Shown here piece by piece: positions 1 through 64,000 of a stretch of 64,000 bases of DNA (within the stretch, counting starts at the first letter, position 1; the number at the start of each line of letters is the position of its first letter). This DNA is from Escherichia phage SSBS18_WS_10_728: sequence record MT322327.1; one strand, written 5' to 3'. The position numbers and the translations under genes were made by a program. The notes below the pieces were generated by a model that worked only from the letters and a program-made list of their open reading frames with translations, was not told the origin of the DNA and searched no databases.

Positions 1-1466
1 ACACCATCTGCATTCTGCTCTGTGCCATTCCCTGTAGAACCTGCAAGCATGAATCTCTGATTAGCTGCTGTCTGAGTGAAGTATCTAGCATCTAAGTTAG
101 ACCAATCAGAAGGTTTTACCTGTCCATTAATCTGTAAAGATTTAGACAGAAGGACTTCATCAGACAAATCAATTCTTGCACCAGTCAAGTAGTTATGGAA
201 AGATGCAATACCAGAACCATTTGTCCCACAACCAATGTACCACTTATTAGTTTTATCAGTATTCTTACCAACAATGTAAGAAGCATTGTTCTGGACTTTG
301 CTGTAAATTCTTAATGCTTCACCGTCAGACTGGATATTCTGTGGTAGTGTGAAGGAGTTTGCTTCGTTCTTCTTAGCAAGGTTAGTATAAGTACCAACAA
401 GAACATAACGAGAGTCAATGTTAGTCCAATCAGAAGGTTGAACTTGACCAGTGATTTTTACAGACTTGTTGAATGTAGCACCAGACGAGTCTAAGACAAT
501 CGAGGTGTTACCTTTGTAATCGTGTAATGTGATATTAGAGTTTGCACTACCCTTCCCAATATACCACAAGTTATTATTTTCACTGTCTTTTGCTAGGATG
601 AATAAAGATTCATTTGTAGATTTATTTTGCAGCATGATAGCAGCAGCATTAGAGCTAATGTTAACAGCGTTGCTGAATGTATTTAAACCACTAAAAGTAT
701 TATTAGCAGTCAACTGTGCAAATCTCTGATTAGCTGCTGTCTGAGTAAAATATCTAGCATCTAAGTTAGAGAAGTCAGAGGGTTGAACTTGACCAGTAAT
801 AGCAAGGGTTTTATTAATAGCAACACTTGTGCCTAGAGTAATGGTTGAACCTTGTTCACTCTCAATTTGAACATCACGGCTGCCTTTAATTAGGTTCCCG
901 ATAGCCCAAACTTTTTCACTACTAGCATCCCTAGCTACAACAGCAGTGTATGCCTCACTAGCACTTGCAGGGTTTCTTAGTGTTAGAATCTCTCCATTTG
1001 CTGCAATAGTCTGCTTGACGTTAAACGTGTTTGAGTTAGCCAACCTTGCATACCTTGCATCATTCTCTTCATTAGTTCTCATCCCAAGTTCATTAGGGCT
1101 TGGCTTATTCAAAGTATGGTAAACAGTTGCTGACCTTGAAGCATCTGCAATAGTTAGTTTAAGGCCATTTGCGTTGATTTTAAAAGTCTTTAAAACATCC
1201 CCAATATTAATCTCAGAAGAGCCTGTTGGGTCAAAGACTGCCTTGCCACCATAAAGTAACTTAACAATCCCTAAGTCACCCGTCATAGTACTGCCAGCAA
1301 TCTGGACAAATCTTTCTAGTTTAAAAGATGCTAAGAAGTCTTGATAGGTCATTCGACGGTCTTCATCACCTAGCATTTCAGGTCTCTTTTTAACCCTGAC
1401 ATGAAGAAGGTCGTCTGAACGGATTGTGTCGATTGAGTTTAATTCACTCAACTTGTAATCTGCCAT
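1..1466 (-). CDS. tail fiber protein, partial (3' end lies beyond window start)
   Basis: Minus-strand ORF starting at ATG 1466 (MADYKLSELNS...) with GAGG RBS; open to window edge; repeated motif ITGQVQPSDxxNLDxRY typical of phage fiber repeats. Confidence 0.6.
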   Translation of the reverse strand, partial: MADYKLSELNSIDTIRSDDLLHVRVKKRPEMLGDEDRRMTYQDFLASFKLERFVQIAGSTMTGDLGIVKLLYGGKAVFDPTGSSEINIGDVLKTFKINANGLKLTIADASRSATVYHTLNKPSPNELGMRTNEENDARYARLANSNTFNVKQTIAANGEILTLRNPASASEAYTAVVARDASSEKVWAIGNLIKGSRDVQIESEQGSTITLGTSVAINKTLAITGQVQPSDFSNLDARYFTQTAANQRFAQLTANNTFSGLNTFSNAVNISSNAAAIMLQNKSTNESLFILAKDSENNNLWYIGKGSANSNITLHDYKGNTSIVLDSSGATFNKSVKITGQVQPSDWTNIDSRYVLVGTYTNLAKKNEANSFTLPQNIQSDGEALRIYSKVQNNASYIVGKNTDKTNKWYIGCGTNGSGIASFHNYLTGARIDLSDEVLLSKSLQINGQVKPSDWSNLDARYFTQTAANQRFMLAGSTGNGTEQNADG

Positions 1467-1481
1467 TATAAATTTTCCTCT

Positions 1482-1502
1482 TAAAAGGGGCTTTATAGCC
1501 CC
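1482..1502 (-). terminator. putative intrinsic terminator/attenuator
   Basis: Hairpin GGGGCTTTATAGCCCC followed on minus strand by U-run. Confidence 0.4.
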
Positions 1503-1512
1503 TGTAAAGAAA

Positions 1513-2661
1513 TTAAGCTGTTCTCTGCCATACATATAGTACGAAGGATGGCTGTTCAACACTAAATGCTTGACCAGAACCAGTTGGACCAGTTGTGCCA
1601 GAGTGTGAATGTTCACCTGCTCCGGTTACTGTTACTGTTGCTGAGTGGTTGTGGGAACCAATTGCAACAGAATGGCTGTGAGCACCAATACCAACCGTAT
1701 GATTATGCGCACCAATTGCTACAGAGTGAGTGTGGTTGTTAGCTGTTGTCAGCGTAGCTCTTGGGTCATAGCTTGCCCCCTCAACTGATAAACCTCTCCA
1801 ACCACCATCAGCATAACCACGATTAATGAATGTTGTTTGTGTTAAGCCAGCGGCACTTGTTGTTCTGTTACCATAGTCATATGTAGAGACAGTCTTTGTT
1901 CCATAGTCAAACGTTGTAGTCCCTTTAGTACCGTAGTCAAAAGCACTGATAGAGGCCGTTGCACCATGAGTGTGACCACCACCAGTGACATACACTGAGT
2001 GGGTATGCGCAGGGATGTTATTAACCGTCAGTGCAGTAGTCTGCGAACCAAACGTTGAACCAACTGGCCTAGAAGCACTATCATAACCTACAAGTGCTCT
2101 TCCTTTTGAAACTAACTCCCAAGTACCTCCACAAATTAAATACGTAGAAGGGTTTGCAGGATTCATAGAGAGATGAATAGTACCCACTGGATAAGAAGCC
2201 TGAACAGCCTTGTACAAGTTATTTACTGCTCTTGCTGTAGCATACTTATCTGCATCTTCATTATAAAGGTTAGATGTTGTCCAGTTCTGGACATTACTTA
2301 AACCAACCTGCGCCTTAGTTGTATTGTGTGGGTTGCTCTTGTCATTAATATGCTGTTGAATAAGGTTATTAACCTCTTCTGAAGACATAATCTGTAGATT
2401 TGCTCTTGCCTCAGCTACATTAACAATATCTGATAAGTTATTTGCAGCAACTAACTGAAGAGCATTAATAACGTTATCTAAACCAATTTGTGTCTTAGTA
2501 ACACCATGAGGGTTATTTCTTAGGCTTGAGTGTGGAGCAAGTAATTGCTCAAGAGTACATCTCTTATCCTCGATACCCTGTTTAAGATGGAAGATATCAC
2601 TAAGGTCAATTGGTAAGGCTGCTTGAGGCAAGGCACTAATTTGAATTTCACCTACTGCCAT
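1513..2661 (-). CDS. tail fiber protein with His-rich repeats
   Basis: 382 aa; N-terminal NPHxxTKxQ(I/V)GLxNV repeats typical of phage tail fibers; C-terminal HxHS(V)AIGxH repeats. Confidence 0.6.
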   Translation of the reverse strand: MAVGEIQISALPQAALPIDLSDIFHLKQGIEDKRCTLEQLLAPHSSLRNNPHGVTKTQIGLDNVINALQLVAANNLSDIVNVAEARANLQIMSSEEVNNLIQQHINDKSNPHNTTKAQVGLSNVQNWTTSNLYNEDADKYATARAVNNLYKAVQASYPVGTIHLSMNPANPSTYLICGGTWELVSKGRALVGYDSASRPVGSTFGSQTTALTVNNIPAHTHSVYVTGGGHTHGATASISAFDYGTKGTTTFDYGTKTVSTYDYGNRTTSAAGLTQTTFINRGYADGGWRGLSVEGASYDPRATLTTANNHTHSVAIGAHNHTVGIGAHSHSVAIGSHNHSATVTVTGAGEHSHSGTTGPTGSGQAFSVEQPSFVLYVWQRTA

Positions 2662-2663
2662 TA

Positions 2664-10679
<8,016 letters not shown>

Positions 10680-10680
<1 letters not shown>

Positions 10681-10919
10681 TACATTTTTCCTGCTCTTCT
10701 AAGTTCGTTGTAAGCAATTTCCTCTTTATACGACCTCTGAATTTCAAGAAATTGTCTCAATGATAATAAATCAGAGAATGTCATAGCAAAGAGTTGGTCA
10801 AGTGTTTCTTTACACCCTTCCATACCATAAATAGCAAGCACAAATTTCATCTCGTCTGCTTCTTCATAGGTTGCCTCTACAGCAGCATCAGTTAGTGGTG
10901 TCTGTAGAGTGTTACCCAT
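10680..10919 (-). CDS. tail assembly chaperone, downstream frame (possible frameshift extension)
   Basis: 79 aa ORF abutting upstream chaperone ORF in a different frame, directly before tape measure. Confidence 0.4.
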
Positions 10920-10921
10920 GT

Positions 10922-11320
10922 TTACTGAGAAGTTAGGCTTTTGAAAATGCTTGCTTCGAAAAAACTTCCGAAGTTTGCCTCCAGCGCAAATGCTAAGTAA
11001 TCAATAAACTCACCGTAGTTTGCTTGGAAGTACGTATCAATATTAAGTGGGAAGTCATCAACAGTTGCCCCTTGAAATAATAAGGTAGCCATCTCTTCAA
11101 GGTTAATTTCTTCAATTCTGTCAAAACAAGCTTCAACAAGCTCTTTAAATGGAACCATTGGAGCTTCCTTCTTACCCTTGTCAGTCAGACTTGATAGCAT
11201 CTGTGCAAAGGTTGGAACAACAATTTTACCCAACTTCATAGACATCTTAATACCATCTCTTGCCCCAAGCAGAACGATATTTACTTTCTTACCATTAATT
11301 ACTCTAGATTCTGTTTTCAT
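10922..11320 (-). CDS. tail assembly chaperone (putative)
   Basis: 132 aa ORF between tube and tape measure genes. Confidence 0.45.
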   Translation of the reverse strand: MKTESRVINGKKVNIVLLGARDGIKMSMKLGKIVVPTFAQMLSSLTDKGKKEAPMVPFKELVEACFDRIEEINLEEMATLLFQGATVDDFPLNIDTYFQANYGEFIDYLAFALEANFGSFFEASIFKSLTSQ

Positions 11321-11345
11321 TGTGATTCCTTAATACTTTTAAAAG

Positions 11346-11381
11346 AAACAAAAAAGGGGAAGACCTTTTAAAGTCTCCCCC
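11346..11381 (-). terminator. putative intrinsic terminator
   Basis: GC hairpin (GGGGAGAC.../GTCTTCCCC) followed by U-run on minus strand, after tube gene. Confidence 0.45.
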
Positions 11382-11393
11382 TTATAGGATTTA

Positions 11394-11840
11394 TTAAACA
11401 CTTGACGCTGGAATTGTAGAAGTGTAGTCTAGCTTCTCACAACCAAAAATCCAAGTTTTAGAGTTCTGGTCACGACCAAGTTCAATCTGTGGCAATTCCT
11501 GCAACCAAGCATTAATACCAGTTGCCAGAACAGAGCCTGATGGGTCGTAGATTACGAAGTTAGAAGAGATATCTTCTTCAAGTTCCATATTGTCTTGTTT
11601 AGCTTGAATTGCAGAAAGCATCTGGTTAGAGAGAGAAGTCTGCATTAGCTCAATCTCAATAGTACCTGTCTTGTCTGCATTTCTTGTCAGAGCAACTTGA
11701 CCACCTGCACCAACAACTGGTGTAATAAGTGGTGATGTTCTCTGTAGACGTAAAAATGAGTCTGGGGCAAAGCCTTCAATGGCGATACCATTCCAGCTAC
11801 ATACAACGTCTTTAGGGGAATATTGCTGATACATAGCCAT
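11394..11840 (-). CDS. tail tube protein (putative)
   Basis: 148 aa ORF directly downstream of sheath-like gene; size and position match small myovirus tube proteins. Confidence 0.5.
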   Translation of the reverse strand: MAMYQQYSPKDVVCSWNGIAIEGFAPDSFLRLQRTSPLITPVVGAGGQVALTRNADKTGTIEIELMQTSLSNQMLSAIQAKQDNMELEEDISSNFVIYDPSGSVLATGINAWLQELPQIELGRDQNSKTWIFGCEKLDYTSTIPASSV

Positions 11841-11855
11841 TCCAATTTACCTCTA

Positions 11856-13208
11856 TTATTCGTAAGCCACTGTACCTTTCAAGTCAACATCCAAGATAGC
11901 GCCTGCTAAGATACCTGCGAAGGTAACGTCTTTCAGGATACGAGCTTTCTTGTCTGCTAAAGCAACTTGAGAGGCTTTAGGAACATTAACTGTGTAAGAT
12001 GACAGGAAGTTTCTGTTGACTGCTCTTTGTAGTGAGGTTTCAATGACTTGACGAATACGGGTAATACCAGTATCATCATAAGTAATCTTACCACCCTTCT
12101 GGTTAATTAGCAAGTCTCTCAGAGAAGTTTTCAGGTCTGATTCTAACCAGTCAACACCACGGATGATATCAATCCATTCCCCACCAGAAGTAATCCCTCT
12201 ACGAACCACTGGAACACCGCCGTCAAGGTCAATAAAGTTACAGTGACGTGTATCTAAAGCAGACTTCTGAATACTTGTCAGAGGTCTCTGATTAGATGGC
12301 TGTAGAGAAGCAGTTACACCAGTTAACTGTGCATTACCCCAAGCAATTGAACCTGCATCATATGGAGCACCATAAGCAATGTATGCCATCTCTGGATAAT
12401 CTTCTGCTGCTGTGTGATGCCACAAACAAACTGTACGAGTGTACATATTCTTAGCAAGCTGTGCTGGGACATCATTTGCGCTAGCCAATTCTGTGCCTTG
12501 TAGTGCTGCTACATCAGAGTTAGCCGTGAAGAAGACTTTCTTACGAGCCTGAATCTCGGAAGCCATTGCTAAGACAAACTGTTGAGTTCTATCTTCTGCT
12601 GCAATGAAATACCAGTCGGTAGAGTAAGTTTCGATGGCTGCAAGAGCAGTTGATGCTGTATCAGCAGTTGTGCTTGCAACATATACAGTCTGTGCTGTAG
12701 TTGTTACTTTCACAAAGTCATTATCACCAGCTTTGGTAATAATCATTGTGGCAGAACCATTGCTACCAGTTACGTTCACAGAAACCTTATCTTTGATTGT
12801 TGGGTCAGCTTCAATCTGTGTTTTAAACTGTTGCAACACGTTTTCAGCAGTGTCTTCAGCTTGTGCTGTATACTGATATGGTTGAGAAATTCCACCGCCA
12901 GCAGCTACAGTAATTGAGTAGTCTGTACTTTCAGTAACGGCATTAGGAATTGATACAGTGTACTGCATAGCACGTCTACCAATATAAAGCTGAGTTACTT
13001 TAGGAGTCTGACTCCAAAGTTGTTTAGCAGCCTTATATGCAGCAGTATTCTCATCGAAATCTTCAGCAACTTCAGTTAAGGAAGTGTAACCACGAACTCT
13101 TTCTTCAAAGTTATCTGTTGAAGCTAAGAATAGTGGTAAGCCAAAACCTTCTCTTGTAGTTCCTGCGGTGTTCAATGTAATATCTACATTAACAATTGGA
13201 TTCCACAT
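11856..13208 (-). CDS. tail sheath-like protein (putative)
   Basis: 450 aa ORF preceding tube, chaperones and tape measure; order matches contractile-tail modules. Confidence 0.5.
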   Translation of the reverse strand: MWNPIVNVDITLNTAGTTREGFGLPLFLASTDNFEERVRGYTSLTEVAEDFDENTAAYKAAKQLWSQTPKVTQLYIGRRAMQYTVSIPNAVTESTDYSITVAAGGGISQPYQYTAQAEDTAENVLQQFKTQIEADPTIKDKVSVNVTGSNGSATMIITKAGDNDFVKVTTTAQTVYVASTTADTASTALAAIETYSTDWYFIAAEDRTQQFVLAMASEIQARKKVFFTANSDVAALQGTELASANDVPAQLAKNMYTRTVCLWHHTAAEDYPEMAYIAYGAPYDAGSIAWGNAQLTGVTASLQPSNQRPLTSIQKSALDTRHCNFIDLDGGVPVVRRGITSGGEWIDIIRGVDWLESDLKTSLRDLLINQKGGKITYDDTGITRIRQVIETSLQRAVNRNFLSSYTVNVPKASQVALADKKARILKDVTFAGILAGAILDVDLKGTVAYE

Positions 13209-13808
13209 TTATTTTACCCCTTTGGAGTCTACATCTAGATGGATAGTATATTCTGGTGGCTCTTGTCCTTCTTCATAAACTAACTCACCATCAACAATGA
13301 CACGCTCAATAATACTTCCACGTTCATCTTTCAGGACTGAGTTTTTTACAAGTGTTACAACAAGAGGTGCAGAATTTTCGAAATCTGTATTGAGATAAGT
13401 GTAATCATTTGGGATAGCTCCAGTGTCTAAAACTGTTGCTCCTGTCTCTTCAAGAATTAAATCTCTAACTGAACTCATCTCTAATCTTTGTTTAAGCTCA
13501 AGCATAATACTGTGAGCACCTTTACCATTTACCGTAATCAATACAGGAATCTGAAAAGCAATTCTGTAACAAACTACATCATCTTCAACAAATTTATCAA
13601 GAACCCAACCATAAGGTGTTGCAGCATCTTGACAATATACGGTAATAAATGGCTGGTCAGGTTTTAAACCTTTGTCATTTGAGTTATCAGAAGGGTAAGC
13701 TCTAATTACGTTTGGTCTATTATTTTTATCACGAGCTAATCTGTGACCAATAACATCCACTAAGGTTCTAACTAGACCTTTTTCAAGTTCTGCTGTTTCT
13801 AACTGCAT
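13209..13808 (-). CDS. putative neck/tail completion protein
   Basis: 199 aa ORF between capsid and sheath genes. Confidence 0.35.
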   Translation of the reverse strand: MQLETAELEKGLVRTLVDVIGHRLARDKNNRPNVIRAYPSDNSNDKGLKPDQPFITVYCQDAATPYGWVLDKFVEDDVVCYRIAFQIPVLITVNGKGAHSIMLELKQRLEMSSVRDLILEETGATVLDTGAIPNDYTYLNTDFENSAPLVVTLVKNSVLKDERGSIIERVIVDGELVYEEGQEPPEYTIHLDVDSKGVK

Positions 13809-14184
13809 TCATTTTATCCCTTCTAATAATGATATATTCATAATGGGATGTATGGGCTAATTGCTGTGACCAATCCATAGTCATAAATACTTCATACTCA
13901 TGACCATCAATCATAACAATATCAGACTCATTCCACTCTACATCATCTGAAGTTCTAAGTTTATATGTGGTATACAGGATTCTTGTATCGGTTAGCCTAA
14001 TACCTTCCGGTAAAGCAATCTGTGTACCGTTCTTTACAGAACCTTTGATGTATGGCTGGATATTACCTTTACAGTTAACCTCAACAACATCTTGTGAAGC
14101 TACCCAATCACCATCATCATTATAATAACCATCTTCAGAGACTTTACGCTTTACTACAAAGCTGTGCCTGTTTAAGAGCCTCAT
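13783..14184 (-). CDS. putative neck protein
   Basis: 133 aa ORF; synteny. Confidence 0.35.
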   Translation of the reverse strand: MRLLNRHSFVVKRKVSEDGYYNDDGDWVASQDVVEVNCKGNIQPYIKGSVKNGTQIALPEGIRLTDTRILYTTYKLRTSDDVEWNESDIVMIDGHEYEVFMTMDWSQQLAHTSHYEYIIIRRDKMNAVRNSRT

Positions 14185-14663
14185 TTTTTAATACCCTTCT
14201 TAGTAGAAATTTTATAAGCAAGGTTATCCCTTAAGTCACCTGTTTCAACAAGAGGTGCGTTAAAACCTTTTTTCTTGACTGTGGAAGGTGCGTTAGGAGG
14301 GAGTATAGCAGAATTACCAAAACCTCTTTTAATTGCCTTCTGAGCATTCTTTGCAAATGCTTCTAAGGTATCTGAAGGGTCTGTGTTGAGACTGCTAAGT
14401 TGCTTATATAGATTCTTCTTAGTCTGCTCTAACAAGGTCTGTCTGTTTAGCATCATAGTGATTTCAAACAACCTACGATATACTTTACCAGAAGCTGAGG
14501 GAACCCCAATAACTTCTTGTAAATACATTAAAGCAGGATAAGAAAAACCAGAGCTATGTTGACCTTGTTCTTGAAAATACCCAACTTGAGCATTAGCCGT
14601 TTGCAAGTTCTTCATAGCCCCGACTAATTTTGCTCTAGCGGGGTGAATAACCCTTTTAACCAT
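14181..14663 (-). CDS. putative head-tail connector protein
   Basis: 160 aa ORF; synteny. Confidence 0.35.
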   Translation of the reverse strand: MVKRVIHPARAKLVGAMKNLQTANAQVGYFQEQGQHSSGFSYPALMYLQEVIGVPSASGKVYRRLFEITMMLNRQTLLEQTKKNLYKQLSSLNTDPSDTLEAFAKNAQKAIKRGFGNSAILPPNAPSTVKKKGFNAPLVETGDLRDNLAYKISTKKGIKK

Positions 14664-15112
14664 TATTCATCTCGCTCGATAATAAATACGCCATTAACAC
14701 GGTTGCAGTAATCTCTGCCTTCGTATCTGGCAGCATCACCATATTCTGTGTATTTCTTGACAGAGCAAGGATTATGACGACGCATGTCAATATCACACTG
14801 ACTGATACCACCCGCATAGGGTAGTCCTGAAACAGAGCTTTTAACAAGGTCGTCATAAACAGCTTTCAGAGATTTGAATCTGGAAGAGTTACGTAAGTAA
14901 ACACCACCAACTTTCTCATCTCCCATCTTGGCTACTTGAAAGAGTAAATATTTAAGAGCTTTGATGGCTGCTTTCTTTTCATCCTTTCCAGATTCTAGAT
15001 AGAACCACTCTAGCACAGACTGCTCAATAAGAATTTCATCATTATTGGTGTCTGTGCAGAGGATTCTTACTCTATCAAGAGGGTTATTGGCTGGGTCGCC
15101 TGTATAACACAT
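14663..15112 (-). CDS. putative head-tail adaptor protein
   Basis: 149 aa ORF immediately downstream of major capsid gene. Confidence 0.35.
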   Translation of the reverse strand: MCYTGDPANNPLDRVRILCTDTNNDEILIEQSVLEWFYLESGKDEKKAAIKALKYLLFQVAKMGDEKVGGVYLRNSSRFKSLKAVYDDLVKSSVSGLPYAGGISQCDIDMRRHNPCSVKKYTEYGDAARYEGRDYCNRVNGVFIIERDE

Positions 15113-15133
15113 TCATAACCCTCCTTAAGAATA

Positions 15134-16243
15134 TTATTCTTGAGCGTCAGAACGAACGTCTACCAGCAACTGAGGACGAGTACAGTATGGCAGCATGTAA
15201 GAGTGAGCTTCGAAGTCAATACCCTCGTCACGGTCTTTTTCGTATTCGAATACGTACAGTTCCTGACCAAGTGTATTTGCATAACCCATCTTAGGGCATG
15301 GGCCATATGCCACTTCGAAGATGTTGTTTGCTTCACCCAGCATAGAAACGTTAGGGAAAGCGTGTCCTACACCTACAGTTCCATCCTGAGTAACACCATC
15401 AATGCTAACCAGAGTATGAACCTTACCACGCTTGTCTTTGAACTTACCGTTGTACTGGACAAACTTAACCCCACCGTAGTAGAAAGTGTTCATGTGAGCC
15501 TGAACGCCGTCAGTACCACCAGTTCTCAGAGAACCAGTAATCTGTTGCCAAGCCAGCGGAGTCTGTTGTGCAAGATAAGCGTCACGAATCTTAGGGTGTT
15601 TAGTCAGCTTGCTGAAGAATACACGGTCAACAACTACGTGAATTTCTTCACCGTTGATTACAGTGCCAGTCTTAGCTTCATCTTCCATGTGCATACGCAG
15701 TTCTTCAATAGAAGCGTCGATGTCAGCATTAGGGTTGTCAAGGTCGAAGTAAACAGTCTTCTTCTCAACGTCGAACTGCTTGTACAGGTCAGCGTACAGA
15801 GTACCACGAGCATCAACAACTTTACCCTTCAGAGCTTGCATAAACAGGAACTCACGAGTAATATCGAACTTGGTACGAATCTTCATCAGCTTCTTAGCAC
15901 GTACTACAGCTTCAGTAGTCAGTTCGTTTGCAGTGCCTGGCTGACGTACACCCTGAATTTCATCAGGAGTGATGCTTTCAACTTCTTTGAAGTACATCAT
16001 TGGGAAGCTGATTTGACGAACACGCTCAGGTGCGCTAGTCTCTGCTTTACGGCTGTCACGGTCTACCGCATCAAGCAAGCTAACATCCCAATCAGTCAAG
16101 TCCATAAGGAAAGTAGTTTGGGTGATTGGTGCTGAACGGAACAGACCTAAGTTGGAAATATACCCATAAGTATTTGGGATAGACTGGACTTCACCAGTCA
16201 GGTCAGCAAGGAAAAATCTGCTTTTTTCAGAATTAGTCAACAT
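15134..16243 (-). CDS. major capsid protein (HK97-fold type)
   Basis: 369 aa ORF downstream of protease/scaffold; size and sequence character of HK97-like MCP. Confidence 0.7.
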   Translation of the reverse strand: MLTNSEKSRFFLADLTGEVQSIPNTYGYISNLGLFRSAPITQTTFLMDLTDWDVSLLDAVDRDSRKAETSAPERVRQISFPMMYFKEVESITPDEIQGVRQPGTANELTTEAVVRAKKLMKIRTKFDITREFLFMQALKGKVVDARGTLYADLYKQFDVEKKTVYFDLDNPNADIDASIEELRMHMEDEAKTGTVINGEEIHVVVDRVFFSKLTKHPKIRDAYLAQQTPLAWQQITGSLRTGGTDGVQAHMNTFYYGGVKFVQYNGKFKDKRGKVHTLVSIDGVTQDGTVGVGHAFPNVSMLGEANNIFEVAYGPCPKMGYANTLGQELYVFEYEKDRDEGIDFEAHSYMLPYCTRPQLLVDVRSDAQE

Positions 16244-16276
16244 TGTAAAATTCTCCAGAATGTCTTATTATTGTTA

Positions 16277-16654
16277 TTACAGGCCAGTTGGTACGAAATC
16301 AATACCTTTAGCAGCCAGAGCTGCCTTGACGCTCTCGGCATTAACACTTGATTCAAGAGTCAGCATGTCTTTCAGTTCTGCGTCACGGTGAATACCGACA
16401 ACTTTCAACTGACCATGATAAGACAGTTGCAGGTCTGCGTAGAAATTAACGATACATACAGAGTCTGCTTGGGCTTCTTCTCCAGCTTGTACCTTAGTAC
16501 CGTCTGCTTTCAGAACTTCACCTACACGGTATTCTGTTGAAGCAACTGGGGTGTACTCTTTACGAGAGTGGCCTGTTGGGGTAACCTGTTCCCAAAGAAT
16601 GATATCATTCAGAGGTTCTCTTTTACCTAACTTAGTAAAACCTTGATATGCCAT
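16277..16654 (-). CDS. putative capsid decoration/accessory protein
   Basis: 125 aa ORF between protease and major capsid genes. Confidence 0.35.
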   Translation of the reverse strand: MAYQGFTKLGKREPLNDIILWEQVTPTGHSRKEYTPVASTEYRVGEVLKADGTKVQAGEEAQADSVCIVNFYADLQLSYHGQLKVVGIHRDAELKDMLTLESSVNAESVKAALAAKGIDFVPTGL

Positions 16655-16665
16655 TATTGTGTTCC

Positions 16666-18012
16666 TTATTTGATAAGAGATTTTAGAGCATTCTGGAGAG
16701 CCAGTTTGCGTTGTTCAGCGGTGTCTTCGGAAGCATTCTTAGCTGGTTCTTTTTCTTCTTCAACCAAATCAGCTTCGCCGTCATTACCCATTTCTTCCAT
16801 AGCGTTGGAATGTTCAAGAACAGCACCAGCAGTTTCTTTCAGCTTGGTAATTTCTGATTCTTTTTCTTCCATTGCAGAAGCGTGGGATGTGATAGTTTCA
16901 TTAAGTTTCTGGTTAGCACCTTCCATAGCATTCATAAACAGAACACTTAGAGGGTTATCAAGACCAGCACCTAAAATAGTCGTTGCAGCTTCTTTTGCAT
17001 CAAATCCAAAAGCTTCAGCAGAAGCAGAAATCTTATTAGTCAAATCTGACAAAGCAGCTTCCTGTTCTTTAGCTTTCATTTGAGCAACCTGAAGACGCAA
17101 AGCTTCTAGTTCTTGCTTTTCTTGTTCAGTCATTTCTTCACCTGAATTGTTAACGTTTAAACTTACAGGAGCCTCTTCAGAACCTTGTAAGTAATTTAAG
17201 AAATCATCTTGAGACATGATTGAGTTAATTAAACCAAGTTCAAGAGCTTCCTGAGCAGAATAAACATTCGCCTCAGTATTCTTTACAGCTTCTTCAGAGA
17301 GATTGCGCGATTCAGCCACAAAACCTGTAAAGGTTGCGTAGGTATCATTAATTCTCTTTTGAAGTCTTTCTTTGCTTTCTTCTGAAAGTGCTTGGAATGG
17401 TGAACCCATACCTTTAAACTCACCAGCTTTGATGACGTTAATTGTTACGCCATTCTTTTCAAATGCCTTAGTTAATTCCTGATGAACCATGATTACACCA
17501 ATAGAACCAACATCTGCATCTGGTGATGCAATAATTTCTTCAGCAGAAGATGCAAGAGCATATGCAGCGGAACAAGCGAACTCATCTACATAAGCAATAA
17601 TTTTCTTTTGGCCTCTTGAAGCCATAATGTGACGTGCTAATTCAAAGCAACCTGAAGCTTCACCACCACCAGAATCAATATGCAGAACAATAGTCTTAAT
17701 CGACTCATCTGCTAAAGCTTCGTCAAAGCCTCTGCGTAAACCTTCATAAGAGCTTAAACCACCAGTACACATTGCATCAATGAATGTCATACGATGAGTT
17801 AAACCACCCATAATAGGGATAATAGCAATATCATCTTTTACTTTTAAAAGACTTCTTGCTTCACCTTTGGGTTTATCAAAGTTTACTGCTGCTTGGACAT
17901 CACCCAGCAATCTGTTATTCACATAAGTTGCTGCTGAGTGAGCTAATGATTCAGTGGCTAGTAAAGGTTGGTTGAATAATCTATCAGCAAGTCTGAAGAT
18001 ATTCGAACTCAT
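16666..18012 (-). CDS. prohead protease (S49/SppA-like) fused to scaffold-like coiled coil
   Basis: 448 aa; S49 peptidase region IVLHIDSGGGEASG...SIGVIMVHQ; C-terminal EQEKQELEALRLQVAQMKAKEQEA coiled coil. Confidence 0.75.
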   Translation of the reverse strand: MSSNIFRLADRLFNQPLLATESLAHSAATYVNNRLLGDVQAAVNFDKPKGEARSLLKVKDDIAIIPIMGGLTHRMTFIDAMCTGGLSSYEGLRRGFDEALADESIKTIVLHIDSGGGEASGCFELARHIMASRGQKKIIAYVDEFACSAAYALASSAEEIIASPDADVGSIGVIMVHQELTKAFEKNGVTINVIKAGEFKGMGSPFQALSEESKERLQKRINDTYATFTGFVAESRNLSEEAVKNTEANVYSAQEALELGLINSIMSQDDFLNYLQGSEEAPVSLNVNNSGEEMTEQEKQELEALRLQVAQMKAKEQEAALSDLTNKISASAEAFGFDAKEAATTILGAGLDNPLSVLFMNAMEGANQKLNETITSHASAMEEKESEITKLKETAGAVLEHSNAMEEMGNDGEADLVEEEKEPAKNASEDTAEQRKLALQNALKSLIK

Positions 18013-18023
18013 TTTTACTCACC

Positions 18024-18356
18024 CTATTTGTTTAAATCTACAGAGACTGAAGAGATAACATAGATACCTTCTTCAGCAAAGAATTGAGGTTTGCTAAGAG
18101 CACCAGTTGCCACGCATTTATCGTTAGCATCCCACAAGCTATAGTGTGAGACCGTTGTAGAAGCTGGAACAGTAATATTAACTGTGTCTTCTGAGGCAAT
18201 TAAGCCATTATCCGGTTCAGAAAAATAAATAGCCACTGGCTGAGTAACCTTATTTGCTGTAGGGTCTGCCGTTGGGTCTACATTGTGTAAAATAATAGTC
18301 GTTGGGGTTAGCGTGGCGAGGATTTTATTCTTACCATCAATAGTTAATGTTCCCAT
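18024..18356 (-). CDS. hypothetical head-module protein
   Basis: 110 aa ORF between portal and protease. Confidence 0.35.
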   Translation of the reverse strand: MGTLTIDGKNKILATLTPTTIILHNVDPTADPTANKVTQPVAIYFSEPDNGLIASEDTVNITVPASTTVSHYSLWDANDKCVATGALSKPQFFAEEGIYVISSVSVDLNK

Positions 18357-26583: not shown

Positions 26584-26660
26584 CCAGACCAAGTTTTAAA
26601 TTTTTTCAAAATTAAATTGGCTTGAAAATATCATACGTGCTTGCTGAATTTGGTCTTCTG
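26584..26660 (-). ncRNA. Y-like hairpin element, copy 2 (no tRNA-like domain)
   Basis: Same closing stem with compensatory change (CCAGACCA ... TGGTCTTCTG) and conserved CAGCAA motif next to the stem. Confidence 0.3.
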
Positions 26661-26748
26661 CTCCTTTAAAGAACACTCGTAAGAACCCTTTAAGGGAGGG
26701 GCTAAAATAGCCCTCTCAAAACATCATCTTGAAATACTTATTATAATT

Positions 26749-26826
26749 TGGCGGTTACGAAGGGATTTGAACCCTCATCATCTCCCGTGACAGGGGAGTA
26801 TTTTAACCAGATTAAACTACATAACC
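26749..26826 (-). tRNA. tRNA-Asp (anticodon GTC)
   Basis: Acceptor GGTTATG/CGTAACC, anticodon stem-loop CTCCC-CTGTCAC-GGGAG, T-arm GAGGG-TTCAAAT-CCCTT, G73. Confidence 0.7.
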
Positions 26827-26832
26827 TTTATT

Positions 26833-26920
26833 TGGTGTGCCGTGTAGGAGTCGAACCTACCGAGTCTCAATGACAAGGGATTTACAGTCCCCACCGCTAC
26901 CATCTACGGGATAACGACAC
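26833..26920 (-). tRNA. tRNA-Tyr (anticodon GTA), type II
   Basis: Acceptor GTGTCGT/ACGGCAC, anticodon stem-loop GGGGA-CTGTAAA-TCCCT, long variable arm, T-arm GTAGG-TTCGACT-CCTAC, A73. Confidence 0.65.
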
Positions 26921-26929
26921 ATTTAAATT

Positions 26930-27006
26930 TGGCGGTTAGTCAGGGATTCGAACCCTGTGCCATTCGCTTAACAGGCGACCGCACATACCTTATGTGCTTC
27001 CTAACC
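26930..27006 (-). tRNA. tRNA-Asn (anticodon GTT)
   Basis: D stem GCAC/GTGC, anticodon loop CTGTTAA, T-arm CAGGG-TTCGAAT-CCCTG, G73. Confidence 0.7.
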
Positions 27007-27037
27007 TTAATACATTGCCAGACCGTGTTTTTTCTTT

Positions 27038-27077
27038 TATCCGCAAAAAGTATTTTGTTGCTGAATACGGTCTTCTG
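27038..27077 (-). ncRNA. Y-like hairpin element, copy 3 (short)
   Basis: CCAGACCG ... TTGCTGAATACGGTCTTCTG with AT-rich interior, between tRNA-Asn and the second tRNA-Met. Confidence 0.3.
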
Positions 27078-27083
27078 CAAAAT

Positions 27084-27160
27084 TGGAGGCGGGTGCAGGA
27101 GTCGAACCTGCCGATACCATGCTAATGAGACATGTGAGACGCCCTTTCTCTATACCCGCA
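27084..27160 (-). tRNA. tRNA-Met (anticodon CAT), second copy; unpaired 1-72 hints at initiator
   Basis: Anticodon stem-loop CATGT-CTCATTA-GCATG, D stem GAGA/TCTC, T-arm GCAGG-TTCGACT-CCTGC; first acceptor pair mismatched. Confidence 0.55.
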
Positions 27161-27171
27161 ATTCTTAATGA

Positions 27172-27244
27172 CCAGACCAAATCTCTTCTTTGTCCGATTT
27201 ACCTTCAGATGAATAAGATTAAGTTTGCTGTAATTGGTCTTCTG
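27172..27244 (-). ncRNA. Y-like hairpin element, copy 4
   Basis: CCAGACCA ... TTGCTGTAATTGGTCTTCTG; covariation with copies 1 and 3 preserves pairing. Confidence 0.3.
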
Positions 27245-27251
27245 TCAAAAC

Positions 27252-27329
27252 TGGCGTTCCAGAAGGGATTTGAACCCTCAAATATCCACTTTGAAAGAGT
27301 GGTGACTTTACCATTTTGTCCACTGGAAC
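27252..27329 (-). tRNA. tRNA-Glu (anticodon TTC)
   Basis: Acceptor GTTCCAG/CTGGAAC, anticodon stem-loop CCACT-CTTTCAA-AGTGG, T-arm GAGGG-TTCAAAT-CCCTT, G73. Confidence 0.7.
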
Positions 27330-27336
27330 ATTAATT

Positions 27337-27413
27337 TGGTCTCTGTTGGAGGACTTGAACCTCCGGCCTTACCGCCCCAAACGGAACGCTCTACCAAGCT
27401 GAGCTAAACAGAG
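27337..27413 (-). tRNA. tRNA-Pro (anticodon TGG)
   Basis: Acceptor CTCTGTT/AACAGAG, D-arm GCTCAGCTTGGTAGAGC, anticodon loop TTTGGGG, T-arm GGAGG-TTCAAGT-CCTCC, A73. Confidence 0.7.
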
Positions 27414-27537
27414 ATAAACTTTTCAAACTCTATGTAACCACTTTAACATTATTTTTTAGTGGTTGTCAAGAACTTTTTTAAAATATTTTTCAGTATCTTA
27501 GAAAAGCTCTCATTTCGTTTCTATGTAGAACATATTA

Positions 27538-27572
27538 AAGGGTATCAAACACATTGTCAATACCCTTTTTAA
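27538..27572. terminator. terminator-like hairpin
   Basis: 8 bp stem AAGGGTAT/ATACCCTT followed by TTTTT on plus strand, between tRNA cluster and vWA gene. Confidence 0.35.
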
Positions 27573-27578
27573 AACTTT

Positions 27579-28994
27579 TTACCAGATGTAACGGTCAATC
27601 ATTACTGCTTTGAGCATTACGCTGGTTGGGTCAAACTTCTCACCACCAAGCAGAGCTTTTAAAGTGGCTGGAGAGAACCCTGATACCATTGCTACACCGT
27701 TATCCTTAACAGATACTTCGCAAGTACCATTACGGTTTGCTAAGTACCAGAATACCAGTTGTGGCATTTCGTATCCAGCTTTTTTGTACTTACTACGAAT
27801 TGCTTCAAAGTTTGTACGACCATTTGCACCATCAACCTGATTAAACTCCATATCAGAGAAGATGATAAGCTTACTTGGCATATCTTTCTGAGTCAAGTTG
27901 TTTCTCTTACCTGTCTCAAGAATACGGTCAAAAGCTGCTTGTAAATTAGTTGAACCATACTCAACATGACGCATCACCTGACGATGACGGTTTCGTAAAT
28001 CACCACTCAGTTCGATGAAGTGAGGGTTTGTTGAGTAAACCATTAACTCATTCTTAAAGCAACCAGTATTGCGTTCTGCTACATACAAGGCAAGTGATAC
28101 ACCAATATCAAGTGCAGTGATTGAACCAAGATTCACCCAAGACATTGAGCTTGAAACATCAGTCATACACAAGATGTTCTCACCTTCTGCCATCCAGTTT
28201 GGTAGTGCTTTCCACTGCTCATTGGCAACATCTGCATTACCATGTTTGATAGACTTAATCACATCGTATGGGTAAACAGCACCAGCGTTAATCTTAGCCT
28301 CACCCTTTGAGAGTGACTCGATGTAAGCTTTGTAACGTTCTCCATCTTTACGGTTAAAGAGTTTTTGGTAACGTGCAGCAGCAAGAGAAGGAATCTTACT
28401 GTAGTCGATTTTACCAAACTCATTAGCAGAGATTTTTTGCTCAACTGTATCAGAAAGTGCAGACAACAGTGTGCGGTACTCTTTCTCACTCAAGTTAGCA
28501 AACTTGCAGAAACGTTTTACAAACTGTTTGTGGCGTGGTTTTACTCGTGGTAACCACTTGGCTGCTAAACCTGCTGTTTCAGGGTCTAGTAATGCTGCTT
28601 CTAAGTGCTTAAAGGCATCTGTCTCAAAACGAGTACCTACGAAGATTTTGAAGTCATCAAAACGACCAAGCTCTGCAATCTTATCCATAATGCGAAGAAC
28701 CTGTGTAGGCTCTAAAACTTTATCTTCAATTGCTTGAAGTAAAACAGTTCTGAAGGCTTTACGCTCACCCATACCTTCTCGTACATCTCGCATGTGAAGC
28801 AAAATACGAACTGCAACATCAACATCCTCACGCAAAGCTTTGTAGAACAAATCTGGTAAGATTTCTACATTACTACGGCTGGAACCAGCAGCTTTGTAAA
28901 AGTCCACAAGAGCAGACATTGATGAAGTATGGTTTACAGCACCATTTTCAGTTCGACCTGCATGAAGGTGCGCATGTTTAAATAATTCGCTCAT
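27579..28994 (-). CDS. vWA-domain protein with MIDAS motif; possible Ro60/Rsr-like
   Basis: 471 aa; N-terminal ~260 aa helical region plus C-terminal vWA-like region with DxSxS (CMTDVSSSMS); TROVE/Ro60 relationship is inference only. Confidence 0.55.
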   Translation of the reverse strand: MSELFKHAHLHAGRTENGAVNHTSSMSALVDFYKAAGSSRSNVEILPDLFYKALREDVDVAVRILLHMRDVREGMGERKAFRTVLLQAIEDKVLEPTQVLRIMDKIAELGRFDDFKIFVGTRFETDAFKHLEAALLDPETAGLAAKWLPRVKPRHKQFVKRFCKFANLSEKEYRTLLSALSDTVEQKISANEFGKIDYSKIPSLAAARYQKLFNRKDGERYKAYIESLSKGEAKINAGAVYPYDVIKSIKHGNADVANEQWKALPNWMAEGENILCMTDVSSSMSWVNLGSITALDIGVSLALYVAERNTGCFKNELMVYSTNPHFIELSGDLRNRHRQVMRHVEYGSTNLQAAFDRILETGKRNNLTQKDMPSKLIIFSDMEFNQVDGANGRTNFEAIRSKYKKAGYEMPQLVFWYLANRNGTCEVSVKDNGVAMVSGFSPATLKALLGGEKFDPTSVMLKAVMIDRYIW

Positions 28995-29075
28995 ATTTTA
29001 CTCTCTTCTCTCATTTGTTGTTTGATGTGACAGACTTTAGAGCAACTTTGTAGAGTCTGTCAACACCTTTTAAAA

Positions 29076-29447
29076 TTATTTTTTGAGAGTCGCTACAGCA
29101 GAGAACGTTGGTTTGTTATCTGTCTGAGGTTGACCAGCACTATCAGGGGTCTTCTTAGTGTCTGCTGCAAGTGCTTTCATCTCACCTGCTGAGTGAGTAA
29201 AGATGGTCTTACCGACCTCAATCATACTCTTGATGTTTACGTCATCTGTGTTTAACCCGAACTCTGCAAGCTTAGCAGCATCCCTTGTAACAATCGCCTC
29301 AAACAGCTTTGCAGCAAACTCAGCAGAATTATCAATGGTCAGTTGAGCTTTTACAAGTGAACTTTTGTTACGAGAGCCTTTTGGTCTTCCAGATGGGTTT
29401 CCAGATTGGCCTTTTTTAAACTGGCCTTTGTTTGTTCTGTTTTTCAT
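29076..29447 (-). CDS. small basic protein with KGQSGNPSGRPKG motif (DUF5681-like)
   Basis: 123 aa; N-terminal FKKGQSGNPSGRPKGSRNK motif common in small phage DNA-binding or terminase-small-like proteins. Confidence 0.5.
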   Translation of the reverse strand: MKNRTNKGQFKKGQSGNPSGRPKGSRNKSSLVKAQLTIDNSAEFAAKLFEAIVTRDAAKLAEFGLNTDDVNIKSMIEVGKTIFTHSAGEMKALAADTKKTPDSAGQPQTDNKPTFSAVATLKK

Positions 29448-29696
29448 TGGTATGCCTCTTATAAGACCTCTTAAAAGGCTTTTAAGATAAAAGATAGATA
29501 TCCAGAAAGATATCTGTTTAAATAGCCTTTTTAGAGGAACCTTTTAAGTTATCTTCTAAGTATTTATAAGCCTACACCTTGTCAAGTCCTTTGTCAACAA
29601 CTTTTTTAACTTGCAATAGTTCTTGACTTGTTGTATGGATTACTGTACCATCTTACTTAAAGCTGTAGGTCTGCCTTGTTCTACAAAGGAGACTTA

Positions 29697-29858
29697 ATGA
29701 GAAAATCAAATAACCCGAAGAAAGGTAAAAATACCAATCACTGTAAGGAATCAAAAAGGGTAGAGTTACTCTACTATTCATCCTCTGAAATTGGTCTGTA
29801 CCTGTTCTTTCAAAATTACAGAAGACAAGAGGATTATCTATGTGTAGTTCCCAATTAG
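29697..29858 (+). CDS. hypothetical small protein
   Basis: 53 aa ORF with strong RBS AAGGAGACTTA before ATG at 29697; first gene of plus operon. Confidence 0.3.
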   Translation: MRKSNNPKKGKNTNHCKESKRVELLYYSSSEIGLYLFFQNYRRQEDYLCVVPN

Positions 29859-30073
29859 AAATCGCAGATATTATAGATTTATATCAAACTGCAAAGAGTC
29901 ATGGCTATATAACCTCAATTGGAAAGAATAGTCACTATGATGCTTTGACTGGAATGTATTTCAGGGCAATGGCTCAATCTAGTGAACAACACTTAGTGGT
30001 TTCTTCCAGTGAGTTTACTTCGTTTCTCTATTGCAGCAAAATCATAAATCGCAGGAGAACTGAAAAATGTTAA
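29840..30073 (+). CDS. hypothetical protein
   Basis: 77 aa ORF with GAGG RBS; overlaps neighbours by a few nt. Confidence 0.35.
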   Translation: MCSSQLEIADIIDLYQTAKSHGYITSIGKNSHYDALTGMYFRAMAQSSEQHLVVSSSEFTSFLYCSKIINRRRTEKC

Positions 30074-30657
30074 CAGTAAGTTTTAATTACAATAGTGATG
30101 GCTCTGTATCAATTAATTCACCGTATGCAAATGACCTATTGAAAGAGTTAGTTAACCAGTGTGAAAGAGGTCTTCACTATGTTCCAAATTCTTTTAAGCA
30201 GAAGACTATCGCTAACAATCTGATGCGTGTGACGGTTACAACATCAAATCCAAACTATGATATTGATAGTGAAAGCCCTTATTCTTTAGTGGCTCTTGGA
30301 GAGTGTAGTCAATTTAAGCTTGTCTGCCACGACTCAGAAACATTTCTTAAGGTGTTTTCCAACCTTATTCACAATAATAAGTACGGGTATGTTGATGGTA
30401 GTGTAAACTTCTATCCAGCAAACTATACATGCCTATTGATTGATAATATGAGAAGTAGCAAGCAAGAGCCTACAGAAATCTCATTTGATGTGAACTCTAG
30501 TCCAGACGCAGAAACAAGTAATAACTTTGATATGAGTTACGCGCTATCACTTAGTAAGAAATCCGAGTTCATTGATTATGTCAATGGATTTGGTTTTAAG
30601 TTTGACGAGAACATGAATCTCAAAAAACTTAAGAACCTACTTAAGACCAAAGCTTAA
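30067..30657 (+). CDS. hypothetical protein
   Basis: 196 aa ORF with GGAG RBS. Confidence 0.45.
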   Translation: MLTVSFNYNSDGSVSINSPYANDLLKELVNQCERGLHYVPNSFKQKTIANNLMRVTVTTSNPNYDIDSESPYSLVALGECSQFKLVCHDSETFLKVFSNLIHNNKYGYVDGSVNFYPANYTCLLIDNMRSSKQEPTEISFDVNSSPDAETSNNFDMSYALSLSKKSEFIDYVNGFGFKFDENMNLKKLKNLLKTKA

Positions 30658-30704
30658 GTATAAACAGGGGCTAATGCCCCTTTATCTATTTATAAGGATA
30701 TTTA

Positions 30705-31076
30705 ATGAAGGCTAAGAGTGCAAAAGACTTTTATTGCTTCCTACAATCCTATATCAATTCCGTGGAGAAAGGTGATAGATATAATCTTAAAGATGTTATT
30801 ACATCACCTTTAACATGGAGACTTAGCAAATGGCCTGAAGAAGATATCACACCCACTAGTAAACAACCTACCTACATCCCAGATATTAATCTCCCAGATT
30901 CAGATAAGTTATTGTACCCAATGTTCCACATTGTTGGGCTTGGTACATTTCTTATGGATATCCAGTATGTAATTGGTAAGGGTTATAAGGTTGAAGGTAT
31001 TGTTGTTGGTGATGTATCTCCACAACATAAAGGCTATTTTAGATTAAACGCACGTTTAGAGGCTAAAAAGAAATGA
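30705..31076 (+). CDS. hypothetical protein, paralog of N-terminal domain of the Ig-like repeat protein
   Basis: 123 aa; alignable by eye to residues 1-120 of the next ORF (shared YxPDxxxPxSDxLLY and MDxQYxI motifs). Confidence 0.5.
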   Translation: MKAKSAKDFYCFLQSYINSVEKGDRYNLKDVITSPLTWRLSKWPEEDITPTSKQPTYIPDINLPDSDKLLYPMFHIVGLGTFLMDIQYVIGKGYKVEGIVVGDVSPQHKGYFRLNARLEAKKK

Positions 31077-32206
31077 TTAAAGCAAAGACTTACCCAGACT
31101 TCAAAGAATTTGTAAAAGGTTTCGTTGCAAATGTAAAGGCTGGTAAGAGATATGATTTTAGAACATATCAAGAAGCTATTTTACCACTCACCTATAGCTC
31201 ATATTGGCCTGAAGCTGATATTGCAGAGGTTGAGAAGTTTGACTACAAACCAGACTACAAAGTTCCTTTCAGTGATGAACTTCTTTACAGTGTTGGTGCA
31301 CAGATGAGAACTGCTGATTTCTTCATGGATTTACAGTATGCAATCATCAATGGTAAAGATGTTGACACAGTATATTGTGAATGGTTGGCAAGAGTTAAGC
31401 CGTTCTCAATGTTGAATGCTAAGTTGAAGGATGCCATTAAGCCACCAGTAATTACTCAGCAGCCAACAAACCAAACAGTCAATGAGGGTGGAGCACTTAC
31501 CCTAAGTGTTCTCGCAACCAATGCCACTGGGTATCAATGGAAGAAGGATGGTGAGGATATCTCAAGTGCCACTTCTGCAACTTACACAAAACAGTCGGTA
31601 GCTCCTTCTGATGCTGGCTCATACACTTGCGTTGTGTCTGGAGAGGGTGGAACAAGTGTCACCTCAGATGCAGCAACAGTTACTGTTAACGCACTACCTG
31701 TTATTACCAAGCAACCTTCTAGTCAGACTATCAATGAAGGTGGGAACATCAACTTAGCAGTGACTGCAACAGGTGCAACTGGTTACCAATGGAAGAAAGA
31801 TGGTGCTAACATCCCTTCAGCTACGAAGGCCAACTACAGCAAATCTGGTGCGCTTCCAGCAGATGCAGGTTCTTACACATGTGTTGTGACTGGTGCTGGA
31901 GGTTCTGTTACTTCTAGCCCTGCAACAATTACGGTAAAGGCTTTGCCAGTTATCACTCAACAGCCAGCAAATCAAGAAATCACTGAAGGAGAGACCTTAA
32001 CGCTGAATGTTGTGGCTACTGGTGCAACAGGTTATCAGTGGAAGAAAGGTGAGGAAGTCATCCCAGACGCAACTGCTGCAACTTACACCAAAGAAGGTGC
32101 AACCGCTGCTGATGCAGGAAGCTACACCTGTGTAGTGACTGGCGCAGGTGGCTCTGTAACATCTAATGCAGCAACAGTTACAGTTAACCCAACAGGGGAG
32201 GCATAA
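31073..32206 (+). CDS. Ig-like domain repeat protein (three tandem Ig-like domains)
   Basis: 377 aa; three ~80 aa repeats PVITQQPxNQxxNEG...ATGYQWKKDG...DAGSYTCVVTGAGGSVTS...ATVTV. Confidence 0.6.
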   Translation: MIKAKTYPDFKEFVKGFVANVKAGKRYDFRTYQEAILPLTYSSYWPEADIAEVEKFDYKPDYKVPFSDELLYSVGAQMRTADFFMDLQYAIINGKDVDTVYCEWLARVKPFSMLNAKLKDAIKPPVITQQPTNQTVNEGGALTLSVLATNATGYQWKKDGEDISSATSATYTKQSVAPSDAGSYTCVVSGEGGTSVTSDAATVTVNALPVITKQPSSQTINEGGNINLAVTATGATGYQWKKDGANIPSATKANYSKSGALPADAGSYTCVVTGAGGSVTSSPATITVKALPVITQQPANQEITEGETLTLNVVATGATGYQWKKGEEVIPDATAATYTKEGATAADAGSYTCVVTGAGGSVTSNAATVTVNPTGEA

Positions 32207-32670
32207 TGCAACTCTCAAGAAAAGGTTTAGAGGCTATTAAGTTCTTTGAAGGTCTGAAGTTAGAGGCTTACAAAGATTCTGCCGGAATCCCAACAATCGG
32301 GTATGGTACAATCCGTATTGACGGGAAACCTGTTAAGATGGGTATGAAAATCACGGCTGAACAAGCTGAACAGTATCTTCTCGCAGATGTTGAAAAGTTC
32401 GTTGCAGCAGTGAATAAAGCTATCAAGGTTCCAACTTCTCAGAATGAGTTTGACGCACTTGTAAGTGAAACATACAACATCGGTATCACAGCTATGCAGG
32501 ATTCTACATTTATCAAGCGCCACAATGCTGGTAATAAGGTAGGTTGTGCAGAAGCTATGCAGTGGTGGAACAAGGTCACAGTCAAGGGTAAGAAGGTCAC
32601 TTCAAACGGACTGAAAAACAGACGTAGAATGGAAGCTGACATTTATCTTGACAGTGTATACCCAAAGTAA
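32206..32670 (+). CDS. endolysin, GH24 lysozyme family
   Basis: 154 aa; EGLKLEAYKDSAGIPTIGYGT catalytic region typical of T4/lambda-type lysozymes. Confidence 0.85.
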   Translation: MQLSRKGLEAIKFFEGLKLEAYKDSAGIPTIGYGTIRIDGKPVKMGMKITAEQAEQYLLADVEKFVAAVNKAIKVPTSQNEFDALVSETYNIGITAMQDSTFIKRHNAGNKVGCAEAMQWWNKVTVKGKKVTSNGLKNRRRMEADIYLDSVYPK

Positions 32671-32680
32671 TATCTTCATA

Positions 32681-32704
32681 GGCTCCTTCGGGAGCCTTTT
32701 TTAT
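32681..32704 (+). terminator. intrinsic terminator
   Basis: GGCTCCTTCGGGAGCC hairpin followed by TTTTTT, right after endolysin stop. Confidence 0.7.
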
Positions 32705-32721
32705 TTTCTAAGGAGAACACT

Positions 32722-33120
32722 ATGAAGCTTTGGGCTAGTGACTTTGGGACTTTTAAGTACACTCGTAACGGTTCACTTGTACGCATCATTGGAAACAATG
32801 TAGTTTCAAGAGGTGACAAGGTGTATACACGGTTTACTGTAGAGCTTGTTGAACTGTCACCTATTGAGTCTGTGAACAATGGCATGTTCAAGTTTGAGAC
32901 TTACAATGTCAATGAGCATGGACAATTCAATCCTCTTGGTGAAAGTGGACTTGATATTATTTCAGAGCACCCATTGACAAAAGAGCAACTTGCAGGTTAC
33001 TATAAAACTGTTCTGGAAAGGCAGTTAGCAACACATGAACAAGAAGCTAACTACCATTTACAGCATTGCGAAACTTTAAGAGCAAAAATCGAACAAGCAG
33101 AGAGAGGTTTTTATGAATAA
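32722..33120 (+). CDS. hypothetical protein
   Basis: 132 aa ORF with AAGGAGA RBS. Confidence 0.45.
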   Translation: MKLWASDFGTFKYTRNGSLVRIIGNNVVSRGDKVYTRFTVELVELSPIESVNNGMFKFETYNVNEHGQFNPLGESGLDIISEHPLTKEQLAGYYKTVLERQLATHEQEANYHLQHCETLRAKIEQAERGFYE

Positions 33121-33508
33121 TAACAGTCATATCCACGTTAAAGTTGATGTCAGTCGTTACAGCGAAAATGAGGAACTAGACCTGCAAGATGCTCTTCTAT
33201 TTGAGAAGAATGGCAATCTCCATTTGCATTTTGAAGGTACAAATACGTACCTCCACAGATGCCGAGATGATGCAGACGGTTGTCCTGTTTTTGCTTGGTA
33301 TAATTTAGAGTTTCCTCTTTATGCCATCCACTATCCAGATGGTGGAGAAGACTGGACTACCCAATCAATCTTTGATGAACTTAACGGTATTCCTGTTGAG
33401 CAAGAAGAGCAAGAGCCTGTTGAACTCACCTTCACCTTCGTCAAAGAAGAAACGGTTGGTGATTTGTCAGTAACTGAAGCTATTCAGGTAACACAGGTTA
33501 TTCGTTAA
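33113..33508 (+). CDS. hypothetical protein
   Basis: 131 aa ORF, overlapping start-stop coupling. Confidence 0.45.
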   Translation: MNNNSHIHVKVDVSRYSENEELDLQDALLFEKNGNLHLHFEGTNTYLHRCRDDADGCPVFAWYNLEFPLYAIHYPDGGEDWTTQSIFDELNGIPVEQEEQEPVELTFTFVKEETVGDLSVTEAIQVTQVIR

Positions 33509-33801
33509 TGAGTAAAGTACAGGTTATTTTCCCTATTTGTGACTTCTCACTAGAACGTGAACTTGACCTGTACGAAGAAATTACTGACGAAATCATCTGG
33601 TCTGTTGTAGAAGAGGCTATCAAGAAACTGTATGGTGGCCTCTTAAATCCATCAAGTAAAAAGCTTAACACTAAACAAGTAGCTGATACGTACACTTCAT
33701 ACGATGCTTACAACAAACCTTTTGAGAATACCTGCTTTGACCTTATGGTAGGTAATAATAAAGTCAACTATTTCTTCGTCAGAGAGTTTAACGATGAGTA
33801 A
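33508..33801 (+). CDS. hypothetical protein
   Basis: 97 aa ORF, ATGA overlap with upstream gene. Confidence 0.4.
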   Translation: MSKVQVIFPICDFSLERELDLYEEITDEIIWSVVEEAIKKLYGGLLNPSSKKLNTKQVADTYTSYDAYNKPFENTCFDLMVGNNKVNYFFVREFNDE

Positions 33802-34138
33802 GCTCCATGTCACAGTGTACAAAAACTTCTCAGATATCAAAGAGTCTTTAACTAATAAGCTTGACATGCAACGGAAAAGGCTCTTTTTAATGTACGATAT
33901 CGACAACTACAACCACCCTAAAGAGTTCAACTACAAAGATGGTACAAAGGTTGTCGAATTTGAAGATTCTGTAACGGTGTATGTTAAACACGACTTACCA
34001 GCAAAGTACATAGGAATGCTAGAGTACTACATATTCAAACATACAGGTATGCGTGGTGAAGCTGTTAAGATATCTTCTATAGAAGTTTTTGAGAAACCTA
34101 ACACACAACTTAAAAAGTATTTAATGAGGAAACTGTAA
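33794..34138 (+). CDS. hypothetical protein
   Basis: 114 aa ORF. Confidence 0.4.
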   Translation: MSKLHVTVYKNFSDIKESLTNKLDMQRKRLFLMYDIDNYNHPKEFNYKDGTKVVEFEDSVTVYVKHDLPAKYIGMLEYYIFKHTGMRGEAVKISSIEVFEKPNTQLKKYLMRKL

Positions 34139-34728
34139 TGTCTGAAGAGCAACAGGATATTATCCCACAAGTAACACTGGTTCAACATTTTGGAAACATT
34201 GAAGGGTGTGTTGCACTTTTTCAACCAAGTATCAATTCCCCTGCAAAAGTTTGCAAGTTGACTATGAATGTTAATAACATTAGTGTCTGTCTTGTTGATG
34301 AAGTCCAGTACTTCAAGTTTAATGACAGAGAAGTTGACGCTGCACTATTGAAGTACCGAGCAAATCTCGAAAAAGATATTGACCATAAAGAGCTTGTCAC
34401 ATTGTTTGGTGACCTTCACAAGCTTCTTGAAAAGGTTATGAAGCGTACATACTACATGAACAATGGTTCAATTATCACCACCATGATTTCACCATGTATC
34501 TCTGAGCCAATTCTGACCGATGATGGTGGGTACTATGTTGTAGCATCAGCAGATTCTGACTGGTGGATGAAAAATACAGCACTTAAGACGGTTATTGAGG
34601 CTATTCGTGAGCATATCCCTTCATTCAGCCCGTGGAAAGGTAAAGGTGATGACTTTATCGCATTGTTGAGTGAAGAAAGCAGCAAACGTAGTGCATTGAT
34701 GCCTAAGAAATACTCTTGCAGAGTATAA
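34138..34728 (+). CDS. hypothetical protein
   Basis: 196 aa ORF. Confidence 0.45.
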   Translation: MSEEQQDIIPQVTLVQHFGNIEGCVALFQPSINSPAKVCKLTMNVNNISVCLVDEVQYFKFNDREVDAALLKYRANLEKDIDHKELVTLFGDLHKLLEKVMKRTYYMNNGSIITTMISPCISEPILTDDGGYYVVASADSDWWMKNTALKTVIEAIREHIPSFSPWKGKGDDFIALLSEESSKRSALMPKKYSCRV

Positions 34729-34786
34729 AATATTATCTATAATGGGAGCTATCGAGAGGTAGTTCCCTTTTTAGTTTCTTAAGAAG

Positions 34787-35020
34787 ATGCGTGGTGAAAG
34801 AATGAAAAAGCTAACTACAGTTGAAGATTACTACAAACTGTCCCTATTAGAACAATATCGTAGAAGTCAGAATATCAGGAAATGCTATGGCAAACACGCT
34901 GAAGGTGACTTTTACCGTTGCTACGATGCAGATTTAAAAGGTGTAACACCTAGAGGGAAAGTCCTGCAAAGACTTGTTGACCTTGAGTGGGACAAACGAT
35001 TGAGAGGGGTTGGGAAATGA
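34787..35020 (+). CDS. hypothetical protein
   Basis: 77 aa ORF. Confidence 0.35.
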   Translation: MRGERMKKLTTVEDYYKLSLLEQYRRSQNIRKCYGKHAEGDFYRCYDADLKGVTPRGKVLQRLVDLEWDKRLRGVGK

Positions 35021-35520
35021 TTTACGAAGAAAGATATAAGATAGATTATCAGGATACTCGTCATCATACTTCTTTGAGAGTAACCAAACCAAATGGAGAT
35101 ACTGGTATTATAGCACATTTTGGTGGTGATTATTGGTATGGCACAGGTTGCTTTGAAGGTTACAATAAAGAATACTTGAAAGCTTTCTACAGAGACTTTA
35201 CAAATGACTACAACAGGGTTGTTGACGAAAAGAATAAGTGCATTAAGCATGAACACCATGCCAGAGGTTGTTTAAGTACGGTAATGATACTGGCATTTTT
35301 CTTAGCAACATTACTGGCAGTATCAGCAATCAGTTACATAGCTCAAGATTTAACCATTACACAGATTACCGCAAAGGTATATGATGTCTGGTACTTGTAT
35401 GCTGTTCCTTTAGCTGGTATCATCATCTCACTAATGAGATTCAGAGTTCATAAGAAACGACTCAAGGACTCTGAGGTTAAACTTGAAGAGGTAAGTAAAG
35501 AATGCAACCTACAATTATAG
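35017..35520 (+). CDS. hypothetical membrane protein (two C-terminal TM helices)
   Basis: ORF-track ORF 34987..35520 trimmed to ATG at 35017 with GAGGGG RBS; hydrophobic VMILAFFLATLLAVSAISYI and AVPLAGIIISLM segments. Confidence 0.4.
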   Translation: MIYEERYKIDYQDTRHHTSLRVTKPNGDTGIIAHFGGDYWYGTGCFEGYNKEYLKAFYRDFTNDYNRVVDEKNKCIKHEHHARGCLSTVMILAFFLATLLAVSAISYIAQDLTITQITAKVYDVWYLYAVPLAGIIISLMRFRVHKKRLKDSEVKLEEVSKECNLQL

Positions 35521-35596
35521 CTGTATGTATTCGTTTTGCAATCGCTGAAATGATTAACAAGGCAATCTTGAAAGATGCCTATGGAGAAACTAAGTA

Positions 35597-35821
35597 ATGA
35601 TTAAGACACCTGTACCAATTTTTGGATTCCCTTCTATTGAAGAGTTCAAAGTTTATCTTGACAAAAACTTCTACAATGAGCAGCCTGTTACTCTGCTGAA
35701 GAGTGATTTATCAGAGCTTCTTGATATGGTTATCAAGGCAACTTCTGAGAAGGAACCTGAGCAGAAAGCTGAGAAGAAGACTAGTAAGAAATCTGAAAAG
35801 AAAACTGAAAAGTCTGAGTAA
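35597..35821 (+). CDS. hypothetical protein with Lys/Glu-rich tail
   Basis: 74 aa ORF. Confidence 0.35.
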   Translation: MIKTPVPIFGFPSIEEFKVYLDKNFYNEQPVTLLKSDLSELLDMVIKATSEKEPEQKAEKKTSKKSEKKTEKSE

Positions 35822-35874
35822 TAACTTGAGGGGTTACTTGATAGCCCCTTTGTAGAAACTTAGAAGGTAGCGAA

Positions 35875-36339
35875 ATGAAAATTAAAGAAGTTGTTCAAAA
35901 AGCAATGCTTGACAACTCAACTAAAGATGAAATGTACAAAGAGATTTGTGATAAGTTGAATTGTTCAAGACATGCTGCTAAGGCTCTTGTACATTGCTTT
36001 ATCTGGGAATGCTCAGAAGCTTATATGCAATATGTAGCTTTTGAAAGTTCTCATCTTCTAGGTGATGTAGAAGCTGGTGAGAAACTAAAAGAACCTGAGA
36101 TGAAAACAGTCCCTAAAGTTGGAAATGTATACCCACTTAAAGATTTCAAGACTGGAAAGGTTGTTGCAAAAGGTGTAGTAGAGCATGTTTATGATGACGG
36201 TGAATACTTACTTAAAGTATTTGAGTATGATAGCCACCATACACACTTATGTGGGCTTACATTCTTTGTAACAAAAGAAGACCTCATTAAAAACAAAGAC
36301 AACAAGTTTGCAGTCCCAGATTACCAAGTCTTACGATAA
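35875..36339 (+). CDS. hypothetical protein
   Basis: 154 aa ORF with GGTAGCGAA upstream. Confidence 0.4.
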   Translation: MKIKEVVQKAMLDNSTKDEMYKEICDKLNCSRHAAKALVHCFIWECSEAYMQYVAFESSHLLGDVEAGEKLKEPEMKTVPKVGNVYPLKDFKTGKVVAKGVVEHVYDDGEYLLKVFEYDSHHTHLCGLTFFVTKEDLIKNKDNKFAVPDYQVLR

Positions 36340-36352
36340 TGGTGTAATAGAT

Positions 36353-36901
36353 ATGGAAAAAGATAATTTAAAAGATGTTGAAGGTAACTATCTAGTTCTT
36401 GACTGGAGTGATGCTCAAGAAGCACTCTCTGAAGAAAGCCTTGACAGATTAAAACAGATTGTTTTTGCAGTACGGAGTTACAGAGAAGTTAAAAATGGTA
36501 AAGACCCACTTGAAGGAGTCTTTGTAGAGAAGTCTTATCCGTTCTATGAAGACACTTTACAGAAAGTTAAGATGTACTTTAGACAGAAGAACCGTAAAGT
36601 GGTCACTATGGTATCTCTTGGTGGACAGAGTATGTCTGTGATGGAAGATATCAACCCTAAGAGACCGAGTAAAGGTGTTTGTATAAAAATCACAGGTCAT
36701 GAAGAGTATATCTCAGTGGATGACTTTAGTTCATTCTGTAATGGTTCTGCTGTCTTTAATGGGTTCCACTATGATATCCGAGTGTACCCAATCAAGGGAG
36801 ATGATATCATGATGCAGATATTCGATAGTAACAATGGATTTGCTCATTTTTATCAGACAACCAAGTCATCACTGAAGACAGTTCTAGAAACACTGATTTA
36901 A
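36353..36901 (+). CDS. hypothetical protein
   Basis: ORF-track ORF 36308..36901; start placed at internal ATG 36353 to avoid overlap; start uncertain. Confidence 0.35.
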   Translation: MEKDNLKDVEGNYLVLDWSDAQEALSEESLDRLKQIVFAVRSYREVKNGKDPLEGVFVEKSYPFYEDTLQKVKMYFRQKNRKVVTMVSLGGQSMSVMEDINPKRPSKGVCIKITGHEEYISVDDFSSFCNGSAVFNGFHYDIRVYPIKGDDIMMQIFDSNNGFAHFYQTTKSSLKTVLETLI

Positions 36902-36911
36902 AATATTTTAA

Positions 36912-36938
36912 GAGCCTCCTTAATTGGGGGCTTTTTAA
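36912..36938 (+). terminator. putative intrinsic terminator
   Basis: Hairpin AGCCTCC-TTAATT-GGGGGCT followed by TTTTT. Confidence 0.5.
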
Positions 36939-36939
36939 T

Positions 36940-38520
36940 TTTTATAAAATTTTATCGGTTGTCCCAACCTCTGGGTCACCATCATATGTGAATAAAATAT
37001 CTATCCTTCTTAACAGCCTTCTTAATCTTACTCTCTATATAGTTATATAGTACTATATAGTATCTTAGTATCTATCTAGTGGTCTTAATAGCACCTCTGT
37101 ATAGCCCTTCTAAACACTCTTCTAACAAGCCTTCTTAACAGCCTATACAATCACCTTAACCATTCCTCTACACCCTCTTAGAAGCTCCTATACACCTCTT
37201 AATCTCTAGGTTAGCTATGATACTCTCTATAGGTGTTCACTAGGAAATACTAAGCCTCTATATAGACTGTTTTAACAAACTTAACAGGAATATCTTTACA
37301 GACCTTATCTCACAAGGTCTAACACGGTACTAACAAGGTATCTTATAAGCCTGTTTATGCCTGTATTTTTAAAAGACTGTCTAGGTAATTATTCAGAATT
37401 TTAAAATTTTTATAAAATAGGACTATCAAGTCATTTTTTAGGGTCTTTGAAGGAACTGAAAAATATCTGTAGAGTTGATTCGGTAGAGCCTACCTCATGA
37501 TGTATATCTGCTTGGTAGCCCTTAACATCCTTGTAACATCCCCTTTGCAGAATTTTAAAATATCATTAACAATCTCTTAACAGTTGCTACATCTTCTTAA
37601 CATCTCTTCAGAGGTCTTAACAGATTCTTAACAGAACTAACAAGAGCTTAACAGTTTTTTAACAAGTGCTGAATAGTCTTTACAGAGGTTTAACAGATGA
37701 CTAACAAGTCCTAAGAAGTTAATTTTAAAGGGTTATTTTGTAAAGATAATTAACAAGTTCCTAACAAGTGTTTAACCTTTTTAACAAGCTATTAACATGG
37801 TCACTATCTCTTGGTCTATAGTTCCCTCTCCCTCTTAGTGACCCTTTAAACATACCTCTTAAAAGCTCTCCATAGCTCTTTGTAAGCTCTTTTAAGTCTC
37901 TTCCTAGTAGTTACACCCCCAACTATACAGAAAGCTATTTATAGGGCTTTACAGGAGCTTTTAAGGCTATGTCAAAGACTCTTACAAGGCTTTTACGTGG
38001 TTTTAACAGAGATTTAACAAGGGGCTAACAAGTTGCTAACAAGTACCTTAAAAGCATAACTATGTAGGGTTTGTTAAGAAATTGTTAAGAAAATGTTAAG
38101 GGGGCTAGCATTTACGTAACTTTATAGCCTCTTTTACGTAACTTTGAAGTAACTTTATAGCCTCTTTTACGTAACTTTATAGCCCCTATAACATACTTTT
38201 TAGTGACTATCAAGGGGGTTGTTTAGTTATTCACAAGATACTAACGAGATGATAAAGCTTACACCCTTATAAGATTCTTTTAAGGCTCTGGTAAGCTTTA
38301 TAAAGGGATTTTAAGGGTGAAGTAATGCAATCCCTTAAGTTAGGTTAAAAAGGCTGTTATAGGGCTTTATAGAGCGTTTTAGTGGTTGCCCTTCCCTTTC
38401 GGGTTATGGGCTTATATTTAAGTTGATTTGATAAAAGGCTATAGAGTAGACTATAGAGTTATTGCTTTTAAGGTCTAGTAAGATTCTGGAAAGGAAAGGG
38501 AAAGGATTTAATAAGACGTA
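36940..38520. repeat. ORF-free repeat-rich region (YTAACAR heptamer arrays, direct repeats)
   Basis: No ORF of 60 aa or more in any frame over ~1.6 kb; more than 20 copies of TTAACAG/TAACAAG and inverse GTTAAG; three copies of TTTACGTAACTTTATAGCC at 38107-38190. Confidence 0.6.
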
Positions 38521-38541
38521 AAAAAGCCCCATTTAAGGGGC
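38521..38541 (-). terminator. intrinsic terminator
   Basis: Hairpin GCCCC-TTAAAT-GGGGC followed by UUUUUU on minus strand, after last gene of small-gene array; second hairpin at 38554-38569. Confidence 0.55.
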
Positions 38542-38580
38542 TGTAAAGGTATCTGGGGCTATTTAGCCCCGTTGCGGCGT

Positions 38581-38829
38581 TTAGTTAGTGCCTTCTTTGT
38601 CGTAGTACAGGGAGACTATTTTTTCACCCCAATAGTGAAAAGTGTAACCATCTTTAAGAACTTCCTGTTTTGTTTCTTTCCAGAACTCATCAGAAGGATT
38701 ATAGTCTTTGATGGTCTGACTGATAAGACCTTTCACCATTTCAAAGGCGTTATCAGTGCCAACAAGGTCAAATTTAACATCCAGAGAGTAGAAGCCGAAT
38801 TCGTTAACAGTTGCGCGAATAGTTGCCAT
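38581..38829 (-). CDS. hypothetical small protein
   Basis: 82 aa ORF preceded by conserved cassette with AGGAG RBS. Confidence 0.45.
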   Translation of the reverse strand: MATIRATVNEFGFYSLDVKFDLVGTDNAFEMVKGLISQTIKDYNPSDEFWKETKQEVLKDGYTFHYWGEKIVSLYYDKEGTN

Positions 38830-38896
38830 TTTAGAATCTCCTAGTTTAAGGACTTTGTTTAGTGGGGAAGGTCATTCCCTCCCGTTGATTAGTAAT
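38830..38896 (-). promoter_or_regulatory. conserved intergenic cassette (type B: stem-loop plus conserved leader and RBS)
   Basis: Coding-strand GGGAGGGAATGACCTTCCCC hairpin then ACTAAACAAAGTCCTTAAACTAGGAGATTCTAAA-ATG. Confidence 0.5.
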
Positions 38897-39160
38897 TTAC
38901 TGCATGTTGGCGTATGTTGCAAGCCTTTTTTCGTTGTATTTTGTAAGAATCTCACAAGATAAAACATCATATTTTGTAATAGCGTTGCCTTTGTCGAGGT
39001 CAAAGAATCCAAATGTTTTACCATCTTTGAAGCCCACAACCTCGTAAGACTCTTTGATGATTTCACCATTGAACAAATCACTTTCGATACGGTGGAATAA
39101 TGCTACATCCTCTTTATCGGTTGCAATCTGTAACAGTGTGGTCAATTCTACGTGTTCCAT
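38897..39160 (-). CDS. hypothetical small protein
   Basis: 87 aa ORF with cassette upstream. Confidence 0.45.
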   Translation of the reverse strand: MEHVELTTLLQIATDKEDVALFHRIESDLFNGEIIKESYEVVGFKDGKTFGFFDLDKGNAITKYDVLSCEILTKYNEKRLATYANMQ

Positions 39161-39221
39161 TTTGAATCTCCAGTTTAGGATTTTATTTAGTGGGGGAGGT
39201 TATCCCCCGTTAAAAGACACT
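39161..39221 (-). promoter_or_regulatory. conserved intergenic cassette (type B variant)
   Basis: Hairpin GGGGGAGG.../CCCCC plus conserved leader. Confidence 0.45.
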
Positions 39222-39752
39222 TTATAGATTCTTGGTTGTCTCGTCAATATCTTTTTCAATATCTTTTAAAGTTTTTTCTAAGTTCTTGATATTGAACGTT
39301 AAACCTTCACCGAGGGTCTGAGAGTAACCGTTAGGACGATGGTCGTAAAGCTCGATATCTTCCACATCGGATAGGCTTACTCTTTCACCATTTGCAGCGT
39401 AGGCCATTGAAACAGTATTTACAGGGGCTTTATAGAACTTGTTTAAGGACTTGATAGAACGTTCGTAAGCCATTTTATAACCGTTTAAAAGGCTTTTAAC
39501 GTGGTTGTGAACGTTTTTACACTCATCCAAGTAAATCCCTAAGAATAGCGGTAATAATTCTGCTACAGCTTGCATAAAGTGAGAGACTACAACTGTTGCA
39601 ACATTACGACGATGAACGTAATAAGCCCCGTTTTCTGATTTAGTGATGGTTGCAAAGTGTACCCCATTGCAGCGAAATTCATAGGTATCTTTAACAGGCT
39701 TAGACATTACAGCATTTGAGCGAATGTAGTTGATAGCTTGAAATTTGTTCAT
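39222..39752 (-). CDS. hypothetical protein
   Basis: 176 aa ORF. Confidence 0.45.
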   Translation of the reverse strand: MNKFQAINYIRSNAVMSKPVKDTYEFRCNGVHFATITKSENGAYYVHRRNVATVVVSHFMQAVAELLPLFLGIYLDECKNVHNHVKSLLNGYKMAYERSIKSLNKFYKAPVNTVSMAYAANGERVSLSDVEDIELYDHRPNGYSQTLGEGLTFNIKNLEKTLKDIEKDIDETTKNL

Positions 39753-39830
39753 TTTTGAATCTCCTAGTTTAAGGACTTTATTTAGTGAGGAAGTTCATTC
39801 CCTCACCGTTGATTAGTAATTTACTTGTTT
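39753..39830 (-). promoter_or_regulatory. conserved intergenic cassette (type B)
   Basis: Same leader and RBS as other copies; followed by ~145 nt extra spacer with two TTGACA boxes on coding strand. Confidence 0.45.
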
Positions 39831-39975
39831 TGATATCTGATTGCAAGCAATTTTTTAAGTTTATCTATAAAGAATCTTTTAAGTTAATCCCTTTTAGATA
39901 AACCCCCTCGAACAAAGTTACCAATGTCAAGGGGTATTGTCAACACTTTTTTAAAAGTTTTTTGTAAGTTATTGA

Positions 39976-40362
39976 TTAACTGATGAATATTTTTTCAGGT
40001 TTTACATAGCTGATACGCTGACTTTTTAGGAGGTCATCCCAGATTAGCGCGGCAATATGAGAATAACCGGATTCACGTAAGAGCTTCATTGCTTTACTTC
40101 TCGTTTCGAATCTGGTTGCATAGTACTCACTATTCAAAACAGTTTTATTCCCTTCGTTATCTGTATGGATAATCTGCATCACTTGAAAGGGGCTGGTATC
40201 CTCGCCTTTGTTCCATTGCTCAAAGTATTTTAGGCACTGCATAGGTGACAGCTTATCGCTTACTTGAGTTGACCAAGATGAATTCTCTTTATCAGTAATT
40301 ACAGTTACATAAGCCATTTTTGAATCTCCTAGTTTAAGGACTTTATTTAGTAGGGAGGTCAT
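39976..40362 (-). CDS. hypothetical protein
   Basis: 128 aa ORF. Confidence 0.45.
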   Translation of the reverse strand: MTSLLNKVLKLGDSKMAYVTVITDKENSSWSTQVSDKLSPMQCLKYFEQWNKGEDTSPFQVMQIIHTDNEGNKTVLNSEYYATRFETRSKAMKLLRESGYSHIAALIWDDLLKSQRISYVKPEKIFIS

Positions 40363-40405
40363 CCCTCCCGTTGATTGACAATTTACAGACTTTTATCAGG
40401 CTTGT
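40363..40405 (-). promoter_or_regulatory. conserved intergenic cassette (type B)
   Basis: Hairpin GGGAGGGATGACCTCCC plus conserved leader and RBS. Confidence 0.45.
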
Positions 40406-40639
40406 CTAGTCTTTTTCAATGATAATTTCATATTGACCATCTACGCTGTCAAAATAGACACCATCTTCATCTTCTGTCTTAAAGTAACATTGTATATCAT
40501 CACTGGCGGGGTAGTCTTGTCTTGCTATCTGACAGACCTGAACGGCATTTTCTTTACTTCCTGTAAACTCCTCAAGCCCTTTAAAATCACATGAATGACC
40601 ATTACAAATAGAAAGGATAAGATAAACGGTTGTCAGCAT
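40406..40639 (-). CDS. hypothetical small protein (possible signal peptide)
   Basis: 77 aa; hydrophobic N-terminus MLTTVYLILSICNG. Confidence 0.4.
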   Translation of the reverse strand: MLTTVYLILSICNGHSCDFKGLEEFTGSKENAVQVCQIARQDYPASDDIQCYFKTEDEDGVYFDSVDGQYEIIIEKD

Positions 40640-40702
40640 GATTGAAGCCCTCTAAATGGCCCTGTGTGGGCCTTAAGTTAAAAGTTGGTGTCTTTGTACT
40701 GC

Positions 40703-41266
40703 TTATCCTAAAAAGTCCTTTAAATTGCGTTCTGTGAGGTTTTCCGTGATTTTATCCAGTAGGTCACAAAACACGGAACTATCACCGCTATTCTGTACAA
40801 TTTTTGCAATACTCAACAAATCATCATCAATATAGCCCAAATTGCGGTTAGTTGTATCAGGTACAAAGAAAGGTGCATACATCGCACTAAATTTTGTTGA
40901 GTGTATGCTAACAATCCAATTTTTATCAAAGTATCCGGTAAAGCTGGCAATTTCGCTCATGTTGTCACAAGAATAATCATCCTCTAGTTCTTCCTCTGGG
41001 ATATCCATTTCAATAACAATCACGTCCTGCGTTTCCATTTGGAAAGCGGCCGTAATAAGCCCCGACTCTAAGGCACTTTGAATGCAGCGTTCACGGATGT
41101 AAGAGTCTTCCTCATCTTCCATACATTCCATTTTGATAACCTTATCCATTGGGTAAACGTAGAAACAATCGTCCATGTAGGAGCAGTTCCAGATACCTTC
41201 CGGCTTGTCGCCACCATTCAGCAGGTTTACAAAGTTTTTCAGAGTAGTTCCGTGATAGCATTTCAT
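40703..41266 (-). CDS. hypothetical protein
   Basis: 187 aa ORF. Confidence 0.45.
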   Translation of the reverse strand: MKCYHGTTLKNFVNLLNGGDKPEGIWNCSYMDDCFYVYPMDKVIKMECMEDEEDSYIRERCIQSALESGLITAAFQMETQDVIVIEMDIPEEELEDDYSCDNMSEIASFTGYFDKNWIVSIHSTKFSAMYAPFFVPDTTNRNLGYIDDDLLSIAKIVQNSGDSSVFCDLLDKITENLTERNLKDFLG

Positions 41267-41358
41267 TTTTGAATCTCCTAGTTTAAGGACTTTGTTTAGT
41301 GGTAAAGCTCTTTATCTGGGGCTTACTGTACAGACTTATAAGCCCCTTGTAAAGTACT
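41267..41358 (-). promoter_or_regulatory. conserved intergenic cassette (type A: TTTACA box, GGGGCTT-loop-AAGCCCC palindrome, leader, RBS)
   Basis: Coding strand TACTTTACAAGGGGCTTATAAGTCTGTACAGTAAGCCCCAGATAAAGAGCTTTACCACTAAACAAAGTCCTTAAACTAGGAGATTCAAAAATG. Confidence 0.5.
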
Positions 41359-41562
41359 TTATCGGTTATTTTTGACAACTTTTAAAACTGCAAGATAACC
41401 TAAGCAATAAGAGTCGCCGAAGAGAGTCCTACCCATGAAAGAATCCTCTTTAATATCCTTTGCAGTGACAGTTTTTTCTACGCCGTGGGAAAGGACTACA
41501 TCGCCAACTTTGATATCTTTGATATGAGTAGTTTCAATGTTTAAACCGTTGATAATAGCCAT
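41359..41562 (-). CDS. hypothetical small protein
   Basis: 67 aa ORF. Confidence 0.4.
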   Translation of the reverse strand: MAIINGLNIETTHIKDIKVGDVVLSHGVEKTVTAKDIKEDSFMGRTLFGDSYCLGYLAVLKVVKNNR

Positions 41563-41662
41563 TTTTGAATCTCCTAGTTTAAGGACTTTGTTTAGTGGGA
41601 AGGTAATTCCCTCCCCGTTGATGTGTAATTTAATCTATCTGAAAACCAGTGTCAACAGTTTT
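41563..41662 (-). promoter_or_regulatory. conserved intergenic cassette (type B variant)
   Basis: Hairpin GGGGAGGGAATTACCTTCCC plus conserved leader and RBS. Confidence 0.45.
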
Positions 41663-42067
41663 TTAGAGTTCTGCATAAATTGCGTCGCAGATATTACGAA
41701 AATCGTGATTTGTTAAGTTACGTTGCAACCATGTTGCGAAAAAGTCAGCGATTGCAAAATTAGCGTCATACTCAACAGATAGCCACACTTTAACAGCAAA
41801 TCGAAACATTTTCAAGTCTAATTCTTTATTCATAACCTTTGATTTGCCTAACATGTCAGCCATCTCATATTGTGCACCGTCTAGCGTGATACCTGCTGCA
41901 ACGTCAGCCAATGAGTTTTTTACGCTTTCAACGTCTAAGATAACACTTTGAATCTTACCAATAATGTTGTGTAATGTTTCGTCCGGTGCTGATGACGTGA
42001 TAACATTAATCCGGTTGACGGTCAAACGCGCTTTTAAGATTGATAACTCACGATTATTAATAGCCAT
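41663..42067 (-). CDS. hypothetical protein
   Basis: 134 aa ORF. Confidence 0.45.
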   Translation of the reverse strand: MAINNRELSILKARLTVNRINVITSSAPDETLHNIIGKIQSVILDVESVKNSLADVAAGITLDGAQYEMADMLGKSKVMNKELDLKMFRFAVKVWLSVEYDANFAIADFFATWLQRNLTNHDFRNICDAIYAEL

Positions 42068-42153
42068 TTTAGAATCTCCAATTTAGGATTTAGTTAGTAA
42101 AGCTCTTTATCTGGGGCTTACTTTATCGAACTATAAGCCCCTTGTAAAGTACT
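42068..42153 (-). promoter_or_regulatory. conserved intergenic cassette (type A)
   Basis: TTTACA, 17 bp spacer, TAAAGT inside GGGGCTTA...TAAGCCCC palindrome, then leader and RBS. Confidence 0.5.
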
Positions 42154-42426
42154 TTATGCTAAATGCAGCTTTTTACCTTTTACCATGATGTAAGTTGATG
42201 CGCTATTACTATAAACATCCTGATAAATTCTGCGCAAACGGCCTTCGTAGTATACTTTCCAACTGGTTGGAATCTTTTTCCCGTATCCTGTAGCAGTTTT
42301 TTGGAGTCCTGCAACTTGCCAATCTAAGATATGTTGTTCGGCTTGTAAATCCTCGAAGTGCATTACACCGTTCACATAGTGACGAAGGGTTACATTTAAA
42401 GTGCGACCGTTGTTAGTAGTATACAT
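42154..42426 (-). CDS. hypothetical small protein
   Basis: 90 aa ORF. Confidence 0.4.
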   Translation of the reverse strand: MYTTNNGRTLNVTLRHYVNGVMHFEDLQAEQHILDWQVAGLQKTATGYGKKIPTSWKVYYEGRLRRIYQDVYSNSASTYIMVKGKKLHLA

Positions 42427-42514
42427 TTTTGAATCTCCTAGTTTAAGGACTTTACTTAGTGGGGAGGTTATTACCTCCCGTTGATTAGTAATTTACTTGT
42501 TTTAAAAACCAAAA
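42427..42514 (-). promoter_or_regulatory. conserved intergenic cassette (type B)
   Basis: Hairpin GGGAGGTAATAACCTCCCC plus conserved leader and RBS. Confidence 0.45.
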
Positions 42515-42847
42515 TCAAGAGGAATTTTTTCGTTTGTTCAATTCTTGGACAATTACAGCGTAATAGTCTTTTAAGTCACTAATATTTAAAGCATTTATCA
42601 GAGAGTTATAATCATCCACTAACTGAAAATCATCTTTGAAAATGTCACTTATCTGATAGGTTTTCGCTTTATATCTGAAGCTCATCTCTAGCCGCTTTAT
42701 TTGCTCATCACTGAGGCGCCCTAGAAAGCTTTCTACAAGGTTATTGCTAACCTGCTGTGTGATTGCCTTATTTGCTAGATTATAGGCTTTATATGCCTTA
42801 TATAGCGCGAAAATGGCAATGATTGCAGTGATACCAGTCATTAACAT
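42515..42847 (-). CDS. hypothetical membrane-anchored protein
   Basis: 110 aa; N-terminal TM helix MLMTGITAIIAIFALYKAY. Confidence 0.45.
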   Translation of the reverse strand: MLMTGITAIIAIFALYKAYKAYNLANKAITQQVSNNLVESFLGRLSDEQIKRLEMSFRYKAKTYQISDIFKDDFQLVDDYNSLINALNISDLKDYYAVIVQELNKRKNSS

Positions 42848-43137
42848 GGTGTTTCCTCTTTACGTGATACTTTGCCATTTACAGTTATCTCATAAGAATC
42901 TAGTAAGTCACTTTTAGATTTTACTGGACTTTTAAAAGTATCATCATAGACATTTACTTGCAATACAGGTTTTTTATATTCCCTGCAACTATTCCATAAG
43001 CAAATCACTACACGACGGCCTTTTATTTTGCCGTGTAACCATTCCATAACATCATGACTATTCCTTGATGTCTCTATAAAATCAATTTTGTTGAGTAATT
43101 TGCTGAGGTTTTCCCTAACTTTATTTGATAATTTCAT
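42841..43137 (-). CDS. hypothetical small protein
   Basis: 98 aa ORF overlapping downstream gene by 7 nt. Confidence 0.4.
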   Translation of the reverse strand: MKLSNKVRENLSKLLNKIDFIETSRNSHDVMEWLHGKIKGRRVVICLWNSCREYKKPVLQVNVYDDTFKSPVKSKSDLLDSYEITVNGKVSRKEETPC

Positions 43138-43228
43138 CTTTGAATCTCCTAGTTTAAGGGTTAATTTGATAAATCTCTTTATCTGGGGCTATCATATCCG
43201 CTTGTTAGCCCCGTGTAAAGAAATCTAT
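43138..43228 (-). promoter_or_regulatory. conserved intergenic cassette (type A variant)
   Basis: TTACAC, 16 bp spacer, TATGAT within GGGGCTAACAAGCGGATATGATAGCCCC palindrome. Confidence 0.5.
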
Positions 43229-43741
43229 TTAGTTCTTAAAGATATTCATCACTGAATCTTTTAATGCTTCCAAGCGTTCTAATACTTCAGATTCTGCGTC
43301 TGCGTTGTTCACTTCCTCTTTTAGTCTGTCATCTAAATCATCGCCGTCACTGTAGCACCAATCGAAAGCATAACCAATATAAAAACTCTCTAAAACCGTG
43401 CTACCGTTTGCATCTACAACTTTCGCGGCAATGTTATACTCTGAAGCCTCTAAATCCCTTTCTAGTTCTTTCTGTAAGCTCGTGTAAGCCTCTTTCGATG
43501 GATTCTCACGGCCTTGTTTTGCATAGTCACTTGAAAGCTGCTTAAGGCTGTAATGTAAAGGGATTGCATATTTAAATTCATTACGCTGACAGTTAAGATT
43601 TTTAATAGTTACACCGCCTTGATGGTCATCTGTAAATTTCCAATTATCAAGGTTATGACTTGCTTCGTAGCAATTAACAGCCTCATAAATGATGGAAAAT
43701 TTTTCTTTTACAACTTCAAAGGTAGCGTCTACAGTTTTCAT
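43229..43741 (-). CDS. hypothetical acidic protein
   Basis: 170 aa ORF. Confidence 0.45.
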   Translation of the reverse strand: MKTVDATFEVVKEKFSIIYEAVNCYEASHNLDNWKFTDDHQGGVTIKNLNCQRNEFKYAIPLHYSLKQLSSDYAKQGRENPSKEAYTSLQKELERDLEASEYNIAAKVVDANGSTVLESFYIGYAFDWCYSDGDDLDDRLKEEVNNADAESEVLERLEALKDSVMNIFKN

Positions 43742-43836
43742 TTTTGAATCTCCTAGTTTAAGGACTTGATTTAGTGGTAAAGCTCTTTATCTGGGGCTTA
43801 AGATATCAACTTTTAAGCCCCTTGTAAAGTACTTTA
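43742..43836 (-). promoter_or_regulatory. conserved intergenic cassette (type A)
   Basis: TTTACA, 17 bp spacer, TATCTT within GGGGCTTAAAAGTTGATATCTTAAGCCCC. Confidence 0.5.
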
Positions 43837-44094
43837 TCAGATTAAATTGCCAGTTAATGATAAGTGCATTTTGTAACCTTGTTTAGTAAACACGTTCACT
43901 TTACCGATGGATTTTACACCTTTAAAGAGGTTATTTGAACTGCGTTTTAAGGTTAACTTTTTATCAGCCTTCACGCCCCATCTTACAGCAGTTTGTTTTC
44001 CGTTGTCAACCACTTTCCCGCCTAACTTTTTCGCCATGATGCGAGCGTCATCACGAGTTTTTGCAGGAACTACAACGTTTTTGATAATAGCCAT
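43837..44094 (-). CDS. hypothetical small basic protein
   Basis: 85 aa ORF. Confidence 0.4.
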   Translation of the reverse strand: MAIIKNVVVPAKTRDDARIMAKKLGGKVVDNGKQTAVRWGVKADKKLTLKRSSNNLFKGVKSIGKVNVFTKQGYKMHLSLTGNLI

Positions 44095-44182
44095 TTTAGA
44101 ATCTCCAATTTAGGATTTAGTGGTAAAGCTCTTTATCTGGGGCTTACTTTATCTAACTATAAGCCCCTTGTAAAGTACTTTA
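44095..44182 (-). promoter_or_regulatory. conserved intergenic cassette (type A)
   Basis: Near-identical to the 42068-42153 copy. Confidence 0.5.
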
Positions 44183-44563
44183 TCAGTTAATTTTGAAAAT
44201 TGTCACATAGCCGTCACTGCCGATTATTTGAGACACTCCAGCTTTTTCCACTGAATAGCCCATATTTTCAAGATGATAAACAGCATCATCATAACCATAT
44301 GCGCCACCCTGATAACGTCTCTTATCGCATCTTATCAGGTTTTTACCACGTCCTGCAAGTGCATTCAGTACGGCTTTTTCACTTGATAGCGTACCATCTA
44401 ACATGGTTGCCGTGTAATGGTTGATTTTATTCCCGTTAATATCATACTTAAAATTGAATGCGTGAACAACAATCAATTTGCCGTTAAATTTTTCATCAAG
44501 TGACTTCTCCAGTGCGTTGCGGAAGTTGTCTTTGTTGATGAATTTCGGTGCACGATAAGCCAT
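44183..44563 (-). CDS. hypothetical protein
   Basis: 126 aa ORF. Confidence 0.45.
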   Translation of the reverse strand: MAYRAPKFINKDNFRNALEKSLDEKFNGKLIVVHAFNFKYDINGNKINHYTATMLDGTLSSEKAVLNALAGRGKNLIRCDKRRYQGGAYGYDDAVYHLENMGYSVEKAGVSQIIGSDGYVTIFKIN

Positions 44564-44651
44564 TTTTGAATCTCCTAGTTTAAGGTTAATGTAGTAAAGC
44601 TCTTTATCTGGGGCTTAAGATATCAGCTTTTAAGCCCCCTGTAAAGTACTT
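44564..44651 (-). promoter_or_regulatory. conserved intergenic cassette (type A)
   Basis: TTTACAGGGGGCTTAAAAGCTGATATCTTAAGCCCC plus leader and RBS. Confidence 0.5.
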
Positions 44652-44858
44652 TTATTTATCGTAGTAGTAAATTGCTGTCTGTCTTGTAAACTTCTTAGTG
44701 TTTCTTGTAAGGTAGCAATTAGAATTAATAGCCGTTTCTACATAGTTGCAATAGTCGGCTTCTGATATTCTGGACCATACGCCACAGATTTTCATGTAAA
44801 AACGTTTTGCCTTTGTGTTAACGTTAGTTGTAACCATTAATTCACGATAGTAAGTCAT
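44652..44858 (-). CDS. hypothetical small protein (first gene of array)
   Basis: 68 aa ORF. Confidence 0.4.
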   Translation of the reverse strand: MTYYRELMVTTNVNTKAKRFYMKICGVWSRISEADYCNYVETAINSNCYLTRNTKKFTRQTAIYYYDK

Positions 44859-45374
44859 TTTTGGATTCTCCAGTTTAGGAAGTGGGCTGGCTTGCCCGTC
44901 TGATGCAAATATTAAATAACCATAGTCAAAGAGTCAATAGGAATTTTAAAAATATTTTTGCAAAAAAAAAAAAAACTGTAATGAAACGGGCGCACGCGAC
45001 TACCACAAAACAGAACTACAATCAAGAATTATTTTTCAATCCGCTACAAATTTTTCTGTTGACTTTTATTTTCAGATGTGGTAGCCTTGTGAGAAATGGC
45101 GACATCCCCACCTGCACCCACCTACCTGCACAATTCTAAAATGATTTTTCTTGCCCGACCTGAGCGGGGTCTGCACGTTTTGAAAATAAAAAAGCTCTTT
45201 GGAGATTATCTGCACAGTTTGAAAATGAATTTTCTCTTTGGAGTTCAAAATTTTCTCTACAGATTTCTCTACAGAACTCTACCTGCACAATTCTAAAATG
45301 AAAAAGCCCTCCTTACCTGAAAAATTTACCAGATAAGAAAGGCTTAGTCTATTGTGAATATTATACAGATTTTC
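44859..45374. promoter_or_regulatory. repeat-rich intergenic control region
   Basis: A14 homopolymer at 44962-44975; 21 bp direct repeat ACCTGCACAATTCTAAAATGA at ~45124 and ~45280; CTGCAC, TTTGAAAAT, CTCTTTGGAG, TTCTCTACAGA short repeats. Confidence 0.45.
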
Positions 45375-46160
45375 TTAGTTCTTTGCGCCTAAAAAGGTAA
45401 CTTCTGGTGAAGAGAAAATTTCCTCAACATTCTCATCAGTTCTTGCATAGATATATGTGTCTGCATCACTGCCAAATGTTACTGCAATTCTGTGATTGCT
45501 CTTCGACAGGTGGGTAACTAGAGCGTTACTTAGAGACATCTTTTCAACCGGAGGGTTACTTTGATGTATCTCGCCTTTTCTTCGTCTGAAGAGGGTAACT
45601 GCATCATCAGTGAACGTTACTACACCTGCAAAGTATTCTGGTTCACAGTAGTTCTTCCAACCTGAGCGTAACTTGTGGTACATCTCCCCTTCGTAGACAT
45701 ACAGATACACATCTACACTCTTCATCACCTGATTAATGATAACGGTAACGGCTTGAGGGTCCAGTCCACCGATACCTGCACCAATCATAGGTAACCCAAC
45801 TTTCTTCAACTGATTCACTTCACAGTATCTGTTAAACTGTTTCAAAGATGACTCTAAAGCACTGTATCGAGCATCTTTACCAGTCTTAAGCTGAGTGTAA
45901 AGGTTAGCTATACGGCCTTGTTTTAAACGTGCTACAGAGAAATTGCCTAGTAAATTCTCACAGGGCTTGTGGCCTATTCCACCTGCATACAGATAAACTT
46001 CTGTATCAGTCTCATATGCTTTTGGGTAAAGTTTAGAAATCTTGTCAGCGATACCTGCACCCATTAAGTTCATACAGTTGCAACCGTGACCGATGACGTC
46101 AAACTTACCTTTATCAAATGCTGCAAAGATATCACCATTGATAATTTTTACAATACCCAT
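45375..46160 (-). CDS. macrodomain protein, TARG1/DarG-like
   Basis: 261 aa; N-terminal GDIF...DVIGHGCNCMNLMGAGIA resembles TARG1/OARD1-type macrodomain signature. Confidence 0.55.
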   Translation of the reverse strand: MGIVKIINGDIFAAFDKGKFDVIGHGCNCMNLMGAGIADKISKLYPKAYETDTEVYLYAGGIGHKPCENLLGNFSVARLKQGRIANLYTQLKTGKDARYSALESSLKQFNRYCEVNQLKKVGLPMIGAGIGGLDPQAVTVIINQVMKSVDVYLYVYEGEMYHKLRSGWKNYCEPEYFAGVVTFTDDAVTLFRRRKGEIHQSNPPVEKMSLSNALVTHLSKSNHRIAVTFGSDADTYIYARTDENVEEIFSSPEVTFLGAKN

Positions 46161-46397
46161 TTAGCATCTCTCCCAAGATTCTTTATCTTCTGAAGGTTTT
46201 ACACGTTGCCCTTCGTGGTCTACCCAGATACATCCACAACCTTCACAGATTACTGGCATTGCATAGCCAGCTTTAAAGTCATCTTCAGTGATAAGACCTT
46301 TTAAGTCCCCTGTATCACGTCCGAACATTTCGATAGCACAGTCTTTGCAGAAATCAGCCATGAATAATTGCCTCTTGAGTGATGATACCTTTACCAC
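46161..46397 (-). CDS. small Cys-rich zinc-ribbon-like protein
   Basis: 78 aa; CKDC ... CEGCGC cysteine pairs. Confidence 0.4.
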   Translation of the reverse strand: MVKVSSLKRQLFMADFCKDCAIEMFGRDTGDLKGLITEDDFKAGYAMPVICEGCGCIWVDHEGQRVKPSEDKESWERC

Positions 46398-46587
46398 AGC
46401 GACTTTTAAAATCTTCTAATGGTTCAGATATGAAGCCACGTAAACGGTCACTGAATTTACGTTTTAAACCCTTCTTATAAGTTAACACATCTTCCCCTGC
46501 AAACGGAACGACTTCATCTCTCCCTATGAATACTGCTGAACGTACAATCTTGCGGGTCTTTTTATCTCTGGCTAGTATTACTTTCAT
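46354..46587 (-). CDS. hypothetical small protein
   Basis: 77 aa ORF; overlaps downstream gene by 44 nt, start uncertain. Confidence 0.3.
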   Translation of the reverse strand: MKVILARDKKTRKIVRSAVFIGRDEVVPFAGEDVLTYKKGLKRKFSDRLRGFISEPLEDFKSRCGKGIITQEAIIHG

Positions 46588-46927
46588 AGTTTACCTTCTC
46601 AGTTAGCTCATACAAGTCAACATGCTCAATGCTATCAATGTTGATACCAATCTTTTTGAAGCGTTCTATCACTTCGTTGTCAGTCATCCATATCAGACAC
46701 CAATGATTGTGGATGGATTCTTCAAGGAGGTCAACACAATCTTTAAAAGTTTTTGTATCACTCCTTGTTCCGACTACTGCGATTGTTCCATACAACCACT
46801 TACCATTACCATAAGATACTTGTGCTACGCCAACTTCTTTATCTTTCTCGTAGTAAACGGCTACAAAGTCTCTTCCATTAATCTGCATTTGTAAGTTCCT
46901 CTGTTGGTAATTCACCATTTTCAGCAA
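46562..46927 (-). CDS. hypothetical protein
   Basis: 121 aa ORF. Confidence 0.4.
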   Translation of the reverse strand: MLKMVNYQQRNLQMQINGRDFVAVYYEKDKEVGVAQVSYGNGKWLYGTIAVVGTRSDTKTFKDCVDLLEESIHNHWCLIWMTDNEVIERFKKIGINIDSIEHVDLYELTEKVNYESNTSQR

Positions 46928-47192
46928 AGTACTGAAGGTATGGCAATAACTCTTTCACCTGTTCTTGGCTGAGCTTCATTCTTTGGTTACCTACAAAATC
47001 TTTGCCTACTAATGATGGGATATCAAGTGTTTTCCAGCCACCATCTAGGTACTGAACAGAGACCTCTTTAGCACCTAGCCAAATACATGGTTCATATGAT
47101 GAACTCTCTTGTAAAGTACAAATTTCCCCTTTAGCATCTTTAAATTCTGCATAAGAAAATCCACGATTGGTTGACTGGAATTGCATAATCAT
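46878..47192 (-). CDS. hypothetical protein
   Basis: 104 aa ORF. Confidence 0.4.
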   Translation of the reverse strand: MIMQFQSTNRGFSYAEFKDAKGEICTLQESSSYEPCIWLGAKEVSVQYLDGGWKTLDIPSLVGKDFVGNQRMKLSQEQVKELLPYLQYFAENGELPTEELTNAD

Positions 47193-47458
47193 TTCCTCGT
47201 TTTAAGAACTGCTAAGATTTCTTTAGAATCTGGTAAGAACCATGTGTAGTGATTCTCTTTGATTTCTGGATGAGTGTCAACCTTTATTTTGAACTCTTTA
47301 CCAACATGCTTAAGCTGTGCTGTGACACCTTGCATAAAGATATGACACATCACGTTATCCATAATGGTTGGTGAGAAATCAACCCGCATATAAGTTTCTT
47401 TTGGTCGTGGTAGCAGTAAGTACCCTTCTACATAGAAAGTGTCTTCGCTCTCTGTCAT
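47189..47458 (-). CDS. hypothetical protein
   Basis: 89 aa ORF. Confidence 0.4.
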   Translation of the reverse strand: MTESEDTFYVEGYLLLPRPKETYMRVDFSPTIMDNVMCHIFMQGVTAQLKHVGKEFKIKVDTHPEIKENHYTWFLPDSKEILAVLKTRK

Positions 47459-47724
47459 TGCTGTTTATTCCCTAATAAAATCATGTCAATAAGGTTATTA
47501 GCTTTTATTGTGCACTGATAAAAACCATCACGATAAAACTCAAGGGCTGCTGCCACATCACTACCAGTATTACCTTTGACGGTGAATCTTGATTCTTCTT
47601 GTGTGTACTTATCACTCTCACTTACTTGGGAGTTTTTGAATGTACTGTTCACTTTGTTCGTTGAACACCCTGACATAGTTATCAGTAACACAAACATTAT
47701 AAAACTCTGGCTTAGTTTTTTCAT
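47455..47724 (-). CDS. putative o-spanin (outer-membrane lipoprotein, Rz1-like)
   Basis: 89 aa; lipoprotein signal MKKLSQSFIMFVLLITMSGC; start embedded in 3' end of preceding i-spanin-like gene. Confidence 0.5.
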   Translation of the reverse strand: MKKLSQSFIMFVLLITMSGCSTNKVNSTFKNSQVSESDKYTQEESRFTVKGNTGSDVAAALEFYRDGFYQCTIKANNLIDMILLGNKQQ

Positions 47725-47965
47725 ATGTTAGTACCTCTTTTGTATGCTTATTCTTAGCAAGCACATCTTTCAAATCATTTTTGTAATTGGTGCTGAGTGT
47801 GGCTAAACCTTCCTGATAAGCATCTTTGGCAACACTTATTAGTTTCTCATTATTTAGTTCAGTTTCAGCAACTTGGTAGTCTCTGTAAGAGTATCCTCCC
47901 CAGACACCTGCTCCAACTAAGAAAACAATTATGAAAGTAGCTTGACAGAACTCTTTAAATGTCAT
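47618..47965 (-). CDS. putative i-spanin (Rz-like)
   Basis: 115 aa; N-terminal TM helix FIIVFLVGAGVWGGY then charged helical region; overlaps lipoprotein gene. Confidence 0.5.
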   Translation of the reverse strand: MTFKEFCQATFIIVFLVGAGVWGGYSYRDYQVAETELNNEKLISVAKDAYQEGLATLSTNYKNDLKDVLAKNKHTKEVLTYEKTKPEFYNVCVTDNYVRVFNEQSEQYIQKLPSK

Positions 47966-47983
47966 TTAACAATCTCCTGAAAT

Positions 47984-48005
47984 GAAAAAGGCTCCCGAAG
48001 GAGCC
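47984..48005 (-). terminator. intrinsic terminator
   Basis: Hairpin GGCTCCTTCGGGAGCC followed by UUUUUCAUUUC on minus strand. Confidence 0.65.
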
Positions 48006-48017
48006 TGTATCTTAACC

Positions 48018-48482
48018 TTAACCGAGGACTTTAGCAAGGACATTTGCAGCCATCGAAGAAGCTTTTGCAGCAGCAGCTACCCCAGCTTTAATAGCGTTAT
48101 CCTTGATAGCAGATACCGTTGCAGCATCAGTAAAGAGATAAGTAGTTGTTTTAGAACCACTTGTAAAGGAAAGCATAAGAGCAGTTTCCAGATTGAAAGA
48201 GCGATACGGAGCACCTTCTTTAACGATACCTTCAGCACCTAACTCTGAAGCCATACCCATATCATAGATAGTCATCAGGTTTTCTTTGTGTGCAGTCGTT
48301 GAGCCAGCACCTTTGACGTGTTTCTTAACATTAAGAAGAGCACGGTATTCTCGGATGTTACCATCTGCTTTTACATTGACAGCACGGAAGATTTTACCCT
48401 CAAAGTTGCTTTTGATAATGTTACGAACTACTTCAGATTTGTTTGCCGTAACGTCCAGTGCTACCGTAATGATATTGTTCAT
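48018..48482 (-). CDS. hypothetical protein
   Basis: 154 aa ORF followed by strong terminator; Ala-rich C-terminus. Confidence 0.4.
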   Translation of the reverse strand: MNNIITVALDVTANKSEVVRNIIKSNFEGKIFRAVNVKADGNIREYRALLNVKKHVKGAGSTTAHKENLMTIYDMGMASELGAEGIVKEGAPYRSFNLETALMLSFTSGSKTTTYLFTDAATVSAIKDNAIKAGVAAAAKASSMAANVLAKVLG

Positions 48483-48492
48483 AAGTTTTCTC

Positions 48493-49188
48493 TCAATGTT
48501 TTACTAACATAGTTTTAATGTGCGGAAGGATTCTGTTTACCTTCTGAACATTCTTCTCTGTATCTTCTATAAAACATACTATATTAAAGTAAGGAAGAAT
48601 GCAAGACTGAATCATCCTGACTTTCAAACTTTCTGCATTTATAGAGTTAGTTCCAAAACCACGCATAAAAAGCATGTAATCGTGCTCTATGTTATGCCTT
48701 AAAAACATCTCAGTAGGTATTCTCTGAGATTCACCTCTCGCTGTCAAGAGTCCAATGGCAGCGTGATTAGCAATTGCATCAATAATACTAAAAACATACG
48801 TTGGTTTTGCTCTTACAGAGTCAAGAAGATTAGTGTACTGTGAGAATGACCCATCAGTCAATTCCGTTGAGCAATCTTCGTGATTAAAATTTGTAAGAAC
48901 ACCATCAATATCTGCTAAGATGAGGTTACCTTTTTCTACAAGGTCTTTATTGACTATGACTAAACTGTCACGTCTTACACCTATAGATTGTCCAGTCTCT
49001 TTGTCCACAACGTTCACAATTGGTTCTGATGTGTGGAACTCTTCAAGTGAACATACAACCTCTCTTGCAGTGTCTTCAAAATCCCTGCACTGTTCTGGAG
49101 TCCATATACAGGAATCAAGACCTAACTCATGAGGATGCAAGTCGTAAGCATGACACAGCACTTCATCAGACTTTCTTAATTTTTTCAT
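48493..49188 (-). CDS. HAD-superfamily phosphatase (putative nucleotidase)
   Basis: 231 aa; HAD motif I LILADIDGVLTN. Confidence 0.5.
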   Translation of the reverse strand: MKKLRKSDEVLCHAYDLHPHELGLDSCIWTPEQCRDFEDTAREVVCSLEEFHTSEPIVNVVDKETGQSIGVRRDSLVIVNKDLVEKGNLILADIDGVLTNFNHEDCSTELTDGSFSQYTNLLDSVRAKPTYVFSIIDAIANHAAIGLLTARGESQRIPTEMFLRHNIEHDYMLFMRGFGTNSINAESLKVRMIQSCILPYFNIVCFIEDTEKNVQKVNRILPHIKTMLVKH

Positions 49189-49714
49189 GATTTACCTTAG
49201 AAATGTTTGTTGCAAATTCACATTGAGCGATGACTTTCATATTGTTATAGACATCTTGAGAGTATTTCTTAGCTTTAGGAATTTTGTACGAGTACCCAGC
49301 ATTATATGATGCTAAAACTTTTTGTAAAGTCTTCTTTGACTTTGGTTGACCGTGTACCTTAGTCCAAAATTCAAGCTCTTTGTGTGTTTCCTTTGCAGCA
49401 TAGTCAAAATCTTTTAAGAGTTTCTTTTTAGCCACATTAGGACTAATTTTGTTACGCTTTACAACAGTCTTCAAGTGATTCTGGAAAATACCATAGTCAT
49501 GGGTCTTTTTATTCTCTACCTTCAGACCTAACTCTGACTCTTGTAAGGCTATAGCTGCTAGAGTGATACCCCAGCCTTTGCCCATGTTGTTCTCACCATA
49601 CTGGTAAGCCTTTAACATGTTAACTTTTTGGCTAATTGATAGCTCTGGGCAGTCAACTGCATAAGCTAATTGTGCTGTAAACATTAAGCACAAACCTAGA
49701 ATCAATTTCTTCAT
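49166..49714 (-). CDS. secreted lytic transglycosylase-like protein (putative)
   Basis: 182 aa; signal peptide MKKLILGLCLMFTAQLAYA; SLT-like AAIALQESELG ... YGIFQ. Confidence 0.4.
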   Translation of the reverse strand: MKKLILGLCLMFTAQLAYAVDCPELSISQKVNMLKAYQYGENNMGKGWGITLAAIALQESELGLKVENKKTHDYGIFQNHLKTVVKRNKISPNVAKKKLLKDFDYAAKETHKELEFWTKVHGQPKSKKTLQKVLASYNAGYSYKIPKAKKYSQDVYNNMKVIAQCEFATNISKVNHEKIKKV

Positions 49715-49774
49715 TGGTTCTCCTGTTTAGTTTATCGTGACAACAATTATACAGCACTCTGCACAAAATACAAA

Positions 49775-49803
49775 TAAAAAAGGCCGCCGAAGCAGCCTTT
49801 TAA
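49775..49803. terminator. bidirectional terminator-like hairpin
   Basis: Hairpin AGGCCGC-CGAA-GCAGCCT flanked by A-run and T-run. Confidence 0.45.
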
Positions 49804-49814
49804 GAAATTACTTA

Positions 49815-50924
49815 TTAGATTTCACGTTTACGTTGAGAGATGAGTTCACCAGCAGTACCAACGATGACATGCAAAGCTTCAGTCTTACCATCCCATGCTT
49901 TCAGCACTTTACGTTGATTATCAACGATTGCTGCAACTTCATAACGAGAGGAACGCATCTTCATATCGTTGTAATCAGTTGGAACAGATACAACATCTCG
50001 TGGATGGACACGAACCTTCAGGATGGTATCACCTGAGAAGCAACGAACATAATCCCAAGCACCAACATGAAGACCTTGAGAGCAAGTTACGTTACGGTTG
50101 TTATCAACCATCCAACGTGGCATCTCTACAATGTTACCCAAATCATTAGGTACTTTGTAGGTGTGAGAGTCAACCAGCTTGCCTTCACGAGTAGAGACTT
50201 TCTTCCAACCAATGATATAGCCTTCTTCATCAATTTCAACATCAAGGTGTGATACAAATACCCAAAGTTGTTCTACAGAATCTTTAGATGGGTTTTCCAT
50301 CAGTTTTTCGAAGAACATTACAAGTCGTTCAAAACCTTTATCACCAGTTTTCATCATATGAAGAATACGGTCAACCAGAGTAGAACGCATCTCAACAGCA
50401 CCGTAGAAGAGCTTGTCACCTTTGATTGTGATAGCACCCTGAGTGAAGTTTTCGATAGACTTACGAATGTTCATCAGTTCAAATGCTTTCTTGAACTCAC
50501 CTTTCACAACATGAACTACAATCTCTTGATAGTTCGGATGAGTAGACTCAACAATTTCAGATTCTGAACCGTAAGTCATAATTACAGAGTCACCAGTAAT
50601 CATGTACTCAATCTTGTCATCTTTCTGCATAGCTTCATGCAGTTTATTTACTGGAGCTTTCTGTACAGCATCTTTAACGGCCTTTTCAACTGGTTTGCCA
50701 GCTTTCTTTTTAACTGACTTAGCAACTTGCTTTAAGGTCTTCTTAGCTGGTGTAGAAGTCACCTTCTTCTTACCTTTTAAGGTTGCTTCATGACGCTCTA
50801 CAGCACGACCAACTGAACGGGTTGAAGTATTGAACTTCTGTGCAATAGCTGTTTTAGTCAGCTTACCTTCTTTAACCAGTTCGTAAATTTCTGCGTCAAT
50901 CTGTGCTTTAGTTTTAGTAGTCAT
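49815..50924 (-). CDS. rIIB-like protein (putative)
   Basis: 369 aa ORF immediately downstream of rIIA-like GHKL ATPase gene; N-terminal HTH-like segment; assignment by synteny. Confidence 0.45.
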   Translation of the reverse strand: MTTKTKAQIDAEIYELVKEGKLTKTAIAQKFNTSTRSVGRAVERHEATLKGKKKVTSTPAKKTLKQVAKSVKKKAGKPVEKAVKDAVQKAPVNKLHEAMQKDDKIEYMITGDSVIMTYGSESEIVESTHPNYQEIVVHVVKGEFKKAFELMNIRKSIENFTQGAITIKGDKLFYGAVEMRSTLVDRILHMMKTGDKGFERLVMFFEKLMENPSKDSVEQLWVFVSHLDVEIDEEGYIIGWKKVSTREGKLVDSHTYKVPNDLGNIVEMPRWMVDNNRNVTCSQGLHVGAWDYVRCFSGDTILKVRVHPRDVVSVPTDYNDMKMRSSRYEVAAIVDNQRKVLKAWDGKTEALHVIVGTAGELISQRKREI

Positions 50925-51003
50925 CTTATTACTCTCTCTTGTTAGTTAATAAATCATTTTGTAAGGCTATTCTAAGGGGCTTTGAAGCCCCTTGTCAAAC
51001 ACT

Positions 51004-53370
51004 TTAATCGTAAATTGTAGTCCCTTCTGGAACACACTTCACATCAAAGCCTAAGAACTTACTCACTTCGATGGGTGACACTTTATTCCAATCTAAATGA
51101 GAAAGCAAGAAGTTTTCTTGTTTTCTTTTTGAAAGGTAGTTTGTCACCTTAATGACCATACGGTCACCAGCTTTCTTAATTTTCTTGTACAGCTTTGTAT
51201 CGTTGTCAAGGCAGTCTTTCAAAGTTTGCAATCTACTAATAGTGTAAGTGTATGCAAACGGTGCAGCAACGTATTGGATTTTACCAAACATTGCCTCAAC
51301 AGCGTCTTCATTGCCTTCTAAGAAGATAGTTTTGTTTGTGTCTCGTGAATAGCAATAGCCACGAGAAATCTTCCTGTTATTGAACGTAAAGTTTCTGGCA
51401 ATAATCCAACTGCTTGTAAGGTCAAGGACACCATTCATATAGATACGTGTCATATATCTGTTATGGTTAATCCAGTGAACATCAGTTAAGCTGTCGTTCA
51501 AGAGCTTCTCATCTACTTCAATCCAGTCTTCTGGTATCTTTTTCCAATTTGCTTTTCGGAAAACATAGACTGTCTTTCCAATGACATTGGCAACTGACTT
51601 AGCTACATCATCTGGAGATGAGCAAAAACATTCACCATCAACAGTATCACCTACTGCCTTGATATAAAGTTGAGGCTCTTCAATTGTGTCTAAGTCTTCT
51701 GACACCTCTGTGTATGAGGCTACACCTTCTGCTGGAACAGCTTTCCAGAGTTTTACAACACCTCTTACAGCTTCTTTACGCTGATAATGGTGTTCCTTAT
51801 CAGACATCTTCACAATCTTTAACAAGCTTTTATCAAGTTTGTGCAGATTGATTAAGTCGTCTAACTCTTTCTCAGTAGAGAATACAAAGACAATACCGTT
51901 GTATCTGTGAAACAGATTTGACTCACTGGCATAGTCTCGACATGCACCACGCAAGATTTGATTGCGTCCTACAGTCTTCTCAGTACCATTTTTATTGCGA
52001 CGGTCATTGATAACAAACAAAAACTGTTCAATTTGGCTTTTACGCATTGCGCCAAAGATATTGAACATACTTGCCTCTTGAGTGTAGGAAAGTGATGTTG
52101 CACGAATCTTACTCTCTAAAGAGTTGAACTTGACATAAGCAACTGGGTCATAAAGATAATCTACTTTAGGGATATTGTTCCCGTTCCTATCAACCTTAAT
52201 ATTACCTTTACCGTCACGTTCATAAATGACTGAGCCGTCTTCTGCGTAGATAATTCCACGACGAATGTTTAGTAATTCTTCTTCCAGAGAATCAAGCTTA
52301 ACACCACCCCACTCTAGCTTTGGACACACAGCATTAAACATCTCTCGTGAGTTCAAACGTAACTCAGCATAAGCCTGTGCAGCATCCATGAGTGTAGGTT
52401 GGTTATTAACTTTCTTGATAACATCCTTTGTAATTGCTTCGGTTATCTTTTTAGTAGCCTCAATGATAACATTTTTTGTCGTGTCATTCATCTGCAATGC
52501 TTCACGAGAAGCTGCAATAGCAACTGAACCAATAGGCATGTAGATGTTTACAAGGTCTACGCTCCTACGGAAAAATTCTGGCAAGACTTTGAAGAAATCA
52601 TCACCAAGTAATGCTTCCATATTAACAGGGTATGCAATGTTACCCATCACCACATTAAACTCTGTCCTATTAGCACCAGAACGCCAGCTTTGCTTATGAA
52701 TCATAGCATCGTAAACACCTTCTTCACGGGCAATGACGTTCATATCTGCTAGTACATCGTCATACTCGATATTACTTTCCGGTTTTACAGCAAAGTATGA
52801 GTATACGTGACCAGCTTCTTCAAAGAACTTTGAAATACGGTGGTCAGCAACTGCTACACGTACAGCTAAGCCATTTGGCTCTTTTGTTGGGTTAGTAGTA
52901 AGTTTAGTCACTTGAGGGATACCATTCTCAAGATAAACAGAGTACTTATTAACAACACCTCCAACATAGCTAGACACTGTGAATGACTGCGCAATTGCAA
53001 ATGGGGATTTTGAGCCGATACCCATTGCACCAATGTAGTCATTAGAGTCATTCTTCGTAGAAGCCCCGTAGTTTAGGTACAAACTCATAACTTTATCATG
53101 AGTCAATCCAGTTCCAAAATCACGAACTTCAAAGTAAGGCTCAAAACGAGTAGGTAAATGCACATGGAACGGGATGTTCTCTTTTCCAGCCTCTTTCTGA
53201 GCATCTACTGCGTTACATGACAGTTCACGAATCACTGCCCTTTCTTTAAAGGTATATACACCAGAACTTAAAAGGCTGAACATTTCAGGTGTCATTGTAA
53301 TCTGTGCTTGAGACGTCTCTAAAGAAGTTGAACTCTTAATCACTTCTGCGTGGTCGTTTACCATGCGCAT
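51004..53370 (-). CDS. rIIA-like protein with GHKL-type ATPase domain
   Basis: 788 aa; Bergerat-fold motifs ELSCNAVDA (N box) and DFGTGL (G1 box) at N-terminus. Confidence 0.6.
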   Translation of the reverse strand: MRMVNDHAEVIKSSTSLETSQAQITMTPEMFSLLSSGVYTFKERAVIRELSCNAVDAQKEAGKENIPFHVHLPTRFEPYFEVRDFGTGLTHDKVMSLYLNYGASTKNDSNDYIGAMGIGSKSPFAIAQSFTVSSYVGGVVNKYSVYLENGIPQVTKLTTNPTKEPNGLAVRVAVADHRISKFFEEAGHVYSYFAVKPESNIEYDDVLADMNVIAREEGVYDAMIHKQSWRSGANRTEFNVVMGNIAYPVNMEALLGDDFFKVLPEFFRRSVDLVNIYMPIGSVAIAASREALQMNDTTKNVIIEATKKITEAITKDVIKKVNNQPTLMDAAQAYAELRLNSREMFNAVCPKLEWGGVKLDSLEEELLNIRRGIIYAEDGSVIYERDGKGNIKVDRNGNNIPKVDYLYDPVAYVKFNSLESKIRATSLSYTQEASMFNIFGAMRKSQIEQFLFVINDRRNKNGTEKTVGRNQILRGACRDYASESNLFHRYNGIVFVFSTEKELDDLINLHKLDKSLLKIVKMSDKEHHYQRKEAVRGVVKLWKAVPAEGVASYTEVSEDLDTIEEPQLYIKAVGDTVDGECFCSSPDDVAKSVANVIGKTVYVFRKANWKKIPEDWIEVDEKLLNDSLTDVHWINHNRYMTRIYMNGVLDLTSSWIIARNFTFNNRKISRGYCYSRDTNKTIFLEGNEDAVEAMFGKIQYVAAPFAYTYTISRLQTLKDCLDNDTKLYKKIKKAGDRMVIKVTNYLSKRKQENFLLSHLDWNKVSPIEVSKFLGFDVKCVPEGTTIYD

Positions 53371-53418
53371 AATACTTTCCTCTTAGTTTACTGTTAAGTC
53401 ACTTATTAAACATTTTAC

Positions 53419-53575
53419 CAGAACCGCCACACATAGGGCAACAACCTGCTCTTGTATAACCTTCTCCATTACAGTAGTCACATTTTTTGTGCTCTGCATA
53501 GTACTTGCAAAGAAGGTAAACAAACACTGCTACACTACCAAGTGACAGTAAAATTTCTATCCAATACGCTTGCAT
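53419..53575 (-). CDS. small membrane-anchored zinc-finger protein (not in ORF track, below 60 aa)
   Basis: 52 aa by manual translation: MQAYWIEILLSLGSVAVFVYLLCKYYAEHKKCDYCNGEGYTRAGCCPMCGGSGKMFNK; TM helix plus two CxxCxGxG motifs. Confidence 0.3.
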
Positions 53576-53904
53576 GACTCACCTCTCATATTCTTGTAAA
53601 GGATAAAACTTCTGTCATGAACAATACTTGTAGACACTGCAAAATTACTTTCAAGCATCTGTTTGTTTGGATTGTAGAAGCTTTCTTTAAACTCGTCAAG
53701 TGCAAATTGGTGATTGTCTGGAAGACCTTTTACACAGACCTTTATTGTAATTGCTGCTGCAACCTTGCCAGTCAGTTCTTCTTTGGCTGCTACTAAGATT
53801 TTGTTAAGGAACTTATGACCATTTTCAGGCTTCTTGATGTTCTCCCAACGCTCTTCTAAGACAATATTGATGTTCATTTCTTTGATTTTCATAATTTTTA
53901 CCAA
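53557..53904 (-). CDS. hypothetical protein
   Basis: 115 aa ORF. Confidence 0.35.
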   Translation of the reverse strand: MVKIMKIKEMNINIVLEERWENIKKPENGHKFLNKILVAAKEELTGKVAAAITIKVCVKGLPDNHQFALDEFKESFYNPNKQMLESNFAVSTSIVHDRSFILYKNMRGESCKRIG

Positions 53905-54242
53905 GTCCAGTTAACGAGGATGCCATCGAAACCTTTTGCTAAAGGTACACCCTCGTGTTCATAAAACTCAGGATTAACTTCGAATCCACGATTTTCAATA
54001 TACTCTATCATGTATTTCATTACAAAGCTAATCTCTTCGTAGTCATCTGGGTCTCTGCCAAAGAACTGTTCTATGACAAACATACCTTCTTTTGTAGCAA
54101 ATTGGCAGTGATGATTGTAGACACCTTCACAAAACTTTTCAAACTTTTCTTTACCGAGAACTTCAAGGATGTCTGTATAGGCAACTTGTAAGTATTTCGG
54201 TTGTACAGGTTTCTTGTTAAACCATATGGAAAGGTTGTCCAT
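53898..54242 (-). CDS. hypothetical protein
   Basis: 114 aa ORF. Confidence 0.35.
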   Translation of the reverse strand: MDNLSIWFNKKPVQPKYLQVAYTDILEVLGKEKFEKFCEGVYNHHCQFATKEGMFVIEQFFGRDPDDYEEISFVMKYMIEYIENRGFEVNPEFYEHEGVPLAKGFDGILVNWTW

Positions 54243-54257
54243 AGCATTCTCCAGAAA

Positions 54258-54280
54258 TTAAAAAGGCTCCCGTAGGAGCC
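54258..54280 (-). terminator. intrinsic terminator
   Basis: Hairpin GGCTCCTACGGGAGCC followed by UUUUUAAUUUC on minus strand, after NAMPT-like gene. Confidence 0.65.
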
Positions 54281-54295
54281 TCTTATCATATACTT

Positions 54296-56095
54296 TTAAA
54301 GCTGCTTGTCAATATTATTTCGAATATCACCAAGAGTTGTGTAGCCGAACTGCTCAGAGTCGCTAAAGACCAAGCGTAAAGCACAAGCTGGGTGTTCAAG
54401 TGCATCTGCAAAGCTTTGGAACCCATAGCCATCTACAGCTTTCAGATTTTCACCATCCCACATAGGTGCTACACCACCAAAAGCAGACTTCTTAACACCG
54501 CTGTCTGTTTTAGGGTCTTTTGCAAGCATAATCTCTTTACCACCAATGCTTGCCAGAGTTGCTTTAACAGCAAATGCAAAGGTGTCACGAGTCATGTACT
54601 GGTAAGTGTAAGAACCTACACCAAACACTACGTTAGAGCTTGCAAAACCCATTTCATACAAACGTTTCAGGATTTCGTTTGCACGTTCCAACGTGATAGA
54701 GTCACCATAAATAAGCCCGATATGCTCATCCAGTACTTTAAAGCCTTTAGAGTTGATAGTTCCTCCAAAGATATTATACAGTGTCTTGATAGCTCCATCA
54801 ATCTCCGCTACAGGACGTGTGACAACGTTTGCAGAACCAACCATATAAGCGTTTTTCAACAGCACTGTATCAGCAACTTCAAAGTCTTCTCTGTCAACAA
54901 CCATTTCGTAGCCTTCTGACAGTAGCCACCCAGCAATACCATAGTTGATGTTTTCAAGCTTCATGTTCAGAACAGCATTCAACATTGTGTCGCTGGCTTC
55001 CAGCTTGCTTAGGTGTTCGTAATAAGCCTTTTTAGCACACTCTAAGTGGATTGCTTTATAGCCTGTGACAATATGTACAGGGTCTCCAGAGTCAGGACGA
55101 ATTACCAGTTTGCCATCACGTTCCATAATCTCTTTACGGAGTTCTGGGAGTATCACTGATACAGTTCTCCAGAAGTTATAAGTATCTGAAACAACACTTG
55201 CAATACCAGTTGGGTAAGTTTCTGTTAAGAAACGACGGAAGGTTTGTAACTCACCTTTAAAGCGTCTTTCTTCTTCAATCAACTCATTCCCACCTTCCCA
55301 AGCAATGTTTGCACACATGACAGAGTGCTCGGTGGCTGGTACAGAACTACCAATATCAGAGATTGGGTAGGACTGCCCATAGATGCGTTTAGCTGTATAC
55401 ACAGCAGGGAAGCTATCAGTCCCTTTAAAGCTGGTTAAGTGACCTACAGCGTTAAATGCGTCATCAGTAAAGCCGGACATACCACGCATAGCAAAATCAT
55501 GGCACTGATAAGGTAAATGTAAGTCATTGTCACAAGTAAGGTCAGACCACTTCTTACAGATACGTTTGTAGTGCAATGCAATAGTTGCAATGGTACAAGC
55601 CTTCCAAATCTCAGCAGAGAAAGCATCTTCCAGATACCCCGCTACCCAATGGAAACCTGAAACAGTGTTCTGGAAGACAACCATTGGTACACGCATAGGA
55701 ACAACTGTGCCTTCTTCTACAGCGTATACTTCAACTGGTAGATAACCTAAGTCGTGAAGTGCTTCCCAATGTTCTCGACCAATAGCATCTTTACCCAGAA
55801 CACCGTTCATGACTTCTAAGATTTCGTCAATTGCTTCTTTTTTGTCACGTTCAAAGAAGGTGGCGTTCCAGTGGTCTATCAAGTAATCTTTAACAAAACG
55901 TTGAATACCAAAAGCTACTACACCATCAATTGCTAAAGGGCTGTTAAACCATTTATCACTACGTGGTGTCAGGTTAAACATCAAGTACTCTGTCGCACTA
56001 GGATACTGATAAATATGGCCAGACTTGTAAGCATCCGCGTTTAAACCTGCTGGTACTGCATAAAGTGATTTAGTCATCTTTTTAATCTCTCTCAA
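54296..56095 (-). CDS. nicotinamide phosphoribosyltransferase-like protein (NAMPT/NadV family; possibly Namat)
   Basis: 599 aa; NAMPT-family character along full length; adjacent to Prs-like gene. Confidence 0.75.
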   Translation of the reverse strand: MREIKKMTKSLYAVPAGLNADAYKSGHIYQYPSATEYLMFNLTPRSDKWFNSPLAIDGVVAFGIQRFVKDYLIDHWNATFFERDKKEAIDEILEVMNGVLGKDAIGREHWEALHDLGYLPVEVYAVEEGTVVPMRVPMVVFQNTVSGFHWVAGYLEDAFSAEIWKACTIATIALHYKRICKKWSDLTCDNDLHLPYQCHDFAMRGMSGFTDDAFNAVGHLTSFKGTDSFPAVYTAKRIYGQSYPISDIGSSVPATEHSVMCANIAWEGGNELIEEERRFKGELQTFRRFLTETYPTGIASVVSDTYNFWRTVSVILPELRKEIMERDGKLVIRPDSGDPVHIVTGYKAIHLECAKKAYYEHLSKLEASDTMLNAVLNMKLENINYGIAGWLLSEGYEMVVDREDFEVADTVLLKNAYMVGSANVVTRPVAEIDGAIKTLYNIFGGTINSKGFKVLDEHIGLIYGDSITLERANEILKRLYEMGFASSNVVFGVGSYTYQYMTRDTFAFAVKATLASIGGKEIMLAKDPKTDSGVKKSAFGGVAPMWDGENLKAVDGYGFQSFADALEHPACALRLVFSDSEQFGYTTLGDIRNNIDKQL

Positions 56096-56123
56096 AATGG
56101 GGCTTGTAAGCCCCTATAAAGTT

Positions 56124-57026
56124 TCAATCAATGGTTACTACAGTAACTTGTGCATAATGTGTTAAGCCACGGTCTTTAGCTTCCCCTAAAGAGTTTGTAG
56201 TGTAGATATGGTCAATACCATTGTCAAGTAAGTTTTCAACCCCTTTAGAGAAAATGCCATGAGTTACATAGAGTTCCACACGTTTTGCACCTGCTTCACG
56301 AAGATGTTTAGCTGCCTCTATGAAGGTTCGACCACCATCACAAATATCATCCAGAATCATGACGGTTTTATCTGTCAAATCAACATCATCAAGGATTCGC
56401 ATACCAGTAATTTCACCAGTCTTAAGGTTGCGTACTTTAGACATTGTGATATATGGTTTATCCACCTCTTTAGCAGTCTCTTCAGTCTTCTTAGCTGCAC
56501 CTGCATCTGGGGCTACCAAGAAATCAATGCGTGGGTCACTTGCAAAGTGTGCTGCTACATCTTTTTGCTTCATGCTCTGAAAGCACTTAAATAAGTTTTC
56601 TGCAACATTACTGTGAGGGTCAAGAGCACATACTGCATCAAAACCCATTGCATTAACGAGGTTGGAAAAAGCTTTCAGTGCTGCTGAATCACCTTTGAAC
56701 ATATGGCGGTCATATCGAGCATTCGGTAAGAACCCGAAAACAACGGTTTTCATCGCTGATTTGTATGGAACAAGGCTGTCAACGGCATCCTTAGCCAAAG
56801 CTAATGCAAACAGTGTATCTTTATCATATCCCTGCACAGTCAATATAACATTGTCAATCTTACCAGCATTACGCTCAGTAAACTTAACAAAATCTTCAGA
56901 GAAGTTTCCACCAATTTCTCCAGATGGGAATTGGATGATATTAAATTTTTCTGTGTGGAAGAATTTCTCTTGTGCGGTGACAACGGCTTCAATAATAGTT
57001 TTCATAGCTCTCTCTCTCTTAATCAA
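56124..57026 (-). CDS. ribose-phosphate pyrophosphokinase-like protein (Prs family; possibly Adps)
   Basis: 300 aa; PRPP-binding loop VMILDDICDGGRTF. Confidence 0.75.
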   Translation of the reverse strand: MIKRERAMKTIIEAVVTAQEKFFHTEKFNIIQFPSGEIGGNFSEDFVKFTERNAGKIDNVILTVQGYDKDTLFALALAKDAVDSLVPYKSAMKTVVFGFLPNARYDRHMFKGDSAALKAFSNLVNAMGFDAVCALDPHSNVAENLFKCFQSMKQKDVAAHFASDPRIDFLVAPDAGAAKKTEETAKEVDKPYITMSKVRNLKTGEITGMRILDDVDLTDKTVMILDDICDGGRTFIEAAKHLREAGAKRVELYVTHGIFSKGVENLLDNGIDHIYTTNSLGEAKDRGLTHYAQVTVVTID

Positions 57027-57324
57027 AAGTTACGTTTGTTACTGCCATTGCAGATTTGCATTTTGCAGGGTCTACAACGTGATAAAGTACACTACAGTTG
57101 CCTGTGCTGTCTGGTACAGGTTTAACCCATTGTTGCTTGACAGTTGGTTCTCCTAAGTCTTTGTAAGAGCCATCTGTAAAATTGTTTACCATCTCAAGTG
57201 CAATTGGTTCTGGAACATGACCACGAATCATATACATCTCACAACCATTTCCAGCATCACTTATTAGGTCTTTTATTTCCCAATCTGCTTTAGCCATTGT
57301 AAGTTGCCCTATAAACTGTCTCAA
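57019..57324 (-). CDS. hypothetical protein
   Basis: 101 aa ORF. Confidence 0.35.
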   Translation of the reverse strand: MRQFIGQLTMAKADWEIKDLISDAGNGCEMYMIRGHVPEPIALEMVNNFTDGSYKDLGEPTVKQQWVKPVPDSTGNCSVLYHVVDPAKCKSAMAVTNVTFD

Positions 57325-57805
57325 ACTTCAACAGGAGAGATATTGCCAAATCTGTATAGTTGTTGTCAAGCACATCTGGCATATTATTTTTGATATATTT
57401 CTCTTGCTCTTCATAGGTCATCTTAGGAATGCTTAGGAGTCTATCTCCTTGCTTCTGGTTATCAGCTTTAGTTTGGATAAACCAGTTTGCACAGTGATGC
57501 TCGCCACCTTTTGTAACAGGCTTGTGGTGACCTAATGTGAAGGACTGGTTACCTGTGTACCTACAAAGCTTATTGAGCACTGCAATGGTGTTCTTAACAA
57601 CAAAACATTCATACAGGTTGTCTATGGTGTAATATGGATAATAGCGGAATAGTGCTCTTTCACGAGTACTATCACGATTCCAGAGAATCATGTGATTTGA
57701 GTTAGAAGGGTCGTATTGGTGGGAGTCAATGAACTCTTGACGTTCCTCAAAGCTTAGTCTTAGAACTGACATTGCAGCCGAACGTTTTAGATTTGACAGA
57801 TACAT
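57290..57805 (-). CDS. HNH endonuclease
   Basis: 171 aa; HNH motif LGHHKPVTKGGEHHCANWFIQTKADNQKQ. Confidence 0.6.
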   Translation of the reverse strand: MYLSNLKRSAAMSVLRLSFEERQEFIDSHQYDPSNSNHMILWNRDSTRERALFRYYPYYTIDNLYECFVVKNTIAVLNKLCRYTGNQSFTLGHHKPVTKGGEHHCANWFIQTKADNQKQGDRLLSIPKMTYEEQEKYIKNNMPDVLDNNYTDLAISLLLKFETVYRATYNG

Positions 57806-57856
57806 TTTATCTCCAAAATAAAAAGGGAACCTTTACAGTCCCCTTATAGTATCTGT

Positions 57857-58177
57857 TTACTGAGCTACTTTCAAGATGCTTGTGAACGAGATTTCACTCT
57901 CATCCATAAACTCTTTTGCTTCTCCAGTAACTTTTACAAAGTTATCTAGGCAGATAATCTTCTTATCTTTCTTGCTGTAGGTTAGTTTAACCTTTTCAAT
58001 ATCTTTCTTAGAGCTTTCCTCTTCATTGAAGAGTTTTACAGCTTCTTTGAATGGTAGATATGAGCCGTCATCATCACTAATGAACCCTGTACCACAATAG
58101 TAGTAGTTATGTTCTTTAGCCATAAACTGGCACAGTACGAAAATCTGTAATTTACGAGTGTTATAAACTTTGCTCAT
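57857..58177 (-). CDS. hypothetical protein
   Basis: 106 aa ORF. Confidence 0.35.
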   Translation of the reverse strand: MSKVYNTRKLQIFVLCQFMAKEHNYYYCGTGFISDDDGSYLPFKEAVKLFNEEESSKKDIEKVKLTYSKKDKKIICLDNFVKVTGEAKEFMDESEISFTSILKVAQ

Positions 58178-58179
58178 GA

Positions 58180-58464
58180 TTATTTAGCCTTCTTGTTACG
58201 TTTACGGTTACGAGCTTTCTTAGCTGCACGTTTAATTGCTGCTGCACCAGTTGGTCGATGTGCTTGTTTTTTACCACCTTTTCCACGTCCAACGTGGATG
58301 TAAGGCTGCTGTTCAATTTGGCTTGCAAGAACCTGTGCAACTGCTGAAGCATCTACACCAACTTGCTTTCCAGTCATAGAAACAATTGCTGCTGCTTTTG
58401 CCAGTGCCTTCAAGAAGCCAGCTTTCATATTACCTAAAATTCCCATTTTTAGTCTCTCTCTCAT
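58180..58464 (-). CDS. small highly basic protein (possible nucleic-acid binding)
   Basis: 94 aa; Lys/Arg-rich C-terminus GRGKGGKKQAHRP...KKARNRKRNKKAK. Confidence 0.35.
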   Translation of the reverse strand: MRERLKMGILGNMKAGFLKALAKAAAIVSMTGKQVGVDASAVAQVLASQIEQQPYIHVGRGKGGKKQAHRPTGAAAIKRAAKKARNRKRNKKAK

Positions 58465-58820
58465 TAAAGTTTAATACAGAACTTATGAAGTTCTTCTTCA
58501 GTGATACCTATCGGAGTGATACCTTCTCTGATATTTTGAATCCTGTAGAAGTCTCCAAACTTATCTGATTCATGAATGACAAACGTGACATTCTTTACAA
58601 TCGTTGCAAGAGCACATAATGAACGTGAACCAAATTTTTCTCTCGTATAAATCATCCAAGCATCTAACTTGTTGATGTCGTAAGTCCACTTACCAGAATA
58701 ATCATTCTGCTCGCCATTGACAATCACCTTGCCACCCATACTCTTTTCTCCAGAGGTTTTGGTTATCAGAACCACGATATGGTTTAACTGTGGGTTTAGA
58801 TGAATCATACTTACCATCAA
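58464..58820 (-). CDS. hypothetical protein
   Basis: 118 aa ORF; 5' end overlaps NrdG gene, true start probably internal. Confidence 0.3.
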   Translation of the reverse strand: MMVSMIHLNPQLNHIVVLITKTSGEKSMGGKVIVNGEQNDYSGKWTYDINKLDAWMIYTREKFGSRSLCALATIVKNVTFVIHESDKFGDFYRIQNIREGITPIGITEEELHKFCIKL

Positions 58821-59187
58821 TCACCACGTCAACATATTTCATCACATCTAGGTGGATTTTTTCGTGTAACTGAAAACCTGTCCAAAGCCATATAGACTTT
58901 TCTGGATAAACAGTTTTAATACGCTTGCATATGTTGGTGACCTCTTGAATGTTTCTATCATCCAGAGGCTCCCCACCAAGTATTGATAGCCCACTGATGG
59001 CCTTATCATCCATTAACTTAATGATGCCGTAGAGGTTTGCATAAGTAAACTCTTTACCAGCATTAAACTTCCAAGACTCCCTGTTAAAGCAGCCTTCACA
59101 GTGATGTTTACAGCCAGCTACGAAGAGACTTACACGAACCCCTTCACCATTAGCTGTGTCAAATGGTCGAATCTCCATGTAATTCAT
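58702..59187 (-). CDS. nrdG: anaerobic ribonucleotide reductase activating protein (radical SAM)
   Basis: 161 aa; CxxxCxxC cluster GCKHHCEGC near N-terminus; adjacent to NrdD. Confidence 0.7.
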   Translation of the reverse strand: MNYMEIRPFDTANGEGVRVSLFVAGCKHHCEGCFNRESWKFNAGKEFTYANLYGIIKLMDDKAISGLSILGGEPLDDRNIQEVTNICKRIKTVYPEKSIWLWTGFQLHEKIHLDVMKYVDVVIDGKYDSSKPTVKPYRGSDNQNLWRKEYGWQGDCQWRAE

Positions 59188-59218
59188 CTAGTTACCTCAC
59201 CAATACTATTTAATTGTT

Positions 59219-59614
59219 TTACTCATACACTACCTGACAAGGAACATATTTAGTAATAAACTCTTCACAGTGCTCTTTAATGAAGTCTTGTAAGAGCACA
59301 CAGTCTTGTGCACAAGTCATGAGTGCAATATACTCTGGGTTCATAATGTTTTCAATGGTGTAGAAGACAACATTGTCAGATAATTCATGACCGTCTTCTT
59401 CAGACCAAGTTCCAGTGACTACAGCTAGTTTATCAAGTAACTCATTAGTTAATGCTACACCGTCTTCTACGGAATCACTTAGAACGTTGTCACTGATATA
59501 CAATGTGAAGGTTGTATGGAATATTGAATATCTTACGTGACTCTTTTCGCAAGAGCCACACTCTGAGGCGTAATCTTTAATCCACTCTAACTGTTTTTTG
59601 TTCAACTTAATCAT
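59219..59614 (-). CDS. hypothetical Cys-containing protein
   Basis: 131 aa ORF. Confidence 0.35.
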   Translation of the reverse strand: MIKLNKKQLEWIKDYASECGSCEKSHVRYSIFHTTFTLYISDNVLSDSVEDGVALTNELLDKLAVVTGTWSEEDGHELSDNVVFYTIENIMNPEYIALMTCAQDCVLLQDFIKEHCEEFITKYVPCQVVYE

Positions 59615-59811
59615 AATTTCACCTTAGTTGGCAATGCACTGAATGCTATAGCTAACCCTAAAAATGGTTTGAAGCATGACCATAAATCCATCTGACCATG
59701 ATATGCGAAACTCCATTGTGGGTCTGAAAAACCCCATACCATAACACTAACCCCAAAGAAGAAGATTAGTATGTGGAGTATGTATATCAACGTTTTTGGT
59801 GTTTTAAACAT
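59611..59811 (-). CDS. hypothetical small membrane protein
   Basis: 66 aa; two hydrophobic helices. Confidence 0.35.
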   Translation of the reverse strand: MFKTPKTLIYILHILIFFFGVSVMVWGFSDPQWSFAYHGQMDLWSCFKPFLGLAIAFSALPTKVKL

Positions 59812-59965
59812 TTTAACTTATCTCTCAACTCACAATAGGAGAGTCCTAAAAAGAACCCTAGTAAGACAGAACCTATGAAAAACCCAATAATACTCTCTGC
59901 CATATCTAACATCCAATAAAAAAGGTGATGTAAGCCTATCAAGACTCACACCACCTTGTCAAGTT

Positions 59966-62110
59966 TTACATAGAGACTCTATCACGAATCTCAGCAATTT
60001 TTGCATCGTTCATTCGGGATTCACCTTTAATCTTAGTCCACCCAAGATACCCACACACCCTGTTAATCACAGAGATATCATGTGAATGGCAAACCTCACA
60101 TTCTTCAACATCAGCCTTTGGTCTGTTACCACAATGCTCACAGATTGCTAGGTCAAAGTTAAGTCCCTGATAAAAACCTTTCAGCATCCCTCTTGTAATA
60201 CAACTCTTAAGTGCTGTTAAGTTTTCTGGGTTAGCTACCCTGACATACTGGATTCTGCCACCTCTACAGATATGGAAGAATGGCTCTTCTAAGTCCTGCT
60301 TCTCAAATGGTGAGATGTCTGCTGCAACATTCATATGGAAACTATTTGTAAAGTATTCCTTGTCAGAAACACCTTTGATAACACCAAACATTTCTCTGAA
60401 CTGTTTTAGCTGAGTTCCACAAAGTGATTCTGCTGGAGTACCATAGACAGCGTATAAGAAGCCATCTTCATTTTTAAACTCTTCAGTTTTCATGTTGATG
60501 TATGCCAGAACATCGTATGCAAAACTATAGCTTCCAACTTCATGAAGTCGTTTACCTTCAGCGAGAACAGATAACTCATCAAGCGCAGTAACCCCAAAAG
60601 AAGCTGTGAAGGACTTCACGATATCCCAACCAACCTTATCAGTAGGCTTCTTAGTCCCTTTGTACAGACCACCTTGTGTGAACGCAAGAGGGTTAGAGCT
60701 TGCTGGCATGTTAGCAATCATTTCATAGCGTTTCTTGTGGAAGCTGCGAATCATCTCTAGGTACTTATCAAGCTCTTTCCAGAAATCTAAACCATTATCT
60801 TTAGAATACTGGTAAATCATTGGCAAGTTCAAAGATACAGCACCAATGTTAGCACGACCTACATAGAACTCTTCCCCATTCTCGTTAAGATATGGAGATA
60901 AGAAAGCTCTGCAACCCATCGGTGAAATCACCTTACCAGAACGCTTAAAAGCATCTGCTACAGCACCATGACCAGATACACTTAAGAAATCTGGATACAT
61001 CGCTTTAGAGCAACACTCAATAGCTTTTTCAAACAACCTTGCTTGGCATACATCAAGTTTATGTCTTGTCTCTTCATAGATATACACAAGTTTAGGAAAC
61101 ACAACAGGTTTTTTGCTTTTTCCTTGCCCGTTCATCCTTACATTAAGGATTGTATTGGCAATCATAAACTGAAGGCGGTTATCTTCATTGTGCATATCTG
61201 GTTCCAACAGGCCAAATGTCAGAGTAGTAAATGCAAAATCACCGCGACTGCAAGGAACAGTGTTAAGTTTCATTTCAAGAGATTGGAAACCTTGTGTTAA
61301 CTCATTCTGTAATTGCTCCATTACGTAATTATAGTGTTGCTCTTTAGGTATTCCGTACTCTTCAGCTTTCTCTGAGTGGTACACTAAAGATTTTTTAGCA
61401 TACGGTACAAGTACCTTGTCAATCTCTGCTAAAGTAAAGCCACCAAATTGCTGTGCAGTTGCTGAAAGAACTACATCACCAATAACCTGTAAGGCTGACA
61501 GCACAGACTTCGGTTCACAGTATTCAATTCCAGACATTTCAAAGCCACCTTTCAGTACTTTACCAATGTCGAACAGGCAACAGTTGATACCACCAAAAAT
61601 TAGGTCTCTCAAGTCATGGATGTAGATAAACCCTTTTTCAATGGCTTCAAGTTCCTCTGGTGTTAAATGGTACTGTTTAAAGATTTCTTTAGTCAGATAA
61701 CCACGAATAATTGAACCTTTTGTAGAAATTAAACTGCTGTCAAAGTTAGCATTTTCACGGTCACCTAAGAAGAGTGTATCTCTAGTCTTTTGGTAAAGCT
61801 CGTCCCAATTTTGAGCAACCTCTTTACGGTAATTTCTATATGTTGAGTAGGACTCATAAATCTCGTGATTAACTTCTGCCAAAGCACCCTCAACAATACT
61901 GTGAATATCATTTACCGAGATGAGCAAATTATTCTGCTTAGTGGACTTTACCAGAATCCTCATAAATGCTGACTCAAGAGCTTGGGTAACATCTGGTGGA
62001 AGTTCTTTATACCCAACCCTGTTAGCTGACTTAGTTACTGCTGCTAAAACTTTTTTGATATCAGGTTCTTCAAGTGAGCCATTCTTTTTAATAATCTGTA
62101 CTTTGTTCAT
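59966..62110 (-). CDS. nrdD: anaerobic ribonucleoside-triphosphate reductase (class III)
   Basis: 714 aa; N-terminal ATP-cone-like region, C-terminal zinc ribbon CEHCG...CEVCH and glycyl-radical motif RVCGYLG. Confidence 0.85.
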   Translation of the reverse strand: MNKVQIIKKNGSLEEPDIKKVLAAVTKSANRVGYKELPPDVTQALESAFMRILVKSTKQNNLLISVNDIHSIVEGALAEVNHEIYESYSTYRNYRKEVAQNWDELYQKTRDTLFLGDRENANFDSSLISTKGSIIRGYLTKEIFKQYHLTPEELEAIEKGFIYIHDLRDLIFGGINCCLFDIGKVLKGGFEMSGIEYCEPKSVLSALQVIGDVVLSATAQQFGGFTLAEIDKVLVPYAKKSLVYHSEKAEEYGIPKEQHYNYVMEQLQNELTQGFQSLEMKLNTVPCSRGDFAFTTLTFGLLEPDMHNEDNRLQFMIANTILNVRMNGQGKSKKPVVFPKLVYIYEETRHKLDVCQARLFEKAIECCSKAMYPDFLSVSGHGAVADAFKRSGKVISPMGCRAFLSPYLNENGEEFYVGRANIGAVSLNLPMIYQYSKDNGLDFWKELDKYLEMIRSFHKKRYEMIANMPASSNPLAFTQGGLYKGTKKPTDKVGWDIVKSFTASFGVTALDELSVLAEGKRLHEVGSYSFAYDVLAYINMKTEEFKNEDGFLYAVYGTPAESLCGTQLKQFREMFGVIKGVSDKEYFTNSFHMNVAADISPFEKQDLEEPFFHICRGGRIQYVRVANPENLTALKSCITRGMLKGFYQGLNFDLAICEHCGNRPKADVEECEVCHSHDISVINRVCGYLGWTKIKGESRMNDAKIAEIRDRVSM

Positions 62111-62158
62111 TATTGCCCCTTTACATGCTAAAAAGGTCTCCGAAGAGACCCTTTCATT

Positions 62159-62365
62159 TTAAATCTTTTTAGAAAACTTTGAAATGAGTTTTCTTAGTTT
62201 TTTAGTGATGCCTAGCTGTATCTCTAATATTTCAATGATAACCCATAGTAACATGGCTCCAAACAATGAACCTTGTTCAAAATCAGTAAATAGGTTAACA
62301 ACAAGCATACCAATCACAATGGCTGGTGCATCAACAACCAAGCCTTCCCAAAGGCGTTTAAGCAT
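62159..62365 (-). CDS. hypothetical small membrane protein
   Basis: 68 aa; hydrophobic segments. Confidence 0.35.
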   Translation of the reverse strand: MLKRLWEGLVVDAPAIVIGMLVVNLFTDFEQGSLFGAMLLWVIIEILEIQLGITKKLRKLISKFSKKI

Positions 62366-62600
62366 TATTCACCTCTGCCATAAAATTCTGTAGTGTTCCG
62401 ACAGGCTTTAGATTTTGACCATCCGTTTTCATGATGAATGGCATCTGGCGAACTGGCATCTGTGCAATATCTATCAGGTCTGACAGTTCATAATCCTGCC
62501 CTAACATTCTCACAACATGGTCAACACCACGAGCTTTTGCAAAATTCTTTGCAGTCTCACACTGAGGGCATCCAGTTTTGGAGTAAATTACATAAGTCAT
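62358..62600 (-). CDS. glutaredoxin-like protein (NrdH/Grx)
   Basis: 80 aa; CPQC active site in thioredoxin-fold context. Confidence 0.7.
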   Translation of the reverse strand: MTYVIYSKTGCPQCETAKNFAKARGVDHVVRMLGQDYELSDLIDIAQMPVRQMPFIMKTDGQNLKPVGTLQNFMAEVNNA

Positions 62601-63673
62601 TAAGGAACCTCTAAAAATCCACTATTCAAATCATCTACAACAGTATTCAATAAATACGCACCGTTCTGTTGCTCCTGATTAGCATTCTGCTCTTTATCAA
62701 TTTCCATCTTCTTAATCATATACTTCAAAGGTGGTTCTTTAGGAGCTACAAAATCTCTAGGAATGCCAAACATATCATACAGTGGGGCAGCATTATAGTA
62801 AACCCACTCATGAAGAAGCTTTGTATTTAACCCAACTACAGCACGTCCTTCGGAGAAGATATAATACGACCATTTTTCTTCGCTTTCAACTACTTCATCT
62901 AAGATTACTTTAATCTCTGGAAGAATTTGTTGGAAAGCTTTTTGCCACTCATCATCTCTTAAAGTTTCTTTTAAAACTTCAATATCAATTTTAGTGTGAA
63001 GGATTTCATCAAGCATAATTTTCTGGACAGCTTGAGCAATACCCTGAAATTTATCTTGAGCATCAAGTGCAAAAGTACATGCAAAGGATGCCATAAAGGA
63101 TATACCTTCCAGTGCAGTCACTGCAAATAGACCTTTTAGAATCACTTTATGGAAGTGCAAAGGGTCTTTGTCCAGAAGTGAGTCACGGACATAACTCAGC
63201 CGATAGTTGATACCTTCATCCAGCAATTCTTCAAGAACACGATTCACAGTTTTTAATCGGTCTTGTACAGCAATGTTCTGGTTAATCTCATCTAAGATTG
63301 TTTCAGGGTTTTTAATACACTGTCTTACAATCTCCGAGTAAGTAAGAGCATGTAGGTTTTCAATCTCAGACTGCTTCATAATTGCAGTTGCATAAATGTC
63401 ATCAGAGATGAATGGTGCAAAAGCAAACGCTAAACTCTTAGCAACTTGGGTGTCTGCTTCCCACTGCCACTTAAGAATCTCAAGCATTACACCTGACATT
63501 GATGCTGGTACGCTTTCAAAGTCAAGACGTGATTGTTCAAAAGGGAACTCATCTTCTGACCAATCTTGTGCTTTTTGTTGTTTGTACAGTTCAAAGATTT
63601 TTGGGTAGTGTTTATTAAGTGAGTCAAATGTCTTTCTCTCACCACCTAAAAAGATTGGGTGTTGGTTAATCAT
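62600..63673 (-). CDS. ribonucleotide reductase small subunit-like protein (ferritin-like diiron)
   Basis: ORF-track ORF 62600..63733 trimmed to ATG 63673 with AAGGAG RBS; ExxH motifs (ENLH, EILH). Confidence 0.6.
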   Translation of the reverse strand: MINQHPIFLGGERKTFDSLNKHYPKIFELYKQQKAQDWSEDEFPFEQSRLDFESVPASMSGVMLEILKWQWEADTQVAKSLAFAFAPFISDDIYATAIMKQSEIENLHALTYSEIVRQCIKNPETILDEINQNIAVQDRLKTVNRVLEELLDEGINYRLSYVRDSLLDKDPLHFHKVILKGLFAVTALEGISFMASFACTFALDAQDKFQGIAQAVQKIMLDEILHTKIDIEVLKETLRDDEWQKAFQQILPEIKVILDEVVESEEKWSYYIFSEGRAVVGLNTKLLHEWVYYNAAPLYDMFGIPRDFVAPKEPPLKYMIKKMEIDKEQNANQEQQNGAYLLNTVVDDLNSGFLEVP

Positions 63674-63993
63674 AGTGTGATTTCTCCTTTCTTTATCATC
63701 TCTAAGGCTTGTTTTCTGTCTAAAACTTCCCAATTTTCTTTGTTAAACATGTCATAAGGTCTTGCATAGATTTTACCATCTGCTGTAGAGATGTAAGAGA
63801 CACCAGCGACCCATGAGTCATCCTTCTGTTTTATCATCATATCTGTGCTACTCACATAGTACAGCGTTTTCCGAGGTTTGTGGAGCAAGTATATGGGCCA
63901 TTCGTGATTTGCTATTAAGTCTTTCATAGTTTCTCCAAAGTTATTTTTAGAGGGTCTTTTACGACCCTCATAGTTATTAAAACTAAACACCAC
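63670..63993 (-). CDS. hypothetical protein
   Basis: 107 aa ORF at window edge; start uncertain. Confidence 0.3.
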   Translation of the reverse strand: MVFSFNNYEGRKRPSKNNFGETMKDLIANHEWPIYLLHKPRKTLYYVSSTDMMIKQKDDSWVAGVSYISTADGKIYARPYDMFNKENWEVLDRKQALEMIKKGEITL

Positions 63994-64000
63994 AACCCTC

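Follow-up and report, generated by a model that had tools for sequence, protein, structure and literature searches.

We analysed a window of 64,000 nt from Escherichia phage SSBS18_WS_10_728 (MT322327.1), a Felixounavirus (Felix O1-like myophage); positions 30000-33200 are 91-94% identical over their full length to the same region in dozens of Felixounavirus genomes. Three plus-strand genes follow one another here and lie where a preliminary description had placed them (Table 1). The first encodes a paralogue of a capsid-binding domain (CapBD), the second a protein that carries such a domain ahead of three Ig-like domains and is called Hex-Dec below after its counterpart in phage Bas63, and the third an endolysin.

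Table 1. Features of the Hex-Dec locus and of the capsid genes in the window
Feature	Position	Strand	Remarks
GC-rich hairpin AGGGGCTAATGCCCCT	30666..30681	+	Terminator-like; separates the paralogue from the 196-aa gene upstream of it
Stand-alone CapBD paralogue, 123 aa	30705..31076	+	phrog_4463
Probable Hex-Dec/gp20-type Hoc-like capsid decoration protein, 377 aa	31073..32206	+	phrog_3995; PDB match, Pfam and AF2
CapBD of the 377-aa protein, residues 1-122	31073..31438	+	With R79 and R107
Ig-like (I-set/Ig_3) domain 1	31439..31690	+	Pfam; AF2 pLDDT about 95
Ig-like domain 2, internal unit	31691..31939	+	Missing in 294-aa (two-Ig) relatives
Ig-like domain 3 (terminal unit) and 5-aa tail	31940..32203	+	Counterpart of Bas63 Ig4
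Endolysin, T4-type/GH24 lysozyme, 154 aa	32206..32670	+	PF00959 Phage_lysozyme, E 3.7e-41
Intrinsic terminator AGGCTCCTTCGGGAGCCT followed by a T-run	32680..32697	+	Strong; t35 of Felix O1 in its terminator table
Major capsid protein, HK97 fold, T=9 type	15134..16243	-	9ncf_A, E 3e-243; 9c2d_A, E 2e-233
Beta-tulip trimeric decoration protein (Dec/Sf14 gp33 orthologue)	16277..16654	-	9ncf_J, E 5e-74

The start codons of the second and third genes overlap the preceding stop codons, and the junctions read ATGA (AAATGA) between the paralogue and Hex-Dec and TAATG between Hex-Dec and the endolysin. The ribosome-binding site of the paralogue, AAGGA, lies 8 nt upstream of the gene, while that of the endolysin, GGGGAGG, is located within the 3' end of Hex-Dec. 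Two hairpins flank the three genes; the upstream one, which is also kept in phages mio and fBSPA4, is possibly the 5' boundary of a three-gene unit, judging from the sequence. The junctions, together with terminator-like hairpins on both sides, bear out the plus-strand operon ending with the endolysin that the preliminary description had proposed. Its remark that the locus is far from the structural module also proved correct: the major capsid protein gene lies on the opposite strand at a distance of 14.8 kb, and 26 tRNA genes (22385-27413) lie between the capsid genes and Hex-Dec.

Residues 124-371 of Hex-Dec contain three matches to each of the Pfam models Ig_3 (E 1.3e-32), Ig_2 and I-set, and the three units (84, 83 and 83 aa, with a DNA period of 249-252 nt) are pairwise 65-69% identical. 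AF2 models them as three beta-sandwiches with pLDDT values of 94-97, in agreement with the three Ig-like repeats described earlier. In the full-length AF2 model of the 377-aa protein, the CapBD is unreliable (pLDDT 31-52), a problem that the Sf14 authors noted as well; because of this, our statements about the CapBD rest on the solved chains and on a paralogue-first model. Felixounaviruses carry one to four Ig domains (PMC12609058), and across the recovered loci carrying the gene, Hex-Dec is 210/211, 294/298, 377 or 461 aa long. When the units of these proteins were assigned to Ig1, Ig2 and Ig3 of the window, the two-Ig proteins consisted of Ig1 and Ig3, the three-Ig proteins of Ig1, Ig2 and Ig3, and the four-Ig proteins had one further internal unit. 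Therefore, the first and last units are retained while the internal ones come and go, and this pattern would be the expected product of unequal recombination between 250-nt repeats.

To identify the 377-aa protein, we searched its sequence against the PDB with phmmer. The search retrieved 9ncf_S ('Immunoglobulin-like domain protein', 460 aa) with an E value of 1.2e-293 and 9c2d_S/9c3a_S ('Putative tail protein', 372 aa) with an E value of 1.4e-169. The alignment to 9ncf_S spans residues 1-372, with an almost identical CapBD, and in a second aligned stretch residues 196-375 correspond to residues 279-458 of that chain. The CapBD is 86-99% identical to the CapBDs of relatives, and the anchor domain is 95-98% identical to those of close orthologues. 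The retrieved chains belong to icosahedral capsid reconstructions, 9NCF from Escherichia phage JohannRWettstein (Bas63; Sci Adv 2025, PMC12609058) and 9C2D/9C3A from Shigella phage Sf14 (Commun Biol 2025, PMC11821841; EMD-45155).

In both papers, Hex-Dec (Bas63) or gp20 (Sf14) is described as a Hoc-like decoration protein of a T=9 shell, with one monomer at the centre of each pentamer-proximal hexamer (PMC12609058, PMC11821841). Anchoring is achieved by the N-terminal ~118-122 residues, the CapBD, which is largely helical and pseudo-C2-symmetric; the Ig-like domains are flexible and unresolved, and the facet-centre hexamers show no density in either reconstruction (PMC12609058, PMC11821841). 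In 9C2D and 9NCF, the model covers residues 1-120/122 only. In Sf14, D221 in three subunits of the capsid protein is salt-bridged to R79 and R107 (PMC11821841). The 377-aa protein has both arginines, and the major capsid protein of the window has D221; the window also encodes the two shell partners seen in 9NCF/9C2D, a T=9-type HK97 capsid protein and a beta-tulip Dec. Moreover, the Bas63 paper places the Hex-Dec gene >10 kb outside the structural module (PMC12609058). Mass spectrometry detected gp36 (31.6 kDa, adjoining the lysin gp35) in Felix O1 virions (Felix O1 genome paper, 2010) and gp20 in Sf14 virions (PMC11821841). Collectively, the results indicate, with a probability that we put at about 0.9, that the 377-aa protein represents the hexamer decoration protein of Felixounavirus, known as Hex-Dec in Bas63 and gp20 in Sf14. 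Through its orthologues, the protein is already known and structurally solved, and the features that appeared puzzling are explained in print. The preliminary description had noted that Ig arrays of phages usually decorate capsids or tails and can mediate adhesion, and a decorating role is supported: it is on the capsid that cryo-EM finds the orthologues of Bas63 and Sf14, with the N-terminal domain in the hexamer centres. This domain is capsid-binding and has no enzyme-like structural neighbour.

Most GenBank records, PHROG 3995 and UniRef nevertheless label the protein as a tail protein. The Felix O1 paper (2010) named gp36 the 'major tail protein' after its detection in virions, and the label was then propagated. 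That the protein belongs to the tail is scarcely credible, since the cryo-EM models 9NCF and 9C2D place the orthologues in capsid density and so rule this reading out, the Bas63 authors explicitly call the tail annotation wrong (PMC12609058), and the genuine sheath and tube genes are located in the structural module. The 'tail protein' label on this family in GenBank and PHROG is a misannotation that traces to the Felix O1 genome paper. The outcome corrects this widespread label at the locus and replaces it with a structure-based function.

Based on the close orthologues, one 377-aa monomer would sit in the middle of every edge (pentamer-proximal) hexamer of the T=9 capsid, 60 in all, and the N-terminal CapBD (~120 aa) would be held there by R79/R107 salt bridges to D221 of three capsid-protein subunits. 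The 20 facet-centre hexamers would not be bound by this protein, and the three Ig-like domains would project outward as a flexible fibre. As in T4 Hoc, such a fibre might let the virion adhere weakly to glycans, to bacterial surfaces or to other virions; adhesion by this Ig array is only an analogy, and a literature search found no relevant functional tests (mucin, adhesion) of Hex-Dec in Felix O1-like phages. By the same comparison with T4 Hoc, the length of the fibre (1-4 domains) may be tuned by the gain and loss of internal repeat units.

The 123-aa product of the preceding gene shares 36% identity (E 4e-17) with the stretch from residue 2 to residue 119 of the 377-aa protein, so that the earlier view of it as a paralogue of the N-terminal domain alone is sound. 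A structure comparison of its model gives the fold of the Hex-Dec CapBD, and the CapBD is its only match across Pfam, NCBIfam and PDB. The protein matches phrog_4463, a family of 'unknown function', over its full length (E 2.7e-77). Its orthologues are Felix O1 ORF37 (NP_944851.1), Bas63 bas63_0125, Sf14 gp21 and SUSP1 agp126, and family members from Felixounavirus, Mooglevirus and Suspvirus share 66-99% identity. Neither the paralogue nor its homology to the Hex-Dec CapBD is mentioned in the Sf14 and Bas63 structural papers, and their models do not include the protein (PMC11821841, PMC12609058). The paralogue is the only part of the locus that the searched literature does not cover, and the remaining novelty is modest.

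The order of paralogue and Hex-Dec is kept in 27 IMG/VR loci with overlaps of 4-8 nt, and in the metagenomic locus L034 the overlap is 1 nt. Similarly, an 87-kb metagenomic contig has a more divergent pair (P0097 and P0098) in the order 195-aa gene, paralogue, Hex-Dec and lysozyme. A CapBD profile search of 1.84 billion representative proteins returned only 12 clusters, the distant ones being single-copy and fused to Big_2, an Ig domain or a Lys/Ser-rich tail. One of these distant single-copy CapBD genes, P0103 in L039, has no Ig domain and takes the same place upstream of a lysozyme. Therefore, a CapBD gene beside the lysin is ancestral, and the CapBD duplication goes back to the ancestor that the Felix O1, Moogle and SUSP1 groups share.

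Further comparisons concerned other possible relationships of these genes. A pairing like that of T4 inh and hoc was considered from a faint precomputed Pfam Phage_Inh_N match in the 185-aa upstream gene of a distant relative and was rejected; the match was not reproduced, and Phage_Inh_N is absent at E <= 10 in that 185-aa protein and in its 196-aa homologue in the window. BLASTP of the two halves found no internal L1/L2 pseudo-C2 duplication in either CapBD paralogue. Net charge as an argument for binding to an acidic hexamer centre was dropped; the paralogue of the window has a pI of 9.1, and charges in the family range from -4.3 to +4.9.

To assess selection on the paralogue, we compared substitution rates in 27 genomes by the Nei-Gojobori method. 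Its dN/dS is 0.13 at a median dS of 0.70, next to 0.04 for the Hex-Dec CapBD, 0.11 for Ig1, 0.07 for the lysin, and 0.07 and 0.12 for the flanking genes; its synonymous sites are less constrained than its non-synonymous ones. The reading frame is intact in about 230/252 genomes from three genera and also in a more distant metagenomic lineage, and 37 positions within residues 64-120 are invariant. By these sequence measures, the paralogue is evidently a real gene. A slowly decaying, functionless remnant of a tandem duplication is highly improbable and is strongly disfavoured by the selection signal, together with the intact frames and invariant positions. Such decay would agree with the absence of a fitness effect upon knockdown in SUSP1 (PMC11879866) and with one clade of 19 sequenced viable phages, among them SP116, mio and REP5-12, in which the start codon is lost and about 225 nt are deleted internally; however, a single loss event is seen here because all 19 deletions share one junction.

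The most conserved stretch of the paralogue comprises residues 71-80 (YPMFHIVGLG), which are invariant in 23 distinct proteins and align with the Hex-Dec segment LYSVGAQMRT, the bearer of the anchor R79. In the paralogue, R79 and R107 of Hex-Dec are replaced by G78, which hardly varies within the family, and by Q107. The equivalent surface is therefore constrained in both proteins, with a different chemistry in each.

The Hex-Dec gene is expressed late, from the three-gene unit that ends with the endolysin. In Felix O1, RT-PCR assigned ORF36 and ORF37 to the late class, with a maximum at 60 min, together with the virion-protein ORFs 53, 63, 64, 73 and 77, while the lysin ORF35 and ORF38 peaked at 25 min. 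In the particle, the record differs between the two proteins. The paralogue is missing from the Felix O1 virion structural list (2010), which includes proteins of 9.7 and 11.7 kDa, and from the Sf14 virion-protein table (PMC11821841); in the main text and Table S1 labels for VpaE1 (2015), in which proteins identified by mass spectrometry were relabelled 'structural', it is still 'hypothetical'. If abundant, the paralogue should be detectable because it is predicted to give five tryptic peptides of 10-15 aa, among its peptides being DVITSPLTWR, WPEEDITPTSK, VEGIVVGDVSPQHK and QPTYIPDINLPDSDK. Virion presence, which the preliminary description had raised for either protein, thus stands for the 377-aa protein through the mass spectrometry of gp36 and gp20, and not for the paralogue, which was not found in virions.

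A transcriptome-wide CRISPRi-ART screen of SUSP1 rated both genes 'Not Fit', with scores of -0.91 for the paralogue agp126 and -0.39 for Hex-Dec agp125 (PMC11879866, supplementary file 16); the lysin was likewise 'Not Fit', and the authors acknowledge false negatives (PMC11879866). The paralogue is dispensable, and any role in assembly would therefore be subtle. Collectively, the data support a conserved, late and non-essential protein that has a capsid-binding fold, lacks the known anchors and is not detected in mature particles.

We tentatively propose, at somewhat less than even odds, that the paralogue is a late, non-essential accessory factor of head morphogenesis that is not stoichiometric in the mature virion. 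It would contact capsid hexamers in another conformational state, or Hex-Dec itself, transiently and then leave the virion. The CapBD fold, the gene overlap with Hex-Dec, the late peak shared with morphogenesis genes and the dN/dS value are consistent with this proposal, as are the invariant YPMFHIVGLG stretch and the absence from virion lists despite suitable tryptic peptides. Against it stand the replacement of both anchoring arginines and the age of the negative virion proteomics, which date from 2010 and 2015.

The loss of both anchors, with Gly-Leu-Gly in the conserved patch versus Met-Arg-Thr in Hex-Dec, would also suit a protein that was re-purposed for a non-capsid function, directed at a host factor or a defence system, and kept only the ancestral fold. 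Its absence from virions and its dispensability on laboratory hosts, which is typical of accessory host-interaction genes, point the same way. However, co-transcription and translational coupling with Hex-Dec and a late peak shared with morphogenesis genes speak against it, and Pfam, NCBIfam and PDB give a CapBD match only; we consider re-purposing rather unlikely.

Alternatively, the paralogue may be a second ligand of hexamer centres, overlooked in the icosahedrally averaged maps and in the older proteomes, either as an Ig-less facet-centre cap or as a transient prohead plug that Hex-Dec replaces after expansion; this we regard as unlikely. If it were true, a decoration protein and its truncated paralogue would divide the hexamers of one capsid. 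Less probable still is a permanent decoration protein of the virion without Ig domains, which would cap the 20 facet-centre hexamers or share the edge hexamers and thereby set the density of Ig fibres. The shared fold, the late expression, the translational coupling to Hex-Dec through overlapping codons and the invariant segment aligned with the capsid-contact region would all fit such a cap, and the lone P0103 gene indicates that a bare CapBD can be a functional form. Both cryo-EM papers, in contrast, report the other hexamers to be without density. This observation is not decisive for the facet centres because icosahedral averaging smears a monomer that sits on a true 3-fold axis. A permanent cap is further disfavoured by the substitution of R79 and R107 and by the virion inventories, in which Felix O1 proteins as small as 9.7 and 11.7 kDa were found without it and the consulted VpaE1 labels do not flag it as structural.

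The paralogue is thus a modest but concrete and readily testable lead, and natural deletion strains exist for comparison. It could reveal how decoration proteins choose among quasi-equivalent hexamers and whether phages control how densely Ig fibres cover their surface. This density matters for the engineering of Felix O1-type phages for Salmonella and E. coli biocontrol and for phage display.

To place the 377-aa protein among known decoration proteins, we compared it with those of Bas63, Sf14, T5 and T4. With Bas63 Hex-Dec and Sf14 gp20 it shares full-length orthology, the same CapBD (R79, R107) and the same I-set Ig array, and their genomes have the same order of paralogue, Hex-Dec and endolysin as well as the same capsid protein and beta-tulip Dec. 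The proteins differ just in how many Ig domains they carry, with three here, four in Bas63, whose Ig3 is missing here, and three in Sf14. Judged by eye on the alignment, the Ig part diverges by a few percent from Bas63 and by about 30-35% from Sf14.

T5 pb10 (5LXK, 8ZVI) resembles the 377-aa protein in its N-terminal capsid-binding domain, C-terminal Ig-like domain and binding to hexamer centres. The Ig domain of pb10 is detectably similar (E 3e-12), and the match to 8zvi_a covers chain residues 77-160 only. In contrast, pb10 has a single Ig domain and is found on every one of the 120 hexamers of a T=13 capsid. Membership of the pb10 family was rejected, as the pb10-type capsid-binding domain was unmatched in sequence and structure comparisons.

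Similar to T4 Hoc, the 377-aa protein would be a hexamer-centre monomer that displays several Ig-like domains in a row; it is non-essential, and its gene lies apart from the main block of head genes. Its Ig region matches Hoc-like PHROGs (phrog_2973, E 7e-44), and this match is confined to the Ig part. The CapBD, however, is C-terminal in Hoc and N-terminal here, so the domain order is reversed, and only a subset of hexamers of a T=9 shell would be bound. Furthermore, the Bas63 authors describe this CapBD as larger than that of Hoc, topologically distinct and pseudo-C2-symmetric (PMC12609058), and no Hoc CapBD is among the structural neighbours of the paralogue model. Membership of the Hoc family, for which N-terminal Ig domains and a C-terminal Hoc-type CapBD were looked for, was rejected on this architecture. 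The 377-aa protein would work like T4 Hoc without being a member of its family.

Based on comparison of the window with the related loci that carry a gene for the Hoc-like capsid decoration protein Hex-Dec (L001–L030 apart from L008 and L011), the Ig-like region of this protein (31439-32203 in the window) varies in a modular manner, and close relatives possess one to four Ig units. It is the first and the last unit that are kept. Hex-Dec proteins with two units consist of Ig1 and Ig3, and the additional units of the three- and four-Ig forms are internal.

The surroundings of the Hex-Dec block are listed in the table. The tRNA array separates the packaging and head module from the Hex-Dec unit, and small ORFs and two conserved DUF genes are scattered among its tRNA genes. 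Additionally, transcription of the DUF2828/DUF7788 gene, whose relatives are annotated as 'RNA-binding protein' or 'vWFA protein', and of the DUF5681 gene diverges from that of the Hex-Dec block. To our knowledge, no holin adjoins the lysin in the Felix O1-like phage group; therefore, the 177-aa ORF located 2.3 kb 3' of the endolysin could be a candidate lysis-membrane protein. It contains two hydrophobic stretches, both in the C-terminal half, and gave no match in Pfam.

Features of the Hex-Dec surroundings in the window and matches in other records
Feature	Sequence	Coordinates	Strand
Array of 26 tRNA genes	window	22385-27413	-
DUF7217 gene, within tRNA array	window	22559-23356	-
DUF7338 gene, within tRNA array	window	23745-24302	-
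DUF2828/DUF7788 protein gene	window	27579-28994	-
DUF5681 protein gene	window	29076-29447	-
177-aa ORF, GTG start	window	34987-35520	+
Paralogue match	GenBank GU169904.1 'Staphylococcus phage SA1'	143190-143558	
Distant CapBD member P0099	L036	869-1489	
Distant CapBD member P0101	L037	2179-2868	
Distant CapBD member P0103	L039	5001-5462	

The 123-aa paralogue of the capsid-binding domain at the N terminus (CapBD) is named 'Tail protein' in UniRef (P0001, P0003, P0011, P0015, P0023, P0039), apparently because the wrong label of the neighboring Hex-Dec spread via the common domain. Moreover, a Felix O1-type pair of the paralogue and a 'putative tail protein' (85% amino-acid identity) lies inside GU169904.1; this record of 147 kb bears the name of a Staphylococcus phage, and Felix O1-like sequence was probably mixed into it.

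The CapBD family is very small: 1.84 billion representative proteins yielded 12 clusters. Its distant members carry CapBD fused to other display modules: Big_2, one Ig, or a disordered tail rich in Lys and Ser. L039, a distant metagenomic phage, again has a lone CapBD gene immediately 5' of a lysozyme gene, and this CapBD-lysozyme unit is bordered by DUF2828 and DUF5681 genes, the same pair as in the window.

What the first reader, a model, noticed from the sequence alone, without database searches (positions are those of the whole stretch)
38830..44910. Conserved regulatory cassettes (promoter-like box, palindrome, identical leader and RBS) before at least 13 unrelated small genes
Nearly every intergenic gap in the small-gene array is filled by a 60-100 nt element with a shared leader ACTAAACAAAGTCCTTAAACTAGGAGATTC(A/T)AAA-ATG on the coding strand. 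Type A copies add TTTACA, a 17 bp spacer, and a variable -10-like hexamer (TAAAGT, TATCTT, TACAGT, TATGAT) sitting in the loop of a conserved GGGGCTTA...TAAGCCCC palindrome. Type B copies carry a GGGAGGG...CCTTCCC hairpin instead. The flanking proteins are not paralogs, so the conservation is not from gene duplication. Related GGGGCTT-loop-AAGCCCC hairpins also occur at 1487-1502, 50925-51003 and 56096-56123. This resembles the promoter-early stem-loop cassettes proposed to drive modular gene shuffling in T4-type phages; the palindrome could also be an operator for one repressor.
Basis: seen in the sequence. Interest (0 to 1): 0.7.

Follow-up and report, generated by a model that had tools for sequence, protein, structure and literature searches.

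The report
Promoter–hairpin–leader cassettes between phage genes
In this Felix O1-type phage, 13 of 15 small early genes of unknown function each carry a near-identical 60-100 nt unit (predicted host-type promoter, RNA hairpin, shared ribosome-binding leader), and related phages have gained, lost and swapped genes exactly at these units, as was described for "PeSL" cassettes in T4-like phages.

Summary
The window is a Felixounavirus. The 15-gene array at 38,581-44,858 lies on the minus strand. It holds 6 type A cassettes, 6 type B cassettes and one head cassette.

Type A is TTTACA-N17-TAnnnT. [quoted passage not shown] Pairing is 97% across 54 distinct copies from four phage groups, with compensatory changes and G·U wobbles on the coding strand.

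Its hairpin would sit 2-3 nt from the predicted 5' end of the RNA.

Gene gains, losses and replacements in 14 relatives are bounded by cassettes. Junction cassettes are chimeric, and cassette variants move between positions.

The best explanation is PeSL-type expression modules that also act as recombination linkers. Parts were noted earlier without interpretation (Felix O1 repeats 2010; Mordin "SAS-like" repeat 2015). No transcript data exist. I rate it a new member of a known kind, of moderate interest.

The parts
44859..44990 (-). Head cassette of the array. TTGACT (44937-44932), N17, TAATAT (44914-44909), then CATCAGAC, the small hairpin GGGCAAGCCAGCCC, the leader variant CTTCCTAAACTGGAGAATCCAAAA, and the ATG of gene A (68 aa).
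   Evidence: The same layout heads the array in all relatives.
44564..44651 (-). Type A cassette A>B. -35 TTTACA at 44645-44640, -10 TATCTT at 44622-44617, inner stem GGGGCTTA/TAAGCCCC (44638-44610). The 61-nt extended hairpin core is about 44652-44594. Leader, then ATG at 44563.
   Evidence: E=2.4e-19.
44095..44182 (-). Type A cassette B>C. TTTACA, N17, TAAAGT. Core 44182-44122. Short leader allele.
   Evidence: E=2.6e-19.
43742..43836 (-). Type A cassette C>D. TTTACA, N17, TATCTT. Core 43836-43776. Long leader allele.
   Evidence: E=8.7e-20.
43138..43228 (-). Type A cassette D>E, the divergent allele. TTTACA, N17, TATGAT. Inner stem GGGGCTA/TAGCCCC. Outer arms TAGATTTCTTTA / TAAAGAGATTTA carry the compensatory 5-55 U-A pair. 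Core 43226-43168.
   Evidence: (dG -23.6, z -6.5).
42427..42518 (-). Type B cassette F>G. -35 TTGATT (42518-42513) overlaps the stop codon of F. -10 TAAATT (42495-42490). Then ACTAATCAAC, hairpin GGGAGGTAATAACCTCCC, the long leader, and ATG at 42426.
   Evidence: (E=7.4e-21).
42068..42156 (-). Type A cassette G>H. The upstream stop codon TAA forms positions 1-3 of the element. TTTACA, N17, TAAAGT. Core 42156-42097. Short leader.
   Evidence: E=1.5e-19.
41563..41662 (-). Type B cassette H>G'. TTGACA (41655-41650), N17, TAAATT (41632-41627). Predicted start about 41619/41618. Hairpin GGGGAGGGAATTACCTTCCC starts at 41616. Long leader.
   Evidence: E=5.9e-21.
41267..41361 (-). Type A cassette G'>I. 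The stop codon forms positions 1-3. TTTACA, N17, TACAGT. Core 41361-41301. Predicted start about 41317/41316 (CCCC^AGAUAAAG). Long leader.
   Evidence: E=8.2e-19.
40318..40408 (-). Type B cassette J>K. -35 TAGACA (40408-40403) includes the stop codon of J. -10 TAAATT (40385-40380). Hairpin GGGAGGGATGACCTCCC. Long leader. ATG at 40317 (113 aa; a longer 128-aa ORF that starts inside the hairpin is probably spurious).
   Evidence: E=1.2e-19.
39753..39846 (-). Type B cassette at the 3' end of the 223-nt K>L gap. TTGCAA (39846-39841), N17, TAAATT (39823-39818). The hairpin GGTGAGGGAATGAACTTCCTCAC is a compensatory variant of the stem. Long leader.
   Evidence: (E=5.6e-21).
39161..39247 (-). Type B cassette L>M. 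TTGACG (39247-39242, inside gene L), N17, TAAAGT (39224-39219, which contains the stop codon of L). Hairpin GGGGGATAACCTCCCCC. Short leader.
   Evidence: (E=1.6e-13).
38830..38922 (-). Type B cassette M>N. TTGCAA (38922-38917, inside gene M), N17, TAAATT (38899-38894, which contains the stop codon of M). Hairpin GGGAGGGAATGACCTTCCCC with one G·U pair. Long leader.
   Evidence: (E=1.2e-22).
38525..38580 (-). Array end. A decayed type A remnant (GGGGCTAAATAGCCCC at 38570-38555, then AGATACCTTTACA) is followed by the only canonical intrinsic terminator of the array (AGCCCCTTAAATGGGGCT + T6, 38542-38525).
   Evidence: The same tail occurs in phiSUSP1, Sf18, allfine and DaR-2019b.
38581..44858 (-). 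The cargo: 15 small genes of 67-187 aa, named A-N in array order, with the 90-aa and 67-aa genes written G and G'. None has a Pfam domain, and they fall in 15 different PHROGs of unknown function.

Best explanation
Each cassette is a self-contained early-expression module of the PeSL kind.

(1) As DNA it is a promoter for the host sigma70 RNA polymerase. Type A is TTTACA-N17-TAnnnT. Type B is a variable -35 (TTGACA, TTGCAA, TTGACG, TAGACA or TTGATT), N17, then TAAATT or TAAAGT, often built over the upstream stop codon.

(2) As RNA on the coding strand it folds into a hairpin.
- In type A the 61-nt hairpin encloses the whole promoter: an outer stem TAAAGTACTTTA/TAAAGAGCTTTA, a CAA/AGA internal loop, an inner stem GGGGCTTA/TAAGCCCC, and a 13-nt loop holding the -10. 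It ends near the predicted start site. It therefore exists only in transcripts that read through from upstream. There it would mark, attenuate or process the 3' end of the upstream message and insulate the modules from one another.
- In type B the hairpin begins 2-3 nt after the predicted start. It would be a 5'-terminal stem-loop of the module's own mRNA, of the kind known to protect against RNase E, as well as an obstacle for read-through RNA.

(3) A shared A-rich leader with a (U)AGGAG or UGGAG Shine-Dalgarno 8 nt before the ATG gives every cargo gene the same translation start region.

(4) Because 60-100 nt of near-identical sequence flanks every gene, homologous recombination between cassettes deletes, inserts, replaces and reorders genes without disturbing their neighbours, and homogenises the cassettes themselves.

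Shown here: the anatomy, base-pair conservation and covariation, strand bias, lineage distribution, cassette-bounded indels, chimeric junctions, and exchange of cassette variants between positions.
Inferred: promoter activity, start sites, what the hairpins do to RNA, and the recombination mechanism.
For: Promoter.
- All 6 type A sites, 3 type B sites and the head site pass the sigma70 scan on the coding strand. The other type B sites are TTGCAA or TTGATT, N17, TAAATT.
- In 85 type A copies (56 distinct) from 16 sources, extracted without requiring any -10, TTTACA is followed at 17 bp (18 bp in one copy) by TAnnnT in 55 of 56.
- In the 54 of these that were aligned, the -12/-11 TA is invariant inside an otherwise variable loop.
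- Felix O1 orthologues of the array genes are maximally transcribed at 5 min (ORF16, 20, 21, 22) or 25 min (ORF17, 19, 23) by RT-PCR (PMC3185647, Table 3).

Hairpin.
- The minimum-energy fold of the 61-nt type A element is the extended hairpin: dG -21.5 to -24.2 kcal/mol, z -5.0 to -6.5.
- On 54 distinct copies, 97.2% of cells pair, against 32-57% when the partners are slid.
- Compensatory pairs: 5-55 is G-C in 44 and U-A in 9; 18-42 is G-C in 51 and U-A in 3, the latter in an Erwinia phage (GGTG/CACC).
- In the columns that vary on one side only (3-57, 6-54, 17-43, 20-40), the departures are wobble pairs (U·G 25, G·U 8, G·U 2) or a shift from the majority U·G at 6-54 to C-G or U-A; one cell at 3-57 and one at 6-54 fail to pair.
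- Coding-strand folds are more stable than antisense folds. Type A: -22.3 against -19.8 kcal/mol, 43 of 54, p=6e-6. Type B: -11.5 against -10.2, 21 of 33, p=0.004. The copies are related, so these p-values are overstated.
- Type B stems differ in sequence but keep pairing: GGGAGG/CCTCCC, GTGAGG/CCTCAC, GGGGG/CCCCC, GGGGC/GCCCC, GGGA/TCCC.

Shuffling.
- Gene content differs among the arrays of 14 relatives, and the differences are whole genes between cassettes.
- M is absent in dune and allfine, leaving one cassette whose 5' part equals the L>M cassette and whose 3' part equals M>N.
- Felix O1 lacks G'-I-J. Its single H>K cassette has the 5' part of H>G' and the 3' part of J>K. It also lacks B-C, with a single type A cassette in their place.
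- ASO1A has an extra 52-aa gene with leader sequence on both sides. Mordin has two tandem type A units with no gene between them.
- 22 of 148 cassettes are closer to another cassette in the same genome than to any orthologous cassette. In adrianh, two positions are identical over 62 of 62 nt.
- Against DaR-2019b, genes C, G', I, K and N are only 68-78% identical while their upstream cassettes are 85-96% identical.

Distribution. Type A matches 288 phage records at 1843 places. The organisms named are Felix O1-like coliphages, Salmonella, Shigella, Citrobacter and Erwinia phages, apart from single Staphylococcus and Campylobacter records and two records the output did not name; the listed rows are Felixounavirus, Mooglevirus and Erwinia phages (the fetched Erwinia record, Prophecy, carries no Ounavirinae taxonomy line). 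Type B matches 245 records, including Suspvirus. In IMG/VR the type A geometry occurs only on contigs of 53-94 kb.
Against: - No transcript 5' ends, reporter data or RNA-seq exist for any phage of this group. My searches for such work found nothing.
- None of the cassette hairpins is followed by a U-tract, so none is a canonical intrinsic terminator. The only one in the array is at its end.
- The whole array also has one strong head promoter and one tail terminator, which fits a single polycistronic unit.
- -10 hexamers such as TATCTT or TACAGT, and -35 hexamers such as TTGCAA or TAGACA, are mediocre matches.
- The last T of the type A -10 is also a stem base, so its conservation is ambiguous.
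- Much of the type A stem never varies (10 of 19 pairs), and covariation rests on few independent events.
- Breakpoints in intergenic DNA are expected anyway, because indels inside genes are selected against.
- The antisense fold of the commonest allele is almost as stable as the sense fold (-21.0 against -21.5).
Confidence: 0.68

Rival explanations
1. RNA-only reading. The array is one polycistronic early transcript, from the head promoter at 44937 to the terminator at 38542. The intergenic hairpins are processing or stabilising signals, and the promoter-like hexamers are by-products. The type A hairpin would be an RNase III-type site, comparable with the intergenic sites of the T7 early region. 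The type B hairpin would be a barrier to exonucleases or RNase E.
For: - There is one good head promoter and a single canonical terminator.
- The type A hairpin has about 19 pairs plus a 3x3 internal loop, begins at the upstream stop codon, and is supported by covariation and coding-strand wobbles.
- The hairpins lack U-tracts.
- From general knowledge, not checked here: T7 early mRNA is cut by RNase III at irregular intergenic hairpins with an internal loop.
Against: - It does not explain the invariant TA at -12/-11 in a variable loop at a fixed 17 bp from an invariant TTTACA in 55 of 56 distinct copies.
- It does not explain why type B keeps a -35-like hexamer exactly 17 bp before TAAATT/TAAAGT even where that hexamer lies inside the upstream coding sequence.
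- It is not exclusive of the main explanation. Processing could coexist with internal promoters.
Confidence: 0.15
2. Operator reading. The palindromes are binding sites for one phage-encoded dimeric DNA-binding protein that switches all array promoters off (or on) together. The sites would be GGGGCTTA..TAAGCCCC and the two TAAAG-NN-CTTTA repeats that straddle the type A promoter at about -35 and +4 to +15.
For: - The sequence, not just the pairing, of CTTTA/TAAAG and of AGATAAAGAGCTTTAC is nearly invariant from coliphages to Erwinia phages.
- The two local palindromes sit where repressors usually act.
- Early genes must be shut off somehow, and the Felix O1 paper states that temporal control is unknown.
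- TRCTTTA resembles the T4 MotA-box consensus.
Against: - The 5-55 double change (G-C to U-A, 9 distinct copies) breaks both local palindromes but keeps the long-range pair.
- In the columns that vary on one side only, nearly all departures are G·U/U·G on the coding strand, which would be A·C mismatches in a symmetric DNA site.
- Type B stems vary widely in sequence.
- The left arm is constrained anyway, because it is the -35.
- The MotA-box-like sequence lies 19 bp from the -10, not 12±1.
- No candidate regulator was identified. I did not search for one beyond Pfam and PHROG scans of the 15 array proteins and the upstream macro-domain protein.
Confidence: 0.1
3. Translational-regulon reading. 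The conserved part that matters is the leader, not the promoter or hairpin. It would be a start-associated sequence, like the SAS of cluster K mycobacteriophages, recognised by a phage or host factor. That factor could be a translational repressor, or a RegB-like nuclease cutting at GGAG. It would control all array genes together.
For: - The leader is the most widely shared block, before 13 genes, always ending 8 nt before the ATG.
- It is conserved in a modified form in Mooglevirus and Suspvirus (CCAACAATCCTAAACTGGAGAATC) and in Erwinia phages (AACAACCCTTATAAAGGAATC).
- The Mordin authors drew the SAS comparison themselves (PMC4611695).
- T4 RegB cleaves early mRNAs in their Shine-Dalgarno sequence (PMC2988021).
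Against: - The leader alone shows no significant structure (z +0.5).
- It comes in at least two interchangeable alleles within one genome.
- No Pfam or functionally annotated PHROG family, and so no recognisable nuclease or RNA-binding domain, was seen in the array proteins. The rest of the genome was not scanned.
- This reading complements the main explanation rather than replacing it.
Confidence: 0.2
4. Selfish-element reading. The cassettes are miniature mobile elements (MITE-like, or targets of a homing nuclease) that spread on their own.
For: There are many near-identical copies with terminal inverted symmetry. Felix O1-type phages carry several HNH homing endonucleases (text).
Against: - All copies lie in one array, in one orientation, and fitted exactly between a stop codon and a start codon.
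- None was found elsewhere in the 64 kb.
- The mean number of matching places per related genome (about 6 type A and 5 type B) is close to the window's 6 + 6.
- I did not see target-site duplications in the junctions read.
Confidence: 0.03

Closest known systems
PeSLs (promoter-early stem-loops) of T4-like phages RB49/phi1, T4/PST and KVP40/nt-1 (Arbiol et al. 2010, PMC2839356; Comeau et al. 2014, PMC4122927)
   Same: [quoted passage not shown]
- A sigma70-like early promoter.
- A GGGG..CCCC-type stem-loop between or over the -35/-10, or just after the -10, with G-T pairs.
- Dense in a block of small ORFan genes.
- Indels and replacements between close relatives end in the units.
   Different: - A different phage lineage (Felix O1-like phages of about 88 kb), with no sequence match to T4-like phages among the organisms named in the blastn searches.
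- Only two sharply defined classes rather than five loose ones.
- A further conserved ~30-nt 5' leader.
- The type A stem-loop extends to a 61-nt hairpin that encloses the entire promoter.
- All copies sit in a single array.
- Promoter activity, terminator activity and mini-circles were shown for PeSLs but not here.
[quoted passage not shown] 2011, PMC3203893)
   Same: - A conserved asymmetric motif containing the ribosome-binding site a few nt before the ATG of unrelated non-structural genes.
- One orientation only.
- Often preceded by an inverted repeat.
- Found at unusually long intergenic gaps.
- Function unknown.
- The comparison was already made for the Mordin 26-bp repeat (PMC4611695).
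   Different: - The SAS consensus GGGATAGGAGCCC is unrelated in sequence.
- ESAS inverted repeats do not support RNA pairing, whereas the hairpins here do.
- Pope et al. report no sigma70-type promoter for SAS/ESAS and only raise transcription initiation as one possible role of the ESAS sites.
RNase III processing hairpins between the early genes of phage T7 (general knowledge, not checked here)
   Same: Intergenic, irregular hairpins of about 20 bp with an internal loop, placed directly after the upstream gene. They would leave a protective 3' hairpin on the upstream mRNA.
   Different: T7 sites do not contain promoters. Cleavage here is untested. A stem of 11+8 pairs is at the short end for RNase III.
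Intrinsic (rho-independent) terminators
   Same: A G+C-rich hairpin at the end of a gene. The ASO1A GenBank record annotates the type B hairpins as terminators.
   Different: No U-tract follows any cassette hairpin. Only the tail element at 38542-38525 meets the definition.

Membership tests
PeSL-type regulatory cassette | A sigma70-like promoter (-35, 16-18 bp spacer, -10) in each unit | tested here: met
   Ten sites are called by the scan. The remaining type B sites are TTGCAA or TTGATT, N17, TAAATT. 55 of 56 distinct type A copies keep TTTACA-N17/18-TAnnnT.
PeSL-type regulatory cassette | A stable G/C-rich stem-loop placed between or over the -35/-10, or just downstream of the -10, with G-T pairs | tested here: met
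   Type A: the stem spans the spacer and the -10. Type B: the stem starts 10 nt after the -10. Folds are -9.6 to -24 kcal/mol for the full type A and type B cassettes (-5 to -8 for the small head-type hairpins). 97% of cells pair. Wobbles lie on the coding strand.
PeSL-type regulatory cassette | The unit starts at the stop codon of the upstream gene and ends with the SD and start codon of the next gene | tested here: met
   Stop codons lie 0-7 nt before the element or inside the -35, the -10 or the outer stem. The SD is 8 nt before the ATG.
PeSL-type regulatory cassette | Concentrated in a variable region of small genes without known homologues | tested here: met
   All copies lie at 38.8-44.9 kb. 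The 15 cargo proteins have no Pfam hit and only PHROGs of unknown function. Gene content varies among relatives.
PeSL-type regulatory cassette | Insertions, deletions and replacements between close relatives have their ends in the units | tested here: met
   Chimeric single cassettes at the M, B-C and G'-I-J deletions. Indel edges lie in or within 10 nt of cassettes in most cases. Divergent cargo sits between conserved cassettes. Caveat: selection alone also favours intergenic breakpoints.
PeSL-type regulatory cassette | Measured promoter and terminator/attenuator activity; mini-circles formed by recombination between units | not testable with these tools
   This needs reporter fusions, 5'-end mapping and inverse PCR. 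No published data were found.
PeSL-type regulatory cassette | Common descent with, or sequence similarity to, the T4-like PeSLs | tested here: not met
   blastn (word size 11) with both cassette types names only Felix O1-like phage groups plus odd records such as Staphylococcus phage SA1, and no T4-like phage among the organisms listed. The similarity is one of design, not detectable homology.
SAS/ESAS of cluster K mycobacteriophages | 13-bp consensus GGGATAGGAGCCC 3-7 bp before the start codon | tested here: not met
   The leader here is CCTTAAACTAGGAGATTC or CCTAAAYTGGAGATTC, ending 4-5 nt before the ATG. Only the AGGAG core is shared.
SAS/ESAS of cluster K mycobacteriophages | ESAS: 17-bp imperfect inverted repeats whose departures do not support RNA pairing | tested here: not met
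   Here the departures do support pairing, through compensatory and wobble changes.
Intrinsic terminator | A G+C-rich hairpin followed directly by a run of U | tested here: not met
   No cassette hairpin qualifies. Only 38542-38525 does.
RNase III processing site (T7 early type) | An irregular hairpin of about 20 bp with an internal loop, between genes | tested here: inconclusive
   The geometry fits for type A, with 11+8 pairs and a 3x3 loop. Cleavage cannot be tested here.
Rfam families | A match to any curated RNA family | tested here: not met
   There are no hits near gathering score in 36.8-45.5 kb.

The most novel reading that the evidence does not exclude
The 61-nt type A element is a dual-coded DNA/RNA signal. 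The same bases serve as a sigma70 promoter in DNA and, in RNA read through from upstream, as an RNase III-type processing hairpin. Cleavage on the 3' side of the internal loop (CCCC^AGA) would create the same mRNA 5' end as the promoter's own start site. Every cargo gene would then yield one uniform monocistronic message, whether it is transcribed from its own promoter or from any promoter upstream. A transplanted gene-plus-cassette would be expressed correctly in any position. Together with type B messages, which carry a 5'-terminal hairpin, this would give two built-in classes of mRNA stability.
Probability: 0.15. Interest if true: 0.65.

Novelty: new member of a known kind. Interest (0 to 1): 0.45.

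Why it matters
- It shows that the "regulatory cassette as recombination linker" design, described so far only for T4-like phages, arose independently (no detectable homology) in the Felix O1-like phages, which are used for Salmonella typing and biocontrol. It gives a concrete mechanism for the gene-content differences among the roughly 290 sequenced relatives.
- It interprets repeats that were reported without explanation in 2010 and 2015.
- It predicts 13 start sites for a phage whose transcriptional programme is unknown.
- It supplies a compact natural part (promoter + insulator hairpin + leader) and natural "landing pads" for engineering these phages.

Tried and rejected
- A second promoter or a MotA-type middle promoter using the downstream GCTTTAC(C) box. 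No -10-like hexamer lies at a consistent spacing across the leader alleles. The upstream TRCTTTA lies 19 bp, not 12±1, from the -10. Rejected.
- TAAAGT upstream of the type A TTTACA acting as the -10 of a further promoter. Only one of six copies has a -35-like hexamer at the right distance. Rejected.
- Cassette hairpins as canonical terminators. There is no U-tract. Rejected as stated; weaker attenuation is not excluded.
- A leader anti-SD mini-hairpin (UCCU..AGGA). It is predicted but not better than shuffles (z +0.5). Left open.
- Paralogy of the cargo genes as the source of the repeats. Excluded.
- A known RNA family. None found.
- Chaining BLAST HSPs to map breakpoints was noisy, because the repeated cassettes confuse the chain and gapped alignments absorbed some deletions. 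I relied on gene order and explicit junction alignments instead.
- Comparing cassette and gene conservation showed cassettes only about as conserved as coding DNA overall (0.76 against 0.72 with Mordin). This is not a striking excess on its own.
- Two literature searches were badly specified and returned nothing useful.

Full report
**What the window is.** The region matches Felix O1-like phages along its whole length. The best matches are Escherichia phages C600M2 and CL1 at 93.6% identity, and 257 records match in all, mostly Escherichia, Salmonella, Shigella and Citrobacter phages. The array at 38,581-44,858 holds 15 ORFs of 67-187 aa, all on the minus strand. I name them A-N in array order, with the 90-aa and 67-aa genes written G and G'. 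All cassette sequences below are read on the coding (minus) strand.

**Check of the observation.**
- The leader core occurs 9 times with <=3 mismatches, against 0.01 expected. Looser repeat families give 12 copies.
- Reading each gap from stop codon to ATG gives six type A cassettes, six type B cassettes and a head variant, which together serve 13 of the 15 genes.
- F overlaps E by 7 nt, and J has a different hairpin+SD.
- Profile HMMs built from relatives recover all twelve at E<=1.6e-13. Nothing else in the 64 kb matches except a weak half-copy at 51006-50965.
The three outlying short-loop hairpins exist.
- The cargo proteins are unrelated: no Pfam hits, 15 different PHROGs of unknown function, and no similarity in the one pair that my clustering had linked.

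**Type B also has a promoter.** Seventeen bp upstream of the conserved TAAATT (or TAAAGT) there is always a -35-like hexamer: TTGACA, TTGCAA (twice), TTGACG, TAGACA or TTGATT. In several cases it lies inside the upstream coding sequence or is built over its stop codon. The -10 is followed by ACTAATCAAC and then the hairpin. A start at the usual 7-9 nt would therefore put the hairpin 2-3 nt from the RNA 5' end (inference).

The bases flanking GGGGCTTA..TAAGCCCC are also complementary: TAAAGTACTTTA pairs with TAAAGAGCTTTA across a CAA/AGA internal loop.
- ViennaRNA returns exactly this 61-nt hairpin as the minimum-energy and centroid structure: -21.5 to -24.2 kcal/mol, z -5.0 to -6.5.
- From 16 sources (the window plus arrays fetched from Felixounavirus, Mooglevirus, Suspvirus and an Erwinia phage) I extracted 85 copies, 56 distinct, without requiring any -10. 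I aligned 54 of them.
- On that alignment, 97.2% of cells pair, against 32-57% when partners are slid.
- Pair 5-55 is G-C in 44 and U-A in 9. Pair 18-42 is G-C in 51 and U-A in 3, the Erwinia GGTG/CACC form.
- In the columns that vary on one side only, the departures are wobble pairs on this strand (U·G 25, G·U 8, G·U 2) or a shift from the majority U·G at 6-54 to C-G or U-A; two cells fail to pair. 6-54 is U·G in 51 copies.
- Coding-strand folds are more stable than antisense folds for both hairpin types. The difference is small for the commonest allele, and the copies are not independent.
- The 5-55 double change breaks both local TAAAG-NN-CTTTA palindromes while keeping the long-range pair. 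This argues for a folded single strand rather than two operator sites.

**The promoter signal inside the hairpin.** TTTACA is invariant. The hexamer 17 bp later (18 bp in one copy) is TAnnnT in 55 of 56 distinct copies, with twelve different middle triplets. The TA at -12/-11 is invariant although the rest of the loop varies. The final T is also a stem base, so it is uninformative. A start 7-9 nt after the -10 falls at CCCC^AGAUAAAG, at the 3' side of the internal loop. The hairpin would therefore not be part of the module's own transcript. It would exist only in RNA arriving from upstream (inference). The upstream stop codon lies 0-4 nt before, or forms, the first three bases of the element.

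**What is and is not there for termination.** The scan finds a canonical hairpin+T-run only at 38542-38525, the array end. That terminator is preceded by a decayed type A remnant. The cassette hairpins have no U-tract. Rfam has no matching family.

**Comparative evidence for shuffling.** Gene order in twelve arrays, plus phiSUSP1, Sf18 and Erwinia phage Prophecy, differs by whole genes.
- A is absent in AYO145A and SUT_S720.
- An extra 62-aa gene sits before A in allfine, DaR-2019b and ASO1A.
- B is absent in ASO1A. B-C and G'-I-J are absent in Felix O1.
- M is absent in dune, allfine and Felix O1.
- There are extra genes between F and G (ASO1A), between J and K (phiSUSP1, Sf18) and between K and L (Sf18).
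- G' is replaced by an 82-aa gene in Mordin, phiSUSP1 and Sf18, and ASO1A has both.

At each deletion exactly one cassette remains, and it is chimeric. The dune L>N cassette has the 5' part of L>M and the 3' part of M>N, with a fused leader. The Felix O1 H>K cassette has the 5' part of H>G' and the 3' end of J>K. Mordin has two tandem type A units with no gene between them, and the extra ASO1A gene has leader sequence on both sides.

Cassette variants (loop/-10 alleles, type B stems, long or short leader) sit at different positions in different phages. 22 of 148 cassettes are closer to another cassette of the same genome than to any orthologue. In adrianh, two positions are identical over 62 nt while their orthologues differ by 3-7. 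Against DaR-2019b, five genes are only 68-78% identical between cassettes that are 85-96% identical.

Caveat: selection against gene disruption would by itself place surviving breakpoints between genes. The chimeric junctions and the exchange of variants are the stronger arguments.

**Distribution.** The type A query matches 288 phage records at 1843 places, and type B matches 245 records at 1219 places. Apart from a few odd records, the organisms named are Felix O1-like coliphages, Salmonella, Shigella, Citrobacter and Erwinia phages; listed rows include Felixounavirus, Mooglevirus and, for type B, Suspvirus. The Erwinia phages share only the promoter-hairpin half. That is about 6 and 5 places per genome, close to the window's 6 + 6. 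An IMG/VR scan for the type A geometry found 46 stretches, all on contigs of 53-94 kb.

**What was already known.**
- The Felix O1 genome paper lists 57-bp and 39-bp direct repeats that are these cassettes. It does not interpret them, and it states that temporal regulation and passage of terminators are not understood (PMC3185647).
- Its RT-PCR table places array orthologues at 5 min (ORF16, 20, 21, 22) or 25 min (ORF17, 19, 23).
- The Mordin announcement notes a 26-bp repeat before 8 starts, calls it 'reminiscent of SAS', and gives its role as unknown (PMC4611695).
- GenBank records mark a few of the promoters. In ASO1A, the type B hairpins are marked as terminators placed just after promoters.
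- I found no paper applying the PeSL idea to these phages, and no start-site data. The searchable library is limited to open-access papers.

**Comparison with known systems.** The PeSL description fits feature by feature: a stop codon in AT-rich DNA, a sigma70-like promoter, a GGGG..CCCC stem-loop between or over the -35/-10 or after the -10, G-T pairs, SD+ATG, location in ORFan-rich variable regions, and recombination between units (PMC2839356; PMC4122927). The differences are:
- the phage lineage, with no detectable sequence similarity;
- the two sharply defined classes;
- the additional conserved leader;
- the extension of the type A stem-loop to enclose the whole promoter.

SAS/ESAS of cluster K mycobacteriophages share the 'conserved RBS motif plus upstream inverted repeat before unrelated genes' layout. 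They differ in sequence, and their repeats lack support for RNA pairing.

**Most likely mechanism, and how sure.** I put 0.68 on the composite reading: each cassette is an early sigma70 promoter plus a coding-strand RNA hairpin plus a standard translation start region, and the repeated units act as homology for recombination that shuffles genes.
- The promoter part rests on the conservation pattern and geometry.
- The hairpin part rests on covariation and strand bias.
- The shuffling part rests on junction anatomy and exchange of variants.

What the hairpins do to RNA (attenuation, RNase III or RNase E processing, 3' or 5' protection) is open.

**Verdict.** The finding is real and correctly read. 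It extends a known design to a new phage group, with some new anatomy, and the functional claims remain untested.

Noticed in passing
window 36,900-38,580: About 1.7 kb without any ORF of >=60 aa lies between convergent gene blocks. It contains repeats of TTTACGTAACTTTATAGCC at 38111-38200. Relatives annotate repeat_regions here, and some GenBank records (mio, dune) begin here, so it may hold the genome ends or an origin.
   Followed up: no
window 44,990-45,375: The 500-nt gap between the macro-domain gene (45375-46160) and the array head carries three copies of CTACCTGCACAATTCTAAAATGA (45122, 45206, 45279), related TCTGCAC..GAAAAT repeats, and a run of 13 A (+ strand) at about 44967-44979.
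   Followed up: no
window 39,847-39,975 (upstream part of the K>L gap): An extra ~130 nt is conserved as far as Suspvirus and Mooglevirus: GTGTTGACAATACCCCTTGACATTGGTAACTTTGTTCGAGGGGG, with twin TTGACA boxes and a CCCC..GGGG hairpin. It could be another strong promoter or a small RNA.
   Followed up: partly
window 40,640-40,702 (I>J gap): This gap has a different module: the hairpin GGCCCACACAGGGCC followed directly by an AGAGGG ribosome site. In several relatives the same position has a terminator-like GCCCCTTGTAGGGGCTTTT instead.
   Followed up: partly
window 1487-1502, 50976-50991, 56099-56114: Short-loop relatives of the type A inner stem (GGGGCT-N4-AGCCCC) occur before larger genes. The one at 50,976 fills the spacer of TTGACA-N18-TAGAAT. 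The other two are followed by T-runs, like terminators, and preceded by TTTACA or CTTTATA.
   Followed up: partly
GenBank GU169904 (Staphylococcus phage SA1), 132610-132710: A 147-kb 'Staphylococcus' phage record carries a type B cassette at 89% identity (6 places). The record probably contains Felix O1-like sequence through mis-assembly or contamination.
   Followed up: no
both outer arms of the type A cassettes (e.g. 41357-41350 and 41308-41302): TRCTTTA in both arms resembles the T4 MotA-box consensus (a/t)(a/t)(a/t)TGCTTtA. It lies 19 bp from the -10 rather than 12±1, and no MotA/AsiA homologue is reported for these phages.
   Followed up: partly
window 39,976-40,362: The longest ORF for gene K (128 aa) starts at an ATG inside the type B hairpin. 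The start after the leader gives 113 aa. Some relatives' records (e.g. adrianh_77) use the long form, which is probably an annotation error.
   Followed up: partly
L012 (Erwinia phage Prophecy) 5,650-9,560: The Erwinia relatives have a third cassette form (TTTACA or TTGCAA, then GGGGTTA-N14-TAACCCC, then GTCGAAAC) and a different leader (AACAACCCTTATAAAGGAATC). They keep AGATAAAGAGCTTT after the type A hairpin.
   Followed up: partly

What the first reader, a model, noticed from the sequence alone, without database searches (positions are those of the whole stretch)
44859..45374. Repeat-rich control region with an A14 homopolymer upstream of the small-gene array
The 0.5 kb gap contains an uninterrupted run of 14 A (44962-44975), a 21 bp direct repeat ACCTGCACAATTCTAAAATGA (~45124 and ~45280) and several short tandem motifs. 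It must hold the promoter for the array, and the homopolymer is a plausible slipped-strand or DNA-bending element.
Basis: seen in the sequence. Interest (0 to 1): 0.45.

Follow-up and report, generated by a model that had tools for sequence, protein, structure and literature searches.

The report
Felix O1-type phage early control region
The gap is the conserved terminator-plus-strong-promoter region of a Felix O1-like phage; its 21-bp repeat belongs to a set of four conserved protein-binding-type repeats of unknown role, and the run of 14 A is a strain-specific expansion.

Summary
The window is a Felix O1-like phage (Felixounavirus). Genes around the gap lie on the minus strand. In detail: A14 at 44962-44975, an exact 22-bp repeat (45123-45144 and 45280-45301), and a tandem 12-mer.

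Read on the minus strand, the gap holds:
- an intrinsic terminator (45345-45304);
- four same-orientation repeats, [W5]T-CATTTY-N6-GTGCAG-R;
- a variable G/C-rich spacer and a conserved A/T-rich block;
- the T-run;
- a near-consensus UP element (14 of 15 positions, exact register) with a TTGACT-17-TAATAT sigma-70 promoter (44937-44909);
- a 5'UTR hairpin, a Shine-Dalgarno site and the first small gene.

So the promoter idea is well supported by sequence and conservation.

The A-run is not conserved. Every relative examined has 3-6 T there, except KEP1 with 12. This genome has no other run longer than 6. It is a recurrent expansion at -60 to -73, with no evidence of function.

The 21-mer is two of four sites kept in order in four Ounavirinae lineages and in number and spacing in three of them. 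The sites occur nowhere else in the genome. They are not an ORF, a structured RNA, DnaA or IHF sites, or the genome end. The most likely readings are an iteron-type origin or regulator-binding sites. I found no description of the array.

The parts
45375..46160 (-). Upstream gene (261 aa, Macro domain; homologue of T4 Tk.4, often annotated 'phosphatase'). It is the last gene of the operon that ends at the terminator. Context only.
   Evidence: ORF list. Pfam Macro domain, E = 1.3e-7. PHROG 335. Annotation of relatives.
45293..45345 (-). Rho-independent terminator. The hairpin is at 45345-45304 (17 pairs including G-U, 8-nt loop), followed by the U-tract TTTTTCATTTT.
   Evidence: Terminator scan. 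RNAalifold on 12 alleles: 13 pairs, 2 of them with compensatory double changes and several G-U/G-C switches. Annotated as a terminator in wV8, ASO1A and KhF2.
45280..45306 (-). Repeat unit 1 (CTTTTTCATTTTAGAATTGTGCAGGTA). Its left half is the terminator's U-tract.
   Evidence: Position-weight-matrix score 39.1 bits.
45252..45275 (.). Tandem 12-mer, two copies (TTTCTCTACAGA on +; TCTGTAGAGAAA on -), inside the 73-bp gap between units 1 and 2.
   Evidence: family D9. Conserved in Felixounavirus alignments. Replaced by a TCTGTACAGA palindrome in the three-unit variant.
45207..45233 (-). Repeat unit 2 (AAAATTCATTTTCAAACTGTGCAGATA).
   Evidence: Score 34.8 bits.
45168..45194 (-). Repeat unit 3 (CTTTTTTATTTTCAAAACGTGCAGACC).
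   Evidence: Score 29.6 bits.
45123..45149 (-). Repeat unit 4 (AAAAATCATTTTAGAATTGTGCAGGTA). It contains the other copy of the 21-mer.
   Evidence: Score 34.3 bits.
45061..45122 (-). Variable G/C-rich spacer. In this window it is G-rich on the sense strand and carries an extra GTGCAG half-site at 45112-45117. Most relatives carry an unrelated allele here, a C-rich polypyrimidine tract (CCCCTCTCCCCCTCTTACTCCCCCTCTCCCC).
   Evidence: Alignments. Only 40-44% identity to the other allele, against 84-95% in the flanking segments for wV8. Extra GTGCAG.
44976..45060 (-). Conserved A/T-rich block (AAAAGTCAAnAGAAAAATTTGTAGCGGATTGAAAAATAATTCTTGATTG...), ending in a short G/C-rich stretch of alternating purines and pyrimidines (GTCGCGTGCGCCCG).
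   Evidence: Alignments. 68-87% identity across genera. As RNA it folds worse than shuffles, z = +1.8.
44962..44975 (.). A14 on the + strand, T14 in the sense of transcription, at promoter positions -60 to -73. A strain-specific expansion of a T3-T6 tract.
   Evidence: the only run longer than 6 in 64 kb. Relatives: T3-T6, T12 in KEP1. In the 40 best database records the matched length is 121-123 nt for a 131-nt query, and 128 nt in KEP1.
44940..44961 (-). UP element, GCAAAAATATTTTTAAAATTCC, at positions -59 to -38.
   Evidence: 14 of 15 specified positions of the consensus NNAAAWWTWTTTTNNAAAANNN, in exact register with the -35 hexamer (consensus quoted in PMC5664571). AAAATATTTTTAAAA is kept in nearly all Felixounavirus and Mooglevirus alleles.
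44909..44937 (-). Sigma-70 core promoter: -35 TTGACT (44937-44932), 17-nt spacer, -10 TAATAT (44914-44909). Predicted start near 44902. The conserved TTTGCATCA follows the -10 hexamer.
   Evidence: Promoter scan. 24 distinct alleles keep TTGAC, a 17-nt spacer of varying sequence, TAnTAT and TGCATCA. ASO1A annotates a promoter at the same place. This exact promoter form is unique in the window.
44859..44900 (-). 5' untranslated leader: a small hairpin GGGC-AAGCCA-GCCC (44897-44884) and a Shine-Dalgarno GGAG (44871-44868) 9 nt before the ATG at 44858.
   Evidence: Read directly from the sequence. Relatives carry alternative leader alleles with the same layout.
44652..44858 (-). First small gene of the array in this phage (68 aa, PHROG 5293, function unknown). 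It is absent in many relatives, where the promoter drives the next gene.
   Evidence: Alignment of downstream genes.

Best explanation
The 0.5-kb gap is the conserved boundary module between two transcription units of Felix O1-like (Ounavirinae) phages. It is read on the minus strand and has three functional layers.

(1) Terminator. An intrinsic terminator (45345-45304) stops transcription coming from the rIIA/rIIB...macro-domain operon.

(2) Promoter. About 390 bp further on, host RNA polymerase starts again at a strong early promoter. It has a near-consensus UP element (44961-44940), -35 TTGACT, a 17-nt spacer and -10 TAATAT (44937-44909), with a start near 44902. Transcription runs through a leader with a small 5' hairpin and a Shine-Dalgarno site into the small-gene array. 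That array lies between this module and the terminal repeat of the genome.

(3) Repeat array. The repeats are followed by a replaceable G/C-rich spacer and a conserved A/T-rich block.

I infer that the repeats are binding sites for a sequence-specific DNA-binding protein that assembles on one face of the DNA. Among possible roles I rank an iteron-type replication origin first, at about 0.3. Second, at about 0.25, is operator or roadblock sites that insulate or regulate the early promoter.

The run of 14 A is not part of the conserved design. It is an expansion, probably by slippage, of a 3-6-nt T tract that abuts the UP element at -60 to -73. It lengthens the distance from repeats to promoter from 197-198 bp to 206 bp.

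Basis of each step:
- Shown by sequence and comparison: the terminator, the promoter and UP element, the conservation and uniqueness of the repeats, and the non-conservation of the A-run.
- Inferred: protein binding, an origin or regulatory role, and any effect of the A-run.
For: Identity and orientation
- The region is 92-97% identical to Felixounavirus genomes.
- The genes lie on the minus strand.

Terminator
- A hairpin plus U-tract is found.
- Compensatory changes occur across 12 alleles.

Promoter
- The hexamers are found.
- The UP consensus matches 14 of 15 positions in exact register (consensus).
- In the whole window the other strong UP matches on a gene strand are also followed within 0-2 nt by TTGACA (27492, 39965, 29085). 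This validates the criterion.
- In 24 distinct alleles the hexamers and spacer length are kept while the spacer sequence varies.
- In Felix O1, RT-PCR shows array ORFs 13, 16 and 20-22 peaking 5 min after infection (PMC3185647).

Repeats
- There are four copies, against 0.25 expected.
- A position-weight matrix scores the four sites at 30-39 bits. The next best site in the 64-kb window and in the whole 88-kb wV8 genome scores at most 16.5 bits. The exact motif is absent from the rest of wV8.
- Four units with spacing 73/39/45 are found in Felixounavirus, 75/41/45 in Mooglevirus and 37/37/39 in Kolesnikvirus. Related units occur in a fourth lineage whose flanking proteins are only 46-58% identical.
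- The module stays intact where the upstream gene or the downstream gene is different.
- Between genera the non-coding stretch is as conserved as the neighbouring gene: 72% against 72%.

A-run
- Lengths in relatives.
- Homopolymers longer than 7 are almost absent from these genomes.
Against: - No transcription start, protein binding or replication data exist for this region in any paper I could search.

Against an origin:
- No initiator gene lies next to the array.
- There are no consensus DnaA or IHF sites.
- The 37-45-bp spacing is wider than in classical iteron origins.
- The least stable DNA lies at the promoter/UP/T-run, not next to the repeats.
- GC skew shows nothing at this position.

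Against an operator role:
- The sites lie 190-390 bp upstream of the promoter.
- The distance tolerates changes of -10 to +9 bp.

Other cautions:
- The left half of each unit resembles the standard terminator tail of this phage, CTTTTTCATTT. Part of the repeat may therefore be a by-product of duplication of the terminator end.
- Natural variants with three units exist.
- The per-position conservation table is circular at the positions fixed by my search pattern.
Confidence: 0.6

Rival explanations
1. Replication origin specifically. The four repeats are iterons for a phage-encoded initiator. The complex melts the neighbouring A/T-rich DNA, helped by transcription from the adjacent strong promoter.
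For: - There is a single cluster per genome.
- The repeats are asymmetric, in one orientation, with conserved number and spacing across genera.
- An A/T-rich block follows. In the divergent lineage L061 the units are followed directly by about 190 bp of A/T-rich TTAACA repeats.
- The module is independent of its flanking genes.
- The lambda origin and T4 oriE are precedents for iterons in phage origins (my own knowledge).
Against: - No adjacent initiator gene.
- No DnaA or IHF consensus sites.
- The 37-45-bp spacing and the 73-bp gap are atypical for iterons.
- There is no skew signal.
- The replisome genes (family A DNA polymerase, primase/helicase) look T7-like. T7 origins use promoters, not iterons (my own knowledge).
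Confidence: 0.3
2. Transcriptional operator or roadblock array. A phage (or host) protein binds the four sites to stop read-through from the upstream operon, or to shut off or boost the early promoter as infection proceeds.
For: - The array lies immediately after a terminator and before the conserved early promoter.
- The distance from unit 4 to the -35 hexamer is kept at 191-198 bp in most alleles.
- The left half of each unit is terminator-tail-like.
- Array genes are expressed very early in Felix O1, while upstream genes peak later.
Against: - The sites are far upstream of the promoter, and the distance tolerates -10 and +9 bp.
- The motif occurs nowhere else in the genome, so such a regulator would have a single target.
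- The units do not form hairpins, and the RNA folds no better than shuffles.
Confidence: 0.25
3. The A-run is a contingency (phase-variable) tract. Slippage changes its length at high frequency and tunes expression of the small-gene array.
For: - Length polymorphism at exactly this site: T3-T6, T12 and T14. The two long alleles sit in different sequence backgrounds, so they arose independently.
- It is the only long homopolymer in a genome that otherwise has none longer than 6.
- It abuts the UP element.
Against: - Nearly all relatives examined have short, stable tracts.
- The tract is outside the -35/-10 spacer and outside any ORF, so a length change has no obvious switch mechanism.
- One of the two long alleles comes from a record marked UNVERIFIED_ORG, and no reads are available, so an assembly error cannot be excluded.
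Confidence: 0.1
4. DNA-entry boundary like the T5 injection stop signal. The module marks the inner edge of a first segment of about 8% of the genome, the small-gene array. That segment would enter and be expressed before the rest.
For: - The terminal repeat maps to about 37514-38105. The two ends of the vB_EcoM-Ro111lw record overlap there, and that phage is reported to have a 613-bp repeat (PMC6454146).
- The module therefore lies 7.3-7.9 kb from the physical end of a roughly 88-kb genome, or 8-9%. The T5 first-step segment is 7.9% (bioRxiv 10.1101/866236).
- As in T5, it is a repeat-rich non-coding region that is better conserved than the neighbouring small genes.
Against: - No two-step entry is known for these phages.
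- The paired DnaA boxes of T5 are absent, as are long inverted repeats.
- Which end enters first is unknown.
- The array is transcribed towards the end, not away from it.
Confidence: 0.05
5. The repeats encode something: a small protein (as annotated for wV8 gene 13) or a structured small RNA.
For: - wV8 and several other records annotate short ORFs here.
- ORFs of 50-66 aa exist on both strands of the window.
Against: - Unit spacings are 73/39/45, 75/41/45 and 37/37/39, so no reading frame is kept.
- wV8 differs from other phages by a 2-bp deletion inside its annotated ORF 13.
- There are 10-bp and allele-replacement differences.
- No Rfam match reaches a gathering score.
- Folding energy equals that of shuffles, z = -0.12 and +1.8.
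Confidence: 0.04

Closest known systems
Sigma-70 promoters with a full UP element (E. coli rrnB P1 type; strong early promoters of T5 and T7)
   Same: - -35 TTGACT, 17-nt spacer, -10 TAATAT.
- 14 of 15 positions of the UP consensus at -59..-38.
- Drives early phage genes using host polymerase alone.
   Different: - No start site or activity has been measured.
- An extra T14 tract lies just upstream of the UP element in this isolate only.
Iteron-type origins (phage lambda ori with four O-protein sites plus an A/T-rich region; plasmid iterons; iterons at T4 oriE). The comparison rests on my own knowledge.
   Same: - About four asymmetric direct repeats of about 20-27 bp, in one orientation.
- One cluster per genome, with A/T tracts between repeats and A/T-rich DNA nearby.
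- Conserved independently of the flanking genes.
   Different: - Spacing is 37-45 bp with one 73-77-bp gap, not about 20-24 bp.
- The array is not inside or beside an initiator gene.
- There are no DnaA or IHF sites.
- No replication data exist.
Injection stop signal (iss) region of phage T5 (Davison, bioRxiv 10.1101/866236)
   Same: - A non-coding, repeat-rich region at about 8% of the genome from one end.
- It borders a block of small early genes.
- It is conserved better than those genes.
   Different: - The T5 region is 1.2-1.7 kb, lies inside a 10-kb terminal repeat and has eight paired DnaA boxes and large inverted repeats.
- Here there is 0.5 kb, a terminal repeat of about 0.6 kb lying 7 kb away, no DnaA boxes and no long inverted repeats.
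Phase-variable homopolymer tracts of bacterial contingency loci
   Same: A long mononucleotide run near a promoter, with a different length in different isolates.
   Different: - It is not in the -35/-10 spacer and not in a reading frame.
- The long form is rare: 2 of the alleles examined.
- No within-population variation has been shown.

Membership tests
Sigma-70 promoter with UP element | -35 and -10 hexamers close to TTGACA and TATAAT, separated by 17 +/- 1 nt | tested here: met
   TTGACT-17-TAATAT at 44937-44909(-), 9 of 12 positions.
Sigma-70 promoter with UP element | A/T-rich UP element matching NNAAAWWTWTTTTNNAAAANNN at -59..-38 | tested here: met
   14 of 15 specified positions, in exact register. 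Consensus as quoted in PMC5664571.
Sigma-70 promoter with UP element | Hexamers and spacer length conserved in relatives while the spacer sequence drifts | tested here: met
   24 distinct alleles from three genera.
Sigma-70 promoter with UP element | Mapped transcription start and measured activity | not testable with these tools
   No transcriptome or start-site data for Ounavirinae were found. Only RT-PCR timing for Felix O1 is available.
Rho-independent terminator | G/C-containing hairpin directly followed by a U-tract | tested here: met
   17-pair stem at 45345-45304, followed by TTTTTCATTTT.
Rho-independent terminator | Base pairing maintained by compensatory change in relatives | tested here: met
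   2 pairs with changes on both sides and several G-U/G-C switches in 12 alleles.
Iteron-type replication origin | Several direct repeats of one asymmetric motif, in the same orientation, in a single cluster per replicon | tested here: met
   Four units, found nowhere else in the window or in the whole wV8 genome.
Iteron-type replication origin | Adjacent easily melted A/T-rich region | tested here: inconclusive
   The third least stable 80-bp stretch of the window is 44907-44986. It coincides with the promoter, UP element and A14, and lies 140 bp or more from unit 4. In L061 an A/T-rich tract adjoins the units.
Iteron-type replication origin | Initiator (Rep) gene at or next to the iterons | tested here: not met
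   The flanking genes are a Macro-domain protein and small proteins of unknown function.
Iteron-type replication origin | Host-factor sites (DnaA boxes, IHF sites) | tested here: not met
   No consensus TTWTNCACA or WATCAANNNNTTR in 44800-45450.
Iteron-type replication origin | Replication demonstrably starts there | not testable with these tools
   This needs marker-frequency sequencing or two-dimensional gels of infected cells.
Phase-variable homopolymer (contingency locus) | Tract length differs between isolates or within a population | tested here: met
   Between isolates: T3-T6, T12 and T14. Variation within a population could not be tested.
Phase-variable homopolymer (contingency locus) | Tract placed where its length switches expression (the -35/-10 spacer or a reading frame) | tested here: not met
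   It lies at -60 to -73, upstream of the UP element, in non-coding DNA.
T5-type injection stop signal | Non-coding repeat region about 8% from the end that enters first | tested here: inconclusive
   It lies 7.3-7.9 kb from the end inferred from the Ro111lw record. Which end enters first is unknown.
T5-type injection stop signal | Paired DnaA boxes and large inverted repeats | tested here: not met
   No consensus DnaA boxes. The longest inverted repeats are 77-82% matches of 17-22 nt.
Genome terminus or packaging site of a phage with direct terminal repeats | Coincides with the boundary of the terminal repeat | tested here: not met
   The two ends of the Ro111lw record overlap at window 37514-38105, 6.8 kb away. 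Repeat sizes of 581-613 bp are reported.
Structured non-coding RNA (Rfam families) | Match to a curated covariance model, or folding better than shuffles | tested here: not met
   The best Rfam hits are microRNA or snoRNA models far below their gathering scores. Folding z-scores are +1.8 and -0.12.
Small protein gene (wV8 gene 13) | Reading frame conserved among relatives | tested here: not met
   Unit spacings are not multiples of 3 in two of three genera, and 2-bp and 10-bp indels occur.

The most novel reading that the evidence does not exclude
The module is a cis-acting boundary for staged genome entry or expression, a functional analogue of the T5 injection stop signal. A protein (host or phage) bound to the four repeats would halt DNA transfer, or polymerase traffic, at about 8% of the genome. 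The promoter-equipped small-gene cassette next to the terminal repeat would then act first. That would make two-step infection more widespread than the T5 group, and it would rest on a different sequence signal.
Probability: 0.05. Interest if true: 0.75.

Novelty: new member of a known kind. Interest (0 to 1): 0.35.

Why it matters
- Felix O1-like phages are widely used for Salmonella typing, biocontrol and therapy. Their transcription programme, origin of replication and early takeover genes are still essentially unmapped. The Felix O1 genome paper states that it is unknown how transcription passes the many terminators and how timing is set (PMC3185647).
- This module gives a concrete, testable early promoter: an rrn-like UP element plus a sigma-70 core.
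- It also gives a single, deeply conserved four-repeat array. The array is the best current candidate for a cis-acting site, either an origin or a regulator target, in this subfamily.
- For engineering, the module should be left intact when genes around it are replaced.
- The A-run matters mainly as a caution. It is an isolate-specific length variant in a genome that otherwise avoids homopolymers, so it needs read-level confirmation before any biological meaning is attached.

Tried and rejected
1. Genome end or packaging site. I suspected this because three IMG/VR contigs (L018, L019, L025) and the Andreotti record end inside the gap.
   - Rejected: the terminal repeat maps to 37514-38105.
   - L019 runs into a Nextera adapter.
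   - The Andreotti ends are inverted-duplication artefacts.
   - The breaks sit at the G/C-rich tract, so they are most likely sequencing or assembly failures.
2. Structured RNA. Rfam at a permissive threshold gave nothing credible. Folds are not better than shuffles.
3. Small ORF, as for wV8 gene 13. The frame is not conserved.
4. The repeats as sigma-70, sigma-54 or phage-specific promoters.
   - Hand inspection on both strands found no acceptable -35/-10 geometry.
   - The motif occurs at no other place in the genome, which argues against a promoter class.
5. DnaA and IHF sites: none at consensus.
6. GC skew as an origin marker: it follows gene orientation only.
7. Search for the two-unit pattern outside phages. 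The 56 hits in bacterial and archaeal genomes all come from taxa other than Enterobacterales; I read them as unrelated repeats or chance matches without inspecting them. In viral contigs the hits are Ounavirinae, plus one coding tandem repeat (L071) and a few short contigs I did not inspect.
8. Literature. I found no description of these repeats, of an origin or of start sites for this subfamily.
9. Alternating purine-pyrimidine (Z-DNA-like) tract at about 44988-45000. It is kept among relatives, but the differences are mostly transitions, which preserve alternation automatically. I did not take it as evidence.
Full report
**What the window is**

A 2.5-kb query around the finding is 92-97% identical to more than 160 genomes of Felixounavirus, the Felix O1-like myoviruses of Escherichia, Salmonella and Shigella. 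The window also carries the 26-tRNA cluster typical of this group. All long ORFs from about 38 kb to 64 kb are on the minus strand.

The gap 44859-45374 therefore lies downstream of the 261-aa Macro-domain gene 45375..46160(-) (Pfam Macro). It lies upstream of a 68-aa gene, 44652..44858(-), the first of the small-gene array in this isolate. In the annotated relative wV8 the same gap separates gene 12 from genes 14-27. It sits inside one long transcription direction that runs from the DNA-polymerase region through nrd, rIIA and rIIB.

**Check of the observation**

Everything described is present.
- A14 lies at 44962-44975.
- The repeat is an exact 22-mer, TACCTGCACAATTCTAAAATGA, at 45123-45144 and 45280-45301. 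Shuffles predict 0.01 such pairs.
- A tandem 12-mer, TTTCTCTACAGA, occurs twice at 45252-45275.
- A14 is the only homopolymer longer than 6 in 64 kb. There are 56 A/T runs of length 6 and none of 7-13.
- Relatives show the same avoidance. The whole wV8 genome has a maximum run of 7.

**Anatomy on the transcribed (minus) strand**

1. A terminator hairpin lies at 45345-45304, followed by TTTTTCATTTT. Its pairing is kept through compensatory changes in 12 alleles.
2. Four repeat units lie at 45306-45280, 45233-45207, 45194-45168 and 45149-45123.
3. A G/C-rich spacer lies at 45122-45061.
4. An A/T-rich block lies at 45060-44976.
5. T14 follows.
6. GCAAAAATATTTTTAAAATTCC lies at 44961-44940. It matches 14 of the 15 specified positions of the UP-element consensus -59 NNAAAWWTWTTTTNNAAAANNN -38 (consensus quoted in PMC5664571; match).
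7. Two bases further on is TTGACT-17-TAATAT at 44937-44909.
8. Then come the conserved TTTGCATCA, a small hairpin, GGAG and the ATG at 44858.

The UP criterion is validated within the window. The other best matches on a gene strand (27492, 39965, 29085) are also followed at once by TTGACA.

In 24 distinct alleles from relatives, TTGAC, the 17-nt spacer length, TAnTAT and TGCATCA are kept while the spacer sequence varies. That pattern is the signature of a selected sigma-70 promoter.

In Felix O1 itself, RT-PCR placed array ORFs 13, 16 and 20-22 in the 5-minute class (PMC3185647). It is not the only promoter-like site, because others lie inside the array.

**The A-run**

- In 24 distinct promoter alleles the tract at this position is T3-T6.
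- Among the 40 best of 220 database matches to a 131-nt query spanning the tract, the matched length is 121-123 nt in 39 records and 128 nt in one.
- That one is phage KEP1, which has T12.
- KEP1 carries the other allele of the spacer and a different leader. The two long tracts therefore arose independently.
- The tract occupies -60 to -73, directly upstream of the UP element. It stretches the distance from unit 4 to the -35 hexamer from 197-198 bp to 206 bp.

It is therefore length-variable between isolates, as slippage would give. The long form is rare and not conserved. It is not placed where length could switch a promoter or a reading frame. Without reads I cannot exclude an assembly error. 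The KEP1 record is marked UNVERIFIED_ORG.

**The repeats are the real feature**

The 21-mer is copies 1 and 4 of a four-member family. Each unit reads [purine-rich] [five A/T] T-CATTTY-N6-GTGCAG-R.

- A strict pattern finds four units with spacing 73/39/45 in almost every distinct Felixounavirus locus. It finds 75/41/45 in Mooglevirus and 37/37/39 in Kolesnikvirus (phiEa21-4).
- A fourth, more divergent lineage (L061) carries five or six related units at the same syntenic position. Its flanking proteins are 46-58% identical.
- MAFFT alignments made without the pattern show the CATTT and GTGCA columns invariant, while the N6 and A/T positions vary.
- My per-position table is circular at the positions fixed by the pattern. 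I do not use it for them.
- A weight matrix scores the four sites at 30-39 bits. Nothing else in the 64-kb window or in the complete wV8 genome exceeds 16.5 bits.
- Between genera the stretch is as conserved as the neighbouring protein gene, 72% against 72%.
- BLAST still finds the central units in Erwinia and Hafnia phages.
- The module stays intact when the upstream gene is replaced (L078, phiWec177) and when the downstream gene differs.
- A natural three-unit variant exists.

**What the repeats are not**

- Not an ORF. Spacings are not multiples of three in two of three genera. The annotated wV8 gene 13 spans a 2-bp deletion that sets wV8 apart from the other phages.
- Not a structured RNA. 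Rfam gives nothing credible. Folding z-scores are +1.8 and -0.12.
- Not DnaA or IHF sites.
- Not the genome end. The two ends of the vB_EcoM-Ro111lw record overlap at window 37514-38105, which fits its reported 613-bp terminal repeat (PMC6454146). Repeats of 581 and 608 bp are reported for two other members.
- Not a promoter class, because there is only one locus.

One caution applies. All terminators of this phage end in CTTTTT(C/T/A)ATTT. This is the left half of the unit, so the array probably began as tandem duplications of the distal end of the terminator. Its conservation in four lineages still argues for function.

**Mechanism**

Shown by sequence and comparison:
- termination at 45345-45293;
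- re-initiation by host polymerase at a strong promoter carrying an UP element;
- a unique, conserved array of asymmetric direct repeats with fixed spacing.

Inferred:
- The units are bound by a sequence-specific protein. The bipartite cores lie about 12 bp apart, and the units about four helical turns apart.
- I rank an iteron-type origin first, at about 0.3. In its favour are the single cluster, the direct repeats, the nearby A/T-rich DNA, the adjacent strong transcription and the independence from flanking genes.
- An operator or roadblock array comes second, at about 0.25.
- Against an origin: no adjacent initiator gene, no host-factor sites, wide spacing and no skew signal.
- A more speculative reading, at about 0.05, notes the position. 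The module lies 7.3-7.9 kb from the physical end, or 8-9% of the genome. It forms the inner border of the promoter-equipped small-gene cassette. This resembles the position of the T5 injection stop signal at 7.9% (bioRxiv 10.1101/866236). The defining DnaA boxes and inverted repeats of T5 are absent.

**Comparison and novelty**

The promoter and terminator are ordinary members of well-known classes. The homopolymer is an isolate-level variant. The four-repeat array resembles iterons or operators but fails several defining tests for an origin. It matches no described element in the papers I could search. The wV8 and Felix O1 annotations list other direct repeats but not these.

I rate it a new member of a known kind, a conserved cis-acting repeat array beside an early promoter. 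Interest is moderate, because a function still has to be shown.

Noticed in passing
window 37514-38105 (and about 36980-37460): The direct terminal repeat of the genome maps here, because the two ends of the vB_EcoM-Ro111lw record overlap on this stretch. It is packed with about 25 copies of (C/T)TGTTA(A/G). At its inner edge are three copies of TTAACA in the opposite orientation. The least stable DNA of the whole window lies just outside it (36984-37460). In the divergent phage L061, TTAACA repeats directly follow the four-repeat array.
   Followed up: partly
window 27471-27492 (-), 39944-39965 (-), 29064-29085 (-): Three further matches to the UP-element consensus (15, 13 and 13 of 15 positions). 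Each is followed within 0-2 nt by TTGACA. The best one lies just upstream of the tRNA cluster (the first tRNA ends at 27413), which suggests an rrn-like promoter for the phage tRNAs.
   Followed up: no
whole window; wV8 genome (L039 + L040): These genomes avoid homopolymers sharply above length 6. The window has 56 A/T runs of 6 and none of 7-13. wV8 has 74 runs of 6, three of 7 and none longer. A geometric decline would predict about 15-20 runs of 7.
   Followed up: partly
relatives at the position of window 45061-45122 (e.g. L012, L018, L019, L026, L041): Most relatives carry a different allele of the spacer. It is a polypyrimidine tract, CCCCTCTCCCCCTCTTACTCCCCCTCTCCCC, which forms a four-run G-quadruplex motif on the other strand. 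Contigs L018 and L019 and the Andreotti GenBank record break at or beside this tract, and contig L025 ends about 40 nt beyond it. L019 runs into a Nextera adapter, and both Andreotti ends are inverted duplications. This is probably a hot spot for sequencing and assembly failure.
   Followed up: partly
L001 (Phage NBEco005, MN994499.1), locus 2361-2995: A 127-bp tandem duplication repeats the promoter, the leader and the first 42 nt of the small gene. This closest relative therefore has two copies of the early promoter in series.
   Followed up: no
L021 (IMGVR_UViG_3300045988_004180), from unit 3 onward: After unit 3 the contig continues into unrelated G/C-rich sequence. This is most likely a chimeric assembly joined inside the repeat array.
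   Followed up: no
window 49756-49782 (-): The terminator after rIIB is followed by CTTTTTTATTTGTATTTTGTGCAGAG. This is the best, though weak (14.6 bits), match to the repeat unit outside the gap. A TATAAT hexamer lies 7 nt after its GTGCAG. It is conserved in wV8 at 3514.
   Followed up: no
wV8 EU877232 7726-7890 (gene 13) and short ORFs annotated in the gap in several other records: These annotated hypothetical proteins lie on the repeat array. Their frames are not conserved among relatives, so they are probably over-predictions.
   Followed up: yes
window 44988-45000 and the same position in relatives: A 10-12-nt tract of strictly alternating pyrimidine and purine (CGCGTGCGC; CGCATACGTGCG in Mooglevirus) is kept although its sequence differs. 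The differences are mostly transitions, which preserve alternation, so its significance is unclear.
   Followed up: no

Follow-up and report, generated by a model that had tools for sequence, protein, structure and literature searches.

DarTG systems are widespread toxin-antitoxin defences against phages, and the orphan antitoxin-like erasers AdfN and AdfM have, to our knowledge, been described only in 2024-2026 and so far only from T-even and chimallivirus phages. Among macrodomain proteins, human TARG1 (OARD1) is primarily a protein (Glu/Asp) ADP-ribosylhydrolase and yeast Poa1p is an ADP-ribose-1''-phosphate phosphatase, and we take K80 of the DarG antitoxin to correspond to K84 of TARG1. 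DarG catalysis depends critically on K80 according to PMC11543638, and the same paper credits TARG1, by citation, with also removing DarT2-type DNA ADP-ribosylation. The anti-DarTG2 role of T4 Tk.4 is already known from a 2025 preprint (bioRxiv 10.1101/2025.11.20.689424), which reports that a T4 transposon library passaged on DarTG2-expressing E. coli gave tk.4 as the single significant hit, that a clean tk.4 deletion sensitises T4 to DarTG2, and that the gene was renamed adfM. The AdfM of PhiKZ (gp104) strips DarT2-made ADP-ribose from a DNA oligonucleotide in vitro and neutralises DarT2 toxicity, and its N23A substitution lowers activity, according to PMC13309987 (Cell Rep 2026).

We describe here a macrodomain gene on the minus strand of a 64,000-nucleotide stretch of phage DNA (the window), which is a Felix O1-type myovirus of the genus Felixounavirus. 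Over 6 kb around the gene, the sequence shares 92-96% identity with many Felixounavirus genomes, and orthologues of the protein across Felixounavirus genomes are 93-98% identical (tblastn). A reading of this DNA made earlier from the letters alone (the sequence-only reading) had noticed a macrodomain-like open reading frame at 45375-46160, and that observation is confirmed; the product's first residues in the ORF list, MGIVKIINGDIFAAFDKGKFDVIGHGCNCMNLMGAGIADKI, are identical to those quoted there, and the product matches PHROG 335 over residues 1-260 (E=1e-110). The features of the locus are as follows.

46168..46174, minus strand: Shine-Dalgarno-like GGGAGAG, 7 nt 5' of the ATG (read from the sequence)
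45375..46160, minus strand: complete macrodomain gene, 261 codons plus a TAA stop at 45375-45377 (ORF list, PHROG 335, orthologues)
45690..46160, minus strand: macrodomain, residues 1-157, a beta-alpha-beta sandwich with ADP-ribose-binding loops G34-A38 and G127-G132
46077..46079, minus strand: codon of N28, equivalent to the conserved DarG Asn (TVN) and to PhiKZ AdfM N23 (alignment; invariant in 31 family members)
45891..45893, minus strand: codon of Q90 (CAG) in the invariant NLYTQ motif, at the site of the catalytic Lys of TARG1 (K84) and DarG (K80) (HMMER to 4j5r, MAFFT)
45660..45689, minus strand: linker helix, residues 158-167 (DSSP of the AlphaFold2 model)
45378..45659, minus strand: orphan C-terminal beta-rich domain, residues 168-261, six strands and a short helix
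45304..45345, minus strand: terminator-like hairpin followed by a T-run, 30 nt past the stop codon (consensus scan)

The stop codon of the upstream gene (46161-46163) directly adjoins the ATG of the macrodomain gene. This neighbour (46161-46397, minus strand) encodes a 78-residue Cys-rich protein with CxxC ... CxxCxC (PHROG 2210), and the arrangement suggests translational coupling of the two genes; we rejected it as a conserved partner, as it is not kept beside divergent members of the macrodomain family. The downstream hairpin has a 17-pair stem with six GC pairs, and one such structure was found as against 1.3 expected in shuffled sequence, such that it is suggestive of a terminator by position only. 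Beyond the stop codon lies a gap of about 500 bp (44860-45375) without a long ORF, which carries three to four direct copies of a 23-35 nt motif, with CTACCTGCACAATTCTAAAATGA at 45122 and 45279 and variants at 45170 and 45206. It is absent from the rest of the window, with 0.01 matches expected by chance, and could be an array of regulatory or promoter elements. We rejected an RNA element in the gap, an Rfam scan of which returned only sub-threshold noise from miRNA families.

The N-terminal half of the protein is a macrodomain. Pfam Macro (PF01661) matches residues 25-141 with 32 bits against a gathering cutoff of 22 (E=1.3e-7, profile positions 2-117 of 118), the three-layer alpha/beta/alpha macro fold is present, and an AlphaFold2 model of the full protein built from a 31-sequence alignment has a pLDDT of 92.3 and a pTM of 0.89. 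The loops M33-G34-A35-G36-I37-A38 and G127-A128-G129-I130-G131-G132 align to those of TARG1 and DarG and are invariant or nearly so in the family. When the PDB was searched with a profile of 19 full-length family members (HMMER), human TARG1/OARD1 (4j5r) ranked first with E=3e-11, followed by DarG of M. tuberculosis (4e-9) and of T. aquaticus (2e-7) and then by Poa1p. DarG is also the best-scoring family both in NCBIfam (45 bits, E=8e-12) and in PADLOC (PDLC02990, 46 bits, E about 1e-12), and the nearest solved structures and profiles are those of DarG, TARG1 and Poa1p. The domain belongs to this group as a distinct phage clade, and is neither a TARG1 orthologue nor a DarG orthologue. The assignment to the TARG1/DarG macrodomain class made in the sequence-only reading is borne out by these structures and family models. 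Orthologues are already annotated publicly as 'macro domain-containing protein', 'phosphatase' or 'O-acetyl-ADP-ribose deacetylase', of which the 'phosphatase' names are inherited domain labels rather than the outcome of tests.

The protein matches T4 Tk.4 at 34.8% identity over residues 3-157 (tblastn, E=4e-15), under the annotated Tk.4 CDS, and the PHROG match together with similarity across the whole macrodomain makes it a member of the phage Tk.4/AdfM-type clade (PHROG 335). The clade departs from DarG and TARG1 at the catalytic lysine: LITK84 of TARG1 is aligned with LYTQ90, and the DarG K80 column is also Q90 (HMMER to 4j5r; MAFFT). NLYTQ is found in all 32 Tk.4-like database proteins, whereas FPTK is found in 116 of the 120 closest DarG relatives, and Gln stands at the Lys position in each of eight diverse phage relatives sampled (T4-like Straboviridae of Acinetobacter and Salmonella, an Otagovirus of Pseudomonas, a phi92-like phage, an E. 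coli jumbo phage, a Microbacterium actinophage, and Ounavirinae of Erwinia and Pectobacterium). T4 and PP01 carry both HGCNC and NLYTQ; in distant relatives these read H-[GQC]-[ACV]-N-[CAT] and NAYTQ, NLYGQ, NIASQ or NCITQ. The clade signature N-x-[YAI]-[TGS]-Q, with Gln for the DarG/TARG1 Lys, and the HGCNC of the closer relatives are both present in the protein described here. Two relatives deserve mention on their own account. In Salmonella phage STML-198 (NC_027344.1, 95630-96398) the Tk.4-like gene is apparently disrupted, with its halves in different frames, the NLYTQ segment duplicated and only the 3' part annotated as a CDS, which reflects either a pseudogene or a sequencing frameshift. 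Microbacterium phage Pumpernickel (locus L008, 130-582) has a Tk.4-like macrodomain with NIASQ whose GenBank label, 'ADP-ribosyltransferase', names the opposite activity and is likely a mis-annotation.

Eight residues (H25, N28, C29, D52, N86, Y88, T89, and Q90) are strictly invariant in 31 family members that are only 30-40% identical, and the invariance of these polar pocket residues argues for an enzyme over a passive binder. Because the residue at the lysine position is an invariant Gln throughout the phage clade, catalysis there, as read from the alignments, cannot use the lysine mechanism of DarG and TARG1, and the eight residues presumably form a different, lysine-independent active site. 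The second loop, PMIGAGIGGLD134, is three residues longer than PRIGCGLD of TARG1, and in the ungapped HMMER alignment D125 of TARG1 lies opposite a Gly; D134 does not vary within the two-domain family, yet T4 Tk.4 lacks it. The GAGIGGL loop has the length and glycine pattern of DarG, unlike TARG1, and the first loop, HGCNC...GAGIA, most resembles that of yeast Poa1p (alignment to 6lfq/6lfu, residues 17-56). The sequence-only reading had implied a catalytic machinery shared with TARG1 and DarG, and had named the absence of their conserved catalytic residues as what would speak against it; for the key lysine this is what both alignments give, with invariant Q90 in its place, and that part of the reading is not supported. 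T4 Tk.4/AdfM has the same Gln, however, and the finding therefore lowers the case for a TARG1/DarG-type enzyme but not that for a protein that counters DarT2. The absence of the lysine from the T4-type AdfM clade is not raised in the sections consulted of the two AdfM papers (bioRxiv 10.1101/2025.11.20.689424; PMC13309987), and a T4-type AdfM clade without the DarG/TARG1 catalytic lysine would appear to be new.

The most likely function of the protein would be counter-defence against thymidine ADP-ribosylation of phage DNA of the DarT2 type. Specifically, we propose, with about even confidence, that in the Ounavirinae lineage it is the orthologue representing the T4 Tk.4/AdfM class and would remove DarT2-made ADP-ribose from phage DNA. 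A host DarT2-type toxin would attach ADP-ribose to single-stranded phage DNA (thymidine-N3-ADP-ribose), the macrodomain would bind the DNA-attached ADP-ribose and remove it, free ADP-ribose would be released and replicable DNA restored, and the phage would thereby escape the DarTG2 defence. Both the substrate and hydrolysis itself are inferred for this protein, the former from what the knockout does to T4 and from the biochemistry of PhiKZ AdfM. The anti-DarT role suggested in the sequence-only reading is supported at the level of homologues, through T4 Tk.4 genetics and PhiKZ gp104 biochemistry, and would reach the Felixounavirus protein through a homologue of about 34% identity; we found no usable literature link between Felixounavirus and DarTG. 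Several considerations count against the proposal: the T4 support is genetic, comes from a preprint and concerns a protein of about 34% identity, and enzymatic removal by the Gln-type clade is putative; the DarG-critical Lys is absent, and the DarG model scores 45 bits against a cutoff of 250; and the C-terminal domain, which shows neither similarity to the DarT-binding part of DarG nor a consistent charge, lends its proposed role no support.

The surroundings of the gene bear on what else it might do. It lies in a long minus-strand block of small genes, and among the ten flanking ORFs we found no DarT or other PADLOC defence component, the flanking PHROGs all being of unknown function; a toxin or defence-like neighbour was rejected on these grounds, and the gene is therefore an orphan antitoxin-like gene. 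The slot it occupies (rIIA-rIIB ... SLT-like ... HAD-PNKP-like ... macro) recurs, down to members of only 33% identity, in the loci we looked at (L012, L013, and in part Erwinia phage vEam_PM_6). The 231-residue protein 2.3 kb upstream in this conserved synteny (48493-49188, minus strand) is labelled 'polynucleotide kinase' (PHROG 3970) and has a DxDGV HAD-type motif; it has no Pfam match above threshold, its syntenic counterparts in relatives match HAD_PNKP weakly or faintly, and from its sequence it looks like a phosphatase-only PNKP relative. Further away, 26 tRNA genes that together serve most amino acids are clustered at 22385-27413 (minus strand), as is typical of Felix O1-like phages.

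At 54296-57026 (minus strand) are a Nampt-like ORF (599 residues; NAPRTase/NAMPT_N) and a Prs-like ORF (300 residues; Pribosyltran/Pribosyl_synth), a pair that corresponds to NARP1 (Namat plus Adps) of Felixounavirus Bas63, which was shown there to rebuild NAD+ from free ADP-ribose and nicotinamide; the public labels 'nicotinamide phosphoribosyltransferase' and 'ribose-phosphate pyrophosphokinase' are probably functionally misleading. The sequence-only reading had tied the macrodomain to this NAD module. The module is present and matches the ADP-ribose-consuming NARP1, but it lies 8-10 kb from the macrodomain gene with rIIA/rIIB and other genes between, and the tie is circumstantial. Since a macrodomain hydrolase would release free ADP-ribose, a metabolic link to NARP1 is conceivable.

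The protein could instead hydrolyse small-molecule ADP-ribose derivatives in the manner of Poa1p ('A1pp phosphatase') or of O-acetyl-ADP-ribose deacetylases, acting on ADPr-1''-phosphate, ADPr>p, OAADPr or ADPR-derived immune signals, with the free ADP-ribose feeding NARP1. The Poa1p-like HGCNC...GAGIA loop would be compatible with such a substrate and to that extent weighs against the DNA-directed reading. However, the sole experimental phenotype in the clade, that of T4 Tk.4, is DarTG2-specific, the 'phosphatase' names carry no weight of their own given their origin in a domain label, and no KptA/Tpt1-type or 2H gene (a source of Appr>p) was found among the neighbours tested. The separation from NARP1 by rIIA/rIIB, and the fact that NAD-depleting systems already yield free ADPR, further reduce the appeal of this alternative, which we regard as rather unlikely.

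The sequence-only reading had noted a C-terminal extension of about 110 residues without known function; an extension is present, and is now seen to be an orphan domain of about 100 residues confined to this phage lineage. Its six-stranded part (about residues 168-255) has a pLDDT of 84-93 in the full model and 78 when modelled alone, and in the AlphaFold2 model the domain packs rigidly on the macrodomain. P174 and G179 are invariant and Y236 nearly so, but mean pairwise identity is 30% in the C-domain compared with 58% in the macrodomain, such that the former diverges about twice as fast. Foldseek against a viral structure library returned only the family's own member in phage SUSP2, and an exhaustive hmmsearch of 1.84e9 (1.84 billion) representative proteins with the C-domain profile gave ten matches, none of them a C-domain outside the family: they are two-domain members, fragments (P0032 and P0037, which we rejected as independent C-domains) and a few retroelement or beta-repeat proteins with multiple short matching stretches (P0033, P0034, P0036, and P0038, treated as spurious). 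Both domains occur together only in phages of the Ounavirinae type, namely Felixounavirus, Mooglevirus, Suspvirus, the Wc4/Arno phages of Pectobacterium, and relatives from metagenomes. The Kolesnikvirus orthologue in Erwinia phage vEam_PM_6 (locus L004, 3998-4780; 260 residues) keeps the macrodomain and NLYTQ and has a C-terminal extension of about 100 residues that the C-domain profile does not recognise (E=0.2), through either extreme divergence or replacement by a different domain.

Identities proposed for the C-domain were rejected in turn. It is not the DarT-binding region of DarG as far as sequence goes, as neither DarG model aligns past the macrodomain half (positions 12-153 of 338 in NCBIfam and 14-146 of 329 in PADLOC) and no part of residues 160-261 is matched by either; the fold-search matches included no solved structure of that DarG region for comparison. 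A local hmmsearch of 120 DarG relatives was also empty, these being mostly macro-only or truncated and thus a weak test. No similarity was found to T4 tk.1, tk.2, tk.3 or vs that would make it a fusion with one of these, and a generic nucleic-acid binder is at odds with an inconsistent net charge (pI 4.6-9.5 across the family). We speculate that the likeliest role of the C-domain is that of a specificity or protein-binding module, for example for the DarT toxin or another host factor, and that it would then be functionally analogous, although not homologous, to the DarT-binding domain of DarG. A stronger version, which we consider decidedly unlikely, is that of a two-pronged anti-DarT weapon in which a lysine-independent eraser of thymidine-ADP-ribose is joined to a structurally novel C-domain that directly binds and blocks DarT2 or another host immune protein, convergent with the architecture of DarG; if true, an eraser would here be fused to a defence inhibitor with a new protein fold.

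A fast-evolving C-domain would also fit recognition of protein targets, and the protein could instead reverse ADP-ribosylation of protein or RNA, such as that made by host ART defences (for example CmdT-like toxins that target mRNA) or by ARTs of the phage or the host that modify components of transcription or translation. The best sequence-profile match, TARG1, acts primarily on protein, and macrodomains are versatile across substrates (PMC9503650). Nonetheless, the Lys of the catalytic Lys/Asp pair of TARG1 is not conserved, no ART gene was found among the neighbours tested, and the clade offers no experimental hint in this direction, the T4 screen having given only DarTG2 among the conditions reported; we consider this option improbable. 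Least probable is a non-catalytic reader or sponge, in which the Gln-type macrodomain binds ADP-ribosylated DNA or an ADPR signal uncleaved and the C-domain acts as effector or shield. The loss of the DarG-critical residue throughout the clade and an extra domain without enzymatic signature would suit it, but invariance of the eight pocket residues at such low overall identity is typical of active sites, T4 Tk.4 protects without a C-domain, and stoichiometric shielding of DNA lesions would not restore replication.

Removal of DarT2-made ADP-ribose from phage DNA, our preferred reading, would extend AdfM-type counter-defence to the Felix O1 lineage, which appears to be new, and the AdfM-type macrodomain is hereby extended to a group whose members include Salmonella and E. 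coli phages for diagnostics, biocontrol and therapy. The fusion of a fold-orphan, lineage-restricted and fast-evolving C-terminal domain to a macrodomain also appears to be new. Two questions are raised, namely the mechanism of a DarG-like macrodomain that lacks the DarG-critical lysine, and the contribution of the lineage-restricted orphan domain. The presence of NARP1 in the same genomes makes Felixounaviruses such as Bas63 tractable for studying cooperation between ADP-ribose erasure and NAD+ reconstitution.

The protein differs from each of the systems to which it is related. In bacterial DarG (NCBIfam NF048014; PDB 5m3i, 5m31, and 7omu) the catalytic K80 corresponds to Gln here, and the score of 45 bits is far below the equivalog cutoff of 250; the second region of DarG spans about 190 residues and binds DarT, whereas the second domain here is about 100 residues long, beta-rich and not alignable to it, and DarG sits with an adjacent DarT whereas this gene has no DarT neighbour. 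Human TARG1/OARD1 (PDB 4j5r and 2lgr) is the best PDB profile match and shares the H...MGAGIA spacing and a compact macrodomain of about 150 residues, but its K84 is replaced by Q90, its D125 loop is three residues shorter with D125 lacking an aligned counterpart, and its S35 is N28 here. Yeast Poa1p (PDB 6lfq) shares the first loop, H-x-C-N-C...G-x-G-I-A, although similarity is limited to residues 17-56, it has no second domain and it is a cellular enzyme of tRNA-splicing by-products. The DarG2-like macrodomains of PhiKZ (gp104) and other chimalliviruses are likewise orphans of the DarG structural class with the catalytic-site Asn (N23, equivalent to N28) and a GxGxGGL second loop; PhiKZ AdfM nevertheless keeps the 'FPTK' lysine, scores 138 bits on the DarG model compared with 45 here, is about 25% identical to the protein described here, and is a single-domain protein whose destination is the phage nucleus, into which it is imported. 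At 155 residues T4 Tk.4 likewise consists of one domain, whereas the protein here has an additional C-terminal domain of about 100 residues found only in Ounavirinae-type phages; the genomic slot in T4 is also different (vs-tk.4-tk.3), and the DarTG2 phenotype is that of the T4 gene. Even so, the two share the HGCNC, MG(A/S)G(I/V)A, NLYTQ, and PxIGAGI(G) motifs and about 34% identity over the whole macrodomain, and both are orphan genes that lie among small phage genes with no toxin partner.

Follow-up and report, generated by a model that had tools for sequence, protein, structure and literature searches.

A predicted membrane-tethered DnaJ-type zinc-knuckle micro-protein encoded immediately upstream of rIIA in Felixounavirus and related phages

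Introduction

Cysteine-rich knuckles of the DnaJ type that lack a J domain, such as Anti-TRAP, BSD2, and FIP, act as protein-binding surfaces. Anti-TRAP of Bacillus subtilis, which binds TRAP, is a soluble protein with a C-terminal helix for oligomerization, and some plant DnaJ-like fingers are reported to have protein disulfide isomerase activity; CYO1 is said to be a protein disulfide isomerase in the title of the paper that describes it. To our knowledge, characterized examples of the J-domain-less design come only from plant thylakoids (FIP and LQY1) and from Bacillus, where Anti-TRAP is a soluble form of it. DnaJ itself combines a J domain and C-terminal domains with a Cys-rich domain (PF00684; PDB 1EXK) of four CxxCxGxG repeats and two zinc centers. 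This Cys-rich domain is a substrate-binding element (PMC5915565). Plant FIP, which lacks a J domain, carries a hydrophobic transmembrane (TM) anchor and, C-terminal to it, a C4 zinc finger made of two CXXCXGXG repeats; the finger lies on the stromal side, equivalent to the cytoplasm, and FIP works by contacting the protein FtsH5 (PMC5915565). LQY1, also of thylakoids, has a DnaJ-like zinc finger (PMC4806229).

Here we describe a 58-aa micro-protein encoded on the minus strand of a 64,000-nucleotide stretch of phage DNA (MT322327.1), the whole of which is referred to below as the window. The micro-protein has the CxxCxGxG repeat in common with the DnaJ Cys-rich domain, in two copies instead of four, and it shares with FIP a J-less architecture, with a predicted TM anchor N-terminal to its two repeats. 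FIP-type proteins, in contrast, are eukaryotic, larger, equipped with a transit peptide, and found only in land plants (PMC5915565), whereas the micro-protein is a small phage product, and the resemblance between the two may be convergent. The family to which it belongs is one of J-less DnaJ-type zinc-knuckle proteins, here predicted to be membrane-tethered.

The Micro-Gene and Its Public Records

The micro-ORF opens at a minus-strand ATG at 53575 and runs to a TAA stop at 53399-53401, as given by the ORF list and its translation (Table 1). A sequence-only reading of this DNA had described a 52-aa product ending at 53419; the frame is open for 58 aa, and an end at 53419 would deprive the second motif of its last glycine, Gly53, and the protein of its KMFNK tail. 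That reading had also noted that the ORF falls under the size cutoff of the ORF track, which is correct for a 58-aa ORF against the default of 60 aa, and had called it unannotated, which holds only for an ORF track with this cutoff, since an identical 177-nt CDS has already been called in public records. This CDS appears as a "putative membrane protein" in Escherichia phage C600M2 and in Bas63 (bas63_0083), as a "hypothetical protein" in RefSeq typing phage 1, and as a "Hypothetical membrane protein" in Tribble, where Felix O1 NP_945023.1 is cited; many further records have it as a called CDS. The micro-protein is 100% identical to the Felix O1 product, the feature being labeled "unknown" there, and two public records label a family member "dnaJ" or "chaperone protein." The micro-gene is thus already catalogued, and its architecture had been recognized correctly.

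Escherichia phages CL1 and C600M2 share 97.9% identity with the micro-gene region, and 251 phage records match it, almost all of them belonging to the Felix O1 group; the window is from a Felixounavirus. At the protein level, the window copy is an ordinary member of phrog_3931, which it matches over its full length (E 9.2e-34, 116.4 bits, residues 1-58 on positions 1-59 of a 59-position profile) and whose orthologs include NP_945023.1, bas63_0083, RB49ORF046c, and phiEa21-4 gp117.

TABLE 1. Features of the micro-gene and its surroundings, listed in the direction of the minus strand; positions are those of the window.
Feature	Position	Strand	Basis and remarks
nrdB-like gene	62600-63733	-	ribonucleotide-reductase block 58702-63733
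Glutaredoxin gene, 80 aa	62358-62600	-	ribonucleotide-reductase block
nrdD	59966-62110	-	ribonucleotide-reductase block
nrdG-like radical-SAM activase gene	58702-59187	-	ribonucleotide-reductase block
PRPS-like gene	56124-57026	-	corresponds to Bas63 pair bas63_0079/0080
NAMPT-like gene	54296-56095	-	corresponds to Bas63 pair bas63_0079/0080
Promoter-like site TTGACA-16-TATGAT, 11/12	54285-54312	-	consensus scan
Terminator-like hairpin AAGAGGCTCCTACGGGAGCCTTTT	54261-54284	-	abuts promoter-like site 54285-54312
114-aa ORF (orf114)	53898..54242	-	phrog_20372; first gene after terminator; variable among relatives
Upstream 111-aa ORF (orf111)	53557..53892	-	phrog_4262; end overlaps micro-ORF start
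Shine-Dalgarno-like GAGAGGTGAG	53578..53587	-	read from sequence; GAGG core 6 nt before ATG
Overlap of micro-ORF start and orf111 end, 19 nt	53557..53575	-	ORF coordinates
Micro-protein CDS	53399..53575	-	ORF list and translation; 58 aa; TAA 53399-53401 included; product MQAYWIEILLSLGSVAVFVYLLCKYYAEHKKCDYCNGEGYTRAGCCPMCGGSGKMFNK
Predicted TM helix codons, residues 5-23	53507..53563	-	mean Kyte-Doolittle 2.11 over 19 residues
First CxxCxGxG, C32 D Y C35 N G37 E G39	53459..53482	-	motif scan
Second CxxCxGxG, C46 P M C49 G G51 S G53	53417..53440	-	motif scan
rIIA homolog, 788 aa	51004..53370	-	phrog_612, E 5.8e-188; 28 nt downstream of micro-ORF
Promoter-like site before rIIB	50969-50998	-	promoter scan
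rIIB homolog, 369 aa	49815..50924	-	position matches annotated rIIB in Bas63, Sf13, SUSP1

Evidence That the Micro-Gene Is Real

Several lines of evidence bear on whether so short an ORF is a gene. A six-frame translation of the 64-kb window contains two CxxCxGxG matches, both within the micro-ORF, compared with a mean of 0.17 matches in shuffled windows, and a pair of such motifs inside one ORF occurred in none of 200 shuffles of the window. Across 19 distinct Felixounavirus alleles, variable sites are distributed over the three codon positions as 6/5/28, and dN/dS, with the window copy as reference, is mostly 0.02-0.07; the corresponding values for Mooglevirus and Suspvirus alleles are 0.06-0.23. 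All 28 orthologous loci that were retrieved keep the frame open. Loss of the frame in relatives had been named as a finding that would refute the micro-protein; the frame is conserved under strong purifying selection, and the refutation fails. A Shine-Dalgarno-like GAGAGGTGAG ends 2 nt 5′ of the micro-ORF ATG, and a purine-rich GGAG, GAGG, or AAGG lies upstream of the ATG in every lineage checked. The 19-nt overlap with the upstream 111-aa ORF makes translational coupling to that ORF possible; an identical overlap is found in Mooglevirus and Suspvirus and is absent in Kolesnikvirus and Pectobacterium phage Arno162.

The reading that the ORF is a chance one and is not translated could appeal to its length of 58 aa and to the literature, in which no transcriptome, proteome, or essentiality data on the micro-gene were found and in which HIDEN-SEQ does not mention Bas63 or Felixounavirus. 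Against it stand dN/dS values of 0.02-0.23, the persistence of the frame in different genera, at 27-55% identity and with the motif residues unchanged, the conserved Shine-Dalgarno-like motif, and the failure of shuffling to reproduce the motif pair. This pattern of conservation effectively refutes the chance-ORF reading, whose probability we put close to nil, and shows, at the level of sequence, that the micro-gene is real, conserved, and under strong purifying selection.

Architecture and Membrane Topology

The micro-protein is predicted to consist of an N-terminal TM helix followed by two CxxCxGxG motifs, CDYCNGEG and CPMCGGSG, on the minus strand. Both elements had been noted in the sequence-only reading and are borne out here, the helix by the hydrophobicity of residues 5-23 and by an AlphaFold model in which the helix of the micro-protein spans residues 3-28. 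In an alignment of 15 homologs with identity as low as 27%, the TM helix is kept in every member, and the invariant residues are M1, C32, C35, G37, G39, C46, C49, G51, and G53. The remaining cysteines, C23 and C45, vary among the aligned homologs and are dispensable. An acidic residue, E7, is conserved near the N-terminal end of the TM helix, and S11, one turn further on, is Ser in most members. The motif invariance in these homologs, along with the match of the family profile to 1EXK discussed below, supports the earlier description of the product as a micro-protein with a membrane anchor and a DnaJ-type zinc finger, both of these being predicted.

By the positive-inside rule, the flank of a TM helix that is rich in Lys and Arg lies on the cytoplasmic side of the membrane. 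None of the 15 aligned members has a Lys or Arg before the helix and every such residue follows it, so that an N-out/C-in orientation is predicted, which would place the Cys4 knuckle in the reducing cytoplasm; the case for this topology, drawn from sequence, is good but not certain. Because the 15-residue stretch that follows the helix carries a net negative charge in Mooglevirus, the argument is based on Lys and Arg counts and not on net charge. The CxxCxGxG motif by itself would be compatible with a periplasmic knuckle, since exported CxxCxGxG-repeat proteins exist among the profile matches. Six metagenomic proteins of 96-131 aa (P0024, P0038, P0041, P0042, P0061, and P0085) carry a signal peptide or TM anchor at the N terminus as well as at least four CxxCxGxG repeats, and membrane-tethered or exported arrays of DnaJ-type knuckles look like a recurrent architecture. 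The multi-repeat relatives with a signal peptide or anchor all begin with an n-region of the MK or MKK type.

Relationship to DnaJ and Anti-TRAP

The profile of the micro-protein family matches the Cys-rich domain of E. coli DnaJ (1EXK) with E = 6e-6, both halves being aligned, and tblastn searches with family patterns reach true DnaJ proteins of phages, with 39-45% identity to their zinc-finger region. The fold predicted for the micro-protein likewise resembles the DnaJ Cys-rich domain, a similarity that comes from modeling. Searches against curated libraries give scores below the family thresholds, with 15.6 bits against a gathering score of 32.7 for PF00684 (DnaJ_CXXCXGXG) and 18.6 bits against a cutoff of 27 for DUF5351 (PF17302). 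No J domain was matched in Pfam or NCBIfam, and the HPD motif is absent from the 58 residues. Nor did the micro-protein match any redox-enzyme family in Pfam or NCBIfam, and the PADLOC models of known anti-phage defense systems returned no match at E ≤ 1 for the micro-protein, orf111, or orf114.

Anti-TRAP (RtpA; PDB 2BX9/3LCZ) has the same CxxC-10-CxxC spacing as the micro-protein, in which the zinc site is a prediction, and residues 11-34 of the 3LCZ chain align without gaps to residues 31-54 of the micro-protein with all four cysteines coinciding. The scores for the Anti-TRAP families fall below threshold (9.3 against 32 bits for PF15777 in Pfam; 11 against 65 bits for NF058604 in NCBIfam), the only helix of the micro-protein is N-terminal and hydrophobic, unlike that of Anti-TRAP, and we know of no TRAP system in the hosts of these phages. 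By its sequence, the micro-protein is half of a DnaJ Cys-rich domain with a single putative Zn(Cys)4 site of the Anti-TRAP type. When a viral structure library was searched, the best matches were orthologs and many small uncharacterized phage DnaJ-like knuckle proteins; small zinc-knuckle ORFs are common in phages.

Distribution in Two Phage Clades

In a word-indexed search of 5.8 billion proteins, only 13 clusters match the micro-protein. An exhaustive profile search gave 679 matches at E ≤ 0.001, most of which are multi-repeat CxxCxGxG proteins that have the motif alone in common with it, and added a few small relatives beyond the 13 clusters. Beyond Felixounavirus, each Ounavirinae lineage sampled has orthologs with 27-57% identity: Mooglevirus (Sf13, Michonne), Suspvirus (SUSP1), Kolesnikvirus (Erwinia phage Panisse, phiEa104), and Pectobacterium phage Arno162. 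A second clade, of 52-59 aa proteins, belongs to T4-type phages of the RB49-like group (Krischvirus) and to metagenomic contigs related to them. In Panisse (locus L053, 2673-3638), the micro-ORF is annotated as "dnaJ / chaperone protein," a label that is an over-annotation because the J domain and HPD motif are lacking.

The RB49-like micro-ORF overlaps the 3′ end of nrdH in every member examined. The overlap with the preceding gene, which encodes ∼90 aa and is the nrdH glutaredoxin gene where annotated or detected, amounts to ∼8-11 nt (L007 2995-3153, L043 4001-4177, L046 393-554, and L045 520-699), and gene 55.2 follows the micro-ORF where the next gene is known. T4 itself lacks an equivalent, and candidates in other settings were rejected: the T4 ORFs near nrdH (55.4, 55.6, and 55.8) have no CxxC pairs, T4 rIIA.1 is a Cys-free soluble helical peptide, and the ORFs upstream of the RB49 rIIA are unrelated. 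A multi-gene module common to both clades was likewise rejected, orf111 and orf114 having no detectable homolog in the RB49-like, Kolesnikvirus, and Arno162 contexts.

Gene Neighborhood

On the minus strand of the window, the genes for NrdB, glutaredoxin, NrdD, and NrdG are followed by further ORFs (57019-58820), the PRPS-like and NAMPT-like genes, and a promoter-like site with a hairpin, after which come orf114, orf111, the micro-ORF, rIIA, a second promoter-like site, and rIIB. The ribonucleotide-reductase block shares the strand of the micro-ORF and is found 5-9 kb upstream of it, and elsewhere in the window 26 tRNA genes, all on the minus strand, are clustered at 22385-27413. The stretch 54261..54312, where hairpin and promoter-like site abut, probably bounds the transcription unit to which the micro-ORF belongs, and the records of Tribble and Michonne have an annotated terminator at the corresponding position. 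In the Shigella phage Sf13, a Mooglevirus (locus L004, 3114-3165, plus strand), an identical hairpin sequence and the promoter-like site are kept, and the proteins that flank them are only about 55-65% identical. The 62-nt spacer between micro-ORF and rIIA in Sf13 holds an 11/12 promoter-like TTGACA-18-TATAGT (L004, 3682-3711, plus strand), and the 28-nt spacer of the window is too small for a promoter serving rIIA.

The Bas63 counterparts of the PRPS-like and NAMPT-like genes, bas63_0079/0080, encode Adps and Namat, and the NARP1 NAD+ reconstitution pathway, a counter-defense pathway, was discovered there (10.1101/2024.02.11.579819). The public labels of the pair are still ribose-phosphate pyrophosphokinase and nicotinamide phosphoribosyltransferase. 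The rIIA and rIIB proteins are described in the literature as a counter-defense against RexAB. With the NARP1 pair upstream and rIIA/rIIB downstream, the micro-gene therefore lies between two counter-defense modules, and it stays between the NARP1 operon and rIIA/rIIB while neighboring small ORFs are gained or lost among relatives. In the window, the slot between the NAMPT-like gene and the micro-gene holds orf114 and orf111; it contains only orf111 in Sf13 and vB_EcoM_E9, a 71-72-aa ORF with orf111 in Michonne and SUSP1, and a ProQ-like ORF (annotated as an RNA chaperone) with an unrelated 113-aa ORF in Panisse, and it is empty in Arno162; orf114 is thus absent from vB_EcoM_E9, Sf13, and Arno162.

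Two records, MG065668.1 ("Campylobacter phage A126") and MG065659.1 ("C5"), contain rIIA sequences typical of E. coli phages, that of A126 being 98.6% identical to Felixounavirus rIIA, which suggests that the records are mislabeled or contaminated.

Proposed Mechanism and Alternative Readings

We propose that the micro-protein crosses the inner membrane once (bitopic, N-out/C-in) and that its cytoplasmic Zn(Cys)4 knuckle binds a partner protein, which it recruits to the membrane or sequesters there; we hold this reading to be probable by a narrow measure. In this model, the micro-ORF would be translated from its own Shine-Dalgarno sequence as part of one transcription unit with orf114, orf111, and, in Felixounavirus, rIIA. 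The N-terminal tail, very short, free of Lys and Arg, and with one conserved acidic residue, would face the periplasm, and the single TM helix (about residues 5-23) would anchor the protein in the inner membrane. After a short linker, 24 cytoplasmic residues would contain both CxxCxGxG motifs, with C32, C35, C46, and C49 holding one zinc ion. On the cytoplasmic side of the inner membrane, the tethered knuckle may then recruit or sequester a protein of the phage or of its host, and its role would be that of an accessory host-takeover or counter-defense factor and not that of a chaperone or structural protein. This role as a membrane tether is one that we infer from the J-less knuckles with known roles, which bind proteins; rIIA/rIIB is only one candidate partner.

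The location of the micro-gene, just before the rIIA-like gene as had been observed from the sequence, suggests a narrower reading in which the micro-protein is a dedicated rII partner, its TM helix providing an anchor and its zinc knuckle docking rIIA/rIIB at the inner membrane of Ounavirinae hosts. We regard this as rather unlikely. In each of the five Ounavirinae lineages examined, rIIA directly follows the micro-gene, even at an rIIA identity as low as 41%, whatever other ORFs intervene upstream and even where those ORFs are missing; the gap is only 28 nt in the window, and neither rIIA nor rIIB has a TM segment of its own (the maximum 19-residue hydropathy of rIIA is 1.29). However, this linkage is limited to a single subfamily whose synteny is conserved overall anyway. 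A scan for CxxC-pair ORFs within 1.5 kb upstream of rIIA, which found the Ounavirinae positive controls in six of six cases, detected none at 12 diverse non-Ounavirinae loci, T4 included, where rIIA.1 is unrelated. The RB49-like copy adjoins nrdH, far from its own rIIA, and in Mooglevirus the 11/12 promoter-like site separates the micro-ORF from rIIA. The RB49-like, T4, 12-locus, and Sf13 results together indicate that the rIIA linkage is a subfamily-specific synteny, and as a sign of rII partnership it is suggestive but weak.

The nrdH overlap in all RB49-like members examined points in another direction, to a membrane-bound thiol-disulfide oxidoreductase or a redox-sensitive zinc switch working with glutaredoxin. 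The glutaredoxin and anaerobic ribonucleotide-reductase genes upstream in the window, the extra cysteine beside C46 in most members, and the redox activity reported for some DnaJ-like zinc-finger proteins (CYO1) are consistent with it. We nevertheless judge this reading improbable, since the Ounavirinae micro-gene is not adjacent to glutaredoxin, Cys45 is replaced by Pro in P0010, P0033, and P0133, by Val in Panisse, and by Ile in Arno162, the invariant GxG is typical of structural zinc knuckles, and redox-enzyme families gave no match. That the tethered knuckle might instead modulate host membrane proteostasis by binding FtsH or clients of DnaK/DnaJ is suggested by FIP, which has the same J-less architecture of a TM segment and two CXXCXGXG repeats and binds FtsH5, and by the substrate-binding function of the DnaJ Cys-rich domain (PMC5915565); this is an analogy of architecture, the gene context offers no pointer to FtsH or DnaK, and we consider it very unlikely. 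Still less probable, in our estimation, is a reverse N-in/C-out topology in which a periplasmic, disulfide-bonded Cys-rich domain would act in lysis timing or superinfection exclusion. In its favor, the micro-protein is small, is predicted to span the membrane once, and is encoded beside genes annotated as "lysis inhibitor," and exported CxxCxGxG-repeat proteins do exist, but the exported relatives carry classical MKK n-regions, whereas no member of the family has a Lys or Arg before its TM helix, where an acidic residue is conserved instead, and the "lysis inhibitor" label of rII is historical.

Implications

The boldest form of our proposal is that, in the Ounavirinae, the micro-protein is the missing membrane receptor that docks the TM-less rIIA/rIIB or, more broadly, that it could be a new membrane-tethered zinc-knuckle counter-defense factor, one by which an immune or stress protein of the host would be sequestered at the membrane, a role that would be common to the RB49-like clade; we offer this as a speculation that we consider unlikely. 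In its more general form, as a membrane tether with a protein-binding knuckle, the proposed mechanism would, if true, provide a phage case of a J-domain-less DnaJ-type knuckle tethered to the bacterial inner membrane. Among the phages that carry the micro-gene is Bas63, which belongs to the BASEL phages of E. coli K-12 and is genetically tractable. A small, conserved putative anchor beside rIIA is a cheap hypothesis for how rIIA/rIIB may associate with the membrane.
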